Source of the DNA: a virus | Lineage: Duplodnaviria > Caudoviricetes | Virus record (IMG/VR): IMGVR_UViG_3300020037_002952 | Location: 32,001 to 96,000 of that record | DNA length: 64,000 bases | Direction: 5' to 3' (one strand) | Shown here: piece after piece, positions 1 to 64,000 of the stretch | Numbering within the stretch: the stretch's first letter is position 1 | How the letters are laid out: the number at the start of each line of letters is the position of its first letter | The notes under the pieces: model-generated | What the model was told of the DNA's origin: nothing | What the model saw: only the letters and a program-made list of their open reading frames with translations | The model's database searches: none | Program-made: the position numbers and the translations under genes

Positions 1-2
1 GC

Positions 3-3000
3 GCACCCACAATTACTGTCCCAGCATCAGAGCGAAACCGTCTTTTCTTCACTACTATTGCTGACGGGTACCCAGAAATCTATGGTGATCTTATAGATGG
101 ACGCACTGGCGTCGAATGCCGGATGTTCGCCTCTGGTACTGTCGATTCTAACTTCGAGTTGATCTACAACCCTGGAGAGCTTATCGAAATCTCTATCTCT
201 AATCCGGCTACTGGGAACTGGGAGAAGGTTGGGGGGAATCACGGTCACGGTTATGGACTTGGTTGGCCACAACGGATCAAAGAGGTTCTTCACGACTCAG
301 CCCCGATAGCTGTCCTTAACTCTGGCGTTTGGGACTCTGATCTTGTTGAGTGCGGCCCAGTTCTTTGGGATGATGCGACCGAACAGTGGATTGCCACATG
401 GACAGGCCGTGGGACGGTTCACGTAGATCCCCTTGTTGATGGGTTTCAAGGTTCCCGTATCGGAGCGGCGCTATCTGTAGATGGGTTCACTTGGACTCAG
501 CATCCACAGAATCCGATCACTGGAGAAGAGCAGCGCACTGTTGGCGGAGAGGGACGTGGGGCCGAGGACCCATTCATAGCCAAAACTGTCGACGGGAAAG
601 TGTGGCGTGACTCTGATGGTTGCGCTCACATGTATGTCGAGCAGAAGCTCATGGGCACCCAGATTGGCCTTTCGTGGTACAAGTCCGGGGTAAATACACT
701 CAACGACTGGGTGTTTCAAGATCAAATAATCACAGCCGGAACCGTAGAGTGGAATGAGTATTTCTGCGCCTCTCCGGTAACCATTGTTGACGGCTCAACA
801 ATGGTTATGGTCTACGAAGGACTTGATAATGTTCTCCACGGAGACATTGGGGTTGCCCTTTCAATGGATGAGGGTGTTACGTGGGACTTCGGGACTGAAA
901 CGAAACTCATTGAGCGGGTGCCAGACACTTGGTACGAGAAATCCCTGGTGGCCGACGATGCGATTCTTGTCGATGACAAGTGGATTCTACTGTGTCATGG
1001 ATCTAATAACGGAGATATCTACAGGGTCGGGAGGTTTGTAACTACAGATTCCCCGGCAGATTGGGGACCCGGTTCGTTCACTCCGATGGATGAGACGTTT
1101 TTCTCCACGTCGAACACTGTGCATTGTTGGGGGAACGATCCCACAGCAGCTATTCGACTCAACGAGAATGACACAGAACTTCGACGTCTAATTATTGCAC
1201 CCATCGACTTTGTGACAACGCCCGAAGCAGCCGAAGCGTTCGATCCGTCCGCACTCGAATCGTCGATAGGCTCACTCGAAAGCCGTGCTGACGATCTCGA
1301 AACCGCTGACGTGGCGGTGGACGGGCGCATCCTCAACACCGAATCAGATATCATGCGAGCGTTCCTCGCTACCGGAAGAACTGCTCCGTCCACAACGATC
1401 GAAGCTTTTGCTGCTACAACTGGTGATTTTGGTGGTACCCCGCCAGATGCCGTAATACTTACTATTCCAGCTAGCCTTACAACACCAGCCTTACCGTGGA
1501 TTAATATTGGATCGCAATTGGTTTCACTTGCTAGTTCGTCTCCAACTGCTCCATCCTCTGAGCATCGTCTCACAGGTGTAAAGGTTCGCGTGACTGCTAC
1601 TGGCATTGATCAATTAACAGATATCCAGGCGACCATTCTGTTCGGTGGGGCGTACCCTTGCAAGGTCGGCTCGCTTGGGGCATGGGGATCGAATACTGAG
1701 AACGGGGCGAACCTCGACCCCGCTCACGCTGACGTGGCGGTCGAACAGGACGTGGTGCTTCTACTCGACGAACCAATTGCTTCTGGTGATCTTAGTTCAA
1801 TGCTGCTCGTTGCTGGGTTCGTCGTATCAGGAGAATCTCCGTCTATTGGCACAGGCGCAACGCTTGATTTCCCGACCGAACCGGAATGGTTGTGGGATAC
1901 CGACATCGCCAGTGGGAGCGCAACGCTCAACGAAGTAGTCGGTCTTGGTATCGCCGGAACACACACACTGACCGAAGCTGGCGCATACACGATTCAGGAT
2001 GGCGGTACGATCACGCTCCCTTCGGCTGCATCAATGCCGGGTGCCGAGGTTTCCGTTCAGCACATCACTTCCAGTGGTGGTGGCGGGACGCTGACCGTCA
2101 ACCCATTCTCCGGGGAGTACATGCAGCGAGGGTGGGGCAACGACAGCTTCACCACATCATCGCTAGTCATCGACACGGACGCCATGATGATTTGGCGAGC
2201 GGCCACCGCTGCTGGATTCGGGGTGGATGCATGGGTGCTCGTCTCGCTTGACTATCAAGGTGAAAGCGGAACTGTTGATGTAATTTCTAACGTGGCAACT
2301 GGCACTATTATTGGCCGAGCAACAGCAAGTAGCGGCGATTCAGAAGAATTATCTCCATCACAGGCTCGTACAGTTATGGAACTTGGTTCTGCTGCACTAG
2401 CAGACTCTGCTGATTTTGCTACTCCCTCTGAGGTTACTTCTGCCGCGAACGCCGCCGAAGCTGCTGCTATCGCTGCATCGCAACCTGTTGACTCAGATCT
2501 AACTAGCATTGCTGCATTAACAACAACGGCTTACGGTAGAGCATTTTTGGAACTAGCAAATCAGGCTGCTCTTCTTGCTCTACTACATGTTGTACCTCAG
2601 GTCCGAGGTTGCCCAAGGGCAGTGGCGGATGATTGGGTCCTCTTATCTACGCCATATGGCACTGGAAGTCAGAGTGTTGCTACCGGTGGTGCGGCATCGT
2701 CCTCATCTGGCAAAGCAATATATGTACCGTTTACAATCGATCGTGCCATCTCGATCACGGGACTCGGGATCGAAGTGAGCACTGGAAACGCCGGAGGATC
2801 AGCTGTACTCAGAATGGGCGTCCATTCCGATACTTCTGGTCGCCCTGGAGCAGTTGTGGTGGATACAACTACGACAGCTACGGCAGCGGCTAAAGAAGCA
2901 ACGTTTTCTTCAACGGCGCTTGCACCAGGAAATTACTGGGCTGTCCTTGCATTTCAATCGTTGGATACGGCTGGAACAAACCCCCTTATACGTGGAGCGC

Positions 3001-3161
3001 TAGCAATGACTAGCTCAGCGAATCGTTCGGCGGTTGTTACTGGAGCAAATCAGGCTGCCACATATACAGCAACAGTTTCAGGTGCTTTGGCTGCTAATCC
3101 AACTGTGTCACTTACAACACCGTTAGTTCCAAATATTTGGATGAAAGTAGGAACACCATGA
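3..3161 (+). CDS. Virion appendage/tail-fibre-like protein with N-terminal five-bladed beta-propeller glycoside-hydrolase-like domain (5'-truncated by window edge)
   Basis: Frame is open from nt 3. WDSDLVECGPVLWD, AEDPFI and CASPVTI blade motifs resemble the GH32/43/130 clan. Followed by a short coiled coil, an Ala/Thr/Ser-rich fibre segment and a C-terminal beta domain. Confidence 0.6.
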   Translation, partial: APTITVPASERNRLFFTTIADGYPEIYGDLIDGRTGVECRMFASGTVDSNFELIYNPGELIEISISNPATGNWEKVGGNHGHGYGLGWPQRIKEVLHDSAPIAVLNSGVWDSDLVECGPVLWDDATEQWIATWTGRGTVHVDPLVDGFQGSRIGAALSVDGFTWTQHPQNPITGEEQRTVGGEGRGAEDPFIAKTVDGKVWRDSDGCAHMYVEQKLMGTQIGLSWYKSGVNTLNDWVFQDQIITAGTVEWNEYFCASPVTIVDGSTMVMVYEGLDNVLHGDIGVALSMDEGVTWDFGTETKLIERVPDTWYEKSLVADDAILVDDKWILLCHGSNNGDIYRVGRFVTTDSPADWGPGSFTPMDETFFSTSNTVHCWGNDPTAAIRLNENDTELRRLIIAPIDFVTTPEAAEAFDPSALESSIGSLESRADDLETADVAVDGRILNTESDIMRAFLATGRTAPSTTIEAFAATTGDFGGTPPDAVILTIPASLTTPALPWINIGSQLVSLASSSPTAPSSEHRLTGVKVRVTATGIDQLTDIQATILFGGAYPCKVGSLGAWGSNTENGANLDPAHADVAVEQDVVLLLDEPIASGDLSSMLLVAGFVVSGESPSIGTGATLDFPTEPEWLWDTDIASGSATLNEVVGLGIAGTHTLTEAGAYTIQDGGTITLPSAASMPGAEVSVQHITSSGGGGTLTVNPFSGEYMQRGWGNDSFTTSSLVIDTDAMMIWRAATAAGFGVDAWVLVSLDYQGESGTVDVISNVATGTIIGRATASSGDSEELSPSQARTVMELGSAALADSADFATPSEVTSAANAAEAAAIAASQPVDSDLTSIAALTTTAYGRAFLELANQAALLALLHVVPQVRGCPRAVADDWVLLSTPYGTGSQSVATGGAASSSSGKAIYVPFTIDRAISITGLGIEVSTGNAGGSAVLRMGVHSDTSGRPGAVVVDTTTTATAAAKEATFSSTALAPGNYWAVLAFQSLDTAGTNPLIRGALAMTSSANRSAVVTGANQAATYTATVSGALAANPTVSLTTPLVPNIWMKVGTP

Positions 3162-3298
3162 TTCGTGAAATCTTTGTAGACGGAGTATTAGTTGAAACCA
3201 TCGAAGTGGAGACGCCAGTTGTCGACCTGACACCTGAAGAACGTATCGCCGAGCTTGAACAGACCCTCGAAACCTTACTAGCGCTCTTGGAAGGATGA
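3158..3298 (+). CDS. Small 46-aa protein (MIREIFVDG...LLALLEG), possible fibre chaperone
   Basis: Not in ORF track. ATGA overlap with upstream stop; C-terminal heptad EERIAELEQTLETLL. Confidence 0.6.
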   Translation: MIREIFVDGVLVETIEVETPVVDLTPEERIAELEQTLETLLALLEG

Positions 3299-3302
3299 GA
3301 CT

Positions 3303-3497
3303 ATGCCTAAACCAAAGAAACCAAATCGTGACAATTTGGCAAACATCCCAGCCACCGGGAATCTCAATGCTAATCAGTTAACGCCAATTGTTCGAGAACT
3401 TCAAAAAAGAGTTCAGCAACTTACGCAAGAACTCGAAGCAAGGTATGATAGGGATGACGAAATTGCTGCTATTGCCAAATCTTTAAGAAAGCAATAG
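3303..3497 (+). CDS. Hypothetical coiled-coil protein
   Basis: ORF packed in operon, AAGGA upstream. Confidence 0.6.
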   Translation: MPKPKKPNRDNLANIPATGNLNANQLTPIVRELQKRVQQLTQELEARYDRDDEIAAIAKSLRKQ

Positions 3498-3516
3498 ATT
3501 AACCAAAGGAAAAGGG

Positions 3517-3765
3517 ATGAATGAAAAAGGGTTATTAGGTAAAAGAAGAAATAGATGTATTGCAACTATCTTAAGCTACAAGGAACAAAATTGTGATTTG
3601 ATGCTTTCGGATGAGGCTGCCATTGGTTTGCGCAAAGTCATTTTAGATGAGATAAATGATCTTTGTGAATTAGTGTTCGATATAGTAGATGAACAAGTTG
3701 TTTTTAATGAAAGTTTTTTTGCTATGTTCGAAGAGATGCATGAGATTATTGTAGACAAGGAGTAA
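3517..3765 (+). CDS. Hypothetical protein
   Basis: ORF with AAGGA RBS, operon packing. Confidence 0.7.
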   Translation: MNEKGLLGKRRNRCIATILSYKEQNCDLMLSDEAAIGLRKVILDEINDLCELVFDIVDEQVVFNESFFAMFEEMHEIIVDKE

Positions 3766-3770
3766 GTCAC

Positions 3771-4658
3771 ATGGCTAGAGTGAACGGAACAAGATATCCA
3801 ATTCAAACAAACGCCAAAAAATTTGGTGGGGTTAACACCAGAGCCATCGTTAGAGAAGTAAGTAAGGGCGTTGAAAATGACATAGCTAAATATATGCGTA
3901 AATGGGCTAGAAACTTAGAAAAATCAACGCAACGCAAAAGCGAAATTAGTAATATAAATAAAGAAACTGCTGCCGAGGCAAGACAGACAGTCCAAAAAGC
4001 ATACGCATCTTCTGGAATTGGCAAACGTCCTTCATATCGTCAGAATGACTCAAGAAAACTTAAACGGTATTCTGCTGGAGCAATGGAAAGAGCTTTAGGA
4101 GACGAAAAAGTTATTTATGGTGACGCTAAAGGTATTTTCTTTATTGATAAAAAACGGTTAGACAGAACAGCTAAACAGTGGTATCGACTTAACTTCGGTG
4201 CTCAACCAAAAGGGCGTAAAGCTGTGACCACAACTCCGATGAGATTCTTTGGTCGCCCATCTTCTAAAAGGTTTAATTTAGATCGTTATAAAGCTTCTGA
4301 TCCTTTCTTAGTCCCAAGAGGGTTTTTCTCTCATTCATTCTTTGCTTCTTCTAGTCCCGGCAAAAACTTTGAGCCTGGTACTAAAAAGCCCATGGATGCG
4401 TTTTATCTTAAATCTAAAAAAACTGCCCATCGTCAATTCAAAGATCGTGATGGAGTAAAAGTCCGCCCGAACTTTAATAGAAGACAATATGCTGTTGGTA
4501 AAAATGGTCGTCCAGACGAGGATAAGCCGGTTCTGTCTAAAGGTATTAAAGGATATAGCTTCATTGACAAAGGTGCTCAGAAGATCAATACTGTGTATCC
4601 AAAGAAGATCGAGAAAGTATTTAGGGGCTGGGAGAAGAAAGCTCGCTTAGTTAAGTAA
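3771..4658 (+). CDS. Basic virion morphogenesis protein (neck/tail-completion candidate)
   Basis: AAGGAG RBS; Lys/Arg-rich; immediately upstream of major tail gene; function from position only. Confidence 0.45.
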   Translation: MARVNGTRYPIQTNAKKFGGVNTRAIVREVSKGVENDIAKYMRKWARNLEKSTQRKSEISNINKETAAEARQTVQKAYASSGIGKRPSYRQNDSRKLKRYSAGAMERALGDEKVIYGDAKGIFFIDKKRLDRTAKQWYRLNFGAQPKGRKAVTTTPMRFFGRPSSKRFNLDRYKASDPFLVPRGFFSHSFFASSSPGKNFEPGTKKPMDAFYLKSKKTAHRQFKDRDGVKVRPNFNRRQYAVGKNGRPDEDKPVLSKGIKGYSFIDKGAQKINTVYPKKIEKVFRGWEKKARLVK

Positions 4659-4792
4659 ACTTTATACTCATAACTCCGTTATATACAATAGGAATCATAT
4701 CGCTTATGTTGTGCATATGATAGTATTCAAAAGGTTTTGCAGGTTAGTATTCATACAGGCGAAGAAAGCCTAACAAGAAAGAGGTATTAACG

Positions 4793-6055
4793 ATGTCCAT
4801 TCGCGGGGGTTCCATCCTAACACAAGCCGGAAAGTATGTTTTGGATCGTGTCCAAACTGCTGGTCCAGGCGACCTTAACATTACTCGTGATAAAGTTTAC
4901 GAGCTTGGTAACTATGAGTCAATTGGTACTACAACTGGTATCCCAGAGATTTCATATGACCTTGAATCATTCGACGTTTCGACAGAGTTTGAGGCTTTGC
5001 TTGTTGGCGAAAACCCAACAACTTTCTCCTCAACCGTTGGATCTAACGATATCGATTTCCGAAATGCTGTCCCGATTGACATCATCTCGCCAATCAAATC
5101 AACTCGTGGAGCTTTCGATATTGTGAAGGGTGCGGTTATTCCGTATCTTACACTCAGCAATGCTTCATATCGTTTCGGTGTTGGCGACAATGCTTCACAG
5201 TCATTCACCCTTACCGGCGATGCGATTTACTACACACAGGGCCAGCCTTATGTTGAAGAGTTTACTTTCACCTCGGGTACTCCAGAGTATACGCTAGCTA
5301 ATACAGCGGAAAAGTATGACCAGACCGGCGAAGACGTTTATGTGCTCAGCGTATGTCTTTTCCATACAACAACTCATGCATTCAAACGAGTATACTTTGA
5401 TTCAACTGGTGATGCTGGTTACACAAACACTACAACCACATTTACCCTTCCAACTTCACTTGCTACAGGGACAACCTATAACCGAGTTAAGGTGACTTAC
5501 GGTTCACAAACCCTAGGTTCCTACACCCAGCTTGGCAATAACCCTAGCGGTGAGCTTATCCACCAGACAACTTCAGTGAAGCCTGCTGCTGTTCGTTCAC
5601 AGGATTTGGACGTGTTCATTGGTACCGCTGGAGCGACTCCAGTATTTACCCGGTTCAACTCAGTTCAGAACATTGAAGCCACTTGGTCCGTTTCGCTAGA
5701 AAACGACGAAGAGCTTGGTAACAAGCACTATGTTGCTTCTGACTATGACGTTCCTGAGGTTTCTGGCTCGATTGGTGTGAAGCCGTTCGATCCTGCCGAT
5801 CTCTGGGCGAAGCTTAGCCAGATCACTGGCGTTCCTGATGATGAGGTTATTGGCCCCAACATCACACAGACGGTGCCTCTTGAGATGAGAATTTCTCATC
5901 CCGATACTGGCGCACGGCTTAAGACCATTTACATCCCAGATGCTCGGTTCAACGTGCCTGGCTATCAGGGTCAGGTTCAGTCCAAGATGGAGAACACTCT
6001 TAACTGGAGTTCTGAATCAGGTCAGATGTATGTCTTCAACGGATCAAGAATTTAG
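4793..6055 (+). CDS. Major tail (tube) protein
   Basis: 420 aa, Thr/Ser/Gly-rich beta protein; GAGGT RBS; precedes chaperone pair and tape measure. Confidence 0.8.
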   Translation: MSIRGGSILTQAGKYVLDRVQTAGPGDLNITRDKVYELGNYESIGTTTGIPEISYDLESFDVSTEFEALLVGENPTTFSSTVGSNDIDFRNAVPIDIISPIKSTRGAFDIVKGAVIPYLTLSNASYRFGVGDNASQSFTLTGDAIYYTQGQPYVEEFTFTSGTPEYTLANTAEKYDQTGEDVYVLSVCLFHTTTHAFKRVYFDSTGDAGYTNTTTTFTLPTSLATGTTYNRVKVTYGSQTLGSYTQLGNNPSGELIHQTTSVKPAAVRSQDLDVFIGTAGATPVFTRFNSVQNIEATWSVSLENDEELGNKHYVASDYDVPEVSGSIGVKPFDPADLWAKLSQITGVPDDEVIGPNITQTVPLEMRISHPDTGARLKTIYIPDARFNVPGYQGQVQSKMENTLNWSSESGQMYVFNGSRI

Positions 6056-6057
6056 TC

Positions 6058-6690
6058 TTGAAAATTGACAATTTAGTGCAAGCTAAATTGTGTTCCATCG
6101 AGGCTTGCCCTAATAAAAACTATGGTCGTTCCTGGTGTTTTAGGCACTATGGAGCATGGCGAAAAACTGGAGATCCGTTAGGATTAGAGGATCAAAGAAA
6201 GGTTTTTCGTCGTGAAGGCTCTGGTGGTCCTCGGTGGAAAAATGAACCAGATGCTATAATTGATTTTGATAGAAAACTTTCAGGATCATGTTGCGTTGTT
6301 GATTGCGATAAAGAATATAAGCAAGCAAACTTCTGCTATATGCATTATAATAGGTATAGGTCCTATGGGAGAGTGGGACCTGCTTGCAGCGAAAAAGAAC
6401 TCTCTGATTCCAAGAAGGACAACGATGGATGGAGTATTCGAAACGGATATAAAATCAAATGGACTCCCGGTGGATCAAATTGCATCTATCAACATAGAGA
6501 AGTTTACGAAGAATTTCTTGGTCGCAAACTTGAATCGTTTGAAAATATTCATCATATTAATGGAATTAGAGATGATAACCGAATAGAAAATCTAGAGCTA
6601 TGGGTAGTTCCACAGCCGAACGGTCAAAGAGTTGAAGATTTGATAGACTTTCTCGTAGAGCATTATCCAGATAAAGTGGCACGGGTCTAA
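6058..6690 (+). CDS. HNH homing endonuclease
   Basis: HREVYE...IHHINGIRDDNRIENLELW HNH motif; two N-terminal C-x4-C...C-x2-HY zinc repeats. Confidence 0.9.
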   Translation: MKIDNLVQAKLCSIEACPNKNYGRSWCFRHYGAWRKTGDPLGLEDQRKVFRREGSGGPRWKNEPDAIIDFDRKLSGSCCVVDCDKEYKQANFCYMHYNRYRSYGRVGPACSEKELSDSKKDNDGWSIRNGYKIKWTPGGSNCIYQHREVYEEFLGRKLESFENIHHINGIRDDNRIENLELWVVPQPNGQRVEDLIDFLVEHYPDKVARV

Positions 6691-6714
6691 CCATAGTCAT
6701 TAATACAAGAAGTT

Positions 6715-6750
6715 AAAAAGGTCGCCTTGGGGAGCTAGGGCGACCTTTTT
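6715..6750 (+). terminator. Intrinsic (potentially bidirectional) terminator
   Basis: AAAAAGGTCGCCTTGGGGAGCTAGGGCGACCTTTTT inverted repeat with A and T tracts. Confidence 0.85.
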
Positions 6751-6761
6751 ACGTTATGTGA

Positions 6762-6776
6762 CGATATAATAAGTAT
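6762..6776 (+). promoter_or_regulatory. Putative phage late-promoter motif CGATATAATAAGTAT
   Basis: Identical 15-mer at 34993-35007; related motifs at 4677, 7947, 40121 and on the - strand near 56658-56674. Confidence 0.5.
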
Positions 6777-6831
6777 AGGATTGTCCAACATTAGGCGTTG
6801 TGACTTATTGAGTGGTATGAAGGAGAAACAC

Positions 6832-7611
6832 ATGAGTGAAAAAGTTAAAAGCAATATTATTGCGCCTGTTCGTAAACGACTTCTTAATCTTTATGTTTTA
6901 GGTGAAGAAGTTAGCTTTCATGATGACGAGGGTGAATTCTCAGTATGGATTCAAAAGATTAATAGCTGGCAAGATCGTGATGCTATCCAAAAATCTAAGG
7001 TCGTGCGAGCTCCAATTATTGCCCTTATTAAAGATAAAGCTAATCCAGATAGATTAGCTTATATTGACCTTCTTTCTGAATGGGACTTTGATACGAAGGA
7101 AACTCAAATTCAGTTTCTTATCTCGCCGAAGGTTCAGCAGGCTCGGGAATCCGCAGAAGCTAGGATTGCATCAGAAGATGAGTGGGCGAAAGATGACTAT
7201 CTCATCACTCTCCAAGAAGCCTGGGTTAGCGGCCTTAGCGATACGTATGCGCTAAATCCAGATGACAAAGAAGCCAACAGAATCTACCTGGAACTTAGGC
7301 GATATACCGATCTAGTTGATTCTGCCGTCGAGCATGAAGCTAATGAATATGCTCTTGATATGGAAGACAAGTCTGAAGAAGCTATTCAAGATCAGATTGT
7401 AACAAAGCTTATTGAACATGAAGCAGACGTTGTTCAAATGGCTGAATACCATCGTTGGTGTATCTTTTATGCCATTAGAAATATTGATGATCATGATGAA
7501 CTCTTCTTTGAGACGCGAGAAGAGATTGACTATCTCGACCAAAGTGTTTACAATAGACTTCTAGAAGCATATCTTGAATTAGAGATCGCAGGCATGGAGG
7601 GAAAAGACTAG
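6832..7611 (+). CDS. Tail assembly chaperone (gpG-like)
   Basis: AAGGAGA RBS before ATG 6832; lies between major tail and tape measure genes; ends in slippery G GGA AAA. Confidence 0.85.
   Translation: MSEKVKSNIIAPVRKRLLNLYVLGEEVSFHDDEGEFSVWIQKINSWQDRDAIQKSKVVRAPIIALIKDKANPDRLAYIDLLSEWDFDTKETQIQFLISPKVQQARESAEARIASEDEWAKDDYLITLQEAWVSGLSDTYALNPDDKEANRIYLELRRYTDLVDSAVEHEANEYALDMEDKSEEAIQDQIVTKLIEHEADVVQMAEYHRWCIFYAIRNIDDHDELFFETREEIDYLDQSVYNRLLEAYLELEIAGMEGKD
7599..7605 (+). promoter_or_regulatory. -1 programmed ribosomal frameshift site GGGAAAA
   Basis: X XXY YYZ heptamer in frame (GAG GGA AAA GAC TAG); the -1 frame reads RLAGDPQFLRMVAASK into ORF 7629-7946. Confidence 0.9.
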
Positions 7612-7946
7612 CAGGCGATCCACAATTTTTGAGGATGGTCGCCGCCTCAAAGTCAACTGGTGCTGGAGCTTTAATTTGGCCTAAAGGTACTAATAGCGAA
7701 GATATACCTGCTAGCACTTTTAATTGCATTAGTCACGCACTGATGATTGTAGCATGGCAAGAAAATCTTCCATCTGAAGAGATCCCTCCCTATTGGAAGT
7801 GGCATTTAGATTGGGAGCTTGAATCTTGGTTTGATAAGATTTCAGATGATCGTAAAACTAAGTATGGCAGTGCATCCAATGAACTAGAGCCAATTCCAGA
7901 AGGTGGGGCGAACTCTTTGTTCGAGGAATTTAAGGCGTCGTTATGA
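7605..7946 (+). CDS. Tail assembly chaperone frameshift extension (gpGT C-terminal part)
   Basis: -1 frame open from the slippery site to stop at 7946. Confidence 0.85.
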   Translation, partial: RLAGDPQFLRMVAASKSTGAGALIWPKGTNSEDIPASTFNCISHALMIVAWQENLPSEEIPPYWKWHLDWELESWFDKISDDRKTKYGSASNELEPIPEGGANSLFEEFKASL

Positions 7947-7999
7947 CGATACATAATATGAGGTATTGGATTTAGTTTGATGGAAGGCGGTGAAAGACT

Positions 8000-10900
8000 A
8001 TGGCAGCAGATTTCCTAATTAAAGGTGGCTTAGATCTTTCCGGTATTCGCCAAGAATTGAAAGCTTTTGCTGCCGAACAAACAGCACTACAAAGTAAAGC
8101 GGCTGCCGTTGCGCCCGCAACCAAAATTCCAGTTCTTCCGCCATCTGTTCTTCAGCGTATTGATAAGCCTATCATTGGCCAGAAAGCTAGTCTAGGACAA
8201 AATACTGCTGAAATAAACAAGGCAATTACTGCCCAAGCGAAGCTTATTGCTCTTCAATCGGAAAGCAATCGAATTACAGCTCTTGCATCAGGACAAAAAT
8301 ATGACCCAATTAAAGGAACAGAACAACTTCGGCTAGGTACACAAGCTGCCTTCCGAGCTGGTGGGGTAGAGTTTGGTAAAACCCAAGCTAAGTTTTTAGA
8401 TGCTGAATTTCAGAGATTTATTACTCAGTTTGAAGCGGTATCATCTAGAACAGCTAAAGGTCAATTTGTCCCAGTTTCTCAACAGGCTGAAAGATTTGCG
8501 AAGCTAACTGCTAATCCAATTCTTCAGCAGCAGGGCTTATTGAATGCTAATGGCAACCCGAGGATTTTCACTCCTAGAGCAGATACTCAAGACTTTAGTA
8601 ATAGAAAAGATGCTTTAGCGATTGAAGCTGCCTATGACAAAGAGCGATTAGCGGCCAAGGCAGAACAACTTAAAGCTGAAGGTCAAGTTGCTGCCGAAAA
8701 GCTTAGAGCTGCTCAGGCCCAGCGAGTTGCTGACGGTAAATCAGAAGGTATTGATGCCGAAATTTTGGCGGCCAGACAAGCGCGTCTTGCTTCTGAAGCA
8801 TCATTGGCTGCTTCTGCTAGCGCTAGAGCTAGACTTGCTGCTCTAAATAAAGATGGCACACAGGCTCGTGTAGATCAAATTCCTCAAGCGGCTAGACTTG
8901 CTGGAGCTAATCAGTTTTTAGCAGATACAAGAGCTAAGCTAGAAGCGATGAAAAAGGGTACTGTTGGCGTAACGCAGTCACCGATACTAAACAGTAGTGG
9001 ACAGCAACCAGTAACGAATAATCTTTCTCCGGTGGCTCTACGTGGCACGCTTCGTCTTGAAGCTGCAATGGGACAGTTAATTCAATCAGCCGAAGGTGAA
9101 GTTGTACTTGGTCAAGAAAGATTCAAAAGAAGAGCAGCATATAACTCTAAGATGGCGGCCCTGGAATTAGCTATTGCAGAAGAAGTAGCTCTTGAAGCTG
9201 CTCAAAGAGCTACTTTGGCGGGCAGAGTTTCCCAAGCAAGCTTTGCTAATCCAAAAATAGGATTGGAACGAGGTATTGGAGAGGCAAACCTTATCGCTGG
9301 AGAGGCATCAGCTAAAGCTTTAAGGGGCGGGATTATCAATGCTAATCCAGAGCTTCAAGCACAATTAGCGAATGCAGAAGCTCGTTATATAGAAATAAGA
9401 TTACGTCAAGTTATCGAGGCGCAGAAAGAGCTTCTAGCTTCTGGTGTTTCAACTGAATTAGACCTAGAATTATCAACTCTCAAAAAGCAACTTGGAGCGA
9501 TGCTGCTCAGAGCGCAGGCTGGCGATGAAGCGTATCTTAGTGCTACGAATCAAGCCACTCTAGCAAAAGCCGAACAAGCAGCGGCAACTGCAAGACAACT
9601 CCTAACTACTCCTGGTGCAGTTTCTTCACTGGGTGGGGATCAAGCTGCGGTGACACGAACTAGAAATGCAGTTGCAGCTGCTGAACTAGCGCAACTTGAG
9701 TTAATGCCGGGGAATATAGAATCGCTTCGTCAAGCTACAACTTCCAGACTCCGTATGGCTTCTTCACTTAATCTTTCCATCATTGGAGATCAGGAAGCAT
9801 TAGAGGCTACTCTTGCTGCGGCAACAACGAATAGAAGAAAAGCTATAGCCACAAATGAACTGATTGTCGCTGATGCTGCTAGCGTCGAAGCTATTGCTTT
9901 AGAAACCGTTTCAAGAACTAAGGTATCTACAGCAGCAAATCAACTTTCTCTTACAATGCAATCAAGCATTGAAGCATTTGCTCTTGGTAAAATTACGCAA
10001 GACCAATTGAATCTCGCTATTAGACAAGAGGTCGCCGCCTCTCGGGTAGCCGCTAAAACAACCTATGATACCGCTCTTCTCAAAGCTGAAGCGACTGCTA
10101 ATCAAATTGCATTAGATCAAGCCAATGGAAATGCTTTGGCTTTACAGAGACAAGCTAATATTCGTGCAGTTAAATCACAGACCGCTGCATCAGGTATTGT
10201 TGGAGGGTTTAAAGCTACAGAAAATGCTGGTGGACGAGATGCGGGTGCTTTCTTGGGCGGGGGCTTAGCTACAACACTTAAATTCGCTCTTCCATCAGCA
10301 GTTCTATTTGGAGCTTTTGCTGGTATTAAAAACGCTGTCAAAGATACCGAAGAGTTGGCTATTACTTTCACTAAGCTTGAATCACAGCTTAATGGTTTAG
10401 ATGATGTGGATAGGTTAGCTAACCTTAAAAAACAGATTCTTGATATTTCTTCTGAAACAGGTATCGCTGCTGCTGAAATTGGCGATCTAGCCCTCCAAAT
10501 CCAAGGCGCTTTCGGTGACTTAGAATATGACCCTAATAAACTTAATGATGGGGGCCTTAAAGGATCGGATAACATCACTAGATATGGCGACGAGGTTGTA
10601 GCTAAGCAGATCGAAGCTGCCGGTAAACTTTCTGTAGTTACTGGTATTGCTCAAAAGGAACTTGTTGACGGTCTAACGGCTGCCTCATTCGCTTTCGGAA
10701 CTTCTGCTGATCGAATCGGTGACGTGGCCGCTAAGCTTGAAGTTTCAACAGGTGTTAAAGCAAAGGAAACAATTTCCTTCCTTGGTGATATTGGCCCCGT
10801 TGCCGAAGCTGCTGGCTTCTCTCTAGAAGAGTTCGCAGCTATTGCGGCTATTGCGCAGAAGCGTTCTGGCGCTACTGGTACCGTTCTTGCTGAGCAGTTC

Positions 10901-13900
10901 GGTCGTATTATCCCCGCCATTACAAAAAACAGTCAAGACTTCTTTAATATTGCCAACAAAAATCAGAGCCTATTTGAGCAGCTTGATGGGGGTAAGGGTT
11001 ATACTAACTTCATAAAAGCCATTCAGAATTCTGACACGAAAGAAATATTTAGGTCCTTATCAGGATCTTTTGACCAATTAGATAAAGGCTCTAGAGAATT
11101 TGTTATTCAACTTCTCGGTGGTAGAAGAGAAGCGAATGCCCTTCTTTCTGTTTTTAATGATACAAAAGGGCTAGACAAAGCAACGAAAGAAGCGGAAAAC
11201 AGCGCTGGTGTTTTGGATGAACGATTTGCAGCGCTTCAAAAAAGAATAACTGTTATCTTTAGGAAGCTTAGCGTTGAGTTCACAAAGCTGGCAAAAACTT
11301 TTGTTGATTCTGGGATAGGTAAAGCTATTGGTCTATCTCTAAAAGAACTAGAGGTAATGCTCAAAGTCACAAATGGTATTTTTTCAATTTTTACAAAAAT
11401 AGATAAGTTAACTGGAGGTTGGGCATCTAATCTTGCTGCTGTGGCAATCCAGATGAAGGTTATAACTACTGTTACAAAAGCATTAATTGGACAACAAGCT
11501 CTAGCTGCTGCTACTGCTGCCGGATCTACTGGTGGTAGCAGAGCTGGTGCCGCTATCAGTTCTATCCCACTAATTGCTGGCGTTAGATCTAAAGGATTTT
11601 TCCCCAATTCCAGAGAAGCTTATAGACAATCACTCCTTAAAACTAATATTCAAAAAGGGTTGTCCCCCACATTAAATTCTAAAAGCTCTTTTCTTGCTCA
11701 AGGGGCTGGGTCGCTTGGCGTAGCGAAGGCTTCTGGTCGGGGACTTTATACTGCTATTGGTGGGGCGACTGGAGTTGGATTCTTAGCTGCTGCTGGTATT
11801 TTCGGAGCGTATCAAACTTTCACAGATAAAGTTGAGAAAGATAAAACAGACATCACCAAGCTTCAGGTCAATTTATCCAAAGATAAAAGATCTACTAAAG
11901 ATATTTTTGAAGAAGCAAAGAAACTAAAAGTCAAAGAAAGTCTCTTCTATAGATTTTGGCGGGGACTAAATGATCTGTCTACCGACTCTGAATTAACAGA
12001 AATTGAAGCCTTGATTCGGGAGGCAAAATCTAAAACTGAAATTGGATCGAAAGTAGCTTCGTCTAAAACTGGTCAGAGACTTACGGCACAACTGGTTAGA
12101 GGAACGAAAAAAACTCCTAAAGAATCAGTTTTTTCTATCGCTGATGGAGAAAGTATTGATTTAACCAAAAAGTATACTAAGGGTAATTCAGCTAAAGACA
12201 ATTCTGCTCTTGCTCTCCAAAAAATAAGAGATAGAATTAATCTTAGAAATAAGACTGTTTCTGGTGAAGTGGCTAATGTACTCCTAAAAAGTGAAGATAT
12301 CTACGGAGACTTACAAGACTTAAGAGAGTCAAATAGTGCTGATCCAAAACTTGTAAAAGAAATTAACGCTGTGTTGGCGGCTATCCAATCCTCTGGTTTG
12401 ACTGATAGCGAATATTCTTCTTATGCTAATGATGTAACCCAGCCCATACGAGCCCTTGCAAAAAGTACAAGCGAAACTATTAATGGCGATCTTAAGGCAG
12501 CTAAAGAATTCTTTGAGGATAGACGAGTTTCTCTAGAAACTTATGTGGAAGTTCTAAGGAAAACTATAGCAGATCTGAAGAAGATCAAAATTAAAACACC
12601 TGGACAAGAAGAAGCAATAAGACAAGCAAACAAAGATATTAACTCTGCTGTCACTAGCACCCTTCTTGATCGACAAGAAAGAGATCTAGAAGTATTCAAG
12701 TTACTTGGTGCTTCAGACGAAGAGGTCAATCAAAAAGAATCTCTTAATGCTTTAAGTAACTTAAGAAACCCTGATTTTGTTAAAGACCCAGAAGCTCGCC
12801 GCAAGGCAGCTCTTTCACTTCTTGAAAATACGCGCGAATACTACGAAAATATCGTTAAAAATACTGATGACCTTGCCCTAGCTCAAAAACTTATTAATGA
12901 AGGATTTGATATACCTGAAGAGGTTAGATTTGCCATTCAAAAACTCAACATCGAAGATTCCAGCCAGTACCAAGATTTGGCAGAATCCGTTCGAGCCCTA
13001 AATAAGGGAGAAAAAACAAAGGGTCTTATTGGTAAGGGTCCTGGCGGGTTACTTGATAAAGTCTTAAAAGACTTTATGGACGATGGGATTGTATCCGAGG
13101 ATACGATTAAATATCTAGGCCAGAAGCAGGATGCTCTAAAGAGTAAGCTACAGGATAAATCTTTATCAGAAGCAGATAGAGCCAACATCGTCGCTACCAT
13201 GGAGCTTATTTCAGAACTTCTAAATCTGGCTCCAGATTCTTATACCGTTAGAACTGATGACAACGGCAAAAAAATTAAAGTCCCAACTAAAGGTGACGGT
13301 AAAGCCTTTGGCGTTGACATGATTGCTGAGAAAGCCAAGCTAGACAAAGAAGTAGCGAAAGAAGCAGCAGACGATGCACAAAGTGTTGCGGACTCTGCAT
13401 TCGAGTTGCAGAAAATTCGAATGAATGGAAATGCTAAAGCTATAGCTATTCTAGAAAAGGCTCAAGCAAATGCAAAATTGCTTAAAGCTCAGACAATTGA
13501 AGATGCGAATGAACGCGCAATAGCCATCAATGAAGCTTTGGGTGACATACTCCAAGCTGACCAAGCCTTTGCCGACGCTATTCAGGCTGAAACCGAAGCA
13601 AGATATGGACTAGCTAAAGCCAGAGCTACTGATGCTGGAGATACCGTGGGAGCCGCTCAAGCCAATTTAGCGGCTGCTCAGGCTGCGTTGAATGCGGCTA
13701 ATGCGAAAGATCCTAGTGGGGCTGATGCGTTGAATGCCCAGGCGGCTGTTATTTCTGCCAGGAGAGAAATATCTGACGCTCAGAAGGCACAACGAGATTC
13801 AGCGAGAGAATTATTTAGCTTCGTAGCAGCTGATGAAGATCCAGTTAAAGAAGCCCAATATGCTTTAGATGATGCTAAATTGGCCTTGAATGAGGCCAGA

Positions 13901-14761
13901 GGCCAAGAAGCCCGGAATAAAGCCGCTCTTGAAGTAAAACAACGAGAACGCGCTCTTAGAGATGCTCAAAGAGGGGTAAGAGACTCGATGGTGGCGCTAT
14001 TCCGTGCAGTAGTAACTGGTGAAGACCCAGTAGCACAAGCTAAATTTGATTTAAGTATAGCAAAATCTTTAGAAGGAGAAGCGAAAGGTAAGGCAGCGCA
14101 AGCTGACGCCGCATTAAGAACTCTTGAAGCCCAAAGAACTCTACGTGACGCAATGCAAGCTGCTCAGTATTCGGTCTACACCCTACGTCAAGCACAATTA
14201 CAGTCACTAGATGATGATGTTGGTGCTGCAAATGTGGCCGCCGCTCTTGCCCGCCAACAGTTGAAGGATGCCATAGCCTCGAAGTCCGGAACGGCAGAAA
14301 TTAACAGTCTTCGCGCTGCTTCTATTGCAGCGGATAAATCAGCTAGAGATACACTGTTCCAAACAAAACTTGATGATTACCAGTATCTACTTGATACAGG
14401 CAAGATCACTAAGACACAATACATCGCTTACCTTACTGCTTTACAGCAGACTCTTAGTCCTGCTTCTAAACAGTTCAAAGAACTTGAGAAGACTCTTAGA
14501 AACCTCAAGAATGATATTGGTTCAGATCTCCAGGCAAACCTTCCAACAACTCTTGCTCTGCCGACCCTTTATGAGGTTCGTAGACTTAACCAAACCGGCA
14601 AACAGCCTGGTGCAGGAACAAACCAAATTGGATATCAGGACAACCGTAAGATCGATCTTAAAATCGAGATTGGCCAGAATATGTCAGAAGCACAAATCGT
14701 TAGAGTTCTTTCAGATGCCCTCGGCGTTGGAAGAAATAGCAACACACCAAGCAGGTATTAA
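8000..14761 (+). CDS. Tape measure protein
   Basis: 2253 aa, Ala-rich helical, central tape-measure core, directly after G/GT chaperones. Confidence 0.95.
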   Translation: MAADFLIKGGLDLSGIRQELKAFAAEQTALQSKAAAVAPATKIPVLPPSVLQRIDKPIIGQKASLGQNTAEINKAITAQAKLIALQSESNRITALASGQKYDPIKGTEQLRLGTQAAFRAGGVEFGKTQAKFLDAEFQRFITQFEAVSSRTAKGQFVPVSQQAERFAKLTANPILQQQGLLNANGNPRIFTPRADTQDFSNRKDALAIEAAYDKERLAAKAEQLKAEGQVAAEKLRAAQAQRVADGKSEGIDAEILAARQARLASEASLAASASARARLAALNKDGTQARVDQIPQAARLAGANQFLADTRAKLEAMKKGTVGVTQSPILNSSGQQPVTNNLSPVALRGTLRLEAAMGQLIQSAEGEVVLGQERFKRRAAYNSKMAALELAIAEEVALEAAQRATLAGRVSQASFANPKIGLERGIGEANLIAGEASAKALRGGIINANPELQAQLANAEARYIEIRLRQVIEAQKELLASGVSTELDLELSTLKKQLGAMLLRAQAGDEAYLSATNQATLAKAEQAAATARQLLTTPGAVSSLGGDQAAVTRTRNAVAAAELAQLELMPGNIESLRQATTSRLRMASSLNLSIIGDQEALEATLAAATTNRRKAIATNELIVADAASVEAIALETVSRTKVSTAANQLSLTMQSSIEAFALGKITQDQLNLAIRQEVAASRVAAKTTYDTALLKAEATANQIALDQANGNALALQRQANIRAVKSQTAASGIVGGFKATENAGGRDAGAFLGGGLATTLKFALPSAVLFGAFAGIKNAVKDTEELAITFTKLESQLNGLDDVDRLANLKKQILDISSETGIAAAEIGDLALQIQGAFGDLEYDPNKLNDGGLKGSDNITRYGDEVVAKQIEAAGKLSVVTGIAQKELVDGLTAASFAFGTSADRIGDVAAKLEVSTGVKAKETISFLGDIGPVAEAAGFSLEEFAAIAAIAQKRSGATGTVLAEQFGRIIPAITKNSQDFFNIANKNQSLFEQLDGGKGYTNFIKAIQNSDTKEIFRSLSGSFDQLDKGSREFVIQLLGGRREANALLSVFNDTKGLDKATKEAENSAGVLDERFAALQKRITVIFRKLSVEFTKLAKTFVDSGIGKAIGLSLKELEVMLKVTNGIFSIFTKIDKLTGGWASNLAAVAIQMKVITTVTKALIGQQALAAATAAGSTGGSRAGAAISSIPLIAGVRSKGFFPNSREAYRQSLLKTNIQKGLSPTLNSKSSFLAQGAGSLGVAKASGRGLYTAIGGATGVGFLAAAGIFGAYQTFTDKVEKDKTDITKLQVNLSKDKRSTKDIFEEAKKLKVKESLFYRFWRGLNDLSTDSELTEIEALIREAKSKTEIGSKVASSKTGQRLTAQLVRGTKKTPKESVFSIADGESIDLTKKYTKGNSAKDNSALALQKIRDRINLRNKTVSGEVANVLLKSEDIYGDLQDLRESNSADPKLVKEINAVLAAIQSSGLTDSEYSSYANDVTQPIRALAKSTSETINGDLKAAKEFFEDRRVSLETYVEVLRKTIADLKKIKIKTPGQEEAIRQANKDINSAVTSTLLDRQERDLEVFKLLGASDEEVNQKESLNALSNLRNPDFVKDPEARRKAALSLLENTREYYENIVKNTDDLALAQKLINEGFDIPEEVRFAIQKLNIEDSSQYQDLAESVRALNKGEKTKGLIGKGPGGLLDKVLKDFMDDGIVSEDTIKYLGQKQDALKSKLQDKSLSEADRANIVATMELISELLNLAPDSYTVRTDDNGKKIKVPTKGDGKAFGVDMIAEKAKLDKEVAKEAADDAQSVADSAFELQKIRMNGNAKAIAILEKAQANAKLLKAQTIEDANERAIAINEALGDILQADQAFADAIQAETEARYGLAKARATDAGDTVGAAQANLAAAQAALNAANAKDPSGADALNAQAAVISARREISDAQKAQRDSARELFSFVAADEDPVKEAQYALDDAKLALNEARGQEARNKAALEVKQRERALRDAQRGVRDSMVALFRAVVTGEDPVAQAKFDLSIAKSLEGEAKGKAAQADAALRTLEAQRTLRDAMQAAQYSVYTLRQAQLQSLDDDVGAANVAAALARQQLKDAIASKSGTAEINSLRAASIAADKSARDTLFQTKLDDYQYLLDTGKITKTQYIAYLTALQQTLSPASKQFKELEKTLRNLKNDIGSDLQANLPTTLALPTLYEVRRLNQTGKQPGAGTNQIGYQDNRKIDLKIEIGQNMSEAQIVRVLSDALGVGRNSNTPSRY

Positions 14762-14763
14762 TC

Positions 14764-15180
14764 ATGGTAGATAGAATTGCCTGGAGATTTTATGACCCAG
14801 TTACACTAGATGAGTATTTTATGGAAGTAAACCCTGCCGAAGATTCAGGGTCACATGCTATAGTAAAAAATACTCGTTATGAAGCTGCTGTCAGCACATA
14901 CAAAACTTCCGCTAATGCTCTTCAAGTAAACGCTGTTGTAGCTCATGCTGCCCCAAAAGAGCAAGAAACGTTTGCCTATAATGGCAAGGTTTATACTTTA
15001 GAACAGTATTATACTTTAATTTTGTGGTTTAATAAGGACTATCCGTTCCAAATCAGAGATGACTTGGGCCGAGAACATTTATGCTTTGTCGATACATTTA
15101 CTGTAGAGAGAGTTCGTTCACGTCAACATCGTTGGAAACATTCTTATTCAGTTTCCGGTATAATTTTGGAAGAGGTTTAA
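14764..15180 (+). CDS. Minor tail protein (distal-tail-like), paralog of 16174-16626
   Basis: Follows tape measure; shares AW.F.D...VNP and DDLG motifs with 16174-16626. Confidence 0.65.
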   Translation: MVDRIAWRFYDPVTLDEYFMEVNPAEDSGSHAIVKNTRYEAAVSTYKTSANALQVNAVVAHAAPKEQETFAYNGKVYTLEQYYTLILWFNKDYPFQIRDDLGREHLCFVDTFTVERVRSRQHRWKHSYSVSGIILEEV

Positions 15181-15184
15181 TATT

Positions 15185-16174
15185 ATGGCCTGGCCACCTA
15201 CTGACTATCCTTACATAGACAACGAAGATACGGTTCTCGCTGCCACAGTGAATGATACTATTGCAAAGATCATCGCTCACCTTGAAGATGAAACTGCGGT
15301 ACACGGTATCACCGATACGTCAGACTTAGTATTGTCTTCAGGACTAGCGGAACTTGTTCAAGATTATGTTGCCGCAATGTTCTCTGACGGCACCCAGACA
15401 GGGGCGACCGTCACGTACAACGACACCACAGGATCTATAAGCATAGAAGTGACCGCGACGGGCGCTCAGGGCGCTCAGGGTATCCAGGGGCCGATTGGGC
15501 TGACTGGACCACCGGGGCCGAGGGGGGCCGCTGGGGACTCTTTAGCCGCCTTCTCTGGAGGTATCACTGAAACTGTTTTCGTTGACTCTGGTTCGTATAT
15601 TTTAACTGGCAAAAGTGTTGGTATCGGGGCAGTCACGGCTGAAATTCCTGAAACTGTTGATGAAAAATTCTACTTCTTTCCGTTCTCACTTTCAGAAACT
15701 ATTACAGTAGATGCTTGGGATGTTCCGCTAGAGTCTCCCACATCTCATACAGGTTCTCCGAATATGAGAATTGGTATTTATTCTGATGACGGTTCCGGTA
15801 TGCCTACGGGCGTTCCGTTACTTGACAGTGTTGCAGATATCACTACTGGCGAAGTTACTGTTCCAGTCACATTTTCTGCTCTTGGTTTAACTGCTGGTCG
15901 CTATTGGTTATGCTGGGGATTTCAGGGATTAGCTGAGCCGACTTCACTAGTATTTTTTGATAGAGTTACCCAAATTGCTCCACAGGCAGCGGTGCCAGCA
16001 AATGAAACTGACTATTGGACTATCTATACTTTAGATAATATCACCTCGACTCTTCCAACAAACCCAATTACAAACGGTGGTTGGGCGATTGAGACTTATG
16101 GGTCCGCTGATGTACCAACAGAATTCACTAATACCTCTCCGATGGTCCCTCATATCTGGTTGAGGATTGACTAA
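15185..16174 (+). CDS. Collagen-repeat tail fibre/minor tail protein
   Basis: GAQGAQGIQGPIGLTGPPGPRGAAGD Gly-X-Y run; C-terminal domain similar to C-terminus of gene 3-3161. Confidence 0.75.
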   Translation: MAWPPTDYPYIDNEDTVLAATVNDTIAKIIAHLEDETAVHGITDTSDLVLSSGLAELVQDYVAAMFSDGTQTGATVTYNDTTGSISIEVTATGAQGAQGIQGPIGLTGPPGPRGAAGDSLAAFSGGITETVFVDSGSYILTGKSVGIGAVTAEIPETVDEKFYFFPFSLSETITVDAWDVPLESPTSHTGSPNMRIGIYSDDGSGMPTGVPLLDSVADITTGEVTVPVTFSALGLTAGRYWLCWGFQGLAEPTSLVFFDRVTQIAPQAAVPANETDYWTIYTLDNITSTLPTNPITNGGWAIETYGSADVPTEFTNTSPMVPHIWLRID

Positions 16175-16626
16175 TGGCAAAGTTCGGTCAGTTTCAGTAT
16201 GGCGAAGAAGAATATGGAGCGGTAGAGACAAGTTTTGACGCTCCTCTTTTAGAGAGAGTTGCTTGGACTTTCTTTGATGGTACCACAACGTATCAACTTC
16301 CGGTAAATCCAGATTCAGCTTCGATGCCCAGTCACTTTGCTCAGAGAAAAATAACCTATCAAGCTACATGTGCAGGAGCGCAAGTTATTTATGAAGGTCG
16401 CCGGGAACCACATAAAGTTAGCTTTTCTGGCGTTATATTAGAGGAAGCACAATACAATTCATTTAAAACATGGGTAAATAAAAGCAAACAGATACGTATT
16501 ACAGATGATCTAGGACAGAAATTCTGGGTGTATTTAAAGAGCTTTTCTCCCACTAGACGCAAAGATAGCGTTTATGATTGGTTGATGGATTATTCTGCTG
16601 AAGGTTTTGTTTTGGATAGAGGTTAA
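16174..16626 (+). CDS. Minor tail protein (distal-tail-like), paralog of 14764-15180
   Basis: RVAWTFFDG...PVNP...ITDDLGQ; tail operon position. Confidence 0.65.
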   Translation: MAKFGQFQYGEEEYGAVETSFDAPLLERVAWTFFDGTTTYQLPVNPDSASMPSHFAQRKITYQATCAGAQVIYEGRREPHKVSFSGVILEEAQYNSFKTWVNKSKQIRITDDLGQKFWVYLKSFSPTRRKDSVYDWLMDYSAEGFVLDRG

Positions 16627-16643
16627 AGGGATTAAGGTGATGT

Positions 16644-19600
16644 ATGAGATTTTATCCAGATATGTTCGAGAAGGTAAAATCTGGTCACTTCTTTGGCCAA
16701 GATAAGCCAAATGGACGAGTTACTGTTGAGCCATTGTGGGAGTTAAATTCTACTGGGGCAGTTTACGGCAATAGCGTAAGAGGTCCTTATAGATGGTTCC
16801 AGGACGTTACCGATAGTGGCGTTGAATGGGAAGTCCCAAATATTAAGAACATTTCTTGGGATCGTTCCGAAGGCCAAGATATTGCTTCTTGTACTATCAC
16901 GCTTTATAACACTTGGCACGAAGATAATCTTCAGGCTCCAGAGTTGGCGGGACAACTCGGCAAGCCCGGTTTCTTTTGGCCCAAACGTGGACTGGAAGTA
17001 AACCGCTGGAATCAGGTAGCTGGCAAAGGTTCATTTCGCAAAGACGGATTCTGGGACCCCAACTTTAGCTGGCAGAATGTTTTAGTTCCTTATGGTTTAA
17101 TTCGTTGCCTTGATACCGACACCGAGATCCTAACACGGCGCGGCTGGCTACGCTGGGACGAGGTGCTGGAAGGTGACTATGCGCTAGGCATCAACCCCGA
17201 AACCGGATTGTCCGAGTGGCAAGAAATTATAGAGGTCTTTAAAGCCCCATTCAAAGGGCAACTTACTAACCTAAAGACTAAAACACACGACTCGCTTACA
17301 ACAGCAAACCATAGATGGTTAGTAAAAAACCACAAAGACGAATATGAATGGCGCACCACAGAGACTCTTAATGGTCACTCTGAAATCCCGCTAGCAGCGA
17401 CCTATGGTGAAGCTCCCATTGAGAAGGTTTATAGTGATGAATTTGTAGAACTTGCTGCTTGGTACTACACTGAAGGCAGTTCAGATAGACGTGCAATCAA
17501 CGGTGGATATTACAATATTTCACAGTCACCATCAGCCAATCCTAAAACAACACAAAGAATCAGAACTGTCCTCACCGCCCTATATGGCGACCCAGGCCCA
17601 TTAGCGCGAGGAAAAAAGCTTGACCAAGATGCTGTAGACAAAGCGGTCGCATTGTTAAGTAATGGCTCACCAATCAAGAAAATTGCCTTGATAACAGGGA
17701 TATCTCTAGAAACCATTCGACGATGGAAAGTGGGAAAACGTACCCCCCCAACAAAGACGCACGCATGGACTGAACAGACCTACGAATCTGGCAAGTCTAC
17801 TTTTGTTCTGGAAAAATCTATTGGTTTGAAACTCCAAGAGGTAATTCAGACTTATGATAAAATCCCTAGTGCTGAGTTTCTCCTTTCTCTCACGGCTGGT
17901 CAGCTTGATCTTTTTATTGATACATGCCTAAATGGTGATGGCTCACGCTACCAAAATTCAAGCGGCAATATACAAGAAGTTTTTATTCAAAAACACCATG
18001 AACGAATTGCTGCATTTGAGTTCGCCTGCGTTCTGGCCGGACGAGCTTTCCACACTAGAGAACGTTCTGATTCTAGTGTTACAAGTTTACTTCGGACAAG
18101 TTCTACTAGTCCGGTTTCAGCTGCGAAACAGAGTGGGCGTCCCATTAAACAAGTTGACTATGACGATGTTGTTTGGTGCCCTCGCGTAAAACACGCCAAC
18201 TTCTATGCTCGTCGGAATGGTACTGGCTTTTTTACTGGAAACACCTATGAAGGTTACGGCGGACACTCTAACGCATTTACTTTTAAGTCTGTCCAAGAAA
18301 ACCTCGACGATGAATATATTCTTCAAACTGGTACTTGGTTGATTGAATCAATCTCTGCCGGATCAGGTGGCGAACTTGTCTTAAATTGCAAAGACATGGG
18401 CAAACTTCTTATGGATCAGATTTGCTTTCCACCAACCGTTCCTGATGGTCTTTATCCATTAACACATTATCCAGAAGGCAAGTCAGTATTCGACTCTTTC
18501 TTCGGTGCTGTTCCAAAGGCTAGCATCTATGTCTCGCCAGGTTCTATGGGTGAAATTCGTGTAGGTTATGAAAACTCTTCTTTGGACGAAGAGTTTGGCG
18601 TATATAACAAGAGCATCAATGGACATAAACCGGCACATATTAAAGACGGCAACTGGACTACCTATGGATTATCTGAAGCCTATGAAGGTCCGGATGATGA
18701 AACTGTTTGGTGGGAATTTAACGTTGAACAGGAAGTCAGCAAGCTAGTTATTAAGGGCTGGGCTGGTGGCTACGATTGTTGGATTTCCATGTCTAATGCT
18801 GATGATGAATGGCTTGGCACAACGAATGTTCCTGGTACTGGTGACGCCGTTATTCCGGCTGTCCAACACGTAAATATCCCGGTAGCTGTGCCGGATAATC
18901 AGGAACCACTTGTTAATATTGAGATCCCTCACAGATTTAAAGATTTGCCAGCTGGACCAGTCACAAAAACAAAGCTCTTCATTAATAAGATTAGAATTTC
19001 ATTTAGACATCTCTATTACTCAGGTATCCCAGATGCTGATGACCATCAATATCGTGGTGGTATTCGAGATCTTCAATTATTCCGTGAAGGGAATAAAGTC
19101 GATGAGTTTACCGCAGGACCAGATAGCGTTCCTTGGACTTTTGCTATGGGAGCACACCCAACAAGAGGTTATTGGATTATTGATTATAACGGTACCGTTT
19201 ATGGTTTCGGTGACGCCGCTGACTACGATTCTTCAGCATGGGGTCCGGTTCCAATTCATACTGCCCACGCTAGAAATCAAGCCATTGCCATCGAAGGCCA
19301 TCCATCTGGTAAAGGTTATTGGGTCTTAGACCGAATGGGTAATGTTTATGCTTTTGGTTTAGCAGAACATCACGGTGACTATGAAATTGCTTGGCCTGGC
19401 GGTGAAATTTGGGGCGAGTATAGCACTATTGCCGTTGGTCTAGCTGTTACTCATACTGGTGAAGGTTACTGGATTTGTTTCTCTAATGGCACAATCAAAG
19501 GCTTTGGCGATGCTGTAACTTCTGGCACCCCAGCAACAATCCATCTTCCAACAACAACTCTCACACAATATATGGATGCGTATACTGCCGACAGAGAACC

Positions 19601-21500
19601 ATACAATTATTCAGTTCAACATAAAGCAAGAGCCATTGCTGCCCACCCAACTAAAATTGGCTTCTGGGTGACTTCCGGTTCTGGTGAAATCTTTACTTAT
19701 GGCACCGACATGCATCAGTATGGTCAATTAAAGAACCGTGTTTACAATAAGGGTATGGCCAACACTTTCGAGCTCGGATCTGAAGAGTTCGCTACAGCGC
19801 TTGAGTCAACAAAAACTGGTAATGGTTATTGGATTACTTTTGGTTCTGGTCATATTGCGGCATTCGGTGATGCTGTTAAACAGGGGCCGACTTATATTTG
19901 GCCAGTAAACAATGCAAACTTTGATGTGGCTATTGATGAAACAAATATCTTTGATTGGAGTTTCTATAAAGCTATCGTTTGGAGTATGGCAAGAGATCCT
20001 GATGGAACTGGTTTCTGGGTTCTTCTGGCGAGCGGTGACATTAAATGGTATAACGCAGAATTCTGGGGACAACCAGGATACACTGGGTTGACTGGCTATC
20101 GTTGGCATGATGGTTCGTTCGACGGAGACTATACGAAAATTATCAAAGAGCTACTTATGTGGTCTGGCTTTACTTTCTATGATGCAACACTAGAAGACGA
20201 TGAAGCTCCATCAGTTTATGGCGCTCTTGAATCAACTGGCATTAAAACCGACACTTATCTTGAAGCTGATAAATTCGATAAGCGCCCCATTCTTGACATC
20301 ATTAAAGAGTTGTGTGAAGTTGTGGCGTACAGATTTAGAATTCAAGAAGATGGATCGGCTTACTTAAGTTCGCCCAATCTTTGGAGCGCCGGTAACTTCG
20401 ATATTGATGGACAAAGAATCTACGTTGAAGAAGGTACTTACAATAGGGTGGATAAGACTGATCCTGATGCCATCCCATTTATTCCCGTAATTGACGAAGA
20501 GGTTGACCTGTTTAACTACGATACAACCCTTGGCTCAGAATCAATGCGATCTGAGATTATCATTGGCACCGATCAACCAGATCCCAAAAACCCAAAGATC
20601 ACTGGTTTCGTCCGCCATACTCCAAGATCTGGTAGTGAAGAAATCCGGCCAGGAATCAAAACTCTCCGCAACATTCCTCGGGTGGGTCTATGGATTAGCC
20701 AACTCTTCACGAACAAAGAAGAAGCGAAACTTATGGCTGAACTTATCAGCATTAACGCATGGTTTGCTGAGCGAACTTCTTCGGCAACAATTGTAGCCAA
20801 CCCTGCACTATCGCTTGGAGATCAAGTGAAGTTCATTGAACGAAACACTGGGGAGTTCAACATTCACTATATCAGCGGACTTAACTCAAATAACGATCTT
20901 GACTCTGGCGTTTGGACAATGAACACAACGTCACATTGGCTTGGAGACAAAGATAACTGGGTTATTACAGCAAACAACTCTGATGCACCAGGGCCGACTC
21001 GTAGATGGCTGGAAGTCTCAGAACGTGTTGACCGTTGGCAAATCGCCACTAATAGAGAACTAGATAAGGGAGCGAAAGCGAACGGATCTGTCTCTAATAT
21101 TGCTGAGTTTGATGGTGAGTTTGAGGGTGGTTCAATTATTGAAAAAGAAAGTTGGACATTTACTGGCAACCTGACTCTACGTAAACGTCTATTACAAACA
21201 CCAATAACAATCGAGGCGTTGTCACCACCTCTTGGTACCGAGATATTTGTTCTCATCCACGATGTAACAGACTTAGCTAATCCTGTTATTTTCCAAAGAC
21301 TCAATAGCGTTAGTGAAATTACTTATCTTCCAGCACTTGGAGTTAACGGTCAAACTAAAGAATATGTAGTTAAAATACTTGGGACAACAGTTTCCCCTGG
21401 CAACGGAATTTTAAGATTCTATATCACAATTGATAACGAAATTGAACTGTCTGCTGCCGATACATTACTTGTGATCAAAGAACCTCCCGAGCTAACCTAA
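16644..21500 (+). CDS. Large tail tip/hub protein with intein and six-repeat GYW beta-propeller
   Basis: 1618 aa in tail operon; C-terminal ANPALSLGDQVKF hub-like motif; intein and repeats listed separately. Confidence 0.75.
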   Translation: MRFYPDMFEKVKSGHFFGQDKPNGRVTVEPLWELNSTGAVYGNSVRGPYRWFQDVTDSGVEWEVPNIKNISWDRSEGQDIASCTITLYNTWHEDNLQAPELAGQLGKPGFFWPKRGLEVNRWNQVAGKGSFRKDGFWDPNFSWQNVLVPYGLIRCLDTDTEILTRRGWLRWDEVLEGDYALGINPETGLSEWQEIIEVFKAPFKGQLTNLKTKTHDSLTTANHRWLVKNHKDEYEWRTTETLNGHSEIPLAATYGEAPIEKVYSDEFVELAAWYYTEGSSDRRAINGGYYNISQSPSANPKTTQRIRTVLTALYGDPGPLARGKKLDQDAVDKAVALLSNGSPIKKIALITGISLETIRRWKVGKRTPPTKTHAWTEQTYESGKSTFVLEKSIGLKLQEVIQTYDKIPSAEFLLSLTAGQLDLFIDTCLNGDGSRYQNSSGNIQEVFIQKHHERIAAFEFACVLAGRAFHTRERSDSSVTSLLRTSSTSPVSAAKQSGRPIKQVDYDDVVWCPRVKHANFYARRNGTGFFTGNTYEGYGGHSNAFTFKSVQENLDDEYILQTGTWLIESISAGSGGELVLNCKDMGKLLMDQICFPPTVPDGLYPLTHYPEGKSVFDSFFGAVPKASIYVSPGSMGEIRVGYENSSLDEEFGVYNKSINGHKPAHIKDGNWTTYGLSEAYEGPDDETVWWEFNVEQEVSKLVIKGWAGGYDCWISMSNADDEWLGTTNVPGTGDAVIPAVQHVNIPVAVPDNQEPLVNIEIPHRFKDLPAGPVTKTKLFINKIRISFRHLYYSGIPDADDHQYRGGIRDLQLFREGNKVDEFTAGPDSVPWTFAMGAHPTRGYWIIDYNGTVYGFGDAADYDSSAWGPVPIHTAHARNQAIAIEGHPSGKGYWVLDRMGNVYAFGLAEHHGDYEIAWPGGEIWGEYSTIAVGLAVTHTGEGYWICFSNGTIKGFGDAVTSGTPATIHLPTTTLTQYMDAYTADREPYNYSVQHKARAIAAHPTKIGFWVTSGSGEIFTYGTDMHQYGQLKNRVYNKGMANTFELGSEEFATALESTKTGNGYWITFGSGHIAAFGDAVKQGPTYIWPVNNANFDVAIDETNIFDWSFYKAIVWSMARDPDGTGFWVLLASGDIKWYNAEFWGQPGYTGLTGYRWHDGSFDGDYTKIIKELLMWSGFTFYDATLEDDEAPSVYGALESTGIKTDTYLEADKFDKRPILDIIKELCEVVAYRFRIQEDGSAYLSSPNLWSAGNFDIDGQRIYVEEGTYNRVDKTDPDAIPFIPVIDEEVDLFNYDTTLGSESMRSEIIIGTDQPDPKNPKITGFVRHTPRSGSEEIRPGIKTLRNIPRVGLWISQLFTNKEEAKLMAELISINAWFAERTSSATIVANPALSLGDQVKFIERNTGEFNIHYISGLNSNNDLDSGVWTMNTTSHWLGDKDNWVITANNSDAPGPTRRWLEVSERVDRWQIATNRELDKGAKANGSVSNIAEFDGEFEGGSIIEKESWTFTGNLTLRKRLLQTPITIEALSPPLGTEIFVLIHDVTDLANPVIFQRLNSVSEITYLPALGVNGQTKEYVVKILGTTVSPGNGILRFYITIDNEIELSAADTLLVIKEPPELT
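17106..18242 (+). mobile_element. Intein (379 aa) with LAGLIDADG endonuclease and HTH insertion, in tail protein
   Basis: Block A CLDTDTEILTRRGW; block B TTANHRW; LAAWYYTEGS and CLNGDGS endonuclease motifs; VVWCPRV...FFTGN/T C-terminal junction. Confidence 0.9.
19143..20060 (+). repeat. Six protein-level repeats h-x-x-P-x-G-x-G(Y/F)W...G-x-h-x-x-FGDA (beta-propeller blades)
   Basis: HPTRGYW..GFGDA, HPSGKGYW..AFGLA, HTGEGYW..GFGDA, HPTKIGFW, KTGNGYW..AFGDA, DPDGTGFW. Confidence 0.85.
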
Positions 21501-21509
21501 GGAAAACTT

Positions 21510-21905
21510 ATGCAAAACATTAATCAATTCCGCAAGGTTCTTGCCAATGAGCAAACGAGAGCGGCTGATCTTCAGACTGTAAAAAGTGATGTAGCTGTAG
21601 TCCCTGGAAGAGTCATGATTAACAATGCTGGTGAGGCATATGTTGATGTAAACTTTCCGGTAAGGTTTATTACTCTCCCAAATTTCACGGCAGGGTTCGA
21701 AATCTTAGAGGGACAAGGAATTATTGAAGGCCAGATGCCGACAGCTTCGGCTCACGTTTCTGAATGGAAAACTATCGAGCGCCTTCCATTAAGCGTGTTT
21801 TATACTGGAGCAAAAATTCAAGTCGTAACAATCGGCCAGTTCTATCAGAAAATGATTCTCAATTTTTCTTTCACTGGAACCTCTATCACGAATCCGAGTC
21901 TTTAA
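21510..21905 (+). CDS. Minor tail/virion protein
   Basis: End of tail operon; beta-rich VNFPVRFITLPNFT segment. Confidence 0.55.
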   Translation: MQNINQFRKVLANEQTRAADLQTVKSDVAVVPGRVMINNAGEAYVDVNFPVRFITLPNFTAGFEILEGQGIIEGQMPTASAHVSEWKTIERLPLSVFYTGAKIQVVTIGQFYQKMILNFSFTGTSITNPSL

Positions 21906-21906
21906 T

Positions 21907-22338
21907 ATGAAGGTATATCCAACCAACAATCTCGTTCCTGTCAACTCAAAACAGAGACAACCAGAATCAATAACTATCCCTGTATTCAACTTTATGGGGA
22001 TTCTAGATGATTCCTCGTTGTCGGATAAATGGTACCCTTCCACAAACATCAAAATTACTGGTGGTTACGTTGCTACTACATCAACAGGGATTGATAACAA
22101 CGAGTTCTATATTCTCCGAGGCAACATCTTTGAACAGAATATTGAGATAGGTGTTGCAACAATGGCTGCTGGCGATAACAAATCTACGTTTCAAATGAAC
22201 AACATTGATTACCAGACAACTCCGCCTTATCCTCAGGCAAACATTATGACGCCTTTTGATTACTTAACTATCTGGGCGGCTTTTCCATCAGAGCATGGTG
22301 GCATCACTGTTCAAATCTTTGGAGAGAAAGTTAATTAA
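21907..22338 (+). CDS. Hypothetical (probable virion) protein
   Basis: Packed ORF at end of tail operon. Confidence 0.55.
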   Translation: MKVYPTNNLVPVNSKQRQPESITIPVFNFMGILDDSSLSDKWYPSTNIKITGGYVATTSTGIDNNEFYILRGNIFEQNIEIGVATMAAGDNKSTFQMNNIDYQTTPPYPQANIMTPFDYLTIWAAFPSEHGGITVQIFGEKVN

Positions 22339-22345
22339 AAGCGAG

Positions 22346-22374
22346 TTGACAAATTACATTTCATATGATATACT
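22346..22374 (+). promoter_or_regulatory. Housekeeping sigma70/SigA-type promoter, probably giving a leaderless mRNA
   Basis: TTGACA (22346) - 17 nt - TATACT (22369) with extended TG; ATG 22381 is 6 nt downstream with no RBS. Confidence 0.85.
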
Positions 22375-22380
22375 ATTTTC

Positions 22381-22839
22381 ATGACTGAAATAGTAGAGCG
22401 TTTAGAAAAGAGGTTGCCTCAAGCTCCTCGTGAAGAAATTATTGGTATCGCCAATATTCTTGAACGCTATGAGATTACTCCGACAATCGAAGCTCTTGAT
22501 GGAAAAGGGTACTTGTTTACTGACTTAAGAGGAAGAACTGCAAGAGTTCGTGCTGGAAGTTACAGAGGCCAAACTCTATATATAGAAGATCCACTGTCAG
22601 ACGTAGCTGTTATAATGACTGAAGGACTTATGGCTGGCTGGATCGAAACAGAAAAGTTAGAAAATTTAGATGACAGATTCGCCGTTAAGCTAGGGAACTT
22701 ATACCCACTCCCAGATATATTTTCATTTGATCAACAATGTGGACATCTTCAGATTCACGGAGGGTTTTATAACGGCATCGATTGGATTTGTTTTGGATGC
22801 GAAAGAGAGTTAGTATTTAATGACAAACGCAGAGTTTAG
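22381..22839 (+). CDS. Hypothetical protein
   Basis: First gene after promoter; C-terminal Cys/His residues. Confidence 0.7.
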   Translation: MTEIVERLEKRLPQAPREEIIGIANILERYEITPTIEALDGKGYLFTDLRGRTARVRAGSYRGQTLYIEDPLSDVAVIMTEGLMAGWIETEKLENLDDRFAVKLGNLYPLPDIFSFDQQCGHLQIHGGFYNGIDWICFGCERELVFNDKRRV

Positions 22840-23053
22840 CTTCTTGATGAAATTCTTAAGAGAAAGATCTGAAATTTCCGCTAGAGAATTATCTTCAAGA
22901 GCGGGACTTTCTGCAAGTTACGTGAGTAAGGTCGAATCTGGTTCAGTCCTTCCTACGATAGAATCCTTCTCTAAGCTTATCTCAGAACTAAATGTAACAG
23001 ATATGGAAATAGTTTATTTGATTAAACTTTTAACGAAAAAGGATATCTCTTGA
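22820..23053 (+). CDS. XRE-family helix-turn-helix regulator
   Basis: LRERSEISARELSSRAGLSASYVSKVESGSVLPT. Confidence 0.9.
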   Translation: MTNAEFSFLMKFLRERSEISARELSSRAGLSASYVSKVESGSVLPTIESFSKLISELNVTDMEIVYLIKLLTKKDIS

Positions 23054-23865
23054 AAATAAGTCCATCTCAAGCGAAGCGTTGGGGCTCATGCTCACTCAGC
23101 GCTAAATACACTTATGTTGACAAGATCGGCGAATGGTCAACTGGATCTAGCGCTCACTTTGGCTCATCGGTTCACTCTGGTCTTGAGCTATTTCACAAGG
23201 GAGGAACTGAAGAAGAAGCGATCGAAGAGTTTTCAAGATACTTTAATTCAATCGAACCTGATTACTGGAACAGAACAACATCTTACACAAAGTTTAAAGA
23301 TGCTGGTCCTAAGATGATTAAGGAGTATATTGAATCTTATAAATGGACAACTAAAGTTACTCTTGGTGTTGAGCTTAGATTTATGGTTGACTTTGGCGAG
23401 CATCAGCTTAGCGGGATCGTCGATCATCTTTATACTGACCCAGATTATTCCAAGCTTGTAATTTCAGATTTGAAAACTGCCGCCAAACCAAATATGGATA
23501 CATTACATCTTGATGTCCAGTGGACTTCTTATGATTGGGCTAGTCGTCAAAAAGAATTTTGGTGCGGCTATCCCGGCGAGGAAGAAAAATATACTGGTAT
23601 AGAAAATGGCGAAGAACTCTGGGAGATATTTAAAGACAAGCCAAGAGAAAACATTTGGTATGATCTCAGAAAGAATAAACCAATTAACGTAGGTGATCGA
23701 GGTGATCTTGATTATGGTAGACTTTACAGGTTGGTTGAACAGATTGCTAGAGCCATAGAGTTTGAAGTCTATGTTCCAAGTATTAGTCCGGATAATTGTT
23801 TGTGGTGTGACCATAAACCAATTTGTCCAGTCTATTTTGAGAAGCCAGTAGAAATAAATAAATAA
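23050..23865 (+). CDS. PD-(D/E)XK exonuclease, RecB/AddB/Cas4-like
   Basis: ISPSQ...C, GSSVH, GIVDHL, SDLKT, Q-x3-Y and C-terminal CLWC-x5-C (1+3 Cys Fe-S pattern). Confidence 0.85.
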   Translation: MKISPSQAKRWGSCSLSAKYTYVDKIGEWSTGSSAHFGSSVHSGLELFHKGGTEEEAIEEFSRYFNSIEPDYWNRTTSYTKFKDAGPKMIKEYIESYKWTTKVTLGVELRFMVDFGEHQLSGIVDHLYTDPDYSKLVISDLKTAAKPNMDTLHLDVQWTSYDWASRQKEFWCGYPGEEEKYTGIENGEELWEIFKDKPRENIWYDLRKNKPINVGDRGDLDYGRLYRLVEQIARAIEFEVYVPSISPDNCLWCDHKPICPVYFEKPVEINK

Positions 23866-23881
23866 CACAGAAAGAAGATAT

Positions 23882-24853
23882 ATGACAGTTACAATTCATA
23901 AAGCAGGGATAGATGATGCACCCAAAGGCGTTAGAGCCGTTTTGGGGACGGTTTCAGGGCTCGAAGCCACTAAGTGGGGGCTTGGTAGCAAGAATGCTCT
24001 TTGGGCCGTTACAGGGGCTGTGAGCACCCAATTAGCAAAGGCTGGAGCTAAGTATGTAAAGATCAATGATGAAATGGATCTTTATCGCCTTAAAGTGGCC
24101 TTAACTGGAAATGCCGAAGAAAGAGAAAAGAAATTTGGCTTCCCGGTCGATACATTAATTATCAGTAATCTCAGCGTTCTCCAAAGAACGTTGTTATCGA
24201 ATCGCCTCGAAAACCAAAAGAGAGCAGAAACAAACTACGATGATTGGTCGTGGCTAAGCTCTCGGCTCAAGGCAGTCTACGAAGGGATTAATGAACTAGA
24301 AGTAAACATCCTTACTATTTGTGACGTGACAAATGTTCACGAAAGTACAGAGGTTAAACTTGACATCCAAGGAGAGTTTTGCAATCGGATTCATGAACAT
24401 GTTGACTATAGTTTGTATCTTGGGATTGGTGAAGAGTATGCGTTGTTGCCTGAGGAAGTTAAAACAAGCATGGAGGGTAACGAGCTTATCATTGATGCCA
24501 GCCAGATAACTGGTTATACTTATATTTCTACACGACCAACTAGAAATATTCCTTGGGTCCAAGATGACACAGAAACTTTGAATGAAACCATCGACTTGAC
24601 AAATAGTGGATCATTTGATACACTTATTGAAGCAAGAAAAAATCTAACTCTAGCGGACTCATCAATTTTAGAAATTGAAGAGTCTGAACCAGAGGAAGAA
24701 ACAGTAGCTGAGACAGAAGAAGTTGAAGCGCCTCTAAAAGAGGAAACACCTGTAGAAGTGAAAAAAGATGAAACTGTTCCCGGTATGACATCGACAACAG
24801 ACATCAAAGCACTTCTAGCCCAAAAAAGAAATAGCATGAAAGGAAATAACTAA
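23882..24853 (+). CDS. Degenerate AAA_24/Sak4-like P-loop protein
   Basis: Position between exonuclease and SSB-like gene; DTLIISNLS, DDWSWL, IQG..VDYSLYL resemble Sak4; Walker A lacks GKT. Confidence 0.5.
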   Translation: MTVTIHKAGIDDAPKGVRAVLGTVSGLEATKWGLGSKNALWAVTGAVSTQLAKAGAKYVKINDEMDLYRLKVALTGNAEEREKKFGFPVDTLIISNLSVLQRTLLSNRLENQKRAETNYDDWSWLSSRLKAVYEGINELEVNILTICDVTNVHESTEVKLDIQGEFCNRIHEHVDYSLYLGIGEEYALLPEEVKTSMEGNELIIDASQITGYTYISTRPTRNIPWVQDDTETLNETIDLTNSGSFDTLIEARKNLTLADSSILEIEESEPEEETVAETEEVEAPLKEETPVEVKKDETVPGMTSTTDIKALLAQKRNSMKGNN

Positions 24854-24854
24854 T

Positions 24855-25337
24855 ATGGCAGCAATTGGATTTTCACAGCCAACACAAACAAACGATGAGG
24901 AAAAGGAGAAGAAGGAATTCAAGCCTATTCCCGAGGGAACTTATAACGCTCAGGTGTTATCTGTCGAACATCGTTTCGTTGATAAGGAAGTTTGTTATTG
25001 GAAGAAGTATGACGAGGAAATCGTTTTCGAGTTTGTAATCACTGATGGTGACTACGCTAAGAGACGTTTCTGGAAAGATGTCCCGGCCTATTTGACCGAG
25101 GATTCCAACAATCGTCTTCGACTGTATCTACAGGAAATCATTGGGATTAATAAGCTTCCCGATGACTTCATGTTCGATCCAGAAGAGGGTGAGCTTGTCG
25201 ATGCTCTTTGTCGCATCAGAATCAACCAGTACAAAACAAAGAAAGGCGAAACCAGGAACGGCGTTGAAGATGTTCTAGGTGCGCTCGCTAGTCAGTATAA
25301 AGGGTCCTCAATCCAAGAGGCTGACGATTCGTTTTAA
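24855..25337 (+). CDS. DUF669-like single-stranded DNA-binding protein
   Basis: FKPIPEGTYNAQV...FVITDGDYAKRRFW; acidic C-terminus ending ADDSF. Confidence 0.75.
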   Translation: MAAIGFSQPTQTNDEEKEKKEFKPIPEGTYNAQVLSVEHRFVDKEVCYWKKYDEEIVFEFVITDGDYAKRRFWKDVPAYLTEDSNNRLRLYLQEIIGINKLPDDFMFDPEEGELVDALCRIRINQYKTKKGETRNGVEDVLGALASQYKGSSIQEADDSF

Positions 25338-25367
25338 ACGATCCCTATAGTAAGATGAGTAAGTAGA

Positions 25368-25403
25368 TAAGTGGGTCTTGGGTTTAGATCCAAGACCCAC
25401 TTA
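25368..25403. terminator. 14-bp perfect hairpin upstream of primase-helicase
   Basis: TAAGTGGGTCTTGG-N8-CCAAGACCCACTTA; weak U tract. Confidence 0.55.
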
Positions 25404-25428
25404 CGTTTAAAAGGGAGAGTGTAAAAAG

Positions 25429-28400
25429 TTGGATATCGTAGAATATCTAGAGGAAAAAGGTTGCGAAGTCCGTCCAGCCGGTTCCGGAAACGTAAGAACT
25501 AAATGTTTTTTCCACGGAGAAGAAGGAACGAATCAAGGCAGACTATACATCAACATAGAAGACCCTGACAAAGAAGGATTATTTTTCTGTTTTAGATGTC
25601 AAGAACGTGGTAACATCAATAAGATTCGTCAGCACTTTGGCGATCCAGCAATCAAAACCACTGCGGTTGAGTCAGATAATCCAATCTATGAAACAGCAGC
25701 AAAGTATTATCATGAAAGACTTTTCGAAAATCCAGAGGCTTATAGATACCTCACAATGGAACGTGGCCTAACTGATGAAACAATTATTCAGGCAAGACTC
25801 GGCTGCGCTGATGGGGGCCTCTCCAATCATCTTCTGGCACAAGGATATGTTCCGGAACTTATCAAGGACAGCGGTCTTGTAAACGCTTATGGACAGGATT
25901 ACTTTCACGACAAAGAGATCATTTTCCCATACTTAAAATTTGGACGTGCGGTTCAATTACGTGGCAAAAAGATCGGCGGCATAACAAAGGGTCTACAGGG
26001 CGTACAGACAATGCTGTACGGTACAGACTCAATGATTGGCGAACAAACCGTGATGCTGGCGGAAGGCGAATGCTTTCCTGGCGACGCCCAAGTTCTCACT
26101 AGGGATGGATGGGTATCTTTTGAAGATCTCGGAGATCAGGAAGTTGCTCAAGTCGATGAATCGCTACAAACAACATTTGTAAAGCCAATAGCAAAAATTG
26201 AAAAAGAATTTAATGGCGATCTGGTTGAATACAGCAACTCTCAACGTTTTTACTCCTTGACAACCCCCAAACACAATATGGTCGGATGGCGAAAAGTAAA
26301 TGGCAAAAGGGCATGGGCGAAACGAACCGCAGAAGAAGGGTTCCCCCATAACTACTCTACCCCAAGAATTGGTCTTATTGATGGGCCAGGGGTTCCAATT
26401 TCTAATACACAAATCCGATTTGCTCTTGCCGTAGCGGCTGACTTTTCTATTCGAGAAGGGGTAGGGTCACGCTATGTCCATGCTGGATTCCAAAAAGAGC
26501 GGAAGATTCTAGCAATCCAAGAAATATTGGAAGAGTTGGGGATTCCGTATAAAACTGCACCATACAAAACGAAAAAGGGAATCTATATACATTTCCGTTT
26601 ACCAGACAGTTACTCAGACCCAGAAAGTCCGCTTTATGTAAGCAAATTACTGTCTTGGTCTTGGATCTCAGAAATGAGTTTAGAGCAAAAAGAATTTGTT
26701 ATTCGGGAACAGGCTTTTTGGGACGGGAACCATGTACGAGATCGCAATCAATTAGAATTTTCTTCAAAACATTACTCTGAGGCAGAGTGGATGCAGGCAA
26801 TGTCTTCAACCGCTGGCTACTGTTCAACAATCATGCCCCGTTCTAACCAATTTGGCGATTGGTATAAGGTTAGCATTCTTCTGGACAAGCAAACCACTAA
26901 CTGGTTATCGCTTAACAAATCTAAAAAGTACGTTCCCTACAGCGGACAGGTGTATTGTGTGACGGTCCCATCAGGAATGATTTTAGTTAGACAGGATGAA
27001 TGTGTTAGCGTTTCCGGCAATTGCGATACGCTCACTCTTCATCAAATGGGATTTACTGCGGTAGGCTTACCGGGAGTTCATACTTGGAAAGACGAGTGGA
27101 CCGAAGACTTTGAAGATGTTAAACGAGCGTATATTATCTTTGATCAGGATGCTGCCGGTCGTTCTGGCGCAGAAAAACTTGCTGGCAAACTCGGCCCCAA
27201 AGCAAGAATTGTCGAACTTCCCAAAAAAGGAATTGATATTAACGATTGGTATGTTAAGTACGGTAAGCAATCAGAAGATTTTGAGTTCCTGTTCAGCAAA
27301 GCAAAAGGCGGGATGCTTATTACTGTAGAGATGTCTTATGATCGTTGGCTAGAAGTAGAAGGCAATGATCATTTAGCTGGATTAAGATTCAATATCGCTC
27401 CTCTAGATAAAGCTATGGGCTATGGAATGCTCCCTGGGCAAGTCCTAACAATCATGAGTCGTACAGGTTCTGGAAAGGGCCACCCACTAGACACTAGGGT
27501 GGTCACACCTAATGGTGTACGTTATTGGGGAGATCTTAAGGAGGGTGATTATATCTATGGCAGTCAAGGTCAGCCTACTCAAATAACAAATATCTATGAT
27601 CGAGGAATCTTACCAACTTATAGGGTTTCGTTTACAGATGGAACCAATGTTTTATGTGATGGAGATCATATCTGGAATGTCCACAAAGATACTTGGAAAG
27701 ATCGGTTCGATTTCCGAAATAAAACAACCTCAGAAATCTTAAAAGAGGGTATTTTGACCATCAAACATGGTGACAGAAATTCCTATAGGTTTAATATTCC
27801 GCTTACTCAGCCTATCCAATTTCCCAAAAAAGATTTGAAAATCGGGCCGTATACGATGGGAACTCTTTTGGCTAACGGGCATTTGAGTGGGACTTCTACT
27901 GACTTCAGAACTCCAGACGCAGAAGTTGTCGAACGCATTATTAAAGAAGGTCACGAAGTCAACTCAACTAAGCAATATGAAAATACTTGTCAAGGATATA
28001 GAGTTATTGGAGTAAGAGATTTTGTCCGTCAATACAAAGTTGACGTTAAGTCTGCGGATAAGTTTATCCCAGAGGACTATCTTTTTTCCTCGGTGGACGA
28101 TCGGATAGCTTTACTACAAGGACTTATGGATGGAGATGGGACTAATTTAGGAGTCACTCAAAAGGTTGCGTACTGCACTACTTCTCATCAATTGGCGTTG
28201 GATGTTATTCAATTAGTAAGATCCTTGGGCGGGACAGGAAGATATACTTGTTTGAATAGAGTCGGGGATAATGGTAAAGCATACAAAGATATTCATGTAT
28301 CAATTATGATGTCAGAAAATATTCCACCTTTTAGTACCTCAAGAAAAGCCTTTGTTCCAAAAATCATACGCAAGCATCTTCCACGAAGAGCAATAGTTTC

Positions 28401-29250
28401 TATCGAAAGAGTAAAAGATCAAGAAATTCGTTGTATCACAGTTGATGCGAAAGACAGCTTGTATCTTATTGGCGAAGAAATGATTGTAACACATAATACG
28501 GTGTGGAGCATCAACATGTTCCATCGCATGAGAATGGCGGACCCGAACTTTAATGTGCTCTTTGTTTCTTTGGAACAAACAAGAAATGAATGGTTCGAGC
28601 GTGCTCATAGAATCCATTCATTTTATGAACCGGGCGTTACGATTATTGATACAGTTAATTACTGGAAAAATAATCTACTTCTCATAGATAAGAACAAGAT
28701 TACCGAAGCTCAATTAATTGATTCGCTAGACCAATATACTTACGAGATGGGCAAAGGCCCAGATTTCACTCTCGTTGATTATGTTGGATACTATGCTCGC
28801 TCATTCAAAGGCAACAGCAAAGAACAAACGCAAGATGCCATCATGGGCATTAAAGAAATAGCTAAAGATTTTGAGACTGTCGTCGGTGCTCCTGCTCAGG
28901 CTAACAGAACTGGGGACATTGGAGAAGAGCTAACGCTAGAGATGTTTAAAGATGCCGCCAGTATCGAAGAGACTTCTGATATCGTTCTTAGCCTCTGGAA
29001 TCCAGACATGAGAGTCAAACAGGATTCTAATGAAGAAAATGCTGGAGTAGTTATGCAAAGACTTCTAAAGTCTAGAAATGGTGGAGTTGGAACTTTATTG
29101 AAATACCAATTTGCTCCACTTACTTTAGCTATGGTTTCTCATGATGATCCTCTTTACGATAGGGCAGTCAGAGAAAGAAGTTATGCTATGGCTGGCGATA
29201 GTTGGAAGGTTGCCGTTCAACGGCACTTGACAAACTCTACAGAACTGTGA
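25429..29250 (+). CDS. DNA primase-helicase (CHC2 zinc finger + TOPRIM + DnaB-like) with two inteins
   Basis: CFFH...CFRC zinc finger; AEGE|CD and FDQDAAG TOPRIM motifs; SRTGSGK|T Walker A; VSLE, VDYVG, AQANR, IEETSD DnaB motifs. Confidence 0.92.
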   Translation: MDIVEYLEEKGCEVRPAGSGNVRTKCFFHGEEGTNQGRLYINIEDPDKEGLFFCFRCQERGNINKIRQHFGDPAIKTTAVESDNPIYETAAKYYHERLFENPEAYRYLTMERGLTDETIIQARLGCADGGLSNHLLAQGYVPELIKDSGLVNAYGQDYFHDKEIIFPYLKFGRAVQLRGKKIGGITKGLQGVQTMLYGTDSMIGEQTVMLAEGECFPGDAQVLTRDGWVSFEDLGDQEVAQVDESLQTTFVKPIAKIEKEFNGDLVEYSNSQRFYSLTTPKHNMVGWRKVNGKRAWAKRTAEEGFPHNYSTPRIGLIDGPGVPISNTQIRFALAVAADFSIREGVGSRYVHAGFQKERKILAIQEILEELGIPYKTAPYKTKKGIYIHFRLPDSYSDPESPLYVSKLLSWSWISEMSLEQKEFVIREQAFWDGNHVRDRNQLEFSSKHYSEAEWMQAMSSTAGYCSTIMPRSNQFGDWYKVSILLDKQTTNWLSLNKSKKYVPYSGQVYCVTVPSGMILVRQDECVSVSGNCDTLTLHQMGFTAVGLPGVHTWKDEWTEDFEDVKRAYIIFDQDAAGRSGAEKLAGKLGPKARIVELPKKGIDINDWYVKYGKQSEDFEFLFSKAKGGMLITVEMSYDRWLEVEGNDHLAGLRFNIAPLDKAMGYGMLPGQVLTIMSRTGSGKGHPLDTRVVTPNGVRYWGDLKEGDYIYGSQGQPTQITNIYDRGILPTYRVSFTDGTNVLCDGDHIWNVHKDTWKDRFDFRNKTTSEILKEGILTIKHGDRNSYRFNIPLTQPIQFPKKDLKIGPYTMGTLLANGHLSGTSTDFRTPDAEVVERIIKEGHEVNSTKQYENTCQGYRVIGVRDFVRQYKVDVKSADKFIPEDYLFSSVDDRIALLQGLMDGDGTNLGVTQKVAYCTTSHQLALDVIQLVRSLGGTGRYTCLNRVGDNGKAYKDIHVSIMMSENIPPFSTSRKAFVPKIIRKHLPRRAIVSIERVKDQEIRCITVDAKDSLYLIGEEMIVTHNTVWSINMFHRMRMADPNFNVLFVSLEQTRNEWFERAHRIHSFYEPGVTIIDTVNYWKNNLLLIDKNKITEAQLIDSLDQYTYEMGKGPDFTLVDYVGYYARSFKGNSKEQTQDAIMGIKEIAKDFETVVGAPAQANRTGDIGEELTLEMFKDAASIEETSDIVLSLWNPDMRVKQDSNEENAGVVMQRLLKSRNGGVGTLLKYQFAPLTLAMVSHDDPLYDRAVRERSYAMAGDSWKVAVQRHLTNSTEL
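26071..27021 (+). mobile_element. Intein 1 (317 aa) in TOPRIM EGE motif of primase
   Basis: CFPGDAQVLTRDGW start; TTPKHNM block B; VYCVTVPSG...VSGN/C end. Confidence 0.92.
27478..28497 (+). mobile_element. Intein 2 (340 aa), class 3 type with LAGLIDADG endonuclease, in helicase Walker A
   Basis: Starts with Gly (GHPLDTRVVTP); Trp in block B (DHIW), Cys in block F (IRCITV), Thr in block G (VTHN/T); LLQGLMDGDG motif. Confidence 0.92.
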
Positions 29251-29262
29251 TAGGATGATATT

Positions 29263-29637
29263 ATGAAAAATCTCACCGAAGACGGTATTGAAACAGTAGA
29301 TGGTAGACCAGTTGAGGTCTATGAAGCTAAGATTATCAATGCCTTTGAAATGGAATGTGATGATGCTATTGGGATTTCTGATGGCGACCTTATGACATTC
29401 ATTGTCACTGTTCGTGCTGAAACGCCCAAGTTTATCAGCGTCAAAAAATCCGGCATTCTTAAACGCCAGAATCAGTTTAGAGTTCAGGAAGTAAAAGTTA
29501 TGGACTCTGATGTAGCAAAACTCGTATATGATACCGCCGAGGTAGCAGTCAGCGGAGTTAATGCCGACCTCGTGAAAGTCTCACATATGAATACTAATGC
29601 ACAACTTGGATTTAACCCAGAGGATGGAAAGCTATGA
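29263..29637 (+). CDS. Hypothetical protein
   Basis: Packed ORF, AGGA RBS. Confidence 0.7.
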   Translation: MKNLTEDGIETVDGRPVEVYEAKIINAFEMECDDAIGISDGDLMTFIVTVRAETPKFISVKKSGILKRQNQFRVQEVKVMDSDVAKLVYDTAEVAVSGVNADLVKVSHMNTNAQLGFNPEDGKL

Positions 29638-29921
29638 CAGAAGAAGAAGCACCAGAAGAAGCACCAGATAAAATAAGCCTTCTACAAGAGGCGCTAGAAT
29701 CAGATATGTTTATTTCTTCTATCTCTTTTGATACAGAGAGTTTACAATTTGATCTCGTTGACGATACTAAGCAATCCGAATCCGTTTTTGTCGGAGAAAC
29801 AATGGTCCTTAAAGTCAAAGGAAACGAAGAGCTTGAAGAAGCATATTATCACTTGCAGGATTTGGCGCAGATTCTCGTGAGAGATGCTCATGTAACACGG
29901 AGAGAAGAATTAAATGGCTAG
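29634..29921 (+). CDS. Hypothetical acidic protein
   Basis: ATGA overlap with upstream gene. Confidence 0.7.
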   Translation: MTEEEAPEEAPDKISLLQEALESDMFISSISFDTESLQFDLVDDTKQSESVFVGETMVLKVKGNEELEEAYYHLQDLAQILVRDAHVTRREELNG

Positions 29922-30078
29922 TAGACCACTGAAAGAACAACTCATTACATATCTTGAAGCAAATACGACAAACCTTAACTTAAACGAGGTAGAGCGGACG
30001 GCAGATCAGATTATTGCGATTGTTTTACAGCACCTTGACGGCACACAACTTACTCTTCCAAACACATCTGATGACTGA
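29914..30078 (+). CDS. Hypothetical 54-aa protein (MASRPLKEQ...)
   Basis: Not in ORF track; fills the gap exactly between flanking genes. Confidence 0.6.
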   Translation: MASRPLKEQLITYLEANTTNLNLNEVERTADQIIAIVLQHLDGTQLTLPNTSDD

Positions 30079-30552
30079 ATGGCCAACGTCAGATGTGGTT
30101 TTTGTAAAACTTTCATACCTAAGGAGAGTGCTATTCCTTACGGCTTATCTCATTTCTGTAATTCAGATTGTCTTACGAGTAAGCGTTTTCAAAAACCACC
30201 CCCCCAAAAGTCGGTGAAAAAAAATGTTAAAAAGAAAACCAAAGCTCCAGGTCTTACAGCAGAAACGAGAGAGCAAGTATTACACAGAGACTCATACAGA
30301 TGCAGGTTCTGCGGTACTCATCAAGATTTATGTGTTCATCATGTGGTGTATAAGAGTGACCCAAAAAATAGACCGTGGGAAAATCAAACCTCGAATCTGA
30401 TCACACTTTGCAACCAAATTTGCCACCTAAACAAGGTGCATGGCAACAAGAAGAAGTATCAAAAACTTTGCCTACAAATTATTTGGCTGGCAGAAGTTAT
30501 GAATGATAAGCATACAACAATACAACAATTGGAAAAACAAAATGATAATTAG
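30079..30552 (+). CDS. HNH endonuclease with N-terminal zinc finger
   Basis: CGFC...CNSDC; RDSYRCRFCG...VHHV...NLITLCNQICH. Confidence 0.85.
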   Translation: MANVRCGFCKTFIPKESAIPYGLSHFCNSDCLTSKRFQKPPPQKSVKKNVKKKTKAPGLTAETREQVLHRDSYRCRFCGTHQDLCVHHVVYKSDPKNRPWENQTSNLITLCNQICHLNKVHGNKKKYQKLCLQIIWLAEVMNDKHTTIQQLEKQNDN

Positions 30553-30790
30553 TACACGAGAATATACGATAGTTACCACTAGGCGTACTCCACATTCTAA
30601 TGTAGACTGGTCAATTAGGGGTACAGTTGGAGAAGAAATCGCTCAATCTAGTTCTTGGTTCGGATGTCCTACACATAGAAGCGCTCGAAAAGCGGCTAAG
30701 CGTTGGCTGAAGCAGAATGCTGCACCAGTCGATCAAAGGCCAGCTAAAGTAAAGACAACTAAATACACAATGAAATTTGAGGACAAATGA
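30542..30790 (+). CDS. Hypothetical protein
   Basis: Packed ORF. Confidence 0.6.
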   Translation: MIISTREYTIVTTRRTPHSNVDWSIRGTVGEEIAQSSSWFGCPTHRSARKAAKRWLKQNAAPVDQRPAKVKTTKYTMKFEDK

Positions 30791-31050
30791 GAATTAAGAA
30801 CATATCTTTAGACGATGAGGAAATGCCGGAGATAATTCTGGCAGAGCTAACCATAAAAGAGCTTGCTCTGATTCACTTTTTAGTTGGAGGATTACGACCA
30901 GATCAACTTAACGAAGCATTGGGATTCGATTATAAAATTTCGTCTGATATTTTCAACGGGGCTTGTCAGGTTTTTAATCGATTTTGGGATGACGGAGTGA
31001 ACGAATATGCTTCTTGTAAATCGCCAACCGTTACTTTATCAAGGGGATAA
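30787..31050 (+). CDS. Hypothetical protein
   Basis: ATGA overlap, GAGGA RBS. Confidence 0.7.
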   Translation: MRIKNISLDDEEMPEIILAELTIKELALIHFLVGGLRPDQLNEALGFDYKISSDIFNGACQVFNRFWDDGVNEYASCKSPTVTLSRG

Positions 31051-31052
31051 TA

Positions 31053-31247
31053 ATGCATCATAAATTGGAAGACGTTAAGAAAGAAAGATCTTTGCCAGAA
31101 CGATTAAGACGGGCGGCTGAGTTACATTCAGAGACTAAAGATTTACTTTTAGAAGCTGCTAATGAAATTGAAAGACTCAGACCACGAGTGGCCGCATCTG
31201 GTCCGAATCATTACAGTTTTCATAAAGATATGTGGGAGAACGACTGA
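31053..31247 (+). CDS. Hypothetical protein
   Basis: LLLEAANEIERLR motif of the kind seen in small phage proteins. Confidence 0.65.
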   Translation: MHHKLEDVKKERSLPERLRRAAELHSETKDLLLEAANEIERLRPRVAASGPNHYSFHKDMWEND

Positions 31248-31546
31248 TGAAGTCAATTCAAGATATGGTTATCGACGACATTGAAGAACGTAAGAAGATT
31301 GGCATCGAAACGTATGGCGAAGAACTTTTTCAGAATCGTCACGGAAGAAATATGCTTGTTGAAGCGTATGCCGAAGCGATGGATTTGGTGATTTATTTAA
31401 AGTGTGCTATAGTTGAACAAGAAGAAAATGAGAAAGCTAAGGAATTTGGTGTGCCTACAGAAACCTCGATTCGTCACAGTGATGGATCGAAAGAAAATGT
31501 CATGCGAATTCCGCTAAGAGATATCTATACGCCACCGACCTCTTGA
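31247..31546 (+). CDS. MazG-like all-alpha nucleotide pyrophosphohydrolase candidate
   Basis: RKKIGIETYG...EAYAEAMDLVIYL (E-x3-E-x2-D pattern). Confidence 0.55.
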   Translation: MKSIQDMVIDDIEERKKIGIETYGEELFQNRHGRNMLVEAYAEAMDLVIYLKCAIVEQEENEKAKEFGVPTETSIRHSDGSKENVMRIPLRDIYTPPTS

Positions 31547-31556
31547 AAAGAGTCAA

Positions 31557-34500
31557 GTGAAACAATTTGTTAACCTTCACGCACATTCATCTTACAGTCA
31601 ATTAGATGGTGCTTCTAAAATCTCAGAATATGTAGCAAGAGTTAAAGAACTTGGTATGCCGAGCGCTGGTATCAGCGATCACGGGAACTTAAGTGGCATC
31701 ATTGACTTCTATAAAGAATGTAAAAAACAAGAAGTAAGACCTGTACTTGGTATTGAGGCATATTTTACTGACAATAGATTCCTCCGGGAAGGCGTGAAAC
31801 AAGAAGATGCTAATGGCGAAATCACTGGTAGTGATAAACGATATTATCATCTTAGTGTTTATGCTGAGAACAACGAAGGCTACCACAATCTTCTAAAGCT
31901 CTCTAGCGACTCTTACTTAAATGGCTTCTATCATAAAGCTAGGGCTGACTATTCTTCGCTGGCACAGTATTCAAAAGGGCTTATTGTTGGCTCGGGCTGT
32001 CTGGGTGGCCCAGTTCTACAACCTTTGTTAAATGGAAACTTTCTTGCTGCCTTAGATACTGCACAGAGATTGCAGGACATCGTTGGGAAAGATAACTTCT
32101 TTATTGAGTTAATGAATCATGGACTCCCGGAGCAGAAGAAAACTAATCCTTTACTTTTAGATATCGCTAAAAGAATCGGAGCGCAAGCCTACGCTAGCCA
32201 AGATTCACATTATACTCATAAACATGATGCTCCTGCACATGAGATCCTTTTATGCTGCTCTACCGGAAGTCAGCTTTCTGATCCTAAGAGATTCCACTTT
32301 CATAACGATGAATACTATCTTAAGTCTTCTGAAGAAATGCGGACGATCTTTGCCGACAATGAAGAAGTTTGCGATAATACGTTAGTGATTGCAGAGCGAT
32401 GCAATGTGGATATTGATTTTGATAGTCTGCACTTGCCTCAATTCCCTGTCCCAGAAGGATTTAAAGACGACGTAGAATATTTAGTTCATCTTGTGGTGAA
32501 AGGTATTCAAGAAAAATTCCCCAATGCTTCAGAAGAAGTTTGGGAGCGTGCTGAGTATGAACTTGGAGTCTTCCAGTCTATGGGTGTTTCTTCATACATG
32601 CTTATCATTTGGGACATCATTGAGTTTGCTAAACGAGAAGGAATGTTTATTTCTCCTGGTCGTGGATCAGTTGCTGGTTGTTTTGTCGCGTATTTATTAG
32701 GGATTACCAAAGTTGATCCATTAAAGTATGGGCTAATCTTCGAACGGTTTCTTAACCCGAGTCGTATTGCTCTACCTGACGTGGACTTGGATCTCGAACA
32801 AAGGTACAGAGAAAAGGTTATCAACTATACTATTGATCAGTATGGTCGAGACTTCGTTGCACAGATCACAACGTTTAACACGATTAAAGCAAGAACGGCT
32901 GTGAGAGACGCTGCGAGAGTTTTGGGTCATCCGCCTCAGATGGGTAATCAGATCTCTAAACTCATGCCACAGCTTATCAGCGGAGTTGATACGCCTCTTT
33001 GGGCTTGCCTTGAAAAGAGTCCTAAATATGAGCAAGGTTATCATAACGCTCAGGGATTGCGAGATCTGTATAACTCCGACAATAATGTAAAGATCATTAT
33101 TGATGCTGCCGTTGGGATCGAAGGTCTTATTAAATCTTCCGGCAAACATGCCGCTGCTGTGGTTATTGGTGATCGTCCCTTAAACGAACTCGTTCCACTT
33201 ATGTATGATAAAGATGGTGGAGTTGTTATCCAGTGGGGCAAAAAGACTGTTGAAGCTTTGGGTCTTGTAAAGATGGATTACCTTGGCCTAAAAAACCTTG
33301 ACATTCTCTCCGACACTCAAGCATTGATCAGAAAAGATGATCCGAGTTTTGATATTGATGAACTGCCGATGGACGATCCAGAAACTTACGGGATGTTAAG
33401 AGAAGGCTTTTCACTTGGCTGTTTCCAGATTGAGGGAAGTGGGATGAGAGAGCTTCTTAAACGGCTTAAACCAAGCGGGATTAACGATCTCTCGGCTGTT
33501 CTAGCTCTTTATCGCCCAGGTCCAATGGCGTCAAACTGGCATAATGATTATGCTGATAGAAAAAACGGGCGTCAAGTTGCGATACCATTCCACGAGGATG
33601 CTAGAGATATCCTTGAATCTACCTATCAGCTTTGTATCTATCAAGAGCAGATCCTAAAGATCGCCAACAAGTTCGCCGGATACTCTCTAACAGAGGCTGA
33701 CAACCTACGGAAGATTATTGGTAAAAAAGAGATAGATGAAATGAAGGCAGAGTCCGGCAAGTTCATTGACGGATGTATCGATCAAGGTTATGAACCAGAG
33801 ATGGCTCAGGATCTTTTCCATGCACTCGAAGGATTTAGTGCTTATGGATTCAACTCTGCTCACTCTATGGCGTATGCTTTCATCTCTTATTGGACAGCTT
33901 ACTTAAAGAAGCATTATCCAAGAGAGTACATGGCCAGCCTATGCTCTGCTGTTATGGATGATCTTGATAGCACTGCTGTTTATCTCAATGAAGCCCGCAG
34001 AATGGGTCTAGCAATTTACCCGCCAGATCTAAATACTTCAGCGACAGAATACACAGTTGAGTCTGATGGCATTCGTATTGGTCTAAACACATTGAAAAAT
34101 GTTGGTGAAGCTCCGACGGTAAAAATTATTGAGGAAAGAACTATTAAACCATTTGATAGTCTCTATGATTTTGCATACAGAGTTAATCCTAATGTTAAGA
34201 CCCTACGCTCTTTGGCTTGGGCTGGTGCTTTAGATCAGTACGGGACTCGTCAAGGAATCGGCATTGTTGCGGAAGACATTCTAAAAGCAACAAGAAAAGA
34301 ACGTAAAAAGTCTGAGAATCAACTTGGTCTTTTCGAAGAAGCAGATGTTGGAGTAGATTTTCAGATCCCCAATACAGAATTCCAGTGGCATGAATTTCTT
34401 AACAAAGAAAAAGAAACGTTAGGACTTTATGTTTCTGGTCATCCTTTATCAGATTACGGCGAGTACAAAACAGACGTAACGATTAGCGACATTAAATCTA

Positions 34501-35000
34501 CTGATCAAAACAAATCATTCAAAGTTTTAGCTATGATTAATACGCTTGAGATTAAATACACTAAAAAGCAAGAGATCATGGCTATTCTTTCGGTAGAAGA
34601 TGAGACTGGAACAATAGAAGTTGTTGTTTTCCCAAGCCAATATACTAAAGCTTGCAAAGATCTTATTGCTGGTGCTATCGCTCATCTTTGGATTCGTCCT
34701 GGATCTGATTACCGAGATGAAAAGAATTATATTCTCGGTGGCGCAGAAGGAATTAAATCAAAAATCCAAGTTGCAACGGACGAAAGATTCGGAGTATTTC
34801 TTCCGAGAGGGTTAAATCGCAGCACAGAGCACATGGGAAAACTCAAAGCTATTCTTTTGCAAAATAAAGGAAGAACACCCATTGATGTATACATTAGTAG
34901 GTCTACAACTTTAAGTATGGAAGACGTATTTCTTGTAGATGATAGTGAGAAATTCCGACTTGAAATCAAGAATCTTTTTATCGATTATGCGTCGATATAA
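31557..35000 (+). CDS. dnaE: DNA polymerase III alpha subunit
   Basis: PHP HAHSSYSQLDG/SDHGN; GRGS; PDVDLD catalytic motif; YGFNSAH; C-terminal OB fold. Confidence 0.97.
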   Translation: MKQFVNLHAHSSYSQLDGASKISEYVARVKELGMPSAGISDHGNLSGIIDFYKECKKQEVRPVLGIEAYFTDNRFLREGVKQEDANGEITGSDKRYYHLSVYAENNEGYHNLLKLSSDSYLNGFYHKARADYSSLAQYSKGLIVGSGCLGGPVLQPLLNGNFLAALDTAQRLQDIVGKDNFFIELMNHGLPEQKKTNPLLLDIAKRIGAQAYASQDSHYTHKHDAPAHEILLCCSTGSQLSDPKRFHFHNDEYYLKSSEEMRTIFADNEEVCDNTLVIAERCNVDIDFDSLHLPQFPVPEGFKDDVEYLVHLVVKGIQEKFPNASEEVWERAEYELGVFQSMGVSSYMLIIWDIIEFAKREGMFISPGRGSVAGCFVAYLLGITKVDPLKYGLIFERFLNPSRIALPDVDLDLEQRYREKVINYTIDQYGRDFVAQITTFNTIKARTAVRDAARVLGHPPQMGNQISKLMPQLISGVDTPLWACLEKSPKYEQGYHNAQGLRDLYNSDNNVKIIIDAAVGIEGLIKSSGKHAAAVVIGDRPLNELVPLMYDKDGGVVIQWGKKTVEALGLVKMDYLGLKNLDILSDTQALIRKDDPSFDIDELPMDDPETYGMLREGFSLGCFQIEGSGMRELLKRLKPSGINDLSAVLALYRPGPMASNWHNDYADRKNGRQVAIPFHEDARDILESTYQLCIYQEQILKIANKFAGYSLTEADNLRKIIGKKEIDEMKAESGKFIDGCIDQGYEPEMAQDLFHALEGFSAYGFNSAHSMAYAFISYWTAYLKKHYPREYMASLCSAVMDDLDSTAVYLNEARRMGLAIYPPDLNTSATEYTVESDGIRIGLNTLKNVGEAPTVKIIEERTIKPFDSLYDFAYRVNPNVKTLRSLAWAGALDQYGTRQGIGIVAEDILKATRKERKKSENQLGLFEEADVGVDFQIPNTEFQWHEFLNKEKETLGLYVSGHPLSDYGEYKTDVTISDIKSTDQNKSFKVLAMINTLEIKYTKKQEIMAILSVEDETGTIEVVVFPSQYTKACKDLIAGAIAHLWIRPGSDYRDEKNYILGGAEGIKSKIQVATDERFGVFLPRGLNRSTEHMGKLKAILLQNKGRTPIDVYISRSTTLSMEDVFLVDDSEKFRLEIKNLFIDYASI

Positions 35001-35058
35001 TAAGTATGACAAACAGAAAGAAAGATATGAAAACTAAACAACAGGTGGCCGAGTCGTA

Positions 35059-35187
35059 ATGGGAGACGGTAATCCGTGGTCTTATGATAAAAAGCAGGCC
35101 AAGAAGAAAAAGAAACAAATGCAAGCAAATTGGTATAGAGAAACAGAAGAGGATTATGGCCAAGACGGCAAAAAAAAGTCTCAGTGA
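35059..35187 (+). CDS. Possible 42-aa basic protein (MGDGNPWSYDKK...)
   Basis: Short ORF between dnaE and recA, overlapping the recA start. Confidence 0.35.
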   Translation: MGDGNPWSYDKKQAKKKKKQMQANWYRETEEDYGQDGKKKSQ

Positions 35188-36124
35188 TATTGGTAACCTT
35201 GAACGGTTAGATGATATTGAAGATAGAGAAAAGATCCCAACAGGTATCTACAACCTAGATAAGATTCTCACAGGAGGGATTCCCAAAGGAACCATTGTTG
35301 AAGCTTTCGGCAAAGAAGGTGGAGCTAAAAGTTGTATTGGACTTCAACTTATCGGTCAAGCTCAAAATCATGGTGAATGTGTTTACTACGATCTAGAAAA
35401 TGCTTTCGATCCTAAAAAGGCCGCTAACTCCGGCATCGACACAAAGAAGCTTTATTTTGGTAAGCCTTCTTCTGGCGAGGAAATGTTTGGTGAGCTTGAA
35501 GAAATTCTTGGAACTCCTGGTGTTTCTTGTGTTGTGATTGACTCAGTTGCAGCGATCCAAACAGAAGCGCAGCTTGCTGGTGATTATGGAGATGCTCTTG
35601 TTGCTAGTCTCGCTCGACTTATGTCTCCGGGCTTAGGTAAGTTGAATGACTTTATGCGTCAAAATAATCCTGACACCATCTTGTTCTTCATCAATCAGGT
35701 CCGAGAAAACATTGGTGGCTTCGGAGGCGGGTTTAGTTCTGGTCCTACAGAGTTTACTCCTGGTGGCCGTGGGCTAAAGTTTTATGCTTCTACTCGATTA
35801 AAGGTTGCTCGTATGCAGACCCTCAAGAATAATGAGGTTGCCTATGGACAGAAAACTGTTGTTGAAAGTGTGAAGAGCAGATTCTCCCCTCCTTTTCAGA
35901 AGACAACTTTCGACTTATATTACGATACTGACATAGGAGTGAGTAACGAATCATCAATTTTCGATGACGCTGTTTCAGCGGGACTCATTAAGAAAGCAGG
36001 CTCGTGGTATAGTAACGCAGATGGCGAATCTCTGGGCCAAGGAAAGGATAAGGTGCTCGCTAAAATGCGTAGTGAACCAGATTTTACTGCTGATCTATTG
36101 GCTAAAATTGAGGGTTCTGAGTAA
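35156..36124 (+). CDS. recA: RecA-family recombinase
   Basis: GGIPKG..VEAFGKEGGAKS, DLENAFDP, VIDSVAA, ARLMS, FINQVR, TPGGRGLKFYAS; GAGGA RBS before ATG 35156. Confidence 0.95.
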   Translation: MAKTAKKSLSDIGNLERLDDIEDREKIPTGIYNLDKILTGGIPKGTIVEAFGKEGGAKSCIGLQLIGQAQNHGECVYYDLENAFDPKKAANSGIDTKKLYFGKPSSGEEMFGELEEILGTPGVSCVVIDSVAAIQTEAQLAGDYGDALVASLARLMSPGLGKLNDFMRQNNPDTILFFINQVRENIGGFGGGFSSGPTEFTPGGRGLKFYASTRLKVARMQTLKNNEVAYGQKTVVESVKSRFSPPFQKTTFDLYYDTDIGVSNESSIFDDAVSAGLIKKAGSWYSNADGESLGQGKDKVLAKMRSEPDFTADLLAKIEGSE

Positions 36125-36129
36125 CCGAC

Positions 36130-36158
36130 TTGACAAAACTGTAACATTGTCGTAATAT
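36130..36158 (+). promoter_or_regulatory. sigma70-type promoter
   Basis: TTGACA - 17 nt - TAATAT. Confidence 0.65.
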
Positions 36159-36160
36159 AT

Positions 36161-36245
36161 AGGTAGAGTGTTTCACTCACCTCAAATCCAAGCCAGTGAG
36201 AATCTGGATGGTAAAGCGGTGGCTCTCGGGTCGCCGCTTTGTTTT
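36161..36245 (+). ncRNA. Candidate structured leader / small RNA ending in an intrinsic terminator
   Basis: Three consecutive hairpins: AGGTAGAGTG/CACTCACCT; CCA-CCAG-TGAGAAT-CTGG-TGG; AAAGCGGTGGC/GTCGCCGCTTT followed by GTTTT. Confidence 0.45.
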
Positions 36246-36268
36246 ATCCCACGACGGAAGGAATTTCC

Positions 36269-36691
36269 ATGTTACGAAAAACAAGTATAATTATCATTGC
36301 CCTATTAGCCCTAGTTTCTGTGTCATGCACGAAACGTGAAGTTGAGATTTATAAACAGCTACATCCATACCAACAAGAGCAGGTCATCAAAGCCCATGCT
36401 CACAAACAACCAAAAGTAATTCAACGAGTTTCTCAACCAAGAAGTGTTGAGCAAATGATTCGAGATCGGTGGCCAGACGAACATGAAGATCGGGCAGTAA
36501 GGATTGCAAAGTGTGAAAGCGGGCTAGTCGCTACGGCTCGTAATCGTCATTCCTCCGCTTCGGGAGTCTTTCAAATGATCAAAGCGCACTGGCAGGGCCG
36601 ATGGAACCCATTCGACGCAAAAGCTAATATTGAGGGAGCATATCAGTTGTGGCTACGTTCAGGATGGCGTCCATGGGTCTGTAAGGGATAG
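36269..36691 (+). CDS. Lipoprotein lytic transglycosylase (SLT/Rpf-like)
   Basis: Signal peptide ending VSVS-C; IAKCESG catalytic Glu; ASGVFQM; GWRPWVC. Confidence 0.85.
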   Translation: MLRKTSIIIIALLALVSVSCTKREVEIYKQLHPYQQEQVIKAHAHKQPKVIQRVSQPRSVEQMIRDRWPDEHEDRAVRIAKCESGLVATARNRHSSASGVFQMIKAHWQGRWNPFDAKANIEGAYQLWLRSGWRPWVCKG

Positions 36692-36703
36692 GAGAAAATT
36701 TTA

Positions 36704-37354
36704 ATGCCTAAAATTATACGATACTTTCCTGGAGAAAGGTACGGAAAACTCATTTTCATCGAAGAGATCAAATCCAAAATTGGGTCAAATGGTTATAAAA
36801 AACGATTTGGAGAATTTCTTTGCGATTGTGGTAACATCTGTCAAGTATATATGGGAGATGTTAGAAGTGGACATACCAAAAGTTGTGGCTGCCTAGTTGC
36901 TGAAACTACGATTTTAAGATCTACTATCCACGGAAAATCTAAAGGAGGTAAAAATGACCCATTATATCAATCCTGGCTTTCAATGAACCGGAGAACCTCG
37001 GAAAAATATTGGGTTAAAAATCCTAGTTATACTGGAGTTTTGCGCGATGAGCGTTGGATGACCTTTCAAGGATTTATAGATAACCCACCTTCGGGAGAAT
37101 TTGAGCCTGGTAAAGTTTTAGCTAGAACTGGAGATATAGGAAATTATTCTCCAGAAAATTGCAGGTGGGCCTCTAAGTCAGAAAATCTAGCAGAGTATAT
37201 TGAACATAGCGAAACTAAATTGCCTGATGGACGTGGGGCAAGCAAAGTGGCCGCTGAACACGGAATACCTATTAAGCAATGGTGGGCAAGAGTTAACGTT
37301 CTTGGATGGGACATTGAGCGAGCAGTTACTACACCAATCAAAAGTAAAAGTTAA
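36704..37354 (+). CDS. HNH-type homing endonuclease (possibly degenerate)
   Basis: YGKL...FLCDCGN...KSCGC N-terminus; LYQSWLSM; GNYSPENCRWAS. Confidence 0.8.
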   Translation: MPKIIRYFPGERYGKLIFIEEIKSKIGSNGYKKRFGEFLCDCGNICQVYMGDVRSGHTKSCGCLVAETTILRSTIHGKSKGGKNDPLYQSWLSMNRRTSEKYWVKNPSYTGVLRDERWMTFQGFIDNPPSGEFEPGKVLARTGDIGNYSPENCRWASKSENLAEYIEHSETKLPDGRGASKVAAEHGIPIKQWWARVNVLGWDIERAVTTPIKSKS

Positions 37355-37386
37355 GTAAAGGATAGATTAAAATTTAACCTAGAACG

Positions 37387-37435
37387 CAAAAAATCCCCTG
37401 ACTTTCCAGTAAATCTGGTGAGTCAGGGGATTTTG
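37387..37435. terminator. Bidirectional intrinsic terminator at end of + arm
   Basis: CAAAAAATCCCCTGACT...AGTCAGGGGATTTTG. Confidence 0.85.
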
Positions 37436-37636
37436 TCATATCTGAACGAATTTAGGCCGCCGTACAGCCTCTCTCAGAGGCTCCTGGGATAGCTGGGCGG
37501 GGGTAGGGGCGGACAGGTAGCCGAGGCGCTGAGCATGGCTCTGTGGGGCTCTGAGAGCACTGGCCACGAACGGACACGAACGATGGCTGTAAACCGAACC
37601 TGTGAGCGTTCTCAGGTTCAGAATGTCCCCAGAACG

Positions 37637-37678
37637 CAAAAAAGACCCAGAAAGCCGAAGCCTCCTGGGTCTTTTTTT
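37637..37678. terminator. Bidirectional intrinsic terminator at end of - arm
   Basis: AAAAAAGACCCAG...CTGGGTCTTTTTTT. Confidence 0.85.
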
Positions 37679-37743
37679 ACTTTACCATTCCAATCGTCCA
37701 GCGCCGTCTTTCTTCTTCAATATTAAACCATCTATTACTCATA

Positions 37744-37926
37744 TCACCTTACCGTCTTCTGGTAGTCTTTAAGGATTTCAATAAGAACTGGAATTTCTTC
37801 TCGTTCAATTTCGAAATCTTGATTGGCCGTTGCCTCGCCATGAAAATCTCTTTTTAAAACAAGGGAAATACTTTTCTCTCCTGTATGTGTGTAATTAATT
37901 GTGGATTCAAAATTAAGTTTACTCAT
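37744..37926 (-). CDS. Hypothetical protein
   Basis: Last ORF of - arm; GGAG RBS before MSKLNF. Confidence 0.6.
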   Translation of the reverse strand: MSKLNFESTINYTHTGEKSISLVLKRDFHGEATANQDFEIEREEIPVLIEILKDYQKTVR

Positions 37927-38479
37927 TTGCACTCTCCAGTGTTCGTGTATCAATTACTTTTTGCATTAGCTCTAGGTCTGATCTTGATAAACCAAACCGA
38001 GAATCTGGCCGAAATAATGCTGCCGTATTTAAATTCTCTAGAAAAAACTTATCCGAAATAGCGTCATCATCTGCCCAAATATAAAGCTCCTCTGGTTCTA
38101 TTTCATATTCAATTGTTTCTTGCTTCCAAGGTGTTTCGTGCAAGGTCCAAGGACTTCTTCTAGTCGCATCAAGGACTGGACGTCTTCCTTCTAGACCAAC
38201 CAGATCTTGAATTCTATGAAGATTATCTCCAAGTAGCCAAGTCGTTAGCCAAACAAAGTCACAATGTTCAGCAAGATCACGCACCATACTATCACGTTCA
38301 GGTGAATGACATACTGGCCAATAGTCTCTGGAAACAAAATCTGGTCCTGGCCAAAGAACCTCTTTCCAGTCATCAAATCCTGTAACACTTGTCAGCAAAT
38401 CTTTGTTAGATGTTTGATGGAACGAGTTTAAAACTCCATCAAAATCGCAGTAAATACGCATAACTAAATCGACCTTCAT
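37919..38479 (-). CDS. HAD-superfamily phosphatase (Swiss-army-knife RNA repair HAD type)
   Basis: YCDFDGVLN motif I, WLTTW, WK, WADDD. Confidence 0.85.
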   Translation of the reverse strand: MKVDLVMRIYCDFDGVLNSFHQTSNKDLLTSVTGFDDWKEVLWPGPDFVSRDYWPVCHSPERDSMVRDLAEHCDFVWLTTWLLGDNLHRIQDLVGLEGRRPVLDATRRSPWTLHETPWKQETIEYEIEPEELYIWADDDAISDKFFLENLNTAALFRPDSRFGLSRSDLELMQKVIDTRTLESANE

Positions 38480-38572
38480 TCTTTCTCTTTCTTTTTTTCT
38501 TTGGACTTCTGCTGCTGCGTCCACTCCTTCAAACCTTTAGAAAAGGTATCATAGTCTGGTTTATTTTTCCAG

Positions 38573-38980
38573 TTACTCATTTTCAAACCTCTTCTTTAGT
38601 CTTTCGTAATCTGCTCTATCTGCCTTTTCTTTGCGAGCCTTTTCTCTTTGGGTCCACTCGTCAAGTAACTTCTTATGGTTTTCGTACTTATACATCTGAT
38701 CCTCATAGATTTTCATCTGAGATTCATAGTTCTTATTTGGTACTGGCTCGTTAGAGTAAATATCTAGATCTACATCAGAGTCACCATAGCTATTTTTATA
38801 AAAATCCCACTCTAGTCGGATATTTGACCCATACTTATCGTAGATAGCCTTTAAATTAAGAGTTCCACTAGAATGTATACTAGGAAAAGAATCTAGTAGC
38901 TCTCCGCTTTGGAGTGTTTCTAGTGGCGGGCCAAGAGGCTTAGCTGGCTTAATGGGCTTCGGGTCGTTATTCTTTGTCAT
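38573..38980 (-). CDS. Hypothetical protein
   Basis: Packed ORF; C-terminal YERLKKRFE. Confidence 0.7.
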   Translation of the reverse strand: MTKNNDPKPIKPAKPLGPPLETLQSGELLDSFPSIHSSGTLNLKAIYDKYGSNIRLEWDFYKNSYGDSDVDLDIYSNEPVPNKNYESQMKIYEDQMYKYENHKKLLDEWTQREKARKEKADRADYERLKKRFENE

Positions 38981-39438
38981 GAAAGTTCTCCTAGTTTTAC
39001 TACGATTGCATCTGGAATAAAGAACTCTATAATTTCAGAGTAAACTTCCCAATCCCCCCCGCCAAGGCCACAACCCATTTGAAAAGGGACATACACTGGC
39101 AGATCCGTTTTGTTTAATTCTTCCAATTTATTAGCCCGAATCAGCGCCATAGCTACAGCCCCGTAGTTCGTAAACCTTCCAGTTCTTCCGTAACCGACCT
39201 GTCCGAAAATATTCACAATACCCAAGTAGTTATTAATGGCAGTCATGTTGTACCAGCCAAGAATTTCTTCTGGTTCCCATTTCTTGCAAAAATACTGATA
39301 TTCAGTATAGACTTGTGGATACTTTTCTCGAATTTGCTTGGCCAAACCAGAACCCATTACACCTCGACAATTAACTTGCTGAAGAATATATCCTTCTTCA
39401 ATATCTAATATATTCCCTTCAATCATTTGTAGTGTCAT
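38977..39438 (-). CDS. Macrodomain ADP-ribose processing protein (Poa1p/DarG-like)
   Basis: GNIL, QQVNCRGVMGSGLAKQIR, MGCGLGGGDW. Confidence 0.92.
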   Translation of the reverse strand: MTLQMIEGNILDIEEGYILQQVNCRGVMGSGLAKQIREKYPQVYTEYQYFCKKWEPEEILGWYNMTAINNYLGIVNIFGQVGYGRTGRFTNYGAVAMALIRANKLEELNKTDLPVYVPFQMGCGLGGGDWEVYSEIIEFFIPDAIVVKLGELS

Positions 39439-39623
39439 CCTGGACTCCTATCAACATGTTGATTTGCTATTACTCTACGCTCTTGCTCTTGTAAAGCCAA
39501 AGCTAGCGTTGCATATCCAGTCCCTAGCTGGGTAAGTGTAGGAACGCTTGCCCAATGTTGGCATGACTCGGCACGCCCAAAATAAATGACTGCCTGCTTG
39601 ATAGCTTTTTCACTTGTCATCAT
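39435..39623 (-). CDS. Hypothetical protein
   Basis: Packed ORF with overlaps. Confidence 0.55.
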   Translation of the reverse strand: MMTSEKAIKQAVIYFGRAESCQHWASVPTLTQLGTGYATLALALQEQERRVIANQHVDRSPG

Positions 39624-40029
39624 TCGACCACTCCATCCATTGTTCGGAGACTCCCGGTAGACTTGAGTCCAAAGTCTTCAACCAGCCTCCGCCAATCTTA
39701 CGCATGAGAACACCTGGACCGCCAGTTCGTTCACAAATAGTAAAAGAAAGATTCTCTGCATCTCGAATGATTCCGAAAAACTTTTTAATTTCTTCTTCCG
39801 ATAATTCTGAACCAGGAGTTGCGTAGAATCTTAAGCCACCAAACTTCTCTTTAATCTGAGCGATCTCAAAGTCAGGATCGATAACAACAAGAGCGTTGCG
39901 AAGATCCATAAGAAGATTGTCCCACCCAATATCACAACCAATAAGTGGTCGCCATTGTGTTGGGAATCTTGCACGTAAATCTTCTAGCGCTGCTTCTGTA
40001 TTGTCTATAATTTCTTTTGAATATGTCAT
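39610..40029 (-). CDS. Conserved phage hypothetical protein (QIKEKFGGLRFY family)
   Basis: GW..L, QIKEKFGGLRFY, S..ICE..G.PG motifs; GAGGA RBS. Confidence 0.75.
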   Translation of the reverse strand: MTYSKEIIDNTEAALEDLRARFPTQWRPLIGCDIGWDNLLMDLRNALVVIDPDFEIAQIKEKFGGLRFYATPGSELSEEEIKKFFGIIRDAENLSFTICERTGGPGVLMRKIGGGWLKTLDSSLPGVSEQWMEWSNDDK

Positions 40030-40199
40030 GATTCCTCTACAAGTCGGTAGGTTCGACCATCGACCCGATTTCATTTTGATAGCTTTCCATAATTGAAAGT
40101 CCTTAAATTTAGTTGTTAGTCGATATATTATATGATACTAGCCCGGCGAGAGTAGGAGCCCTATGATGTTATCATATAGAGACGAGAGAGTCAACTGAA

Positions 40200-40556
40200 A
40201 TGTTCAACTCTCATCTGGCTAGTATTGATATCTTTATTATTATCCTTAACCTAATAGGTGTAATTGGAGCTATTTATTGGAACGTCAAAGCATCTAAGGA
40301 TGGTATCTTTTCCAAAACGATGCTCAAAGTTGCTTCACTTGCTGGCGTATACCTCGTTGCATATTGTATTCTTCTTTTTTCAAATATTAACCCAGCAGAC
40401 TGGTCCTCTATTTTCAGGGGCTTAGCCGTGCTAGTATGGTGGTATGTTTGGATTTTACCAGCGAGATCCTGGTATAAACAAGCACACGGCTTAAGTAAAG
40501 AGTTAGAAAATAAAATTTATGAACGAATCGATAGCTGGGGAATTGGAGATAAATAA
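40200..40556 (+). CDS. Three-TM membrane protein, holin candidate
   Basis: Three hydrophobic segments, charged C-terminus. Confidence 0.55.
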   Translation: MFNSHLASIDIFIIILNLIGVIGAIYWNVKASKDGIFSKTMLKVASLAGVYLVAYCILLFSNINPADWSSIFRGLAVLVWWYVWILPARSWYKQAHGLSKELENKIYERIDSWGIGDK

Positions 40557-40876
40557 TGACGGTTTGGGGTCCAATCTTAGCAGCGTTGTTGGGCGGTGGT
40601 CTAGTTCAGATCATCGTCTCTTTAGCGAATAGAAAGAAAACTGACGCAGAATCTACTAACCTTATTGCCGGGGCGGCTGAACGTATTGTCGGCAGACTTG
40701 AGAATGAGGTTAAAACTCTCCGAGATGAACTTACACTCATGGCTGAAGCTCAGGCTAAACAAAATGAAGCAAGCTTACTGGAGATTTCTAAATTAAGAAA
40801 CGAAATCGTTGTCCTAAGAAAAGAAATACACCGCTTGGGTGGAGATCCAGACCAAATTCCTTATGAAGGAGTATAA
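40556..40876 (+). CDS. N-terminal TM + coiled-coil protein (lysis-cassette type)
   Basis: ILAALLGGGLVQIIVSL-ANRKK then heptads; GGAG RBS, TAATG overlap. Confidence 0.6.
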   Translation: MTVWGPILAALLGGGLVQIIVSLANRKKTDAESTNLIAGAAERIVGRLENEVKTLRDELTLMAEAQAKQNEASLLEISKLRNEIVVLRKEIHRLGGDPDQIPYEGV

Positions 40877-40878
40877 GT

Positions 40879-41280
40879 ATGTTAAAGGAACTTACTGATG
40901 TAATCACAGAATCTAGAAAGAAGTCTGACAGTATCACGAGTAGACTTAAAATTGGTTTTCACTTGGTCGTAATTGCCTTACTTTTGTTCTTGACTGTTAT
41001 GGCTTGGAACGCCTCTGTTACAACCCATAACCTTTCTGAGGTTATTAACCGTCGCTCGCCTGTTATTGAATATCTTTCATGTTATAATGCCCGAAATGCG
41101 GCTAACAATATTGCTGTGGATGAACTTGTTTTATTGTATACTACCGCAGATAAATCTGTTCCCGAAAGTGCGGATATTCAAAAGGCAGCGGACAGGCTTG
41201 TCGTAACTGGCAAAGCTCTAAAAGATGCTAACGATGCCAACTCCGACAATCCTTGTCCACATATACCAAATAGCAAGTAA
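40879..41280 (+). CDS. Single-TM membrane protein with extracytoplasmic Cys pair
   Basis: One TM segment, helical C-domain with two Cys; AAGGAG RBS. Confidence 0.6.
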   Translation: MLKELTDVITESRKKSDSITSRLKIGFHLVVIALLLFLTVMAWNASVTTHNLSEVINRRSPVIEYLSCYNARNAANNIAVDELVLLYTTADKSVPESADIQKAADRLVVTGKALKDANDANSDNPCPHIPNSK

Positions 41281-41622
41281 CTACCGACAGAGGAAAGTTT
41301 TGCCATGGAACTTGATGGCTGTATAGTCATCTCGCAGTTCATCGGCAGCTTGCTCCCAGTCGATACATCTAAACGGCCATTCTTGAGGGATCTCGTAGCA
41401 ATCTTCAGCCATTTCTTTTGTAAATGTATCAAAGTAGTAGTCGTTGATTAGATTATCGCCGTACTCCCAGTCAGAACAATACTGTTCAGCTTCTTCATTG
41501 AGCGCAATGAGAGCAATGAGGTCCTCAGAGTATTCAATTTGATTGCTTTCTAATTCTTGAAGCTCTTCAATTGAAGCTTCAAGATCTTCTTTATTGATAA
41601 AGTTGTCGTATTCAGTTATCAT
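41281..41622 (-). CDS. Acidic ArdA-like (antirestriction DNA mimic) protein
   Basis: Highly acidic; FTKEMAEDCYEIP..W...IDWEQAADEL resembles the ArdA C-terminal domain. Confidence 0.5.
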   Translation of the reverse strand: MITEYDNFINKEDLEASIEELQELESNQIEYSEDLIALIALNEEAEQYCSDWEYGDNLINDYYFDTFTKEMAEDCYEIPQEWPFRCIDWEQAADELRDDYTAIKFHGKTFLCR

Positions 41623-41624
41623 AA

Positions 41625-41789
41625 TTAATCCAATCCATTTATTTTACAGAAACGATAAGCACAAAATCCGATTAAACAGGTTTGAAAAGAGGCAATCAAC
41701 GCTGCCCAACCATTCAGAGATATGTTTATCACTAACCAAAAAAGATTAAACACTATTAGGCACAGCCATAGATACGATAAATCTTTCAT
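41625..41789 (-). CDS. Small 54-aa membrane protein
   Basis: MKDLSYLWLCLIVFNLFWLVINISLNGWAALIASFQTCLIGFCAYRF; GAGGAGG RBS. Confidence 0.6.
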   Translation of the reverse strand: MKDLSYLWLCLIVFNLFWLVINISLNGWAALIASFQTCLIGFCAYRFCKINGLD

Positions 41790-41935
41790 TCGTCCTCCTC
41801 AATGAGACGAAGAACTACAAAGCATAATCCCGCTGCAAATAGGTTTAAGGTCATAGGACCATAGGCTCCAATGGCAGCCATTAAAATGACAAACAATACG
41901 TTAAGTGTAAACATAATCCTTAAGATGATAGCCAT
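41786..41935 (-). CDS. Small hydrophobic protein
   Basis: MAIILRIMFTLNVLFVILMAAIGAYGPMTLNLFAAGLCFVVLRLIEEDE; stop overlaps next ATG. Confidence 0.5.
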   Translation of the reverse strand: MAIILRIMFTLNVLFVILMAAIGAYGPMTLNLFAAGLCFVVLRLIEEDE

Positions 41936-42288
41936 TTTGAACGCTCCTTTAAAATCACGCTAAATCTAACCAAAGCTAGCAGTGTCCAGAATACCGCTGC
42001 CAGAGCCCTATCTTCGACAATGGCATCGACGACTAGGCCAATACCAACAACTCCCCAACTGATCCAACAAATTTCATGCCATGTTGAACTCTCATCAAAG
42101 AGAAATGGCCAATACCTTCGGCACTCTTCTGCGGCCACAAAGATAAGGGCAGCAGCCATAATAGCCCAGAAAAAACCGCCGGTCATTAGACATAGGAGAG
42201 CAGAAATTGCACTTATTGGCAATGAAATTATCCAAAATCCTTGAAAGATTCTATCAAGAAACGAAATTGACTTTTTATTTTCAAACAT
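41920..42288 (-). CDS. Four-TM membrane protein
   Basis: Four hydrophobic segments. Confidence 0.7.
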   Translation of the reverse strand: MFENKKSISFLDRIFQGFWIISLPISAISALLCLMTGGFFWAIMAAALIFVAAEECRRYWPFLFDESSTWHEICWISWGVVGIGLVVDAIVEDRALAAVFWTLLALVRFSVILKERSKWLSS

Positions 42289-42291
42289 TTT

Positions 42292-42462
42292 CTACCACTC
42301 TTCCGATTCGACGATTAGCTCGCAGGCTACATACCAGCACAAAGAACCAACTATAAAGTTGAGTAAATATGTTGGATTTCCCGTTGAGCTGAGTCCAATA
42401 ACAAAGACAACATAATTAACTATAGCCCATAGAATATTTATTACAATCAAAAATTTAGTCAT
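42292..42462 (-). CDS. Small two-TM membrane protein
   Basis: MTKFLIVINILWAIVNYVVFVIGLSSTGNPTYLLNFIVGSLCWYVACELIVESEEW. Confidence 0.6.
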   Translation of the reverse strand: MTKFLIVINILWAIVNYVVFVIGLSSTGNPTYLLNFIVGSLCWYVACELIVESEEW

Positions 42463-42635
42463 ACCTCAACCACCTTGTATACAAAATTAGCCACAGCGCC
42501 ATCTGCGTTTGTGGGTGAACCTTTATATGTCGCATCACGTTGAACACATTTCAACGTAAACTTTCTACTTGGATTCTCTACCATAGCTTCTACAACTTCT
42601 GGTGAAGCATCTACAACAACATTAACATCAATCAT
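42459..42635 (-). CDS. Hypothetical 58-aa protein
   Basis: ATGA overlaps on both ends. Confidence 0.6.
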   Translation of the reverse strand: MIDVNVVVDASPEVVEAMVENPSRKFTLKCVQRDATYKGSPTNADGAVANFVYKVVEV

Positions 42636-43417
42636 AAAATCATTTCCTTATTTATAGTGAGATCATCAAGCTGATCTATCGTGCATTCTTCTGGTAACTT
42701 GTCAGTTCGCCGCATTGGCTTGGTCGGCTGGTAGACCTTACCACCTTCCATAACATAAAGCAAGGAGATCTTACAAACTTCTCCTGGCTGTAACGTGGGG
42801 CCATCTCCGGCCATAGAGGTTACTTTACTTACTGGCACAAGGACGCCGTTATCGTACATGCCTACAATGAGGTTGTTTATTTCTGTGCCACGTTCCATAA
42901 CAACGCAGTCAACATCTTTCGTAAACTTGTATTTCAAGAGACTCCCAGTTTTGCCTGGTTTCCAATGAGCATTGAGTTTTCGGAAGATTACTCCCTCGGC
43001 ATTATTTTCCTTAAACTTCTCAAAAACTTCACGCTTATTTTCTTTGTGGAAAGGAACAGCTTGAACATGTTCTGTTCCCCACGTCTTTATGACGTACCAT
43101 AAAAGCTCTTGACGCATTTCAGTACGAGCTTTTTTCATCCGTTCGCTGAGAAAATCAAACACATAAAACGTATTACCGATTAACTCTCCATCAAGGATTA
43201 CATCATTCGTAATGTACCATGGATTCTGTAAAAACAACGGGACATTACGAGGTTCACCGCTACGATTATAGCCATGTCCAATAGTAGGTCCGCCCTTTTC
43301 GCAGCGTACATCAAGAACAAACCTCTCTCCATCCATCTTCTGTTGCATTCCCCAAGCTTCTGAATCAAGATAGAAATTAGGGCTTGAAATAGTTTTAGGT
43401 AGTTGAACAAAGCTCAT
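42632..43417 (-). CDS. Minimal ATP-dependent DNA ligase
   Basis: KMDGER motif I, LDGEL, FYVFDFL, EGVIFRK, LKYKF, OB fold with RRTDK. Confidence 0.9.
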   Translation of the reverse strand: MSFVQLPKTISSPNFYLDSEAWGMQQKMDGERFVLDVRCEKGGPTIGHGYNRSGEPRNVPLFLQNPWYITNDVILDGELIGNTFYVFDFLSERMKKARTEMRQELLWYVIKTWGTEHVQAVPFHKENKREVFEKFKENNAEGVIFRKLNAHWKPGKTGSLLKYKFTKDVDCVVMERGTEINNLIVGMYDNGVLVPVSKVTSMAGDGPTLQPGEVCKISLLYVMEGGKVYQPTKPMRRTDKLPEECTIDQLDDLTINKEMIL

Positions 43418-43635
43418 AGCTGATCTGTAATCTCGCGGAAAACTTTATCGTATTCAATTTGATCAAAGTCTTCTGGTTTAATAAGGGCTCCCGGCAGTAC
43501 ATTGAGGTTAAACGATAATGTATCTTGAAGCTCGTTCAATGTCAAGTTCAAATCCTCTCCGACTTCTAAGCCTAGTTCGTCAAGGGCAGATTGGATTTGT
43601 TGTTTGAGTCTTTTCGCTGGGTCTAACGCATCCAT
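43414..43635 (-). CDS. Hypothetical acidic protein
   Basis: Packed ORF. Confidence 0.65.
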   Translation of the reverse strand: MDALDPAKRLKQQIQSALDELGLEVGEDLNLTLNELQDTLSFNLNVLPGALIKPEDFDQIEYDKVFREITDQL

Positions 43636-43814
43636 TAAGCAATCCTCGTTCCCCTGAAAGTTAAATCGTATTCAGCAGCGAACCCTTCGTAAACAGATTC
43701 AATTTGTAAATCCTCTGGACTATATTGTTCTAGCTCAATTTCTTCTAGCTCAAGGTCGGTAGGATCTGGAAGTTCTTCTAGGTCGAAACCTAAACTATAG
43801 CTCTGTTTCATCAT
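43635..43814 (-). CDS. Hypothetical 59-aa acidic protein
   Basis: MMKQSYSLGFDLEELPDPTDLELEE...; TAATG coupling to next gene. Confidence 0.5.
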   Translation of the reverse strand: MMKQSYSLGFDLEELPDPTDLELEEIELEQYSPEDLQIESVYEGFAAEYDLTFRGTRIA

Positions 43815-43939
43815 TAACTATTCCTAACGTTTGTATATTGTGGGCATGTTCCAGCCACAGATAATCTGCTTCTGTGGAATCTGGAACAACTTCTGCCTCG
43901 TCACACATTTCAATATAAAGTTTCCGTAAAACAGTCGGG

Positions 43940-44734
43940 TCAAACACTGAGGAATGCCTCTAGCTCTTTCGCCAGATCAAAATCATCTGTCTGCTCTGGC
44001 TTAGCATCCAGAAGACCCACAGAACCGCCCTGCAAGCTCACTAGACGCTCTACAACGACATCCTTGTAGGAGGATGGCTCAAACGACTCCAAAAGCTTCC
44101 TAGACGCCTTCACGGCTGTCTCACGCAATTCGGGCGCAAGTCCCGGTGTAGCAAAGTCAAACTGATTAAGATTCTCAGGATACAACTGCTTTTGAACAAT
44201 GATATGGCCCTGATACAAGCTGAGACGGAAAAGTCCCTCGTAGCTCTGAAGATTACATTCACCGATCAAAGCGATATCTCTATTCTCTTGCAGAACCGCA
44301 TTGATAAAGTCATGCCACTTCAAGTTGATCGGATCGTCAATAATCTTTTTGCCCTTTTTGATAATCGGCTGGAATACATAAGCGTTATTATCAGAAGGGA
44401 AAATATACTGTGAGATAGCATCAACACTATGAACGGTAAGATTCAAAGTATTGAGTGGGAGCTTAGACTCTTTTGCTTTCACCACATCCTCAATTGGAAC
44501 CGGCTCAAGTTCGCCATCAACAATTCTAGCCCGACCAAGATCTTCACGATCATAAATCTTGCCATTCTCATCAATGTAAACCTGTCGAACAGGCTTCGCA
44601 TCAGGAGTGCAGTATTTTAGTTCTGCTTCCTTCGGCTTAGATGCTCGGAGAGAAACGAGTCGTCCAGTTGTTGTGGCTGGACCGAGACGCATTGTAAAAT
44701 CTGAACAGTATGCTTTTGGTAGTTTTGTTTCCAT
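43940..44734 (-). CDS. ku: Ku-like DNA end-binding protein
   Basis: N-terminal beta strand, VRQVYIDENGKIYDREDLGRA bridge region, FEPSSYKD and DLAKELEAFL correspond to bacterial Ku F.P..Y.D and DLM.AL..S motifs. Confidence 0.7.
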   Translation of the reverse strand: METKLPKAYCSDFTMRLGPATTTGRLVSLRASKPKEAELKYCTPDAKPVRQVYIDENGKIYDREDLGRARIVDGELEPVPIEDVVKAKESKLPLNTLNLTVHSVDAISQYIFPSDNNAYVFQPIIKKGKKIIDDPINLKWHDFINAVLQENRDIALIGECNLQSYEGLFRLSLYQGHIIVQKQLYPENLNQFDFATPGLAPELRETAVKASRKLLESFEPSSYKDVVVERLVSLQGGSVGLLDAKPEQTDDFDLAKELEAFLSV

Positions 44735-44736
44735 AG

Positions 44737-45129
44737 TTATTTACTTTCTGGTAGGTAAATGATTGTGGCTGCTGACGCGTAACTAGAAAGAAGCTCAGTC
44801 CATGCCCGTAGGCAATATTTGTGATTTACTTTACAGGCAAGCCCTAGTTTTGTCACAAAGTATAGACTACCGTATGTACTTTTTAGAATTGCTCCAACTG
44901 GTAGTGTGTGTGTTTTTTCCCAGCGAATCGTGTCGCCGATATTGATATTGAATCCTGGCAATTCCCTAATTTCGTAAAGCCTACCATCTATTGGTTTCTT
45001 CTCATAAACAAAGCGACCATCAATAATAGAACCATTAATTGCACTATATCCACGATAGGTTACCTTAGTGTGATCTGGAAGAGTTTTTAACTCTGCATCA
45101 GTCACTAAATCTCCAACATTAATCTTCAT
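44737..45129 (-). CDS. Hypothetical protein, two-repeat 'LP..YLP' paralog family
   Basis: Shares repeat with 54289-54702 and 63498-63983. Confidence 0.7.
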   Translation of the reverse strand: MKINVGDLVTDAELKTLPDHTKVTYRGYSAINGSIIDGRFVYEKKPIDGRLYEIRELPGFNINIGDTIRWEKTHTLPVGAILKSTYGSLYFVTKLGLACKVNHKYCLRAWTELLSSYASAATIIYLPESK

Positions 45130-46057
45130 GCGTAATCTCCTCTGGTTTGGTGGCTTTCTTAAACGCTAGAAGTCCGGTTGGCATAAGCTCTCTGCCGGAC
45201 TTTGAAATCTGAACATACTCTCGCTTGACCAAGAGTTTCTCCAAGTCTTTGATAATCTCTTTGGATCGACCGGAATGATTAGCAATACTATCAAGTCCGG
45301 CACTCATCCCAAGGTTCTTCAGTGACTCAAGATATGCAATGTGATCTACAGTTAGACCGTCTTCAGTAATCTCTGTGGCTCTTAAAATTGGTTGTAGATC
45401 CATTGACTGAAGATCTCTCGCAACTTTAATGAGTGCCTTTGCCTGACGTGGCGATCCGGCAGAAGCTTTACCAATTCGTAAACATGTTTCACGAGTCGGC
45501 TCTAGCCCAACTTTGTACGCCATACGTTCGACGATCTGAGCCATCTCTTTCTCTGAATATTCTCCGAGTCTATATGGAGCACCAAACCGTCCAACAAGAG
45601 GCTTAATCAAGTCTTGTGGTTCAGTTGTGGCAGCGACGATAGTAATCGGATGTTCAAAGTAAATCTTTTTGCCGTTATCCAAAGCTATATAGTTATTTTC
45701 TAGAATGGACAGAAGGTAATGCTGGTCTTTTTTAGAAAAGTTGTGTACCTCGTCAAGAAGAACAATACCACCCTGCTCTTCTTCAATGAAGTTAAGAAGG
45801 ATATTATTGAACTTCGGAATCTTCAATCCGGGGGTAACCATCAAAGGCAAGAAAGCTAGCTGATGCTCATCTGCAATAAGGTTAGCCAAACTTGTTTTGC
45901 CTGAACCAGATTCGCCAATTAAGAGACAGTGGTCAAGCTGTTGATATCTTGACATCGCCGCCTGAATCTTCATTTGGATAAGCTCTTTAACCTTGGACTG
46001 GCCAATGTATGACTCCCAAGACTCCGGTGCGAGGCTACTATCTGTATATTCTGTCAT
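45119..46057 (-). CDS. ruvB: Holliday junction branch migration ATPase RuvB
   Basis: P..W..YIGQ, DHCLLIGESGSGKTSLA, LDEVH, AATT, PL..RFG, GSPR, GLT..D, GRE. Confidence 0.92.
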   Translation of the reverse strand: MTEYTDSSLAPESWESYIGQSKVKELIQMKIQAAMSRYQQLDHCLLIGESGSGKTSLANLIADEHQLAFLPLMVTPGLKIPKFNNILLNFIEEEQGGIVLLDEVHNFSKKDQHYLLSILENNYIALDNGKKIYFEHPITIVAATTEPQDLIKPLVGRFGAPYRLGEYSEKEMAQIVERMAYKVGLEPTRETCLRIGKASAGSPRQAKALIKVARDLQSMDLQPILRATEITEDGLTVDHIAYLESLKNLGMSAGLDSIANHSGRSKEIIKDLEKLLVKREYVQISKSGRELMPTGLLAFKKATKPEEITHED

Positions 46058-46284
46058 TCGGTTTCATCTTTCTTTTTGGAATTCTTTAGTTGGTCAAATG
46101 GCCAAACGTCATGATGTAAAAAGTGTCTGCTTGGAACTGAGGGGAGCCAATCAAGATCATTAATAATCTCCTCAACATCTCCACAGCTACACCAGATTTT
46201 TATAATGGGATCTTCCTCTGAGTCCGCCTCAGGAATAAAAAGATACTCGTATTTAAATTCGTGATGTTCTGCTACAGCACTCAT
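46054..46284 (-). CDS. Hypothetical protein
   Basis: Packed ORF with CSCG. Confidence 0.6.
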   Translation of the reverse strand: MSAVAEHHEFKYEYLFIPEADSEEDPIIKIWCSCGDVEEIINDLDWLPSVPSRHFLHHDVWPFDQLKNSKKKDETE

Positions 46285-46850
46285 GAATGAGCACTCTTCA
46301 AAACACAAACCTGTGAGTATCCATCAGACGGAACATCTACTCCGCCAGCTTTCTTTCCAGTGAAGCATAGCCCTTGGATAATTGTTCCATCTGCTACAGT
46401 AATAACGTCAGCTTTAATAGTTGAACTAAGATTAAGACTTGTAACAAACCTAGCTGCCCTCTCCCGATAATCAGGAGAAGACGATTGATCAGCATGGACA
46501 ACGATTAGAGTCCTATGTGATCTTGGGGGTGAGTTAAGAATAGGACCCTTAAACCCATTGTCTAATTTCTCTTTAAGAATCTGAAAATTCTTGATTGCAT
46601 CATTTTCTGCCATAACTTCTTCTTCTTTCGTCGGGTATGCAATATAGTTTGCTAACGGATGGTTTTTGGTGTAATAAGTGTTTGATGCATTTATCCACTC
46701 TGATGGTCCCTTATAATCGCCGTAAGATACTGAGGCTTTTGCTATACCATCTAATGTTAGCCATTTAGTTGGGGTTACGTCAGACTCTGTAGCCACCCAT
46801 GCCACTCCAATGCCTTCTTCTTTTTCTTCTTCGTTTATGTTGTCTTCCAT
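46281..46850 (-). CDS. Hypothetical protein
   Basis: Packed ORF. Confidence 0.6.
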   Translation of the reverse strand: MEDNINEEEKEEGIGVAWVATESDVTPTKWLTLDGIAKASVSYGDYKGPSEWINASNTYYTKNHPLANYIAYPTKEEEVMAENDAIKNFQILKEKLDNGFKGPILNSPPRSHRTLIVVHADQSSSPDYRERAARFVTSLNLSSTIKADVITVADGTIIQGLCFTGKKAGGVDVPSDGYSQVCVLKSAHS

Positions 46851-47674
46851 AAGTCTAATACTTTCTTTCTTAGATTCCGTAAGCTGCTATGAGTTATATC
46901 CATATTGAGAGCTTCAGAATAATGATGGAGACGATCAGATAGATAGTTAATCTCTTTGCTCCAATCGTTCAACTTTTTCGCCGAAGGATTCGACCCTCCA
47001 GCTTCAACAAGACGAACAAGATCTGAAACTTGGATATCAAGATATTCTTTTAAAGCTGCTGATACCATTTCTTTTTGTTCTACTGTGTTAACCAATGGAG
47101 CCATTAATACTTTAGCACCTTCGATGCTGTTGATCATCTCGGCCAGAGCCTTCAGTCCACTATACTCGCTTTCCGTGACAAAGTAAACCCCGCCGCCCTG
47201 TTTTACTAAGACGCCTCTCAGGTTATCCTCAATAGCTTTACGCGCCGCCTCACGAATAGGTAGACTGTGAATAGAATAACGATAAGTGTCAATGAAGTCA
47301 GAAACTTGAAACTTCACAATTTCTGTATACGAAACACAGTCGTCATAAGAAAGCCATGTTAGCTCGCCATCTGCCTTACTCATGGTGGCACTAGCAACAG
47401 CTTCTGTTTTACTAGCGCTGGATCGAACAAGATCTCTCTTAACGTAGAGTTTATCGAAACCTTGATCAATCATTCTATAGCGCCAACTACCTTGTGTCCC
47501 GTCGATACTCTCGCAAGCTCGACGGAACACATTCACTAGCTTTGGCTCTTTAACCAATTTCACTGGCGCTTTAGTTTTTCGAGCCAGTTTATTAAATGCC
47601 TTATAGTCGGTAATTGTTTCTTGCGAAACATTATACCAAACTAAATAGCCGATAGAGTCAATGTTATTTTTCAT
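46835..47674 (-). CDS. DUF6744-like protein
   Basis: IGYLVWYNV, FRRAC, GGGVYFV motifs recalled for this phage family. Confidence 0.6.
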   Translation of the reverse strand: MKNNIDSIGYLVWYNVSQETITDYKAFNKLARKTKAPVKLVKEPKLVNVFRRACESIDGTQGSWRYRMIDQGFDKLYVKRDLVRSSASKTEAVASATMSKADGELTWLSYDDCVSYTEIVKFQVSDFIDTYRYSIHSLPIREAARKAIEDNLRGVLVKQGGGVYFVTESEYSGLKALAEMINSIEGAKVLMAPLVNTVEQKEMVSAALKEYLDIQVSDLVRLVEAGGSNPSAKKLNDWSKEINYLSDRLHHYSEALNMDITHSSLRNLRKKVLDLWKTT

Positions 47675-47751
47675 CTATCTCCTTTTCATCCCTTCTATAA
47701 AACACCATACACAAAATCCAAAAACGAATGTATAAGCGAATAGCATACTAT

Positions 47752-49701
47752 TTAAATTTTCCCCGTAACGTATTTGTAGTAAAGGAAAGTCATCTTATTA
47801 GCAAGTAGTTTGCCCTGTTCAATTGTAAAGTCCTTTGGTAGGTATCCTGAATAACAAGTCAGTGCATATCCACTATTAAAATCCAATGTGAATTTAATGA
47901 ATTTACCCTTGTTATGTTCTTCTAACATTAGGTTAGAAACTTTATATCCAACTTTAGGAGTCTTACCCGTGTACGCATCGATACTAGAGTCAGGCTTAAT
48001 GGTGTGATTATTTCCAAAAGTCATTGCTTGACTACCCTGTGTTACGGTGTTCATAATCGGCCACAGGTCTGTCGGCTTACCGGAGGAAGTTTCATCAGAC
48101 TTCTTCTTCTTAACAATCTTGCTTGCTTCTGGGAGAAGATCGATCTGTTCCAGAATAAGATATCCAGCATATGCAATAGCGCTAAACCAAGCATAGCCAG
48201 CCTTGTAGATATCCTTGGTTTTATATTTCACACCAAGTCCATTGATTAAGCCCTGCACCACAAAGGTATTTCCATCGCCAGACCACGTAGTGACACCGTA
48301 ACACTTTGCGTCAACTTCCTCTGGTATTTTCCCTCCGTAAAAGACTGGATCAATATTAATATACCCAATGGAAAGACTGGGCATGTCTACACCACCAACC
48401 CACTTACTCACGCCTTCGGGCAATGGATCTAGATTATGATAGACATGGGACTTGCCTTGTTGGAAAGACAAGTCGAGAGGATCAGGAAAATTTGGCGCTG
48501 GCATTAAATCTAGGTTGTTGAAAGTCCCTAGCTCGGGTGGGTATAGCGTATCAGCAACCTTGTATAGCTTGTCACTATCTTTGTATAGCGTGTCAGCAAC
48601 AATTTTATCATCTTCCTCTTCCCAATTAATTGTAGAAGAAAAAGACTCAACGATTATTGGCTTGGGCTTTTCTTGAATCGCCCCGTCCCATTTTCCCTGG
48701 ACAGCAAACCCAGAATTAGTAGCTAGAGCAAAATAATCACCAAGAAGCTTTTGAACGCCAGTTGAAGCGTGAGCGTGTAGTGTATTAAGATCAACAGGGT
48801 TGGCTGCGTGAGCAGTCAGAACTGTATTCTGCATGTAGTTATCATAGATAGCATCAGTTGAAGCTCCCGAGCGACCTTTACGATGGTTAGCCCAGTTCAA
48901 TTTATTAAGAATACACCCGTTGTTATGTTCCAGCGAGAAAACTCTATCAACAAAAAGTTGCTTAGTAGTAAACTCGTCGGGACCAAGAGTAAATAGCTCT
49001 CTCTCTCGTAGGATGTCGGCAGCGTTTGCCCAAGGAGGACCACAATAACCACCACCACCACACTCTCGGAAATATTTTGCCATTACCGCCAATGCATCCG
49101 GTCCCTCTTTTTCAAAGATATGAAACCATCGCGTCCAAGCAGTACGACGATTACCTCCATAATAGCCGTGGACACCAATAGCTTGATGATGTCGCAACTC
49201 ACCGCCACAAGCGAGGTGAATATATTGACGGAAGGATTCATCAAGAAAGTTCACATGAGTTACAAACTTATCGTTAGCTTCGCCAGCAATTTCTGTAAGT
49301 TTATAGATCGGGTTATTAGTTCTTTCAATAGAGAACTCTTTGATCCTGGTATTGATAACCTTCTTTGTCAACTGCAAAGTTGTCCCCGCTGCCATGACTT
49401 CTTCATTTGATGGGATCACAGATGTATCAAAGTGGACGAAAGAGTTGGTAGAGATACCATAAAGAAGGTAATAATCTGCCGCCGCTACAGCGGGATCAAT
49501 CTTCTCGTTATTGACTCCATTCCAAACCTTTTTCCAGGAGTCTTTCTTACTAGTATCAATAAGCCATTTGTCGTCTAGATGTGACATATCCCAAGGGAAG
49601 TTATATGACGTGCCACCACCTTCCGTTGACTGTTCTTCTTCTGCTTCTTCTAGACATTCCTCGCACTCGCAATAATCATCATCATAATCGTCTTCATGCA
49701 T
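47752..49701 (-). CDS. Large hypothetical protein (GGELRH / GYCGPPW / HNNG motifs), partner of truncated PPDK
   Basis: 649 aa; 8-nt overlap with upstream phosphatase gene; acidic Cys-containing N-terminus. Confidence 0.8.
   Translation of the reverse strand: MHEDDYDDDYCECEECLEEAEEEQSTEGGGTSYNFPWDMSHLDDKWLIDTSKKDSWKKVWNGVNNEKIDPAVAAADYYLLYGISTNSFVHFDTSVIPSNEEVMAAGTTLQLTKKVINTRIKEFSIERTNNPIYKLTEIAGEANDKFVTHVNFLDESFRQYIHLACGGELRHHQAIGVHGYYGGNRRTAWTRWFHIFEKEGPDALAVMAKYFRECGGGGYCGPPWANAADILRERELFTLGPDEFTTKQLFVDRVFSLEHNNGCILNKLNWANHRKGRSGASTDAIYDNYMQNTVLTAHAANPVDLNTLHAHASTGVQKLLGDYFALATNSGFAVQGKWDGAIQEKPKPIIVESFSSTINWEEEDDKIVADTLYKDSDKLYKVADTLYPPELGTFNNLDLMPAPNFPDPLDLSFQQGKSHVYHNLDPLPEGVSKWVGGVDMPSLSIGYINIDPVFYGGKIPEEVDAKCYGVTTWSGDGNTFVVQGLINGLGVKYKTKDIYKAGYAWFSAIAYAGYLILEQIDLLPEASKIVKKKKSDETSSGKPTDLWPIMNTVTQGSQAMTFGNNHTIKPDSSIDAYTGKTPKVGYKVSNLMLEEHNKGKFIKFTLDFNSGYALTCYSGYLPKDFTIEQGKLLANKMTFLYYKYVTGKI
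48538..48600 (-). repeat. Three imperfect 21-nt tandem repeats (VADTLYK DSDKLYK VADTLYP)
   Basis: GTTGCTGACACGCTATACAAA / GATAGTGACAAGCTATACAAG / GTTGCTGATACGCTATACCCA on - strand. Confidence 0.85.
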
Positions 49702-51748
49702 TTGAATCTACCTCTTTGTCTGTGTCAGGAGTATCTTCCTGGAATTCAATAACTTTTGCTTCGTTGTATTCTGCTGGGGTTGGGTAAACCTTTTCGATAA
49801 GATACAAAGTCATCTTACTTTCGTGCTGACTCTGGGTCTTCTTTTTGCGGTAGCCAGCAAGATCCTCTTCCCACCATTTACATTCTTCTTGATGCCAAAT
49901 ACATTCCCTATGATCCATCCGCAACATGGCGAAGTGTTCATATGGTTGACACGTATGGTTAGTATCGTTTGTTAGCTCAACGCCACCATATTCAAGCTCG
50001 TAATCAGACAGCTTATTAACAGCCGCATTCTTAGCCCAAGCCTGTTGGTTCTTACCGTAATCATTAACATCAATAGTAAATCGTTTACAATCCATCTTAT
50101 GCTCACACATTCTGTGACCACGGAGATACATTGCAAGGTGCGTTGTAAGAGTGCAAACCTTAGGATTCTTACTTGCGTTTGGAGTGTATGTAGGAGCAGC
50201 GGGCTCTTCTGGGACAGGAGTCTTAAAGAAGTAACCAGCAGCATAAGCTACAAACCATTCTTGCTTTTTGGTTTCAATAGCGTGTTCACAGTAATTCTTC
50301 CAAACAAACTGATGGCACTCGGTCGCTGAGACTTTGCCATCCTTGGATAGAAGATACATGATAGCTAGAATTGTTCCGGTTCTACCATGAGCGCCGATAC
50401 ATCCGATATCAATATCTTCACCGTTAACAGCACGCTCATAAGCGCTCTTGATCTGCTCTAGCGCCAAATCATAATCGCTGGGCAAGCTCATGTCTGGCCA
50501 AGCGATAAACTCATTACGCCAAGTGCAAATACGGTTCCAACCAGAATCAGCGTACAGTCCAAATCCTGGTTTGATATTCTGAGCTTTCAAACCATGTGAA
50601 TCTCTGCTTGCCGTAGTATGAACAATTACTCCGTTGCCCAATGTTACTTTATGATGGACGTGAGTGCAATTTTTATACCAAGATTGATTAACAGCGCCCG
50701 CATTGTTATTAGGTGTTGTTGTTGACGGTGTTGATGATGCTGACTTTTTCTTTGAGAATGTCTCGTTCGATAGAAGATCGCCGTACTCCTCTTCCCAAGG
50801 ATCGTAAATGTCAAAGTCATCATCATCAAAGTTAGACATATATCCTTTGGAATAATTTGTATTATCATCATCAAAATTGAATGTCTGCTCCTGAGATAGC
50901 TCAAAGATTTTATCTATAATAACATCTTTCTCTACCTGAACATAGGCTAGCTTACGTCGATTTGCATCGTCTTGTGGTAGAGCAGCCTTGTTGTTGAGTT
51001 CGATGATTCGAATTACTTCAGCATATTTCTGAATAAGATCCTGCACTTCATCAAGTCGCTCATCCAACACTGATGTTCCAGCTTGAATAATCTGAAGCTC
51101 TTCTTCAACATCATATTGGATTCGCAACAGGGAACGCAAAGCAGAAACCTCTGGGTCACCCCACTTTTCGTCACTCTTTATTCTTAGGATACCTTGTTCG
51201 ATTGCTCCTAGACGCTCCCATGCTTCTTCGTTATCTTCTTCGTTATCTTCCTCCATATCATCAACCTTATCTACTTCTAAGAAATGGGCAATAGTTTTAT
51301 AAAAGTCTAAAAACTCTTGCGCCTCAAGTCGGATCGCTTTGATCTTATTGCTAAGTGTTTGTGCTTTCGCATCATCTTCTGCATTTTTATGCTCTAGGGT
51401 TAGTTCTGTATCTTCTTTTTGTAATGCGGCTATCTTCGTTGAAAGGAATCGCATGACAGAAGCTGGCTTATCTAGATCTTCTTCATAATTAAATCCAGAA
51501 TACCTTATCCCACTAACCGCCCAAGCCCAACCAGATTCACGTAACCCTTCACGTAGCTTGATGAAAGACGTGTAGTCCTGATCATACAAAATTTTCCAAT
51601 CATTAAAATTAGAAAAAATATCATCGATGGTCGCAGTTTCCACATAGTCATTCTGCAATTTCTTTGCAAGTGCAGCCATTTTACGCTTATGGACGCTTTC
51701 TTGTTTTATTGACCGCTGAGTTTTCTTCTTTGTTGCAGTTGAAGCCAT
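49694..51748 (-). CDS. Multidomain protein with CX5R tyrosine/dual-specificity phosphatase domain
   Basis: WPDMSLP acid loop, IGCIGAHGRTGT P-loop, AIET..Q Q-loop; N-terminal coiled coil; two C-terminal Cys/His repeats; TGATG coupling to upstream gene. Confidence 0.85.
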   Translation of the reverse strand: MASTATKKKTQRSIKQESVHKRKMAALAKKLQNDYVETATIDDIFSNFNDWKILYDQDYTSFIKLREGLRESGWAWAVSGIRYSGFNYEEDLDKPASVMRFLSTKIAALQKEDTELTLEHKNAEDDAKAQTLSNKIKAIRLEAQEFLDFYKTIAHFLEVDKVDDMEEDNEEDNEEAWERLGAIEQGILRIKSDEKWGDPEVSALRSLLRIQYDVEEELQIIQAGTSVLDERLDEVQDLIQKYAEVIRIIELNNKAALPQDDANRRKLAYVQVEKDVIIDKIFELSQEQTFNFDDDNTNYSKGYMSNFDDDDFDIYDPWEEEYGDLLSNETFSKKKSASSTPSTTTPNNNAGAVNQSWYKNCTHVHHKVTLGNGVIVHTTASRDSHGLKAQNIKPGFGLYADSGWNRICTWRNEFIAWPDMSLPSDYDLALEQIKSAYERAVNGEDIDIGCIGAHGRTGTILAIMYLLSKDGKVSATECHQFVWKNYCEHAIETKKQEWFVAYAAGYFFKTPVPEEPAAPTYTPNASKNPKVCTLTTHLAMYLRGHRMCEHKMDCKRFTIDVNDYGKNQQAWAKNAAVNKLSDYELEYGGVELTNDTNHTCQPYEHFAMLRMDHRECIWHQEECKWWEEDLAGYRKKKTQSQHESKMTLYLIEKVYPTPAEYNEAKVIEFQEDTPDTDKEVDSNA

Positions 51749-53259
51749 CACATCCACACTTCCCCGGTCTTGCCGTTGATCTTAATAAGATTGCCGGACT
51801 CATAGGTCTGACCTTTACAAACAAAACCTTCATCTGTAACATCTGTGATTTCTTTGAAGCCAACAACACAGGAAATATCCCATGAGCGAGCAATCACTAC
51901 AGCGTGGCAAACGCCGCCACCCTTAGAAGTGAGGATACCAACAGCATTTTTCATCTGTGGAACATCATCCGGAGCGGTATCTTTTGCTACGTAAATGTAT
52001 GCTTCTTTCGCTGCAAAGTAGGCGTCAGCCTGCTCGTGATTCGTAGCAATTTTACCAACAACACAATTATCTGTTGCGCCTAGACCCTTGCCCACAAAGG
52101 CTAGAGAACCAGGATCTTGTGCTCCTAAGTCAGAAGCAGGAAGCAACTTGATAAATCTTTGGGTTGCTTCTTCTACAGAGATTTCTCCTTCACGATTCAT
52201 GTCAAGAATAGTTCTGACACTAGCATTACGTGATCGCTTAGCTATACGCCACTGGAGAAACCAAAGCTCGCCATTTTCGATCGTAAACTCTACGTCAAGA
52301 ATATCACGATGCTTTTGGTAAAGTTTACCAATACCAGCCTGCAAAGCCTTACCAGCAACAGCAAGATCTTTGTCATGCAGAATGTCGTTGATCGGCTGTA
52401 CGTCATGTGTACCAGCTACAACATCTTCTCCCTGAGCAAGCTTACGATAATCACCATACCACTGCTTTACTCCCGAAGAAGGATTATGAGTAAACACAAC
52501 GCCGGTAGCACTCTGAGGATTCAAGTTACCAAAAACCATCCGTTGCACAGTGGCAGATGTCCCCATCTTATGATCAATTCCCTCAATCTCCCGATACTTG
52601 TAAGCTTTCTCGCCGAACCATGAACTAAAGACTGCATTGCAAGACTCTAGTAACTGAATCTTCGGCGAAGTAGGAAACTGCTCTCCAGTCTCTTCGATAT
52701 AAACATCATCGAAAAGATTGATAACATGCTCAAGTCCTTGGACCGGAAGATCGCTCCCCCAAAAAACAGTTGCAGCATCATAGATATCACTGAATCTCTT
52801 CGGCGCAATCCCCTTCACTGTAACGCCATACATTTGGATAAGTCGGCGGTAACAGTCAAGTCCAAATTCTGGAGTCGCTTTATAATACTCAACAAAGTTG
52901 TCAAGATTATCAAGCGTCAAACCAATGTTGAGGATAGTATCCATCATCCCTGGCATGGAGATTGGTGCGCCCGATCGAACAGAAACAATAAGCGGTGGCT
53001 TAGAATTGGTTGTTCCCCAACCAAGCCCAGAATTCTGAGCGAGATATCGAATATGAGAATCCAATGAATAAGCAAAGTTACTATGCTCGTCATACTTTTC
53101 TCCATTAGAAAAATCACGCATGAAACAATTTGAAACTAGGGCGGTAAAAGCTGGAGGAACCTTAAACCCAGCCTTTACCATTTGATTAAGATTTGCTGCC
53201 TTGCCTCCAACATCTGCGTTTGAAAGATTTGACAAACCATCTAGCGTAACAATACTCAT
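51748..53259 (-). CDS. Truncated pyruvate phosphate dikinase-like protein (ATP-grasp + phosphohistidine domain only)
   Basis: GGKAANL, VPPAF, VSVRSGAPISMPGMMDTILNIG, VQRMVFGN, AQGEDVVAG, DVEFTIENG.LW.LQ.R, GILTSKGGGVCHAVVIAR; ends after INGKTGEV with no TIM barrel. Confidence 0.92.
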   Translation of the reverse strand: MSIVTLDGLSNLSNADVGGKAANLNQMVKAGFKVPPAFTALVSNCFMRDFSNGEKYDEHSNFAYSLDSHIRYLAQNSGLGWGTTNSKPPLIVSVRSGAPISMPGMMDTILNIGLTLDNLDNFVEYYKATPEFGLDCYRRLIQMYGVTVKGIAPKRFSDIYDAATVFWGSDLPVQGLEHVINLFDDVYIEETGEQFPTSPKIQLLESCNAVFSSWFGEKAYKYREIEGIDHKMGTSATVQRMVFGNLNPQSATGVVFTHNPSSGVKQWYGDYRKLAQGEDVVAGTHDVQPINDILHDKDLAVAGKALQAGIGKLYQKHRDILDVEFTIENGELWFLQWRIAKRSRNASVRTILDMNREGEISVEEATQRFIKLLPASDLGAQDPGSLAFVGKGLGATDNCVVGKIATNHEQADAYFAAKEAYIYVAKDTAPDDVPQMKNAVGILTSKGGGVCHAVVIARSWDISCVVGFKEITDVTDEGFVCKGQTYESGNLIKINGKTGEVWM

Positions 53260-53534
53260 TCTTCATCACCTTCTTTATTCATCATCTGAAGATTCGTTGA
53301 CATAAAATACTTCTCTAGAGCTTCCTTCGGATCTTTCTCGCCCGTAACAGCGGCAGAAAAGTAGAAGAAGTGCAGGAACCATCTGATGTTCCAGCGTAGA
53401 ATTCTTTGCAGATCTTCTCTCGTGTAATCAGCGTATAGCATTTCTCTTGTCTCTTTATCATCCTGAGACATCGCTGTGATTATCTCCATGAGAGCATGAA
53501 TTGCTTCTTCTTCTGTCTTAAGTGTTAGTGCCAT
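53256..53534 (-). CDS. Hypothetical protein
   Basis: ATGA-coupled to PPDK-like gene. Confidence 0.7.
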   Translation of the reverse strand: MALTLKTEEEAIHALMEIITAMSQDDKETREMLYADYTREDLQRILRWNIRWFLHFFYFSAAVTGEKDPKEALEKYFMSTNLQMMNKEGDEE

Positions 53535-53537
53535 GAT

Positions 53538-53867
53538 CTATTCCTCTTCGTCATTGTGCCCGAGAGCATTCAAAATATCTAGCATGTGATTTTCGTAGTC
53601 GGTCCTCGTGACTATAGTCGTTGTACCGAGAGAAGCAAGTCGCTCCCTGAGAATGCTCTCAGCATTGGCTCGTCGCTGGGGTTTAGAAATAATTGCTTCA
53701 GGAGTCTTAATTCCAAACTTATGAAAAACTTCAGCAGAAGTTAGACCGGAGAAATTTCCAATAGGAACAACTCCGGTATCTCGAACGCTTACGAGAGCGG
53801 CTTTCCAAAGATCACCATCTTCTGACACTTGAACTTTCACTGTATGCAATGCTTCTAGAATTGTCAT
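53538..53867 (-). CDS. Hypothetical protein
   Basis: Packed ORF. Confidence 0.7.
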   Translation of the reverse strand: MTILEALHTVKVQVSEDGDLWKAALVSVRDTGVVPIGNFSGLTSAEVFHKFGIKTPEAIISKPQRRANAESILRERLASLGTTTIVTRTDYENHMLDILNALGHNDEEE

Positions 53868-54289
53868 AGTAAATCATCTCCAAAATCTACATCGTCGTAA
53901 TCACCATAATCTTCGTAATCGTATTCTTCATCATCTTCAATATCATCATCGTAAAAATATCCTTGGTCTGGACAATTCTCCGATGGCAGATAATTTTCGT
54001 AGATTGCATTCTCATTAAAGGAAAACTTTAATGGAAATTCGATAAATTCACCACTAAAATGAAGAGCAATACCCTGATCCCGGCCAGCGGTATTCCCTAG
54101 TCCATTAGCCTCAGCTAGCCAAACGTATGCGTCAACCCCACCAAAGTCTCCATAGCCTTCATAATTGTCTTCTTTAATTGATGGTTCCCCATTAGGCTGT
54201 AGAAGATAAACAGTCTTTGCTCCACGAGAAGAGAACTGATTGGAAATACTTTCATTTGTATCACACGTCATCCAACTAAAAAATCCCAT
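53864..54289 (-). CDS. Conserved phage hypothetical protein with acidic tail
   Basis: MGFFSW...YEGYGDFGGVD...DQGYF. Confidence 0.75.
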   Translation of the reverse strand: MGFFSWMTCDTNESISNQFSSRGAKTVYLLQPNGEPSIKEDNYEGYGDFGGVDAYVWLAEANGLGNTAGRDQGIALHFSGEFIEFPLKFSFNENAIYENYLPSENCPDQGYFYDDDIEDDEEYDYEDYGDYDDVDFGDDLL

Positions 54290-54702
54290 TAGTTGCTCGT
54301 TTCTGGTAGGTAGTGAAGAGTGTATGTTAGATACGTAACAAATTTATCAAGACTAACAAATCTGGTGCCATAGGTGTTCTTCGGACCTTCTGATGTTACA
54401 ATAATTTCAACAAGGCAGCCAAGGCTGGTCTTATAGCTAAAAATAGAACCGAGGGGTAGGTTTTGAAGTTCTTTAGCAGGGACAATTCGCCCGACTTTCA
54501 AAGACTCCGGTGGGGTTTCTGGCAAATACTGAACCGTATAATCAATGGAGTATGGAAGTTCAAGGTGTAGCTTTAGATCGAATGCATCCCAACCCAACTT
54601 AGTGCTAATCCAAGTTTTCTTCCCGCAAGTAATAATGCTTCCAATGGGGAAGCCGTCAACATTTGTCATTGTGTCCCCGACCTTAGTGTCTTTGTTATAC
54701 AT
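54289..54702 (-). CDS. Hypothetical protein, two-repeat 'LP..YLP' paralog family
   Basis: KVGD...FPIGSII...VQYLPE / KVGR...LPLGSIF...LHYLPE. Confidence 0.7.
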   Translation of the reverse strand: MYNKDTKVGDTMTNVDGFPIGSIITCGKKTWISTKLGWDAFDLKLHLELPYSIDYTVQYLPETPPESLKVGRIVPAKELQNLPLGSIFSYKTSLGCLVEIIVTSEGPKNTYGTRFVSLDKFVTYLTYTLHYLPETSN

Positions 54703-55744
54703 TTTGCTCCTTAGGTTCTAGTTGTTTCCAAATCATTTTGCTATAATCTTTCCCATCTAACATTGCAAACAGGATGGATTTGTTATCTTTCTTCACTGCT
54801 TTTTGGGCAAACTTTTTGCGGCTTGTTTTAAACTCACGAAGATCATGGAAGTCTAGTTTCGCCTGAGCTTCAATCTCCGAATAAGCAAAGGTTAAATCAG
54901 TTTGGATCTGATGTACCAGTTCATAAAACTCATCTGGTACAGTATCAAGAACTTTAAGAAAATCAATTCCTTCACTCATCGCCGCCCAAACTTTCTTCGG
55001 CGAGAAGTTCGTAATGATTCCGTGGAGCCGAACGTACTCTTCTTCTTTCAGTTTCAAAAGTTGAAGTCCATCCTTCGGGTCAAGGAATCTAAACACGTAT
55101 CCTTCAAGGTTTCTTGGCGGTGCCTGAACAGCTTCCTCGATATTTCTGTACTCGAAAACTTCCGTTCTTCTACCATTCCAACCGTCTAACATTGGATTAT
55201 TCGGCCCTAGGATTGTTCCGGTGAGTATATCTACTCCACATAAAAGTACCAAATCTTCATAATTATAATTGATTACGATTCGATTTTGCTTGTATATGAT
55301 CTCAAATATTGGCGTTAGGTTTGCCGGGAATGTGTGGTCTATGGTGCGAATTTTAGTTGTCGCCCAGATAGCCTGCTCTGAACTAAAGGACCCCCTCGTA
55401 GCTATAGAGGGTTGTCCATTAGAGTCAAGATAATAAATCCCACAAGATCCATCAAGCTTATCTGTGACTTCCACGGGAGAATTATAATTTACCACGAATG
55501 GCTGTGGCTCAGACAAGTTAAAGAATTTCTTAATTGGTCTAGCTTTAATTTCTAAGCTTCCATCTAGGGCGTAGATTAGACCCCTAGATTGCAATGTTTC
55601 TGGCGTCCAAATTCTTTCATACGAGGCTTTAGCTGTATAGTTTGCTATAACAAGCTCTTCTTTTTCATGTTTCCTTATCGTAATATACCCTTCTCGGACG
55701 AATTCATGGAACTTGTCTATATCAAGTATTTCATTAAGTTTCAT
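54695..55744 (-). CDS. RNA ligase, T4 Rnl1 family
   Basis: NYT, SRGLI, ARPIKKFFN, DKLDGS, ATRGSF.SEQA, FEIIY..NRIV, EGYV, KLK.EEY. Confidence 0.93.
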   Translation of the reverse strand: MKLNEILDIDKFHEFVREGYITIRKHEKEELVIANYTAKASYERIWTPETLQSRGLIYALDGSLEIKARPIKKFFNLSEPQPFVVNYNSPVEVTDKLDGSCGIYYLDSNGQPSIATRGSFSSEQAIWATTKIRTIDHTFPANLTPIFEIIYKQNRIVINYNYEDLVLLCGVDILTGTILGPNNPMLDGWNGRRTEVFEYRNIEEAVQAPPRNLEGYVFRFLDPKDGLQLLKLKEEEYVRLHGIITNFSPKKVWAAMSEGIDFLKVLDTVPDEFYELVHQIQTDLTFAYSEIEAQAKLDFHDLREFKTSRKKFAQKAVKKDNKSILFAMLDGKDYSKMIWKQLEPKEQNV

Positions 55745-56636
55745 TGGCTTTCTCTATCTTGATTAACATTGTCTTGCCCCGTTTGTACCATAGTGGCATC
55801 CATTCTTTAAATTCTTCCAGTGTTTGGTTATATTTAATGTTGTTTACTCTTGTAGCACAAACCAGTAGATTCCCCTCTACATACCCCCTTTCAGTATCGA
55901 ATCTATCGAATGAAAGATTATCTGGTTGTGACCCGTTACCAGTTATAGATTGAACTGGAATAAGAGTATAGACACATTTAAAATCTTGAAATTCAGCTAG
56001 ATACTCCAGATATTCTGGAGATACATCAAACTCTAAACCTCTTTTTCTGGCGCTAGTTTGGAGTCCGTTATGCTTGGATGACCAGCTTCTTGGCTTTCCC
56101 AATTGACTCTTAGACTGTTTTTCGATGCAACAGCTTTTACATACCGATCTGATTTTATCCCCAGATCGGTAAAAAGACTCTATCGACTTGATTTCATCAC
56201 AATCATTGCACCGTATAGAATTTTTATCTACCCAGTTTACTCCTAGCTGGGGCCCAAATCTATTGGTGTCTAGCTTCAAGTAATCTTCCATATACTTAAG
56301 CACGGTAGAACGCCCTAATCCGTAGTCTCTCGCAATGGCCGTAACAGATTTTCCATTAGAGTGATGGGTTATAATTTCTTCCCGTAACGGATCTAGAATT
56401 GCAAAATTCTCAAGAGATATTCCTCTTCGGATACAGCCACAACTTTGGGTTTTCCCCGAAATTAAAATATCCCGTTTTCTTACAACCATCTCTCCGCATT
56501 CACATAAACAATTCCATGCTCTGCGGATGCGTTTTTTTGTTTTTCCATCTACGATTGGATCTGCTTCGTCGATCACAGTTAATTTTCCGAAAACTTTCCC
56601 TGATAGATCAGTTTCCGCTTTTGATACTCCAGCCAT
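55734..56636 (-). CDS. HNH-type homing endonuclease with HTH
   Basis: DLSGKVFGKLTV...WNCLCECG...SCGC; HTH; CNDC..CKSC; SFDRFD...GYVEGN. Confidence 0.8.
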   Translation of the reverse strand: MAGVSKAETDLSGKVFGKLTVIDEADPIVDGKTKKRIRRAWNCLCECGEMVVRKRDILISGKTQSCGCIRRGISLENFAILDPLREEIITHHSNGKSVTAIARDYGLGRSTVLKYMEDYLKLDTNRFGPQLGVNWVDKNSIRCNDCDEIKSIESFYRSGDKIRSVCKSCCIEKQSKSQLGKPRSWSSKHNGLQTSARKRGLEFDVSPEYLEYLAEFQDFKCVYTLIPVQSITGNGSQPDNLSFDRFDTERGYVEGNLLVCATRVNNIKYNQTLEEFKEWMPLWYKRGKTMLIKIEKANET

Positions 56637-56743
56637 TTTAACTATCCTTTCTTTAGGGTATAGTTAAAATAACGACAGAAATTTAACCTTTGGTTACAAA
56701 TACGCCTTCAGCTTGTAGTTCTTCTAGTGTGAACGGTAACATG

Positions 56744-56971
56744 TTAAACCTCTGTCTGATAGGTTTCATTCTGAGACTTTCGATGCTTCCTACGCTCTGC
56801 GGCTCGGACCTTTCTTGCGGCCCAACGTTTAGCTCCAGATTTAGTCCAGGTGAGTTCACAGTCTAAGCACTCCCCGTTTTTATGTATCCATACGGTCCAT
56901 GGAAAGTTGTACCATGCTCGTCGTTTAAGTATTTCAACAGTGTATACCGTTTTATCAGTATCCACAATCAT
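56744..56971 (-). CDS. Hypothetical protein
   Basis: Packed ORF. Confidence 0.6.
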   Translation of the reverse strand: MIVDTDKTVYTVEILKRRAWYNFPWTVWIHKNGECLDCELTWTKSGAKRWAARKVRAAERRKHRKSQNETYQTEV

Positions 56972-57449
56972 ACTCTTCTACTCTAATCTTTTCTGGGGTA
57001 ACAATAATGAGAGAATTCTCACCGAAAAGATCTTCCATTAGTTGAGTTTCAGAGTTGATGAAGCTATAAATGGTCTTAGCAGCTGGGATAAAGTTCGGAT
57101 TAGGTGACTGAACCGTTTTCTTAGTTTCAGAATCATACTTATATAAGATCTCGTCGCAAACCTGTCCGCGCCCACTATAGTCTTCTAAATCATACGGGTT
57201 AGTAAACTCTTCCCAATTAATTTCTGTAGATGTACTGAAGTAAACATCGCCAATGCTAAATAAGCAGGGGTCGCCATCATTAAACCCTGGAATATACTGT
57301 GACCAAACAATTCCAGTTACCTGGGGATTCTCGGCAAAGAAGTTATTGAAAATATCTTTCAGTCCGCCGTTCTCTCGGATGCGTTTTACAGCCTCATCAT
57401 ATTCGTTACGAATAGCTTTAAACTCTTCTGTGATCTTACTAATGTCCAT
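56955..57449 (-). CDS. Conserved hypothetical protein (WSQYIPGFNDGDPC motif), neighbour of DUF6915-like gene
   Basis: Motif and adjacency. Confidence 0.7.
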   Translation of the reverse strand: MDISKITEEFKAIRNEYDEAVKRIRENGGLKDIFNNFFAENPQVTGIVWSQYIPGFNDGDPCLFSIGDVYFSTSTEINWEEFTNPYDLEDYSGRGQVCDEILYKYDSETKKTVQSPNPNFIPAAKTIYSFINSETQLMEDLFGENSLIIVTPEKIRVEEYDCGY

Positions 57450-57458
57450 AATTTTCTC

Positions 57459-57809
57459 TCAGTCTACTAAAGTGTATGTCGTGGTTTTTCTTGCAGGTCC
57501 GCCGAGCCAATCATAAAAAGGCATATCGCCTAGATAGTCTTGGACTGTTGGAATTCTTTGCATGTCTTCAATAACGTGCTCTTCTAAAATGTCTCGAACA
57601 GAAAGTTCTCTACCATCAGAATTCGTAAAGGATACTCCAAAAACCTGTTCGCCAATGTAAATACCAAATGAGCTATGAAGCAATGCTCTATGTCTCATGT
57701 CTGGTACGTGAGCTTTACTTGAATCCATCCAGTCATGAAATGGTAAATAGTCTTCTACTTTACCGCCGTGACGTTTCACCGAGTTTTTAGCATGAAGTAA
57801 AGGTTTCAT
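57459..57809 (-). CDS. DUF6915-like His-rich protein
   Basis: HAKNSV..GG...DY..FHDWMDSSK...RHRALLHSSFGI...EEHVIED. Confidence 0.75.
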   Translation of the reverse strand: MKPLLHAKNSVKRHGGKVEDYLPFHDWMDSSKAHVPDMRHRALLHSSFGIYIGEQVFGVSFTNSDGRELSVRDILEEHVIEDMQRIPTVQDYLGDMPFYDWLGGPARKTTTYTLVD

Positions 57810-58336
57810 AATTCATACTTCTTTGAGAATCGAATGTCAGCAACTTCTTCCAACATATCTTCGATAGTAACAACTCGCTCAACATTGAAGTCTTCAACAA
57901 TCTTTGGTAGTTCGGTCTGCATGGTTGCGAGTCGTGCAAACATCCGTTTCATTGCTTCCTCTGGCACAACTGTTCCAAGCTCCTGGCGTTGTGTAGACTT
58001 ATTCTGCGCCTCAATTACTTCACGCTTCAACGATGTTATCATCAAAGTGATTGGCTGTCCAGCGGCGGCAGTAAGAACATTCTTAAGATCCTTCGCCGTG
58101 AGATTGGTTGCGTTCAAGTAAACGTCCAAGTTATGCTGCAAACGTGTCCATACAATTGTATCAACGATCTTGAAAACTTTGCCGGTGACAGTTTGATTTG
58201 TTTGATCGCCAGTCAAGATTCGCCGGTAATGGTCAGATGACACAACAGCATCTTCTGTAATCATATCAATCTCAAGCATTCGACTTGCAAGATAATCTTT
58301 GCCGCATCCTGGCGGTCCAATAGGGATATACAACAT
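57806..58336 (-). CDS. Polynucleotide kinase-like P-loop kinase (AAA_33)
   Basis: IGPPGCGK, VSSDHYR, NATNL, VVPEEAM. Confidence 0.85.
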   Translation of the reverse strand: MLYIPIGPPGCGKDYLASRMLEIDMITEDAVVSSDHYRRILTGDQTNQTVTGKVFKIVDTIVWTRLQHNLDVYLNATNLTAKDLKNVLTAAAGQPITLMITSLKREVIEAQNKSTQRQELGTVVPEEAMKRMFARLATMQTELPKIVEDFNVERVVTIEDMLEEVADIRFSKKYEL

Positions 58337-58560
58337 TATGCTCCTGCTTTCTTAGTCCAGTCAGGGTTCTTATCTTCAACCCAATCACATGCTTCTTCTA
58401 GAAGTTTAATATATTCACGTATAGTTGCAACGTTATGTTGTGTGTTATTTATAAGGATTGTTCTACGATGAGCTTGCGCTGAAATTCGTAGATCAGACCT
58501 AAAATTAAAGTTCAGACAATACTTTCTCTCTAGTTCGCGTAGCTCTTCCCATGCGTCCAT
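58336..58560 (-). CDS. Hypothetical protein
   Basis: AAGGAG RBS; packed ORF. Confidence 0.7.
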   Translation of the reverse strand: MDAWEELRELERKYCLNFNFRSDLRISAQAHRRTILINNTQHNVATIREYIKLLEEACDWVEDKNPDWTKKAGA

Positions 58561-58581
58561 TATTTCTCCTTAAGATTCGAA

Positions 58582-58821
58582 TTAAGCATTATGCTTTCTT
58601 ATTTCTTCTAGCATCTGCCGTTTTTCTTGTTCAATTTTATTGAGATCAATCTCGAAATATTCAGCGAGGATTTCCTCAATAGATTTATGGGGAGGTAAAT
58701 ACTCGTCTTCTCCCTGATGAAATTCACATAAAGTATAGTCACTACACTCTAGAAACCAGCCGATAAGTTGAGACTCGTCAGCGATCTGTCGCATTTTTTC
58801 ATGTTCAGGATAATCAGCCAT
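58582..58821 (-). CDS. Hypothetical protein
   Basis: GGAGG RBS before MADYPEHEK. Confidence 0.7.
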   Translation of the reverse strand: MADYPEHEKMRQIADESQLIGWFLECSDYTLCEFHQGEDEYLPPHKSIEEILAEYFEIDLNKIEQEKRQMLEEIRKHNA

Positions 58822-60031
58822 TATTACGCCTCCCCTCAATAAACTGATGAATAGCAACTTTTGCTTCTTTTGGATCTTTGTTTACTTTAAGAATTTCTGC
58901 AATATCTGACATAGAAATACTGAGATCAAAAATCTCATCCTTCATTGTCATACGCTTCTCATAAAATCTCTCATAAAGACGTTCAACCTGCTCTGATCGA
59001 GCATAATCAATCTTCATTTTGAAGTCAATCCGCCCAGAACGGATAAGTGCAGGGTCAAGTTTATCTTCATGATTTGTTGTCATGATTGTAATAAGACCAT
59101 GTGGTGTTGTGATTCCATCCAAAGCATTCAACAATGCCGATAGGGAAGCTCCAGCCCCGTCTTCTCTAGATGTAGCGGCAGAATACACGTCAATATCTTC
59201 AAGAACAAGAATAGCGTTACGAACGTTAGCTATCAACTGTAGTAGTGTACTATCTTTTTCGATATCTTTCAATGAGAGATATGCGATAGACTTATTAAAG
59301 TGTCTACCAAGAGCTTTAGCGAAGGAAGTTTTGCCAGTTCCTGGTGGCCCATAAAACAAATAGCCTCGGTGATACGGAATGCCGATCTCAGAGTAACGTT
59401 TCTCATCATCAAGAAAGTCTTGCAAGTCATTTACGATAAGTTCTGCTTGGCCTTCGGCTAGGATAACTGAATCCATTGTTCTTGGTGGTAACTGTGTAGC
59501 ACTTTCCCACTCACCATAAGAACTAGGGATTTTAATAAATGGCGGAACTAGTTGCAACAGTTGTTCTTTAATCATCATTTCAATATGATCTAAAACCAAT
59601 TTTCTTGCTTCAATAGTTTCGCAAACAAAAGTTACGTCAGGAGTTTTTTTCAAAAGACTTGATTCCCAGCGCTCTGATTTCGCTGCTTCACCATCGGACA
59701 GAAAGAATTTAATCTGGTGACCCTTAAAGATGAAAGTATGTTCTACCGCAGAAGGCAAAGAGAAATATAAACCACGTTTTGCATTATCAGCATTAAAAGT
59801 GCTCGTTTTAAGCATCGGCAACGGATCAACCTCAATTTGAGAGATAGCCCACTGAACAACTTCATTATAGATTTTGTCAGTCGATTGCATATTAATCTTG
59901 TAGGTATCTTTAAGTTTTCTATCAAGATAGAGGTCTTTGCCTTTTTCATACAAGGCAAATCCTGCTGTAATTGTTGCAATGGCCTTATGCACCTTATCGG
60001 CCTTGTCATTAAACTTCATAAAATACCTCAC
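58814..60031 (-). CDS. BCS1-like AAA+ ATPase
   Basis: GIPYHRGYLFYGPPGTGKTS, LEDID, LSALLNALDG, MTTNH..KLDPALIRSGRID. Confidence 0.9.
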   Translation of the reverse strand: MRYFMKFNDKADKVHKAIATITAGFALYEKGKDLYLDRKLKDTYKINMQSTDKIYNEVVQWAISQIEVDPLPMLKTSTFNADNAKRGLYFSLPSAVEHTFIFKGHQIKFFLSDGEAAKSERWESSLLKKTPDVTFVCETIEARKLVLDHIEMMIKEQLLQLVPPFIKIPSSYGEWESATQLPPRTMDSVILAEGQAELIVNDLQDFLDDEKRYSEIGIPYHRGYLFYGPPGTGKTSFAKALGRHFNKSIAYLSLKDIEKDSTLLQLIANVRNAILVLEDIDVYSAATSREDGAGASLSALLNALDGITTPHGLITIMTTNHEDKLDPALIRSGRIDFKMKIDYARSEQVERLYERFYEKRMTMKDEIFDLSISMSDIAEILKVNKDPKEAKVAIHQFIEGRRNNG

Positions 60032-60055
60032 TCATATTTGTTTTGGTTTAAGTTG

Positions 60056-60168
60056 CGGGGCGCATAGGATTCGAACCTATGAATAATAGCTGTTGTTATT
60101 GTCAGGTAACCGCCAATGACGCATTACGTCAGAGCGAAAGGACTATTATTCCACCTTAAAGACGCCCC
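60056..60168 (-). ncRNA. tRNA-like RNA (113 nt): acceptor stem and T arm intact, no D stem or normal anticodon arm
   Basis: 5' GGGGCGT / GCGCCCC-G 3'; ATAGG-TTCGAAT-CCTAT; AATAATAG/CTATTATT helix enclosing 53 nt; intergenic. Confidence 0.75.
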
Positions 60169-60176
60169 AGTTTTAT

Positions 60177-60362
60177 TTAGGCGTTAGCTCGCCGAAGTCG
60201 GAGATTCCAGTTCCTCACGGTGGACTCTGGGATACCTAGTGAAACTGCCAATCGCTTCTGATCGCCAGCTTCCTTAATAAGCTTAGCAAGCTTTGAACGT
60301 GACAAAGTGCCGAGACGCTCTGTCTTAATCTTCACTGTCTGCTTCTTCACTGATGTAGTCAA
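60177..60362 (-). CDS. Small HTH DNA-binding protein
   Basis: QKRLAVSLGIPESTVRNW. Confidence 0.7.
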   Translation of the reverse strand: MTTSVKKQTVKIKTERLGTLSRSKLAKLIKEAGDQKRLAVSLGIPESTVRNWNLRLRRANA

Positions 60363-60396
60363 AATATTCTTCCTTTATGTGTTGGTTATTTTTCTC

Positions 60397-60786
60397 TTAC
60401 GAGACTTTTTCTTTGCCGATCGAGCGGAAAACTTCAGCCTGTGGTGTAATCCCAAGCTCTAGCTTGATCTTTTCTGAACGCTGCTTACGTAGTGCAATAC
60501 TTTCCCGAGATGCCTTATCCTGTGCATCCCTCAAAGCATCACGTTCTGCAACAATTCGCCGAGCATTCTTTTCGATCTTGCGACCGATTTCCTTGAGTGC
60601 TCGTGCTGTTGCAAGATCTTCGCCAAGATCCTCATCATAAACATCCGGTCCATTACAACGACTAGAACCAACTGCTGATAGAACCTTACCATCCGAAGCA
60701 TAGTAAGTAACCTCAGCTGTAGTAACTCGAAGCCTTGGATCGGAAATAACAACTGCAAGTGTATTATTCTCTAGTGAATCTTTCAT
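60397..60786 (-). CDS. Rv2632c/DUF1876-like dsRBD-fold protein
   Basis: AVGSSRCNGPDVYDEDLGEDLATARAL; AAGGAG RBS before MKDSLE. Confidence 0.65.
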   Translation of the reverse strand: MKDSLENNTLAVVISDPRLRVTTAEVTYYASDGKVLSAVGSSRCNGPDVYDEDLGEDLATARALKEIGRKIEKNARRIVAERDALRDAQDKASRESIALRKQRSEKIKLELGITPQAEVFRSIGKEKVS

Positions 60787-60787
60787 T

Positions 60788-61822
60788 TTATTTCTCCTTA
60801 AGTAGAAACTTGTTATTGATTGCTTTAAAATTACGATACTCATGTCCATAGAGCCACCAAACAATACCTTCAGCTTGACGCTGGGGACTGATAAGCGACT
60901 TAATTCCTTCAACTTGTTCGATGGCCTCATCAGGTGAGTCTGGTAGTTCAAGATCCTTATAAATTGGAACTTGAATGCCAGGAATCGTCTGATGATCCAT
61001 ACCGAGAACTGCCGAATTAACAGTATTATATCCAAACTGGAGATTAAACGCTGAAAACTTCTGACCCTTAACTCCAAGAGGGTTGTTCTGGATTCCCTCG
61101 CCAAAGATTTCTCCCTGAAGCACCACCGCTTGCTCTCGGAACTCATCGGAAAATGATCGCAGGAACTCTTCGATTTCAAGTTCCCGAGCAATCTTCCAGT
61201 AAAGGTTGCCCTCCGTTTCCTTTAGCGCAAGGTTTCTTGAACAAACCCAGAACTTTCCAGTGGAGTCAAGACCATAGCTGGCAGATGTGCCATCAATCTT
61301 TTCAGTAGCAATGGCAGCAGTAACTTCCAACGGGAAAATACTTCCAAGATTCTGAACTCTTTCTGCATCTGTTTTCTTCATAAAGAACGTGGGGAAAGAC
61401 CCTTCCACTGAACCAGAAAGTTGTGCTGGAATCGGCGGTTCCCATTTTTCAATTTTGAGTAGCTCGGTAACGTCACTACCCTCAAAAATAAGATCCGGCG
61501 TAATTTCTGGGAAAAGTTTAAGTGGAAGAATCAAACCCTGAGAGTATGTCTTCTTCAAACGAATAGTTCTCAGAACATGGCCCTGTTCACCAGCACTATT
61601 TGTTTTCAATCCTCGCTCTGCAAGAAACTCAAATCTTGAGTCTGTCACATCAATAAAGGAATCAATCTCAAAGAATACACAGAAGTCATTCACGGCCCAG
61701 TTATTGTCTTTTTGTGACACAACAGGCCAGCCGCCAACTGTGAGTTTAACAATCTGATCGGCGTCAGGGATTGGCTCTAATTTCTTAATTTGCTGGACAC
61801 TTGCCAGCCTTCTTTCAGACAT
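60788..61822 (-). CDS. RNA ligase, DRB0094/Rnl5 family
   Basis: RLASVQQI...IPDADQI...GW.VV, FFEIDS, IRL...SQGL, KTDAERVQN, TEKIDGTS, VCSRN, QGEIFGEGIQ.N, EGIV, FKAINNKFL. Confidence 0.93.
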   Translation of the reverse strand: MSERRLASVQQIKKLEPIPDADQIVKLTVGGWPVVSQKDNNWAVNDFCVFFEIDSFIDVTDSRFEFLAERGLKTNSAGEQGHVLRTIRLKKTYSQGLILPLKLFPEITPDLIFEGSDVTELLKIEKWEPPIPAQLSGSVEGSFPTFFMKKTDAERVQNLGSIFPLEVTAAIATEKIDGTSASYGLDSTGKFWVCSRNLALKETEGNLYWKIARELEIEEFLRSFSDEFREQAVVLQGEIFGEGIQNNPLGVKGQKFSAFNLQFGYNTVNSAVLGMDHQTIPGIQVPIYKDLELPDSPDEAIEQVEGIKSLISPQRQAEGIVWWLYGHEYRNFKAINNKFLLKEK

Positions 61823-62117
61823 GAGACAACCCAGGAATTAGGGGAGTATTGCCAAGCTTTCCGGCGAGAGCTAATTCTGCCGCCGCATAAGCATAAGCAT
61901 TCAAAGCAAGATGTCGATTCCAGTTACTTTCAGAAGCATCAAGTGTATCAGCAATAAGAATCTGATACGATGCATCTTCAATAAGCATTGGATATGTTTC
62001 GCCCGTTTCGGGATCTACCAGTTGACTACGTTCAGTTTTGTAAAACTCAAATAGCTTGATATAATCCTGATGAGCTTGCTCTGCTGTAGTGAGTTTCTTT
62101 TTTCTAAATAGGCTCAT
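61815..62117 (-). CDS. Hypothetical protein
   Basis: Packed ORF. Confidence 0.7.
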   Translation of the reverse strand: MSLFRKKKLTTAEQAHQDYIKLFEFYKTERSQLVDPETGETYPMLIEDASYQILIADTLDASESNWNRHLALNAYAYAAAELALAGKLGNTPLIPGLSHV

Positions 62118-62404
62118 AGTTGTCTCCCAATAATATTCAGAATGATCAGACGTAACTCTTGAATTGCTTTTTTGCTGTAATTTTTCAATCGCTTGATCCT
62201 AAATTTAAGAACTTCACGACTATCATCTATCAAACGATACTCATTCTTAAAGAGATCAAAAGAACCATTATCATTTCGCCCAGCGGCAATCGACTTCTCG
62301 ACGGTCCCATCGAAATCAAATGTCCAGTCAACAACATCAACGATGTCTCCTTCGGAGACAATATTTTCATGCTGCTTGAATCCTTTTAGAATTTCAGCTT
62401 TCAT
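62114..62404 (-). CDS. Hypothetical protein
   Basis: AGGAG RBS before MKAEIL. Confidence 0.65.
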   Translation of the reverse strand: MKAEILKGFKQHENIVSEGDIVDVVDWTFDFDGTVEKSIAAGRNDNGSFDLFKNEYRLIDDSREVLKFRIKRLKNYSKKAIQELRLIILNIIGRQL

Positions 62405-62418
62405 TTTTCTCCTTAAAT

Positions 62419-62820
62419 TTATGGTAGCCAAACACCATATTCAGAATCACTGATAGTATAGACTACTCGTTTAATTCCTGCTGCGGATATTTCTTTCTGG
62501 CATTGTTTACATGGTTTCGCCATACCAATTTTCCCATTGCGTCCAATTCTCGCCACATACAGCACTCCACGAGAGGCTCTAGGAGCCCTTCTCAGGGCTT
62601 CAATCTCAGAGTGCGCCGATACCCTAGGTCTAGCCTTAAAGGCGCTGAAATCGGCTGTGGTCGGGTCTGAGAGCAGCCTACTAACTCCGCTACTCAAAGT
62701 AGAACCGCCGAGAGTAATTACTGCTGCAAGTCTCCATTTAGGATACTTAGTATTTTGTCCAGCAAGTTTTACTGCTCTTTGTAGTGGTCGTGGAAAATCT
62801 TTAGGCTTCGTCTCGTTCAC
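62419..62820 (-). CDS. Zinc-dependent cytidine/dCMP deaminase-like protein
   Basis: HSEIEAL and AKPCKQC motifs; AGIKRVVYT. Confidence 0.88.
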   Translation of the reverse strand: MNETKPKDFPRPLQRAVKLAGQNTKYPKWRLAAVITLGGSTLSSGVSRLLSDPTTADFSAFKARPRVSAHSEIEALRRAPRASRGVLYVARIGRNGKIGMAKPCKQCQKEISAAGIKRVVYTISDSEYGVWLP

Positions 62821-63038
62821 TTTGGATGGATGGAAGCAGCAGCTGGCTTACTAAGCATTGTATAGATAACACCCAGCCAAAATGCTGTTGGAAAGAAACC
62901 AATTGTTGGCGTGTCAATTGCCGAGTGCAAAATTCCTGCACCGATCATCAACAACCATCCATTGAATACTCCAAATAGAATCAGTCCAATAAGAAGTATT
63001 GTAAGATCACTTGCTTCGTTAGACATCGTTTTATTCAC
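62817..63038 (-). CDS. Small membrane protein, paralog of 63041-63259
   Basis: WLLMIGAGILH...PTIGF. Confidence 0.7.
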   Translation of the reverse strand: MNKTMSNEASDLTILLIGLILFGVFNGWLLMIGAGILHSAIDTPTIGFFPTAFWLGVIYTMLSKPAAASIHPK

Positions 63039-63040
63039 GA

Positions 63041-63259
63041 TTAGTCCCTCACATTCGTAGAACTACCACCAACAAGCAAACCGATGATTATGCCGAGTGG
63101 AATTGTTGACCAAAACCCTAGCGGCGGGACTGAATCAGAAATACTTCCGTGAATAACACCGAGCAAAAGCATGATAAGCCAAGTTGACCAAGCAATACTA
63201 ATTGCAAGAATAATAAACACTAGAATAATTACGCCTAGAAAGTTAAGTACAGATTTCAT
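63041..63259 (-). CDS. Small membrane protein, paralog of 62817-63038
   Basis: WLIMLLLGVIH...PPLGFW. Confidence 0.7.
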   Translation of the reverse strand: MKSVLNFLGVIILVFIILAISIAWSTWLIMLLLGVIHGSISDSVPPLGFWSTIPLGIIIGLLVGGSSTNVRD

Positions 63260-63270
63260 AATGTTTCTCC

Positions 63271-63498
63271 TTAAAGACTGTCTGTTAGTGCATCCAGAAT
63301 GAGCTTATCATAGTCTGATGCGTTGATATAAAATGGATCTTGCTTGTTATAAATTTTGGAAAGGTCGGCCAGATCAGTTGAATCTGGATCAATATAATGT
63401 TCAATAATGCTTTCAATGGCACTGTCGGAAAGCTTTTCACCAACCGGCAAAGCCTGAATTTCTTCGAGCACTTCATCAATTGTCATTAAAGTAATCAT
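63271..63498 (-). CDS. Hypothetical acidic protein
   Basis: GGAGG RBS; packed ORF. Confidence 0.65.
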   Translation of the reverse strand: MITLMTIDEVLEEIQALPVGEKLSDSAIESIIEHYIDPDSTDLADLSKIYNKQDPFYINASDYDKLILDALTDSL

Positions 63499-63983
63499 TA
63501 TTTTTCCTCCGGTAGATAAAGAATTGTCATAGAATCTGTAAATAGTCCAAGCTTATCAATTTTGAATGAAGAGTGGTATGTGTCATCTCCAATTACACAT
63601 ACTCTTCCATCTCCATTGCAGCGATAGATTTCTTCATAGCCACCACTATAAAATCGCACAACAGAAGCCTTCGGCAAACTTGAAAGCTCTCCTCGTGTGG
63701 AAATCTTATCTCCAACCTTGAAAATTTTCGCAGGCTCTTTAGGTGGTGAGGGGAGATATTCAACTCGTCGAGAGAGAGAAGCGAGGTTGCTGGTAATAAA
63801 ATGCCAACTAGGGTATTCTTCCCAGCCGTTGAGAGTCTTAAGGTAGACTCCCACTCGACCAGATAAAATGGTCCCGGGCGGGAACTCAATATCTCTTCTG
63901 ATTTTACAGCCAGAGTAAAATTCGGCAGCTTCTTCAAACTGTCCCGTATCAAAGACTCCAACATCGCCTTCGTTAATAGTCAT
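63498..63983 (-). CDS. Hypothetical protein, two-repeat 'LP..YLP' paralog family
   Basis: FPPGTIL...VEYLPS / KVGD...LPKASVV...ILYLPE. Confidence 0.7.
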   Translation of the reverse strand: MTINEGDVGVFDTGQFEEAAEFYSGCKIRRDIEFPPGTILSGRVGVYLKTLNGWEEYPSWHFITSNLASLSRRVEYLPSPPKEPAKIFKVGDKISTRGELSSLPKASVVRFYSGGYEEIYRCNGDGRVCVIGDDTYHSSFKIDKLGLFTDSMTILYLPEEK

Positions 63984-64000
63984 AATCAATCCTTTGGTAG

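Follow-up and report, generated by a model that had tools for sequence, protein, structure and literature searches.

What might a phage do with the front end of a PPDK that has no pyruvate-binding barrel, in the company of a cysteine phosphatase and of a third protein without solved relatives? Three genes, here called K, P and C, raise the question on the minus strand of the window (the whole stretch of DNA analysed, 64,000 nucleotides of a 113-kb contig). The features that a sequence-only reading had picked out (K, P, C, the His codon of K and the motifs) were all found where it had placed them, and its interpretation as a whole is partly supported. The genes concerned and their neighbours are these:

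46281-46850, minus strand: conserved 189-aa gene, after the DUF6744 gene (homologues at the same position in related loci)
46835-47674, minus strand: DUF6744 protein, 279 aa, fourth gene, conserved in the short-form lineage (PF20529, E 3.2e-17)
47752-49701, minus strand: C, 649 aa: N-terminus acidic, core conserved, C-terminal half (290 aa) specific to the lineage
48622-49584, minus strand: conserved core of C, residues 40-360, phrog_20946 family, predicted all-helical (family search, AF2)
49694-51757, minus strand: P, multidomain cysteine phosphatase, 687 aa (ORF and PTP motifs; phrog_17568, E 1.7e-14)
49808-50155, minus strand: pair of putative zinc modules of C-x-H-x-C-x-C (CHCC) type, C-terminal in P (C535, H540, C551 and C557 conserved, repeated once)
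50198-50605, minus strand: PTP catalytic domain of P, with WPD Asp422, Cys453-X5-Arg459 and Q-loop Gln499 (invariant columns in alignment A2; PTP profile alignment)
51748-53259, minus strand: K, barrel-less PPDK-type dikinase front end, 503 aa (PPDK_N and PEP-utilizers; PPDK alignment)
51904-51906, minus strand: codon of the catalytic His452 of K (GGGVCH), aligned with the phospho-His of the PPDK motif GGMTSH
53256-53534, minus strand: 92-aa gene, coupled in translation to K through an ATGA overlap
53538-53867, minus strand: 109-aa gene upstream of the 92-aa gene, kept in the window phage's lineage only
54695-55744, minus strand: Rnl1-type RNA ligase, as context (PF09511, E 3.7e-10)
57806-58336, minus strand: P-loop AAA_33, polynucleotide-kinase-like protein, as context (PF13671, E 1.8e-12)

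The gene junctions overlap (ATGA between the 92-aa gene and K, TGATG between K and P, ATGCATGA between P and C), and the coupling of the 92-aa gene to K, claimed earlier, is confirmed; conservation of that small gene is limited to the lineage of the window phage. The DUF6744 protein scores 62.9 bits on PF20529, above the cut-off of 27; its gene follows C in L004-L007, L013, L095 and L096, and in the same loci the 189-aa gene has homologues at the same position. The Rnl1 gene, co-oriented with K, lies 1.4 kb upstream of it and is syntenic in L004-L006 and L013; the position of the AAA_33 kinase gene is syntenic in the window lineage.

A PPDK front end without its barrel

The sequence-only reading had credited K with an intact ATP-grasp domain and a phospho-His domain, and both are there: the N-terminal nucleotide-binding domain matches PPDK_N (PF01326, E 1.4e-32) and the swivel domain with its catalytic His matches PEP-utilizers (PF00391, E 1.3e-17). 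K aligns collinearly with solved PPDKs over their residues 22-507 (E 8e-85), and it shares both domains and the catalytic motifs with PPDK (EC 2.7.9.1; C. symbiosum 1KBL/1DIK, plant 5JVN); the ATP-grasp motifs GGKxANL, SVRSGAxxSMPGMMDT and AQGEDVVAG are retained. In contrast to PPDK, K has Cys in place of the regulatory Thr beside the catalytic His, it always travels with the phosphatase and C, and it has no PEP/pyruvate TIM barrel: the protein stops directly after the swivel domain (residue 503), with nothing beyond, and is thus without a fused acceptor-binding domain. Glucan-water dikinase (GWD) and rifampicin phosphotransferase (RPH) likewise reuse the two PPDK front domains with a different acceptor-binding domain, but in these enzymes and in PEP synthase that domain is part of the same polypeptide, and the K-P-C module contains neither a carbohydrate-binding module nor a RIF-binding domain.

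A search for the barrel (PF02896), in which the control genomes all matched, found none in the 113-kb contig, which is 56% complete. Because there is no barrel in K or elsewhere in that contig, K cannot work as a PPDK, in line with the earlier reading that it could not by itself interconvert pyruvate and PEP. Its barrel-less relatives make up about 46 clusters, a whole short-form clade of 490-517 aa. Judged by its domains, K derives from PPDK and would use ATP to form His~P; it has no substrate domain of its own.

Published phage genomes annotate the K-type gene as the PPDK of glycolysis (PMC10141217). That label, and the 38-42% identity of K to bona fide PPDKs, speak for a true auxiliary metabolic gene that would complement a barrel of the host or serve carbon metabolism. 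The absence of the barrel, the steady length of the clade at ~500 aa and the fact that K is strictly linked to P and C instead of metabolic genes leave this scarcely credible; we regard it as effectively ruled out, and the K-type gene as mislabelled in phages.

The phosphatase and the helical protein

P, noticed earlier as a CX5R phosphatase, is larger than that description implied. It has 687 aa, or 684 if translation begins at the ATG at 51748 that overlaps the K stop codon, which is the likely start. The P-loop is CIGAHGRTG at Cys453; C453-IGAHG-R459-T is invariant in 12 relatives, and W420-P-D422 and Q499, which line up with the WPD and Q loops of PTP epsilon, are invariant among relatives. 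Against solved PTPs, of which protein Tyr phosphatases are the closest, the profile of P aligns at these catalytic loops only (E 4e-6 at best), and the alignment points to a full hydrolytic PTP active site. P shares the WPD loop, the CX5R P-loop with its Thr-Gly and the Q-loop with classical and small PTPs (SsoPTP, DUSP23, PTP-SAK PF22784); it differs from them in a catalytic domain of only ~140 aa, flanked by zinc modules. In Pfam it matches best, though weakly, the DSP domain of PTP-SAK (PF22784), the 'Swiss Army Knife' protein, which has been described as acting in RNA repair: the score is 17.1 bits, where the cut-off is 27 (the RcZahn paralogue has 33.9 bits on PF22785). The family that P matches in PHROGs is mis-named 'thymidylate synthase'. 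The N-terminal 360 aa are lineage-specific, acidic and helical, and zinc-ribbon modules are present on both P and C in many lineages.

C bears GGELRH at residue 166, GGGYCGPPW at 216 and DRVFSLEHNNG at 252, and has the invariant motifs of its family, E-x-R-H, GGxxW and D-R-x4-L-x-H-N-x-G-x4-K, in a helical core of ~300 aa; the invariant Glu, Arg, His, Asp, Asn and Lys are enzyme-like. The family counts at least 420 cluster representatives at E<=1e-3. The core is confined to phages; predicted by AF2 with a pLDDT of 89, it has no structural match in the PDB (Foldseek E>1, VIA Z<=4.6), and on that model its fold is new, without a solved relative.

GWD and SEX4 form a cycle of dikinase and CX5R phosphatase on a polymer, and GWD with SEX4/LSF2 or laforin is to our knowledge the only characterised pairing of a dikinase with a DSP phosphatase. 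By that precedent K would phosphorylate a polysaccharide (glycogen, capsule or wall polymer) that C binds or cuts and P dephosphorylates, and C resembles carbohydrate-active enzymes in that many of its invariant residues are Trp, Tyr and Phe as well as Glu and Asp. However, neither a carbohydrate-binding module nor a glycoside-hydrolase family was detected, C shares its fold with no carbohydrate-active enzyme, and the neighbours are replication and repair genes rather than lysis or tail genes; such a cycle is very improbable.

Linkage and genomic contexts

The order K-P-C(-P) recurs in ~70 of 101 loci, in distantly related viruses (SIO-2, DLP5 and RcZahn type), and is K-P-C-DUF6744 in the window phage's lineage; this linkage is far beyond chance. 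The sequence-only reading had proposed a check for co-occurrence or fusion of the genes: co-occurrence is borne out, but no K-C fusion was found in the 150 best relatives or the 101 loci. Two phage genomes that are 100% complete (G002 and G003) carry C-P with no PPDK_N anywhere, and two nearly complete ones (G006, 92%; G008, 98%) have C but no K or P. Since C occurs with P but without K, or by itself, and showed no fusion to K in those sets, it has a function of its own; since complete and near-complete genomes do without K, C is not merely the acceptor domain of K, and the earlier proposal that it supplies an acceptor module in trans is weakened. C is usually paired with P, and K joins the pair in two large lineages. 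C is thus the constant part of the module and K the optional one, and the window carries one copy of a gene module that centres on C, is widespread and is restricted to phages. The constancy of C is what is new in this analysis. A literature search found no paper describing a K-P-C system, which agrees with the earlier statement that no such phage system has been characterised.

The occurrence of C and C-P without K in complete or near-complete (92%, 98%) genomes also tells against phosphorylation of a host or phage protein by K, possibly on the invariant His of C, with reversal by P, as a device for host takeover or a timing switch. His220 is invariant in C, P combines WPD, CX5R and Q-loop with protein Tyr phosphatases as nearest solved relatives, and PTS enzyme I provides the precedent of a PEP-utilizer swivel His that can phosphorylate proteins. 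Still, the PDB matches of P are weak, the genomic contexts are consistently those of nucleic-acid enzymes, and we know of no PPDK-type protein kinase; we consider a protein switch decidedly unlikely.

Solitary C genes are found in RNA-repair contexts in four different gene orders. In L098 the order is HAD-like nucleotidase (phrog_2643), 86-aa gene, P-loop PNK (phrog_505, E 8e-18), C, 136-aa gene and RNA ligase (PF09414); in L012 an intein-bearing Rnl1 begins 4 nt downstream of C; in L011 a CCA-adding enzyme gene is directly upstream of C; in L099 RNA ligases are encoded on both sides, and two genes upstream of C there is a PNK-like P-loop kinase. The P-loop kinase of L098 and L099 is on the side of C that K occupies in the window. 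In the window lineage Rnl1 and the AAA_33 kinase are upstream of the module and a ligase is downstream.

The ~70 cassettes of SIO-2 type lie directly upstream of DNA polymerase, with no RNA-repair genes within 10 kb in those loci, and C-P pairs adjoin SSB or primase. These positions would suit DNA or nucleotide modification, in which K phosphorylates a base, sugar or nucleotide hydroxyl, C exchanges or transfers the group thus activated and P trims the phosphate left over, yielding restriction-protected phage DNA. The DNA of the carrier phage DLP3 was cut by none of the 15 restriction enzymes tried (PMC7326821), but that resistance is not tied to the K, P and C genes. A weak Nmad5 match in P (E 0.012; 16.1 bits against a threshold of 27) falls within a lineage-specific insert that relatives lack, and is spurious. 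Thymidine hypermodification clusters (5-HMUDK with aGPT-Pplase, Nmad) likewise have a phage kinase beside helical enzymes near replication genes; the K-P-C module, in contrast, is without a detectable hydroxymethylase, P-loop 5-HMUDK or aGPT-Pplase, its Nmad domains are not above threshold, and K, P and C match no other known modification family. No ThyA- or ThyX-like hydroxymethylase turned up in the window contig (G000, 56% complete; PF00303 and PF02511) or in three complete carrier genomes (RcZahn, DLP5 and SIO-2; PF00303). With solitary C genes housed in RNA-repair operons, DNA or nucleotide modification is unlikely.

A proposed healing of polynucleotide ends

The reading that we favour, tentatively and at somewhat less than an even chance, makes the module a polynucleotide end-healing system in which K and P would replace the usual kinase and phosphatase. 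The broken ends would most likely be those of RNA or tRNA cut by host nucleases. The swivel His452 of K would be loaded from ATP, and K would then phosphorylate the 5'-OH end; P, with Asp422 as its general acid and a Cys453 thiophosphate as intermediate, would take off a phosphate at the 3' or 2' position; C would bind or process the damaged end, perhaps by opening a 2',3'-cyclic phosphate or by handing the end over to K and P. Sealing would then fall to a ligase, in the window phage the Rnl1 encoded just upstream. We infer support for end-healing from the K-P-C linkage, the hierarchy of C-P and C, the solitary C genes in RNA-repair contexts and the Rnl1 gene upstream in the window, and count for it also the weak PTP-SAK match of P and the zinc-ribbon modules of P and C. 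The part played by the WPD Asp in leaving-group chemistry is established for PTPs; its retention in P therefore fits an alcohol (sugar-OH) leaving group, not a phosphoanhydride. Of the three targets offered by the sequence-only reading, gene contexts favour the nucleic-acid end over a host protein or a nucleotide signal.

The proposed logic of kinase, phosphatase and ligase is that of T4 Pnkp with Rnl1 and of modular RNA-repair systems; the module lies near Rnl1, and in other phages C sits between P-loop PNK and RNA ligase. The likeness would be one of function, K and P serving as non-orthologous replacements: Pnkp joins a P-loop kinase to a HAD (DxDxT) phosphatase, whereas K is built of ATP-grasp and His domains and P is a Cys-PTP. 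T4 has no counterpart of C, and most K-P-C carriers encode no RNA ligase.

Several observations stand against end-healing. K would be redundant in the window phage, because a P-loop PNK-like kinase is already encoded there. Most K-P-C carriers would need host ligases, since Rnl1, the PF09414 ligase and RtcB are absent from three complete SIO-2-type genomes (one of the three has a DNA ligase). The SIO-2-type cassette adjoins DNA polymerase without nearby RNA-repair genes, and C-P adjoins SSB or primase. With a pI of 6.5, the C core is not basic, and its fold is unlike that of any known RNA-end enzyme, and the solved proteins nearest to P act on Tyr phosphate in proteins.

C may instead represent a new-fold enzyme class with novel chemistry on nucleic-acid ends or nucleotides, for instance adding or taking off a group that protects the end, by way of a phosphorylated intermediate, with K as ATP-driven activator and P as resolving phosphatase in a counter-defence pathway. 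We think this improbable; if true, it would mean that phages possess a form of counter-defence separate from both Pnkp/Rnl repair and the known kinds of DNA hypermodification.

The gene array, K and P

The window spans bases 32001-96000 of an IMG/VR phage contig that is 113 kb long, with a CheckV completeness of 56%. Its minus strand carries a tight, co-directional array of genes that runs from an Rnl1-type RNA ligase through a minimal ligase:

54695-55744, minus strand: Rnl1-type RNA ligase, first gene of the array
between the Rnl1 and K genes, minus strand: small genes, including w109 (109 aa) and w92 (92 aa)
51748-53259, minus strand: K, PPDK-like dikinase front end, 503 aa
49694-51757, minus strand: P, CX5R cysteine phosphatase, 687 aa
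47752-49701, minus strand: C, core protein, 649 aa
46835-47674, minus strand: DUF6744 protein, 279 aa, after C
after the DUF6744 gene, minus strand: w189 (189 aa), then a RuvB-like ATPase, then the minimal ligase

Three junctions overlap (w92/K, ATGA; K/P, TGATG; P/C, ATGCATGA), and no convincing terminator was found within the array. A Megablast search of 50,697 phage records with the 5.8-kb region returned no match. Overlapping the Rnl1 gene at its start is a 300-aa ORF (55734-56636) that has a resolvase-type HTH (HTH_7) and may be a mobile endonuclease-like insertion; a 264-aa gene at 43940-44734 of the window has no Pfam or PADLOC match. Among relatives, the RuvB-like ATPase of one repair cluster (L096:10545-12458) is split by a LAGLIDADG-type insert that is probably an intein, and a relative of the window phage has, near the module (L005:1874-4152), genes for a NUDIX protein, a NAMPT-like NAPRTase and an Acb5-family protein, candidates for NAD salvage or anti-defence.

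The sequence-only reading took K to be a PPDK with intact ATP-grasp and phospho-His swivel domains that lacks the pyruvate/PEP-binding barrel, and this architecture is confirmed. K comprises two Pfam domains, PPDK_N and the PEP-utilizers swivel, is collinear with solved PPDKs over residues 22-507 (E 8e-85), and keeps the nucleotide-binding motifs and the catalytic His452 (codon 51904-51906), with a Cys at the neighbouring regulatory Thr position of PPDK. It ends directly after the swivel domain, and the barrel (PF02896) is absent from the 113-kb, 56%-complete contig, so that K, judged by the defining feature of that enzyme, is not a PPDK. Since relatives of 490-517 aa make up about 46 clusters, short K is a stable form and not an artefact of truncation. 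K would nevertheless be expected to form His~P from ATP. It is annotated 'pyruvate phosphate dikinase' in published phage genomes, and a role in glycolysis, as an auxiliary metabolic gene, is discussed in at least one paper (PMC10141217); the label is wrong, and we reject the metabolic assignment.

P is the CX5R phosphatase that had been proposed. When P is aligned with 11 relatives, the WPD loop (Asp422) proves invariant; the P-loop C453-IGAHG-R459-TG, the Q-loop Gln499 and two CHCC zinc modules are also seen. Residues 1-360, for which no homologue exists in all the data searched, form a highly acidic helical insert in place of the N-terminal zinc ribbon of all the relatives. In the family profile the WPD loop, P-loop and Q-loop all align with solved PTPs (best E 4e-6); with all three catalytic loops present, P is predicted to be a hydrolysis-competent phosphomonoesterase, and the general acid that it retains points to an alcohol as the leaving group. 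These classical PTP features are what would recommend the control of proteins by phosphorylation as the role of the module, which we nevertheless think quite unlikely; a polymer cycle resembling that of GWD and SEX4 strikes us as very improbable.

The small Cys-phosphatases DLP5 gp080 and gp078 (L002) and SIO-2 VPEG_00063 (L003) are labelled 'thymidylate synthase' or 'thyX' in RefSeq, and PHROGs carries the same 'thymidylate synthase' label (phrog_17568). Their similarity is to P, in its PTP domain, rather than to ThyA or ThyX, and the label on the phosphatase partner in DLP5 and SIO-2 is wrong. A 'thymidylate synthase' lead for P, its source being this kind of mis-named PTP family, was rejected, as was an Nmad5 lead, a sub-threshold match inside the lineage-specific insert.

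Linkage and dispensability of K, P and C

The linkage of the three genes, which the sequence-only reading had set as its own test, is borne out by tblastn and HMM searches and 101 fetched loci. About 70 contigs of the type found in phages SIO-2, DLP5 and RcZahn have K in a long form (640-770 aa), P, C and a second P, with DNA polymerase directly downstream of this cassette; short K, P, C and DUF6744 occur together in the window phage lineage and two neighbouring lineages. Seven lineages have C then P without K, and five have a solitary C. Whole-record searches found no PPDK_N in two 100%-complete genomes (G002 and G003) and neither K nor P in two others (G006, 92% complete; G008, 98% complete). 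Thus K is dispensable first, then P, then C, and the hierarchy C > P > K is established in complete genomes. It follows that C is not merely the acceptor domain of K, supplied in trans, as had been suggested.

Long-form K has an additional C-terminal domain, which is without counterpart in the genome of the window phage (hmmsearch) and which hhalign does not relate to C, P, DUF6744, w92, w109 or w189 (probability <=2%). In a tree without outgroup, short-form K, long-form K and cellular PPDK make three separate clades. In the short-form lineages C is invariably followed by DUF6744. The AF2 model of this protein, a very confident one (pLDDT 93), has an alpha/beta N-terminal part and then a three-helix bundle, for which the PDB offered only generic three-helix-bundle matches, none informative. 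DUF6744 and the gene after the SIO-2-type cassette are unrelated (hhalign probability 0.2%).

Neighbouring DNA polymerase and SSB genes bring DNA or nucleotide modification into consideration, as does the resistance of phage DLP3 DNA to restriction (PMC7326821). Neither a hydroxymethylase nor any known modification enzyme was found, however, and we consider this explanation rather unlikely.

The core protein and its RNA-repair neighbourhoods

An exhaustive HMMER search gave 420 representatives of C at E<=1e-3, a family of at least 420 clusters at 50% identity that corresponds to phrog_20946, which has no function label. Conservation is limited to residues ~40-360, the C-terminal 290 residues of the window's C being lineage-specific. 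Every branch of the family retains, without variation, the Glu and Arg of GGELRH, the motif GGxxW and, in D-R-x4-L-x-H-N-x-G-x4-K, the Asp, His, Asn, Gly and Lys. In the window's C, the Glu and Arg of GGELRH are residues 168 and 170, and the His and Asn of the LEHNNG motif are residues 259 and 260. Ten of ten long relatives scanned lack a Pfam domain, and none is fused to K or P (Pfam empty, CX5R motif absent). The AlphaFold model of the core is all-helical and confident (pLDDT 89, pTM 0.87). Its profile matched nothing among PDB sequences, Foldseek against the PDB gave only E>1, VIA-align (wide) against 48,161 chains reached a best Z of 4.6, BFVD returned unnamed phage homologues only and the ESM Atlas no usable match. 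HEPN-like (R-x5-H in DRVFxLxH) and di-iron (ExxH in GGELRH) readings were dropped for want of support from the fold, and PADLOC found no defence-system relative. Among 185,579 prokaryotic genomes there was a single match to C, on a 149-kb MAG contig whose K-P-C and Rnl1 arrangement is identical to that of the window phage lineage; the family is therefore essentially phage-restricted. One 223-kb phage contig encodes a 1410-aa protein (L101:7950-12182) with a C domain at its N-terminus, followed by ~1100 residues without a Pfam, PHROG or PDB match.

Solitary C lies in RNA-repair neighbourhoods in four different gene orders:

L098: HAD-like nucleotidase, another gene, P-loop PNK, C, another gene, RNA ligase
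L012: C, then Rnl1 with an intein
L011: CCA-adding enzyme, then C
L099: PNK-like kinase, another gene, C, with RNA ligases on both sides

The intein-bearing Rnl1-type ligase (L012:8601-10160; Intein_splicing and Hint) begins 4 nt after C. In the window and its relatives, the module comes after Rnl1 and an AAA_33 kinase. If a phage of ~200 genes is taken to have ~3 RNA-repair genes, C would fall within two genes of one by chance in a few per cent of cases per lineage, a rough estimate; that four independent arrangements arose by chance is, on this reckoning, very unlikely. Counting against such a link, no SIO-2-type or C-P locus has an RNA-repair gene within 10 kb, and Rnl1, PF09414 ligases and RtcB are absent from three complete SIO-2-type genomes.

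The reading that we favour, tentatively, is a polynucleotide end-healing module, in which K and P would have taken over from the P-loop kinase and HAD phosphatase normally present, with C as the putative core that processes or presents polynucleotide ends.

Novelty and meaning

No description of a K-P-C system emerged from full-text searches of the literature. New here are the C > P > K hierarchy, the embedding of solitary C among RNA-repair genes, and the lack, in the short-form lineage, of any counterpart to the C-terminal domain of long-form K. The module is common, the ~70 K-P-C-P contigs coming from a single scan, and it includes a protein family without a detectable relative among solved structures. 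A PPDK front end without a fused acceptor domain would be a new use of the swivel-His mechanism. If end healing is its function, RNA repair gains a third, unrelated kinase/phosphatase pair and host nucleases are indicated as the selective pressure; if DNA modification is, it would constitute a new modification route. Both are directly testable in the cultivated phages that carry the module, which infect Vibrio, Stenotrophomonas, Rhizobium and Rhodobacter.
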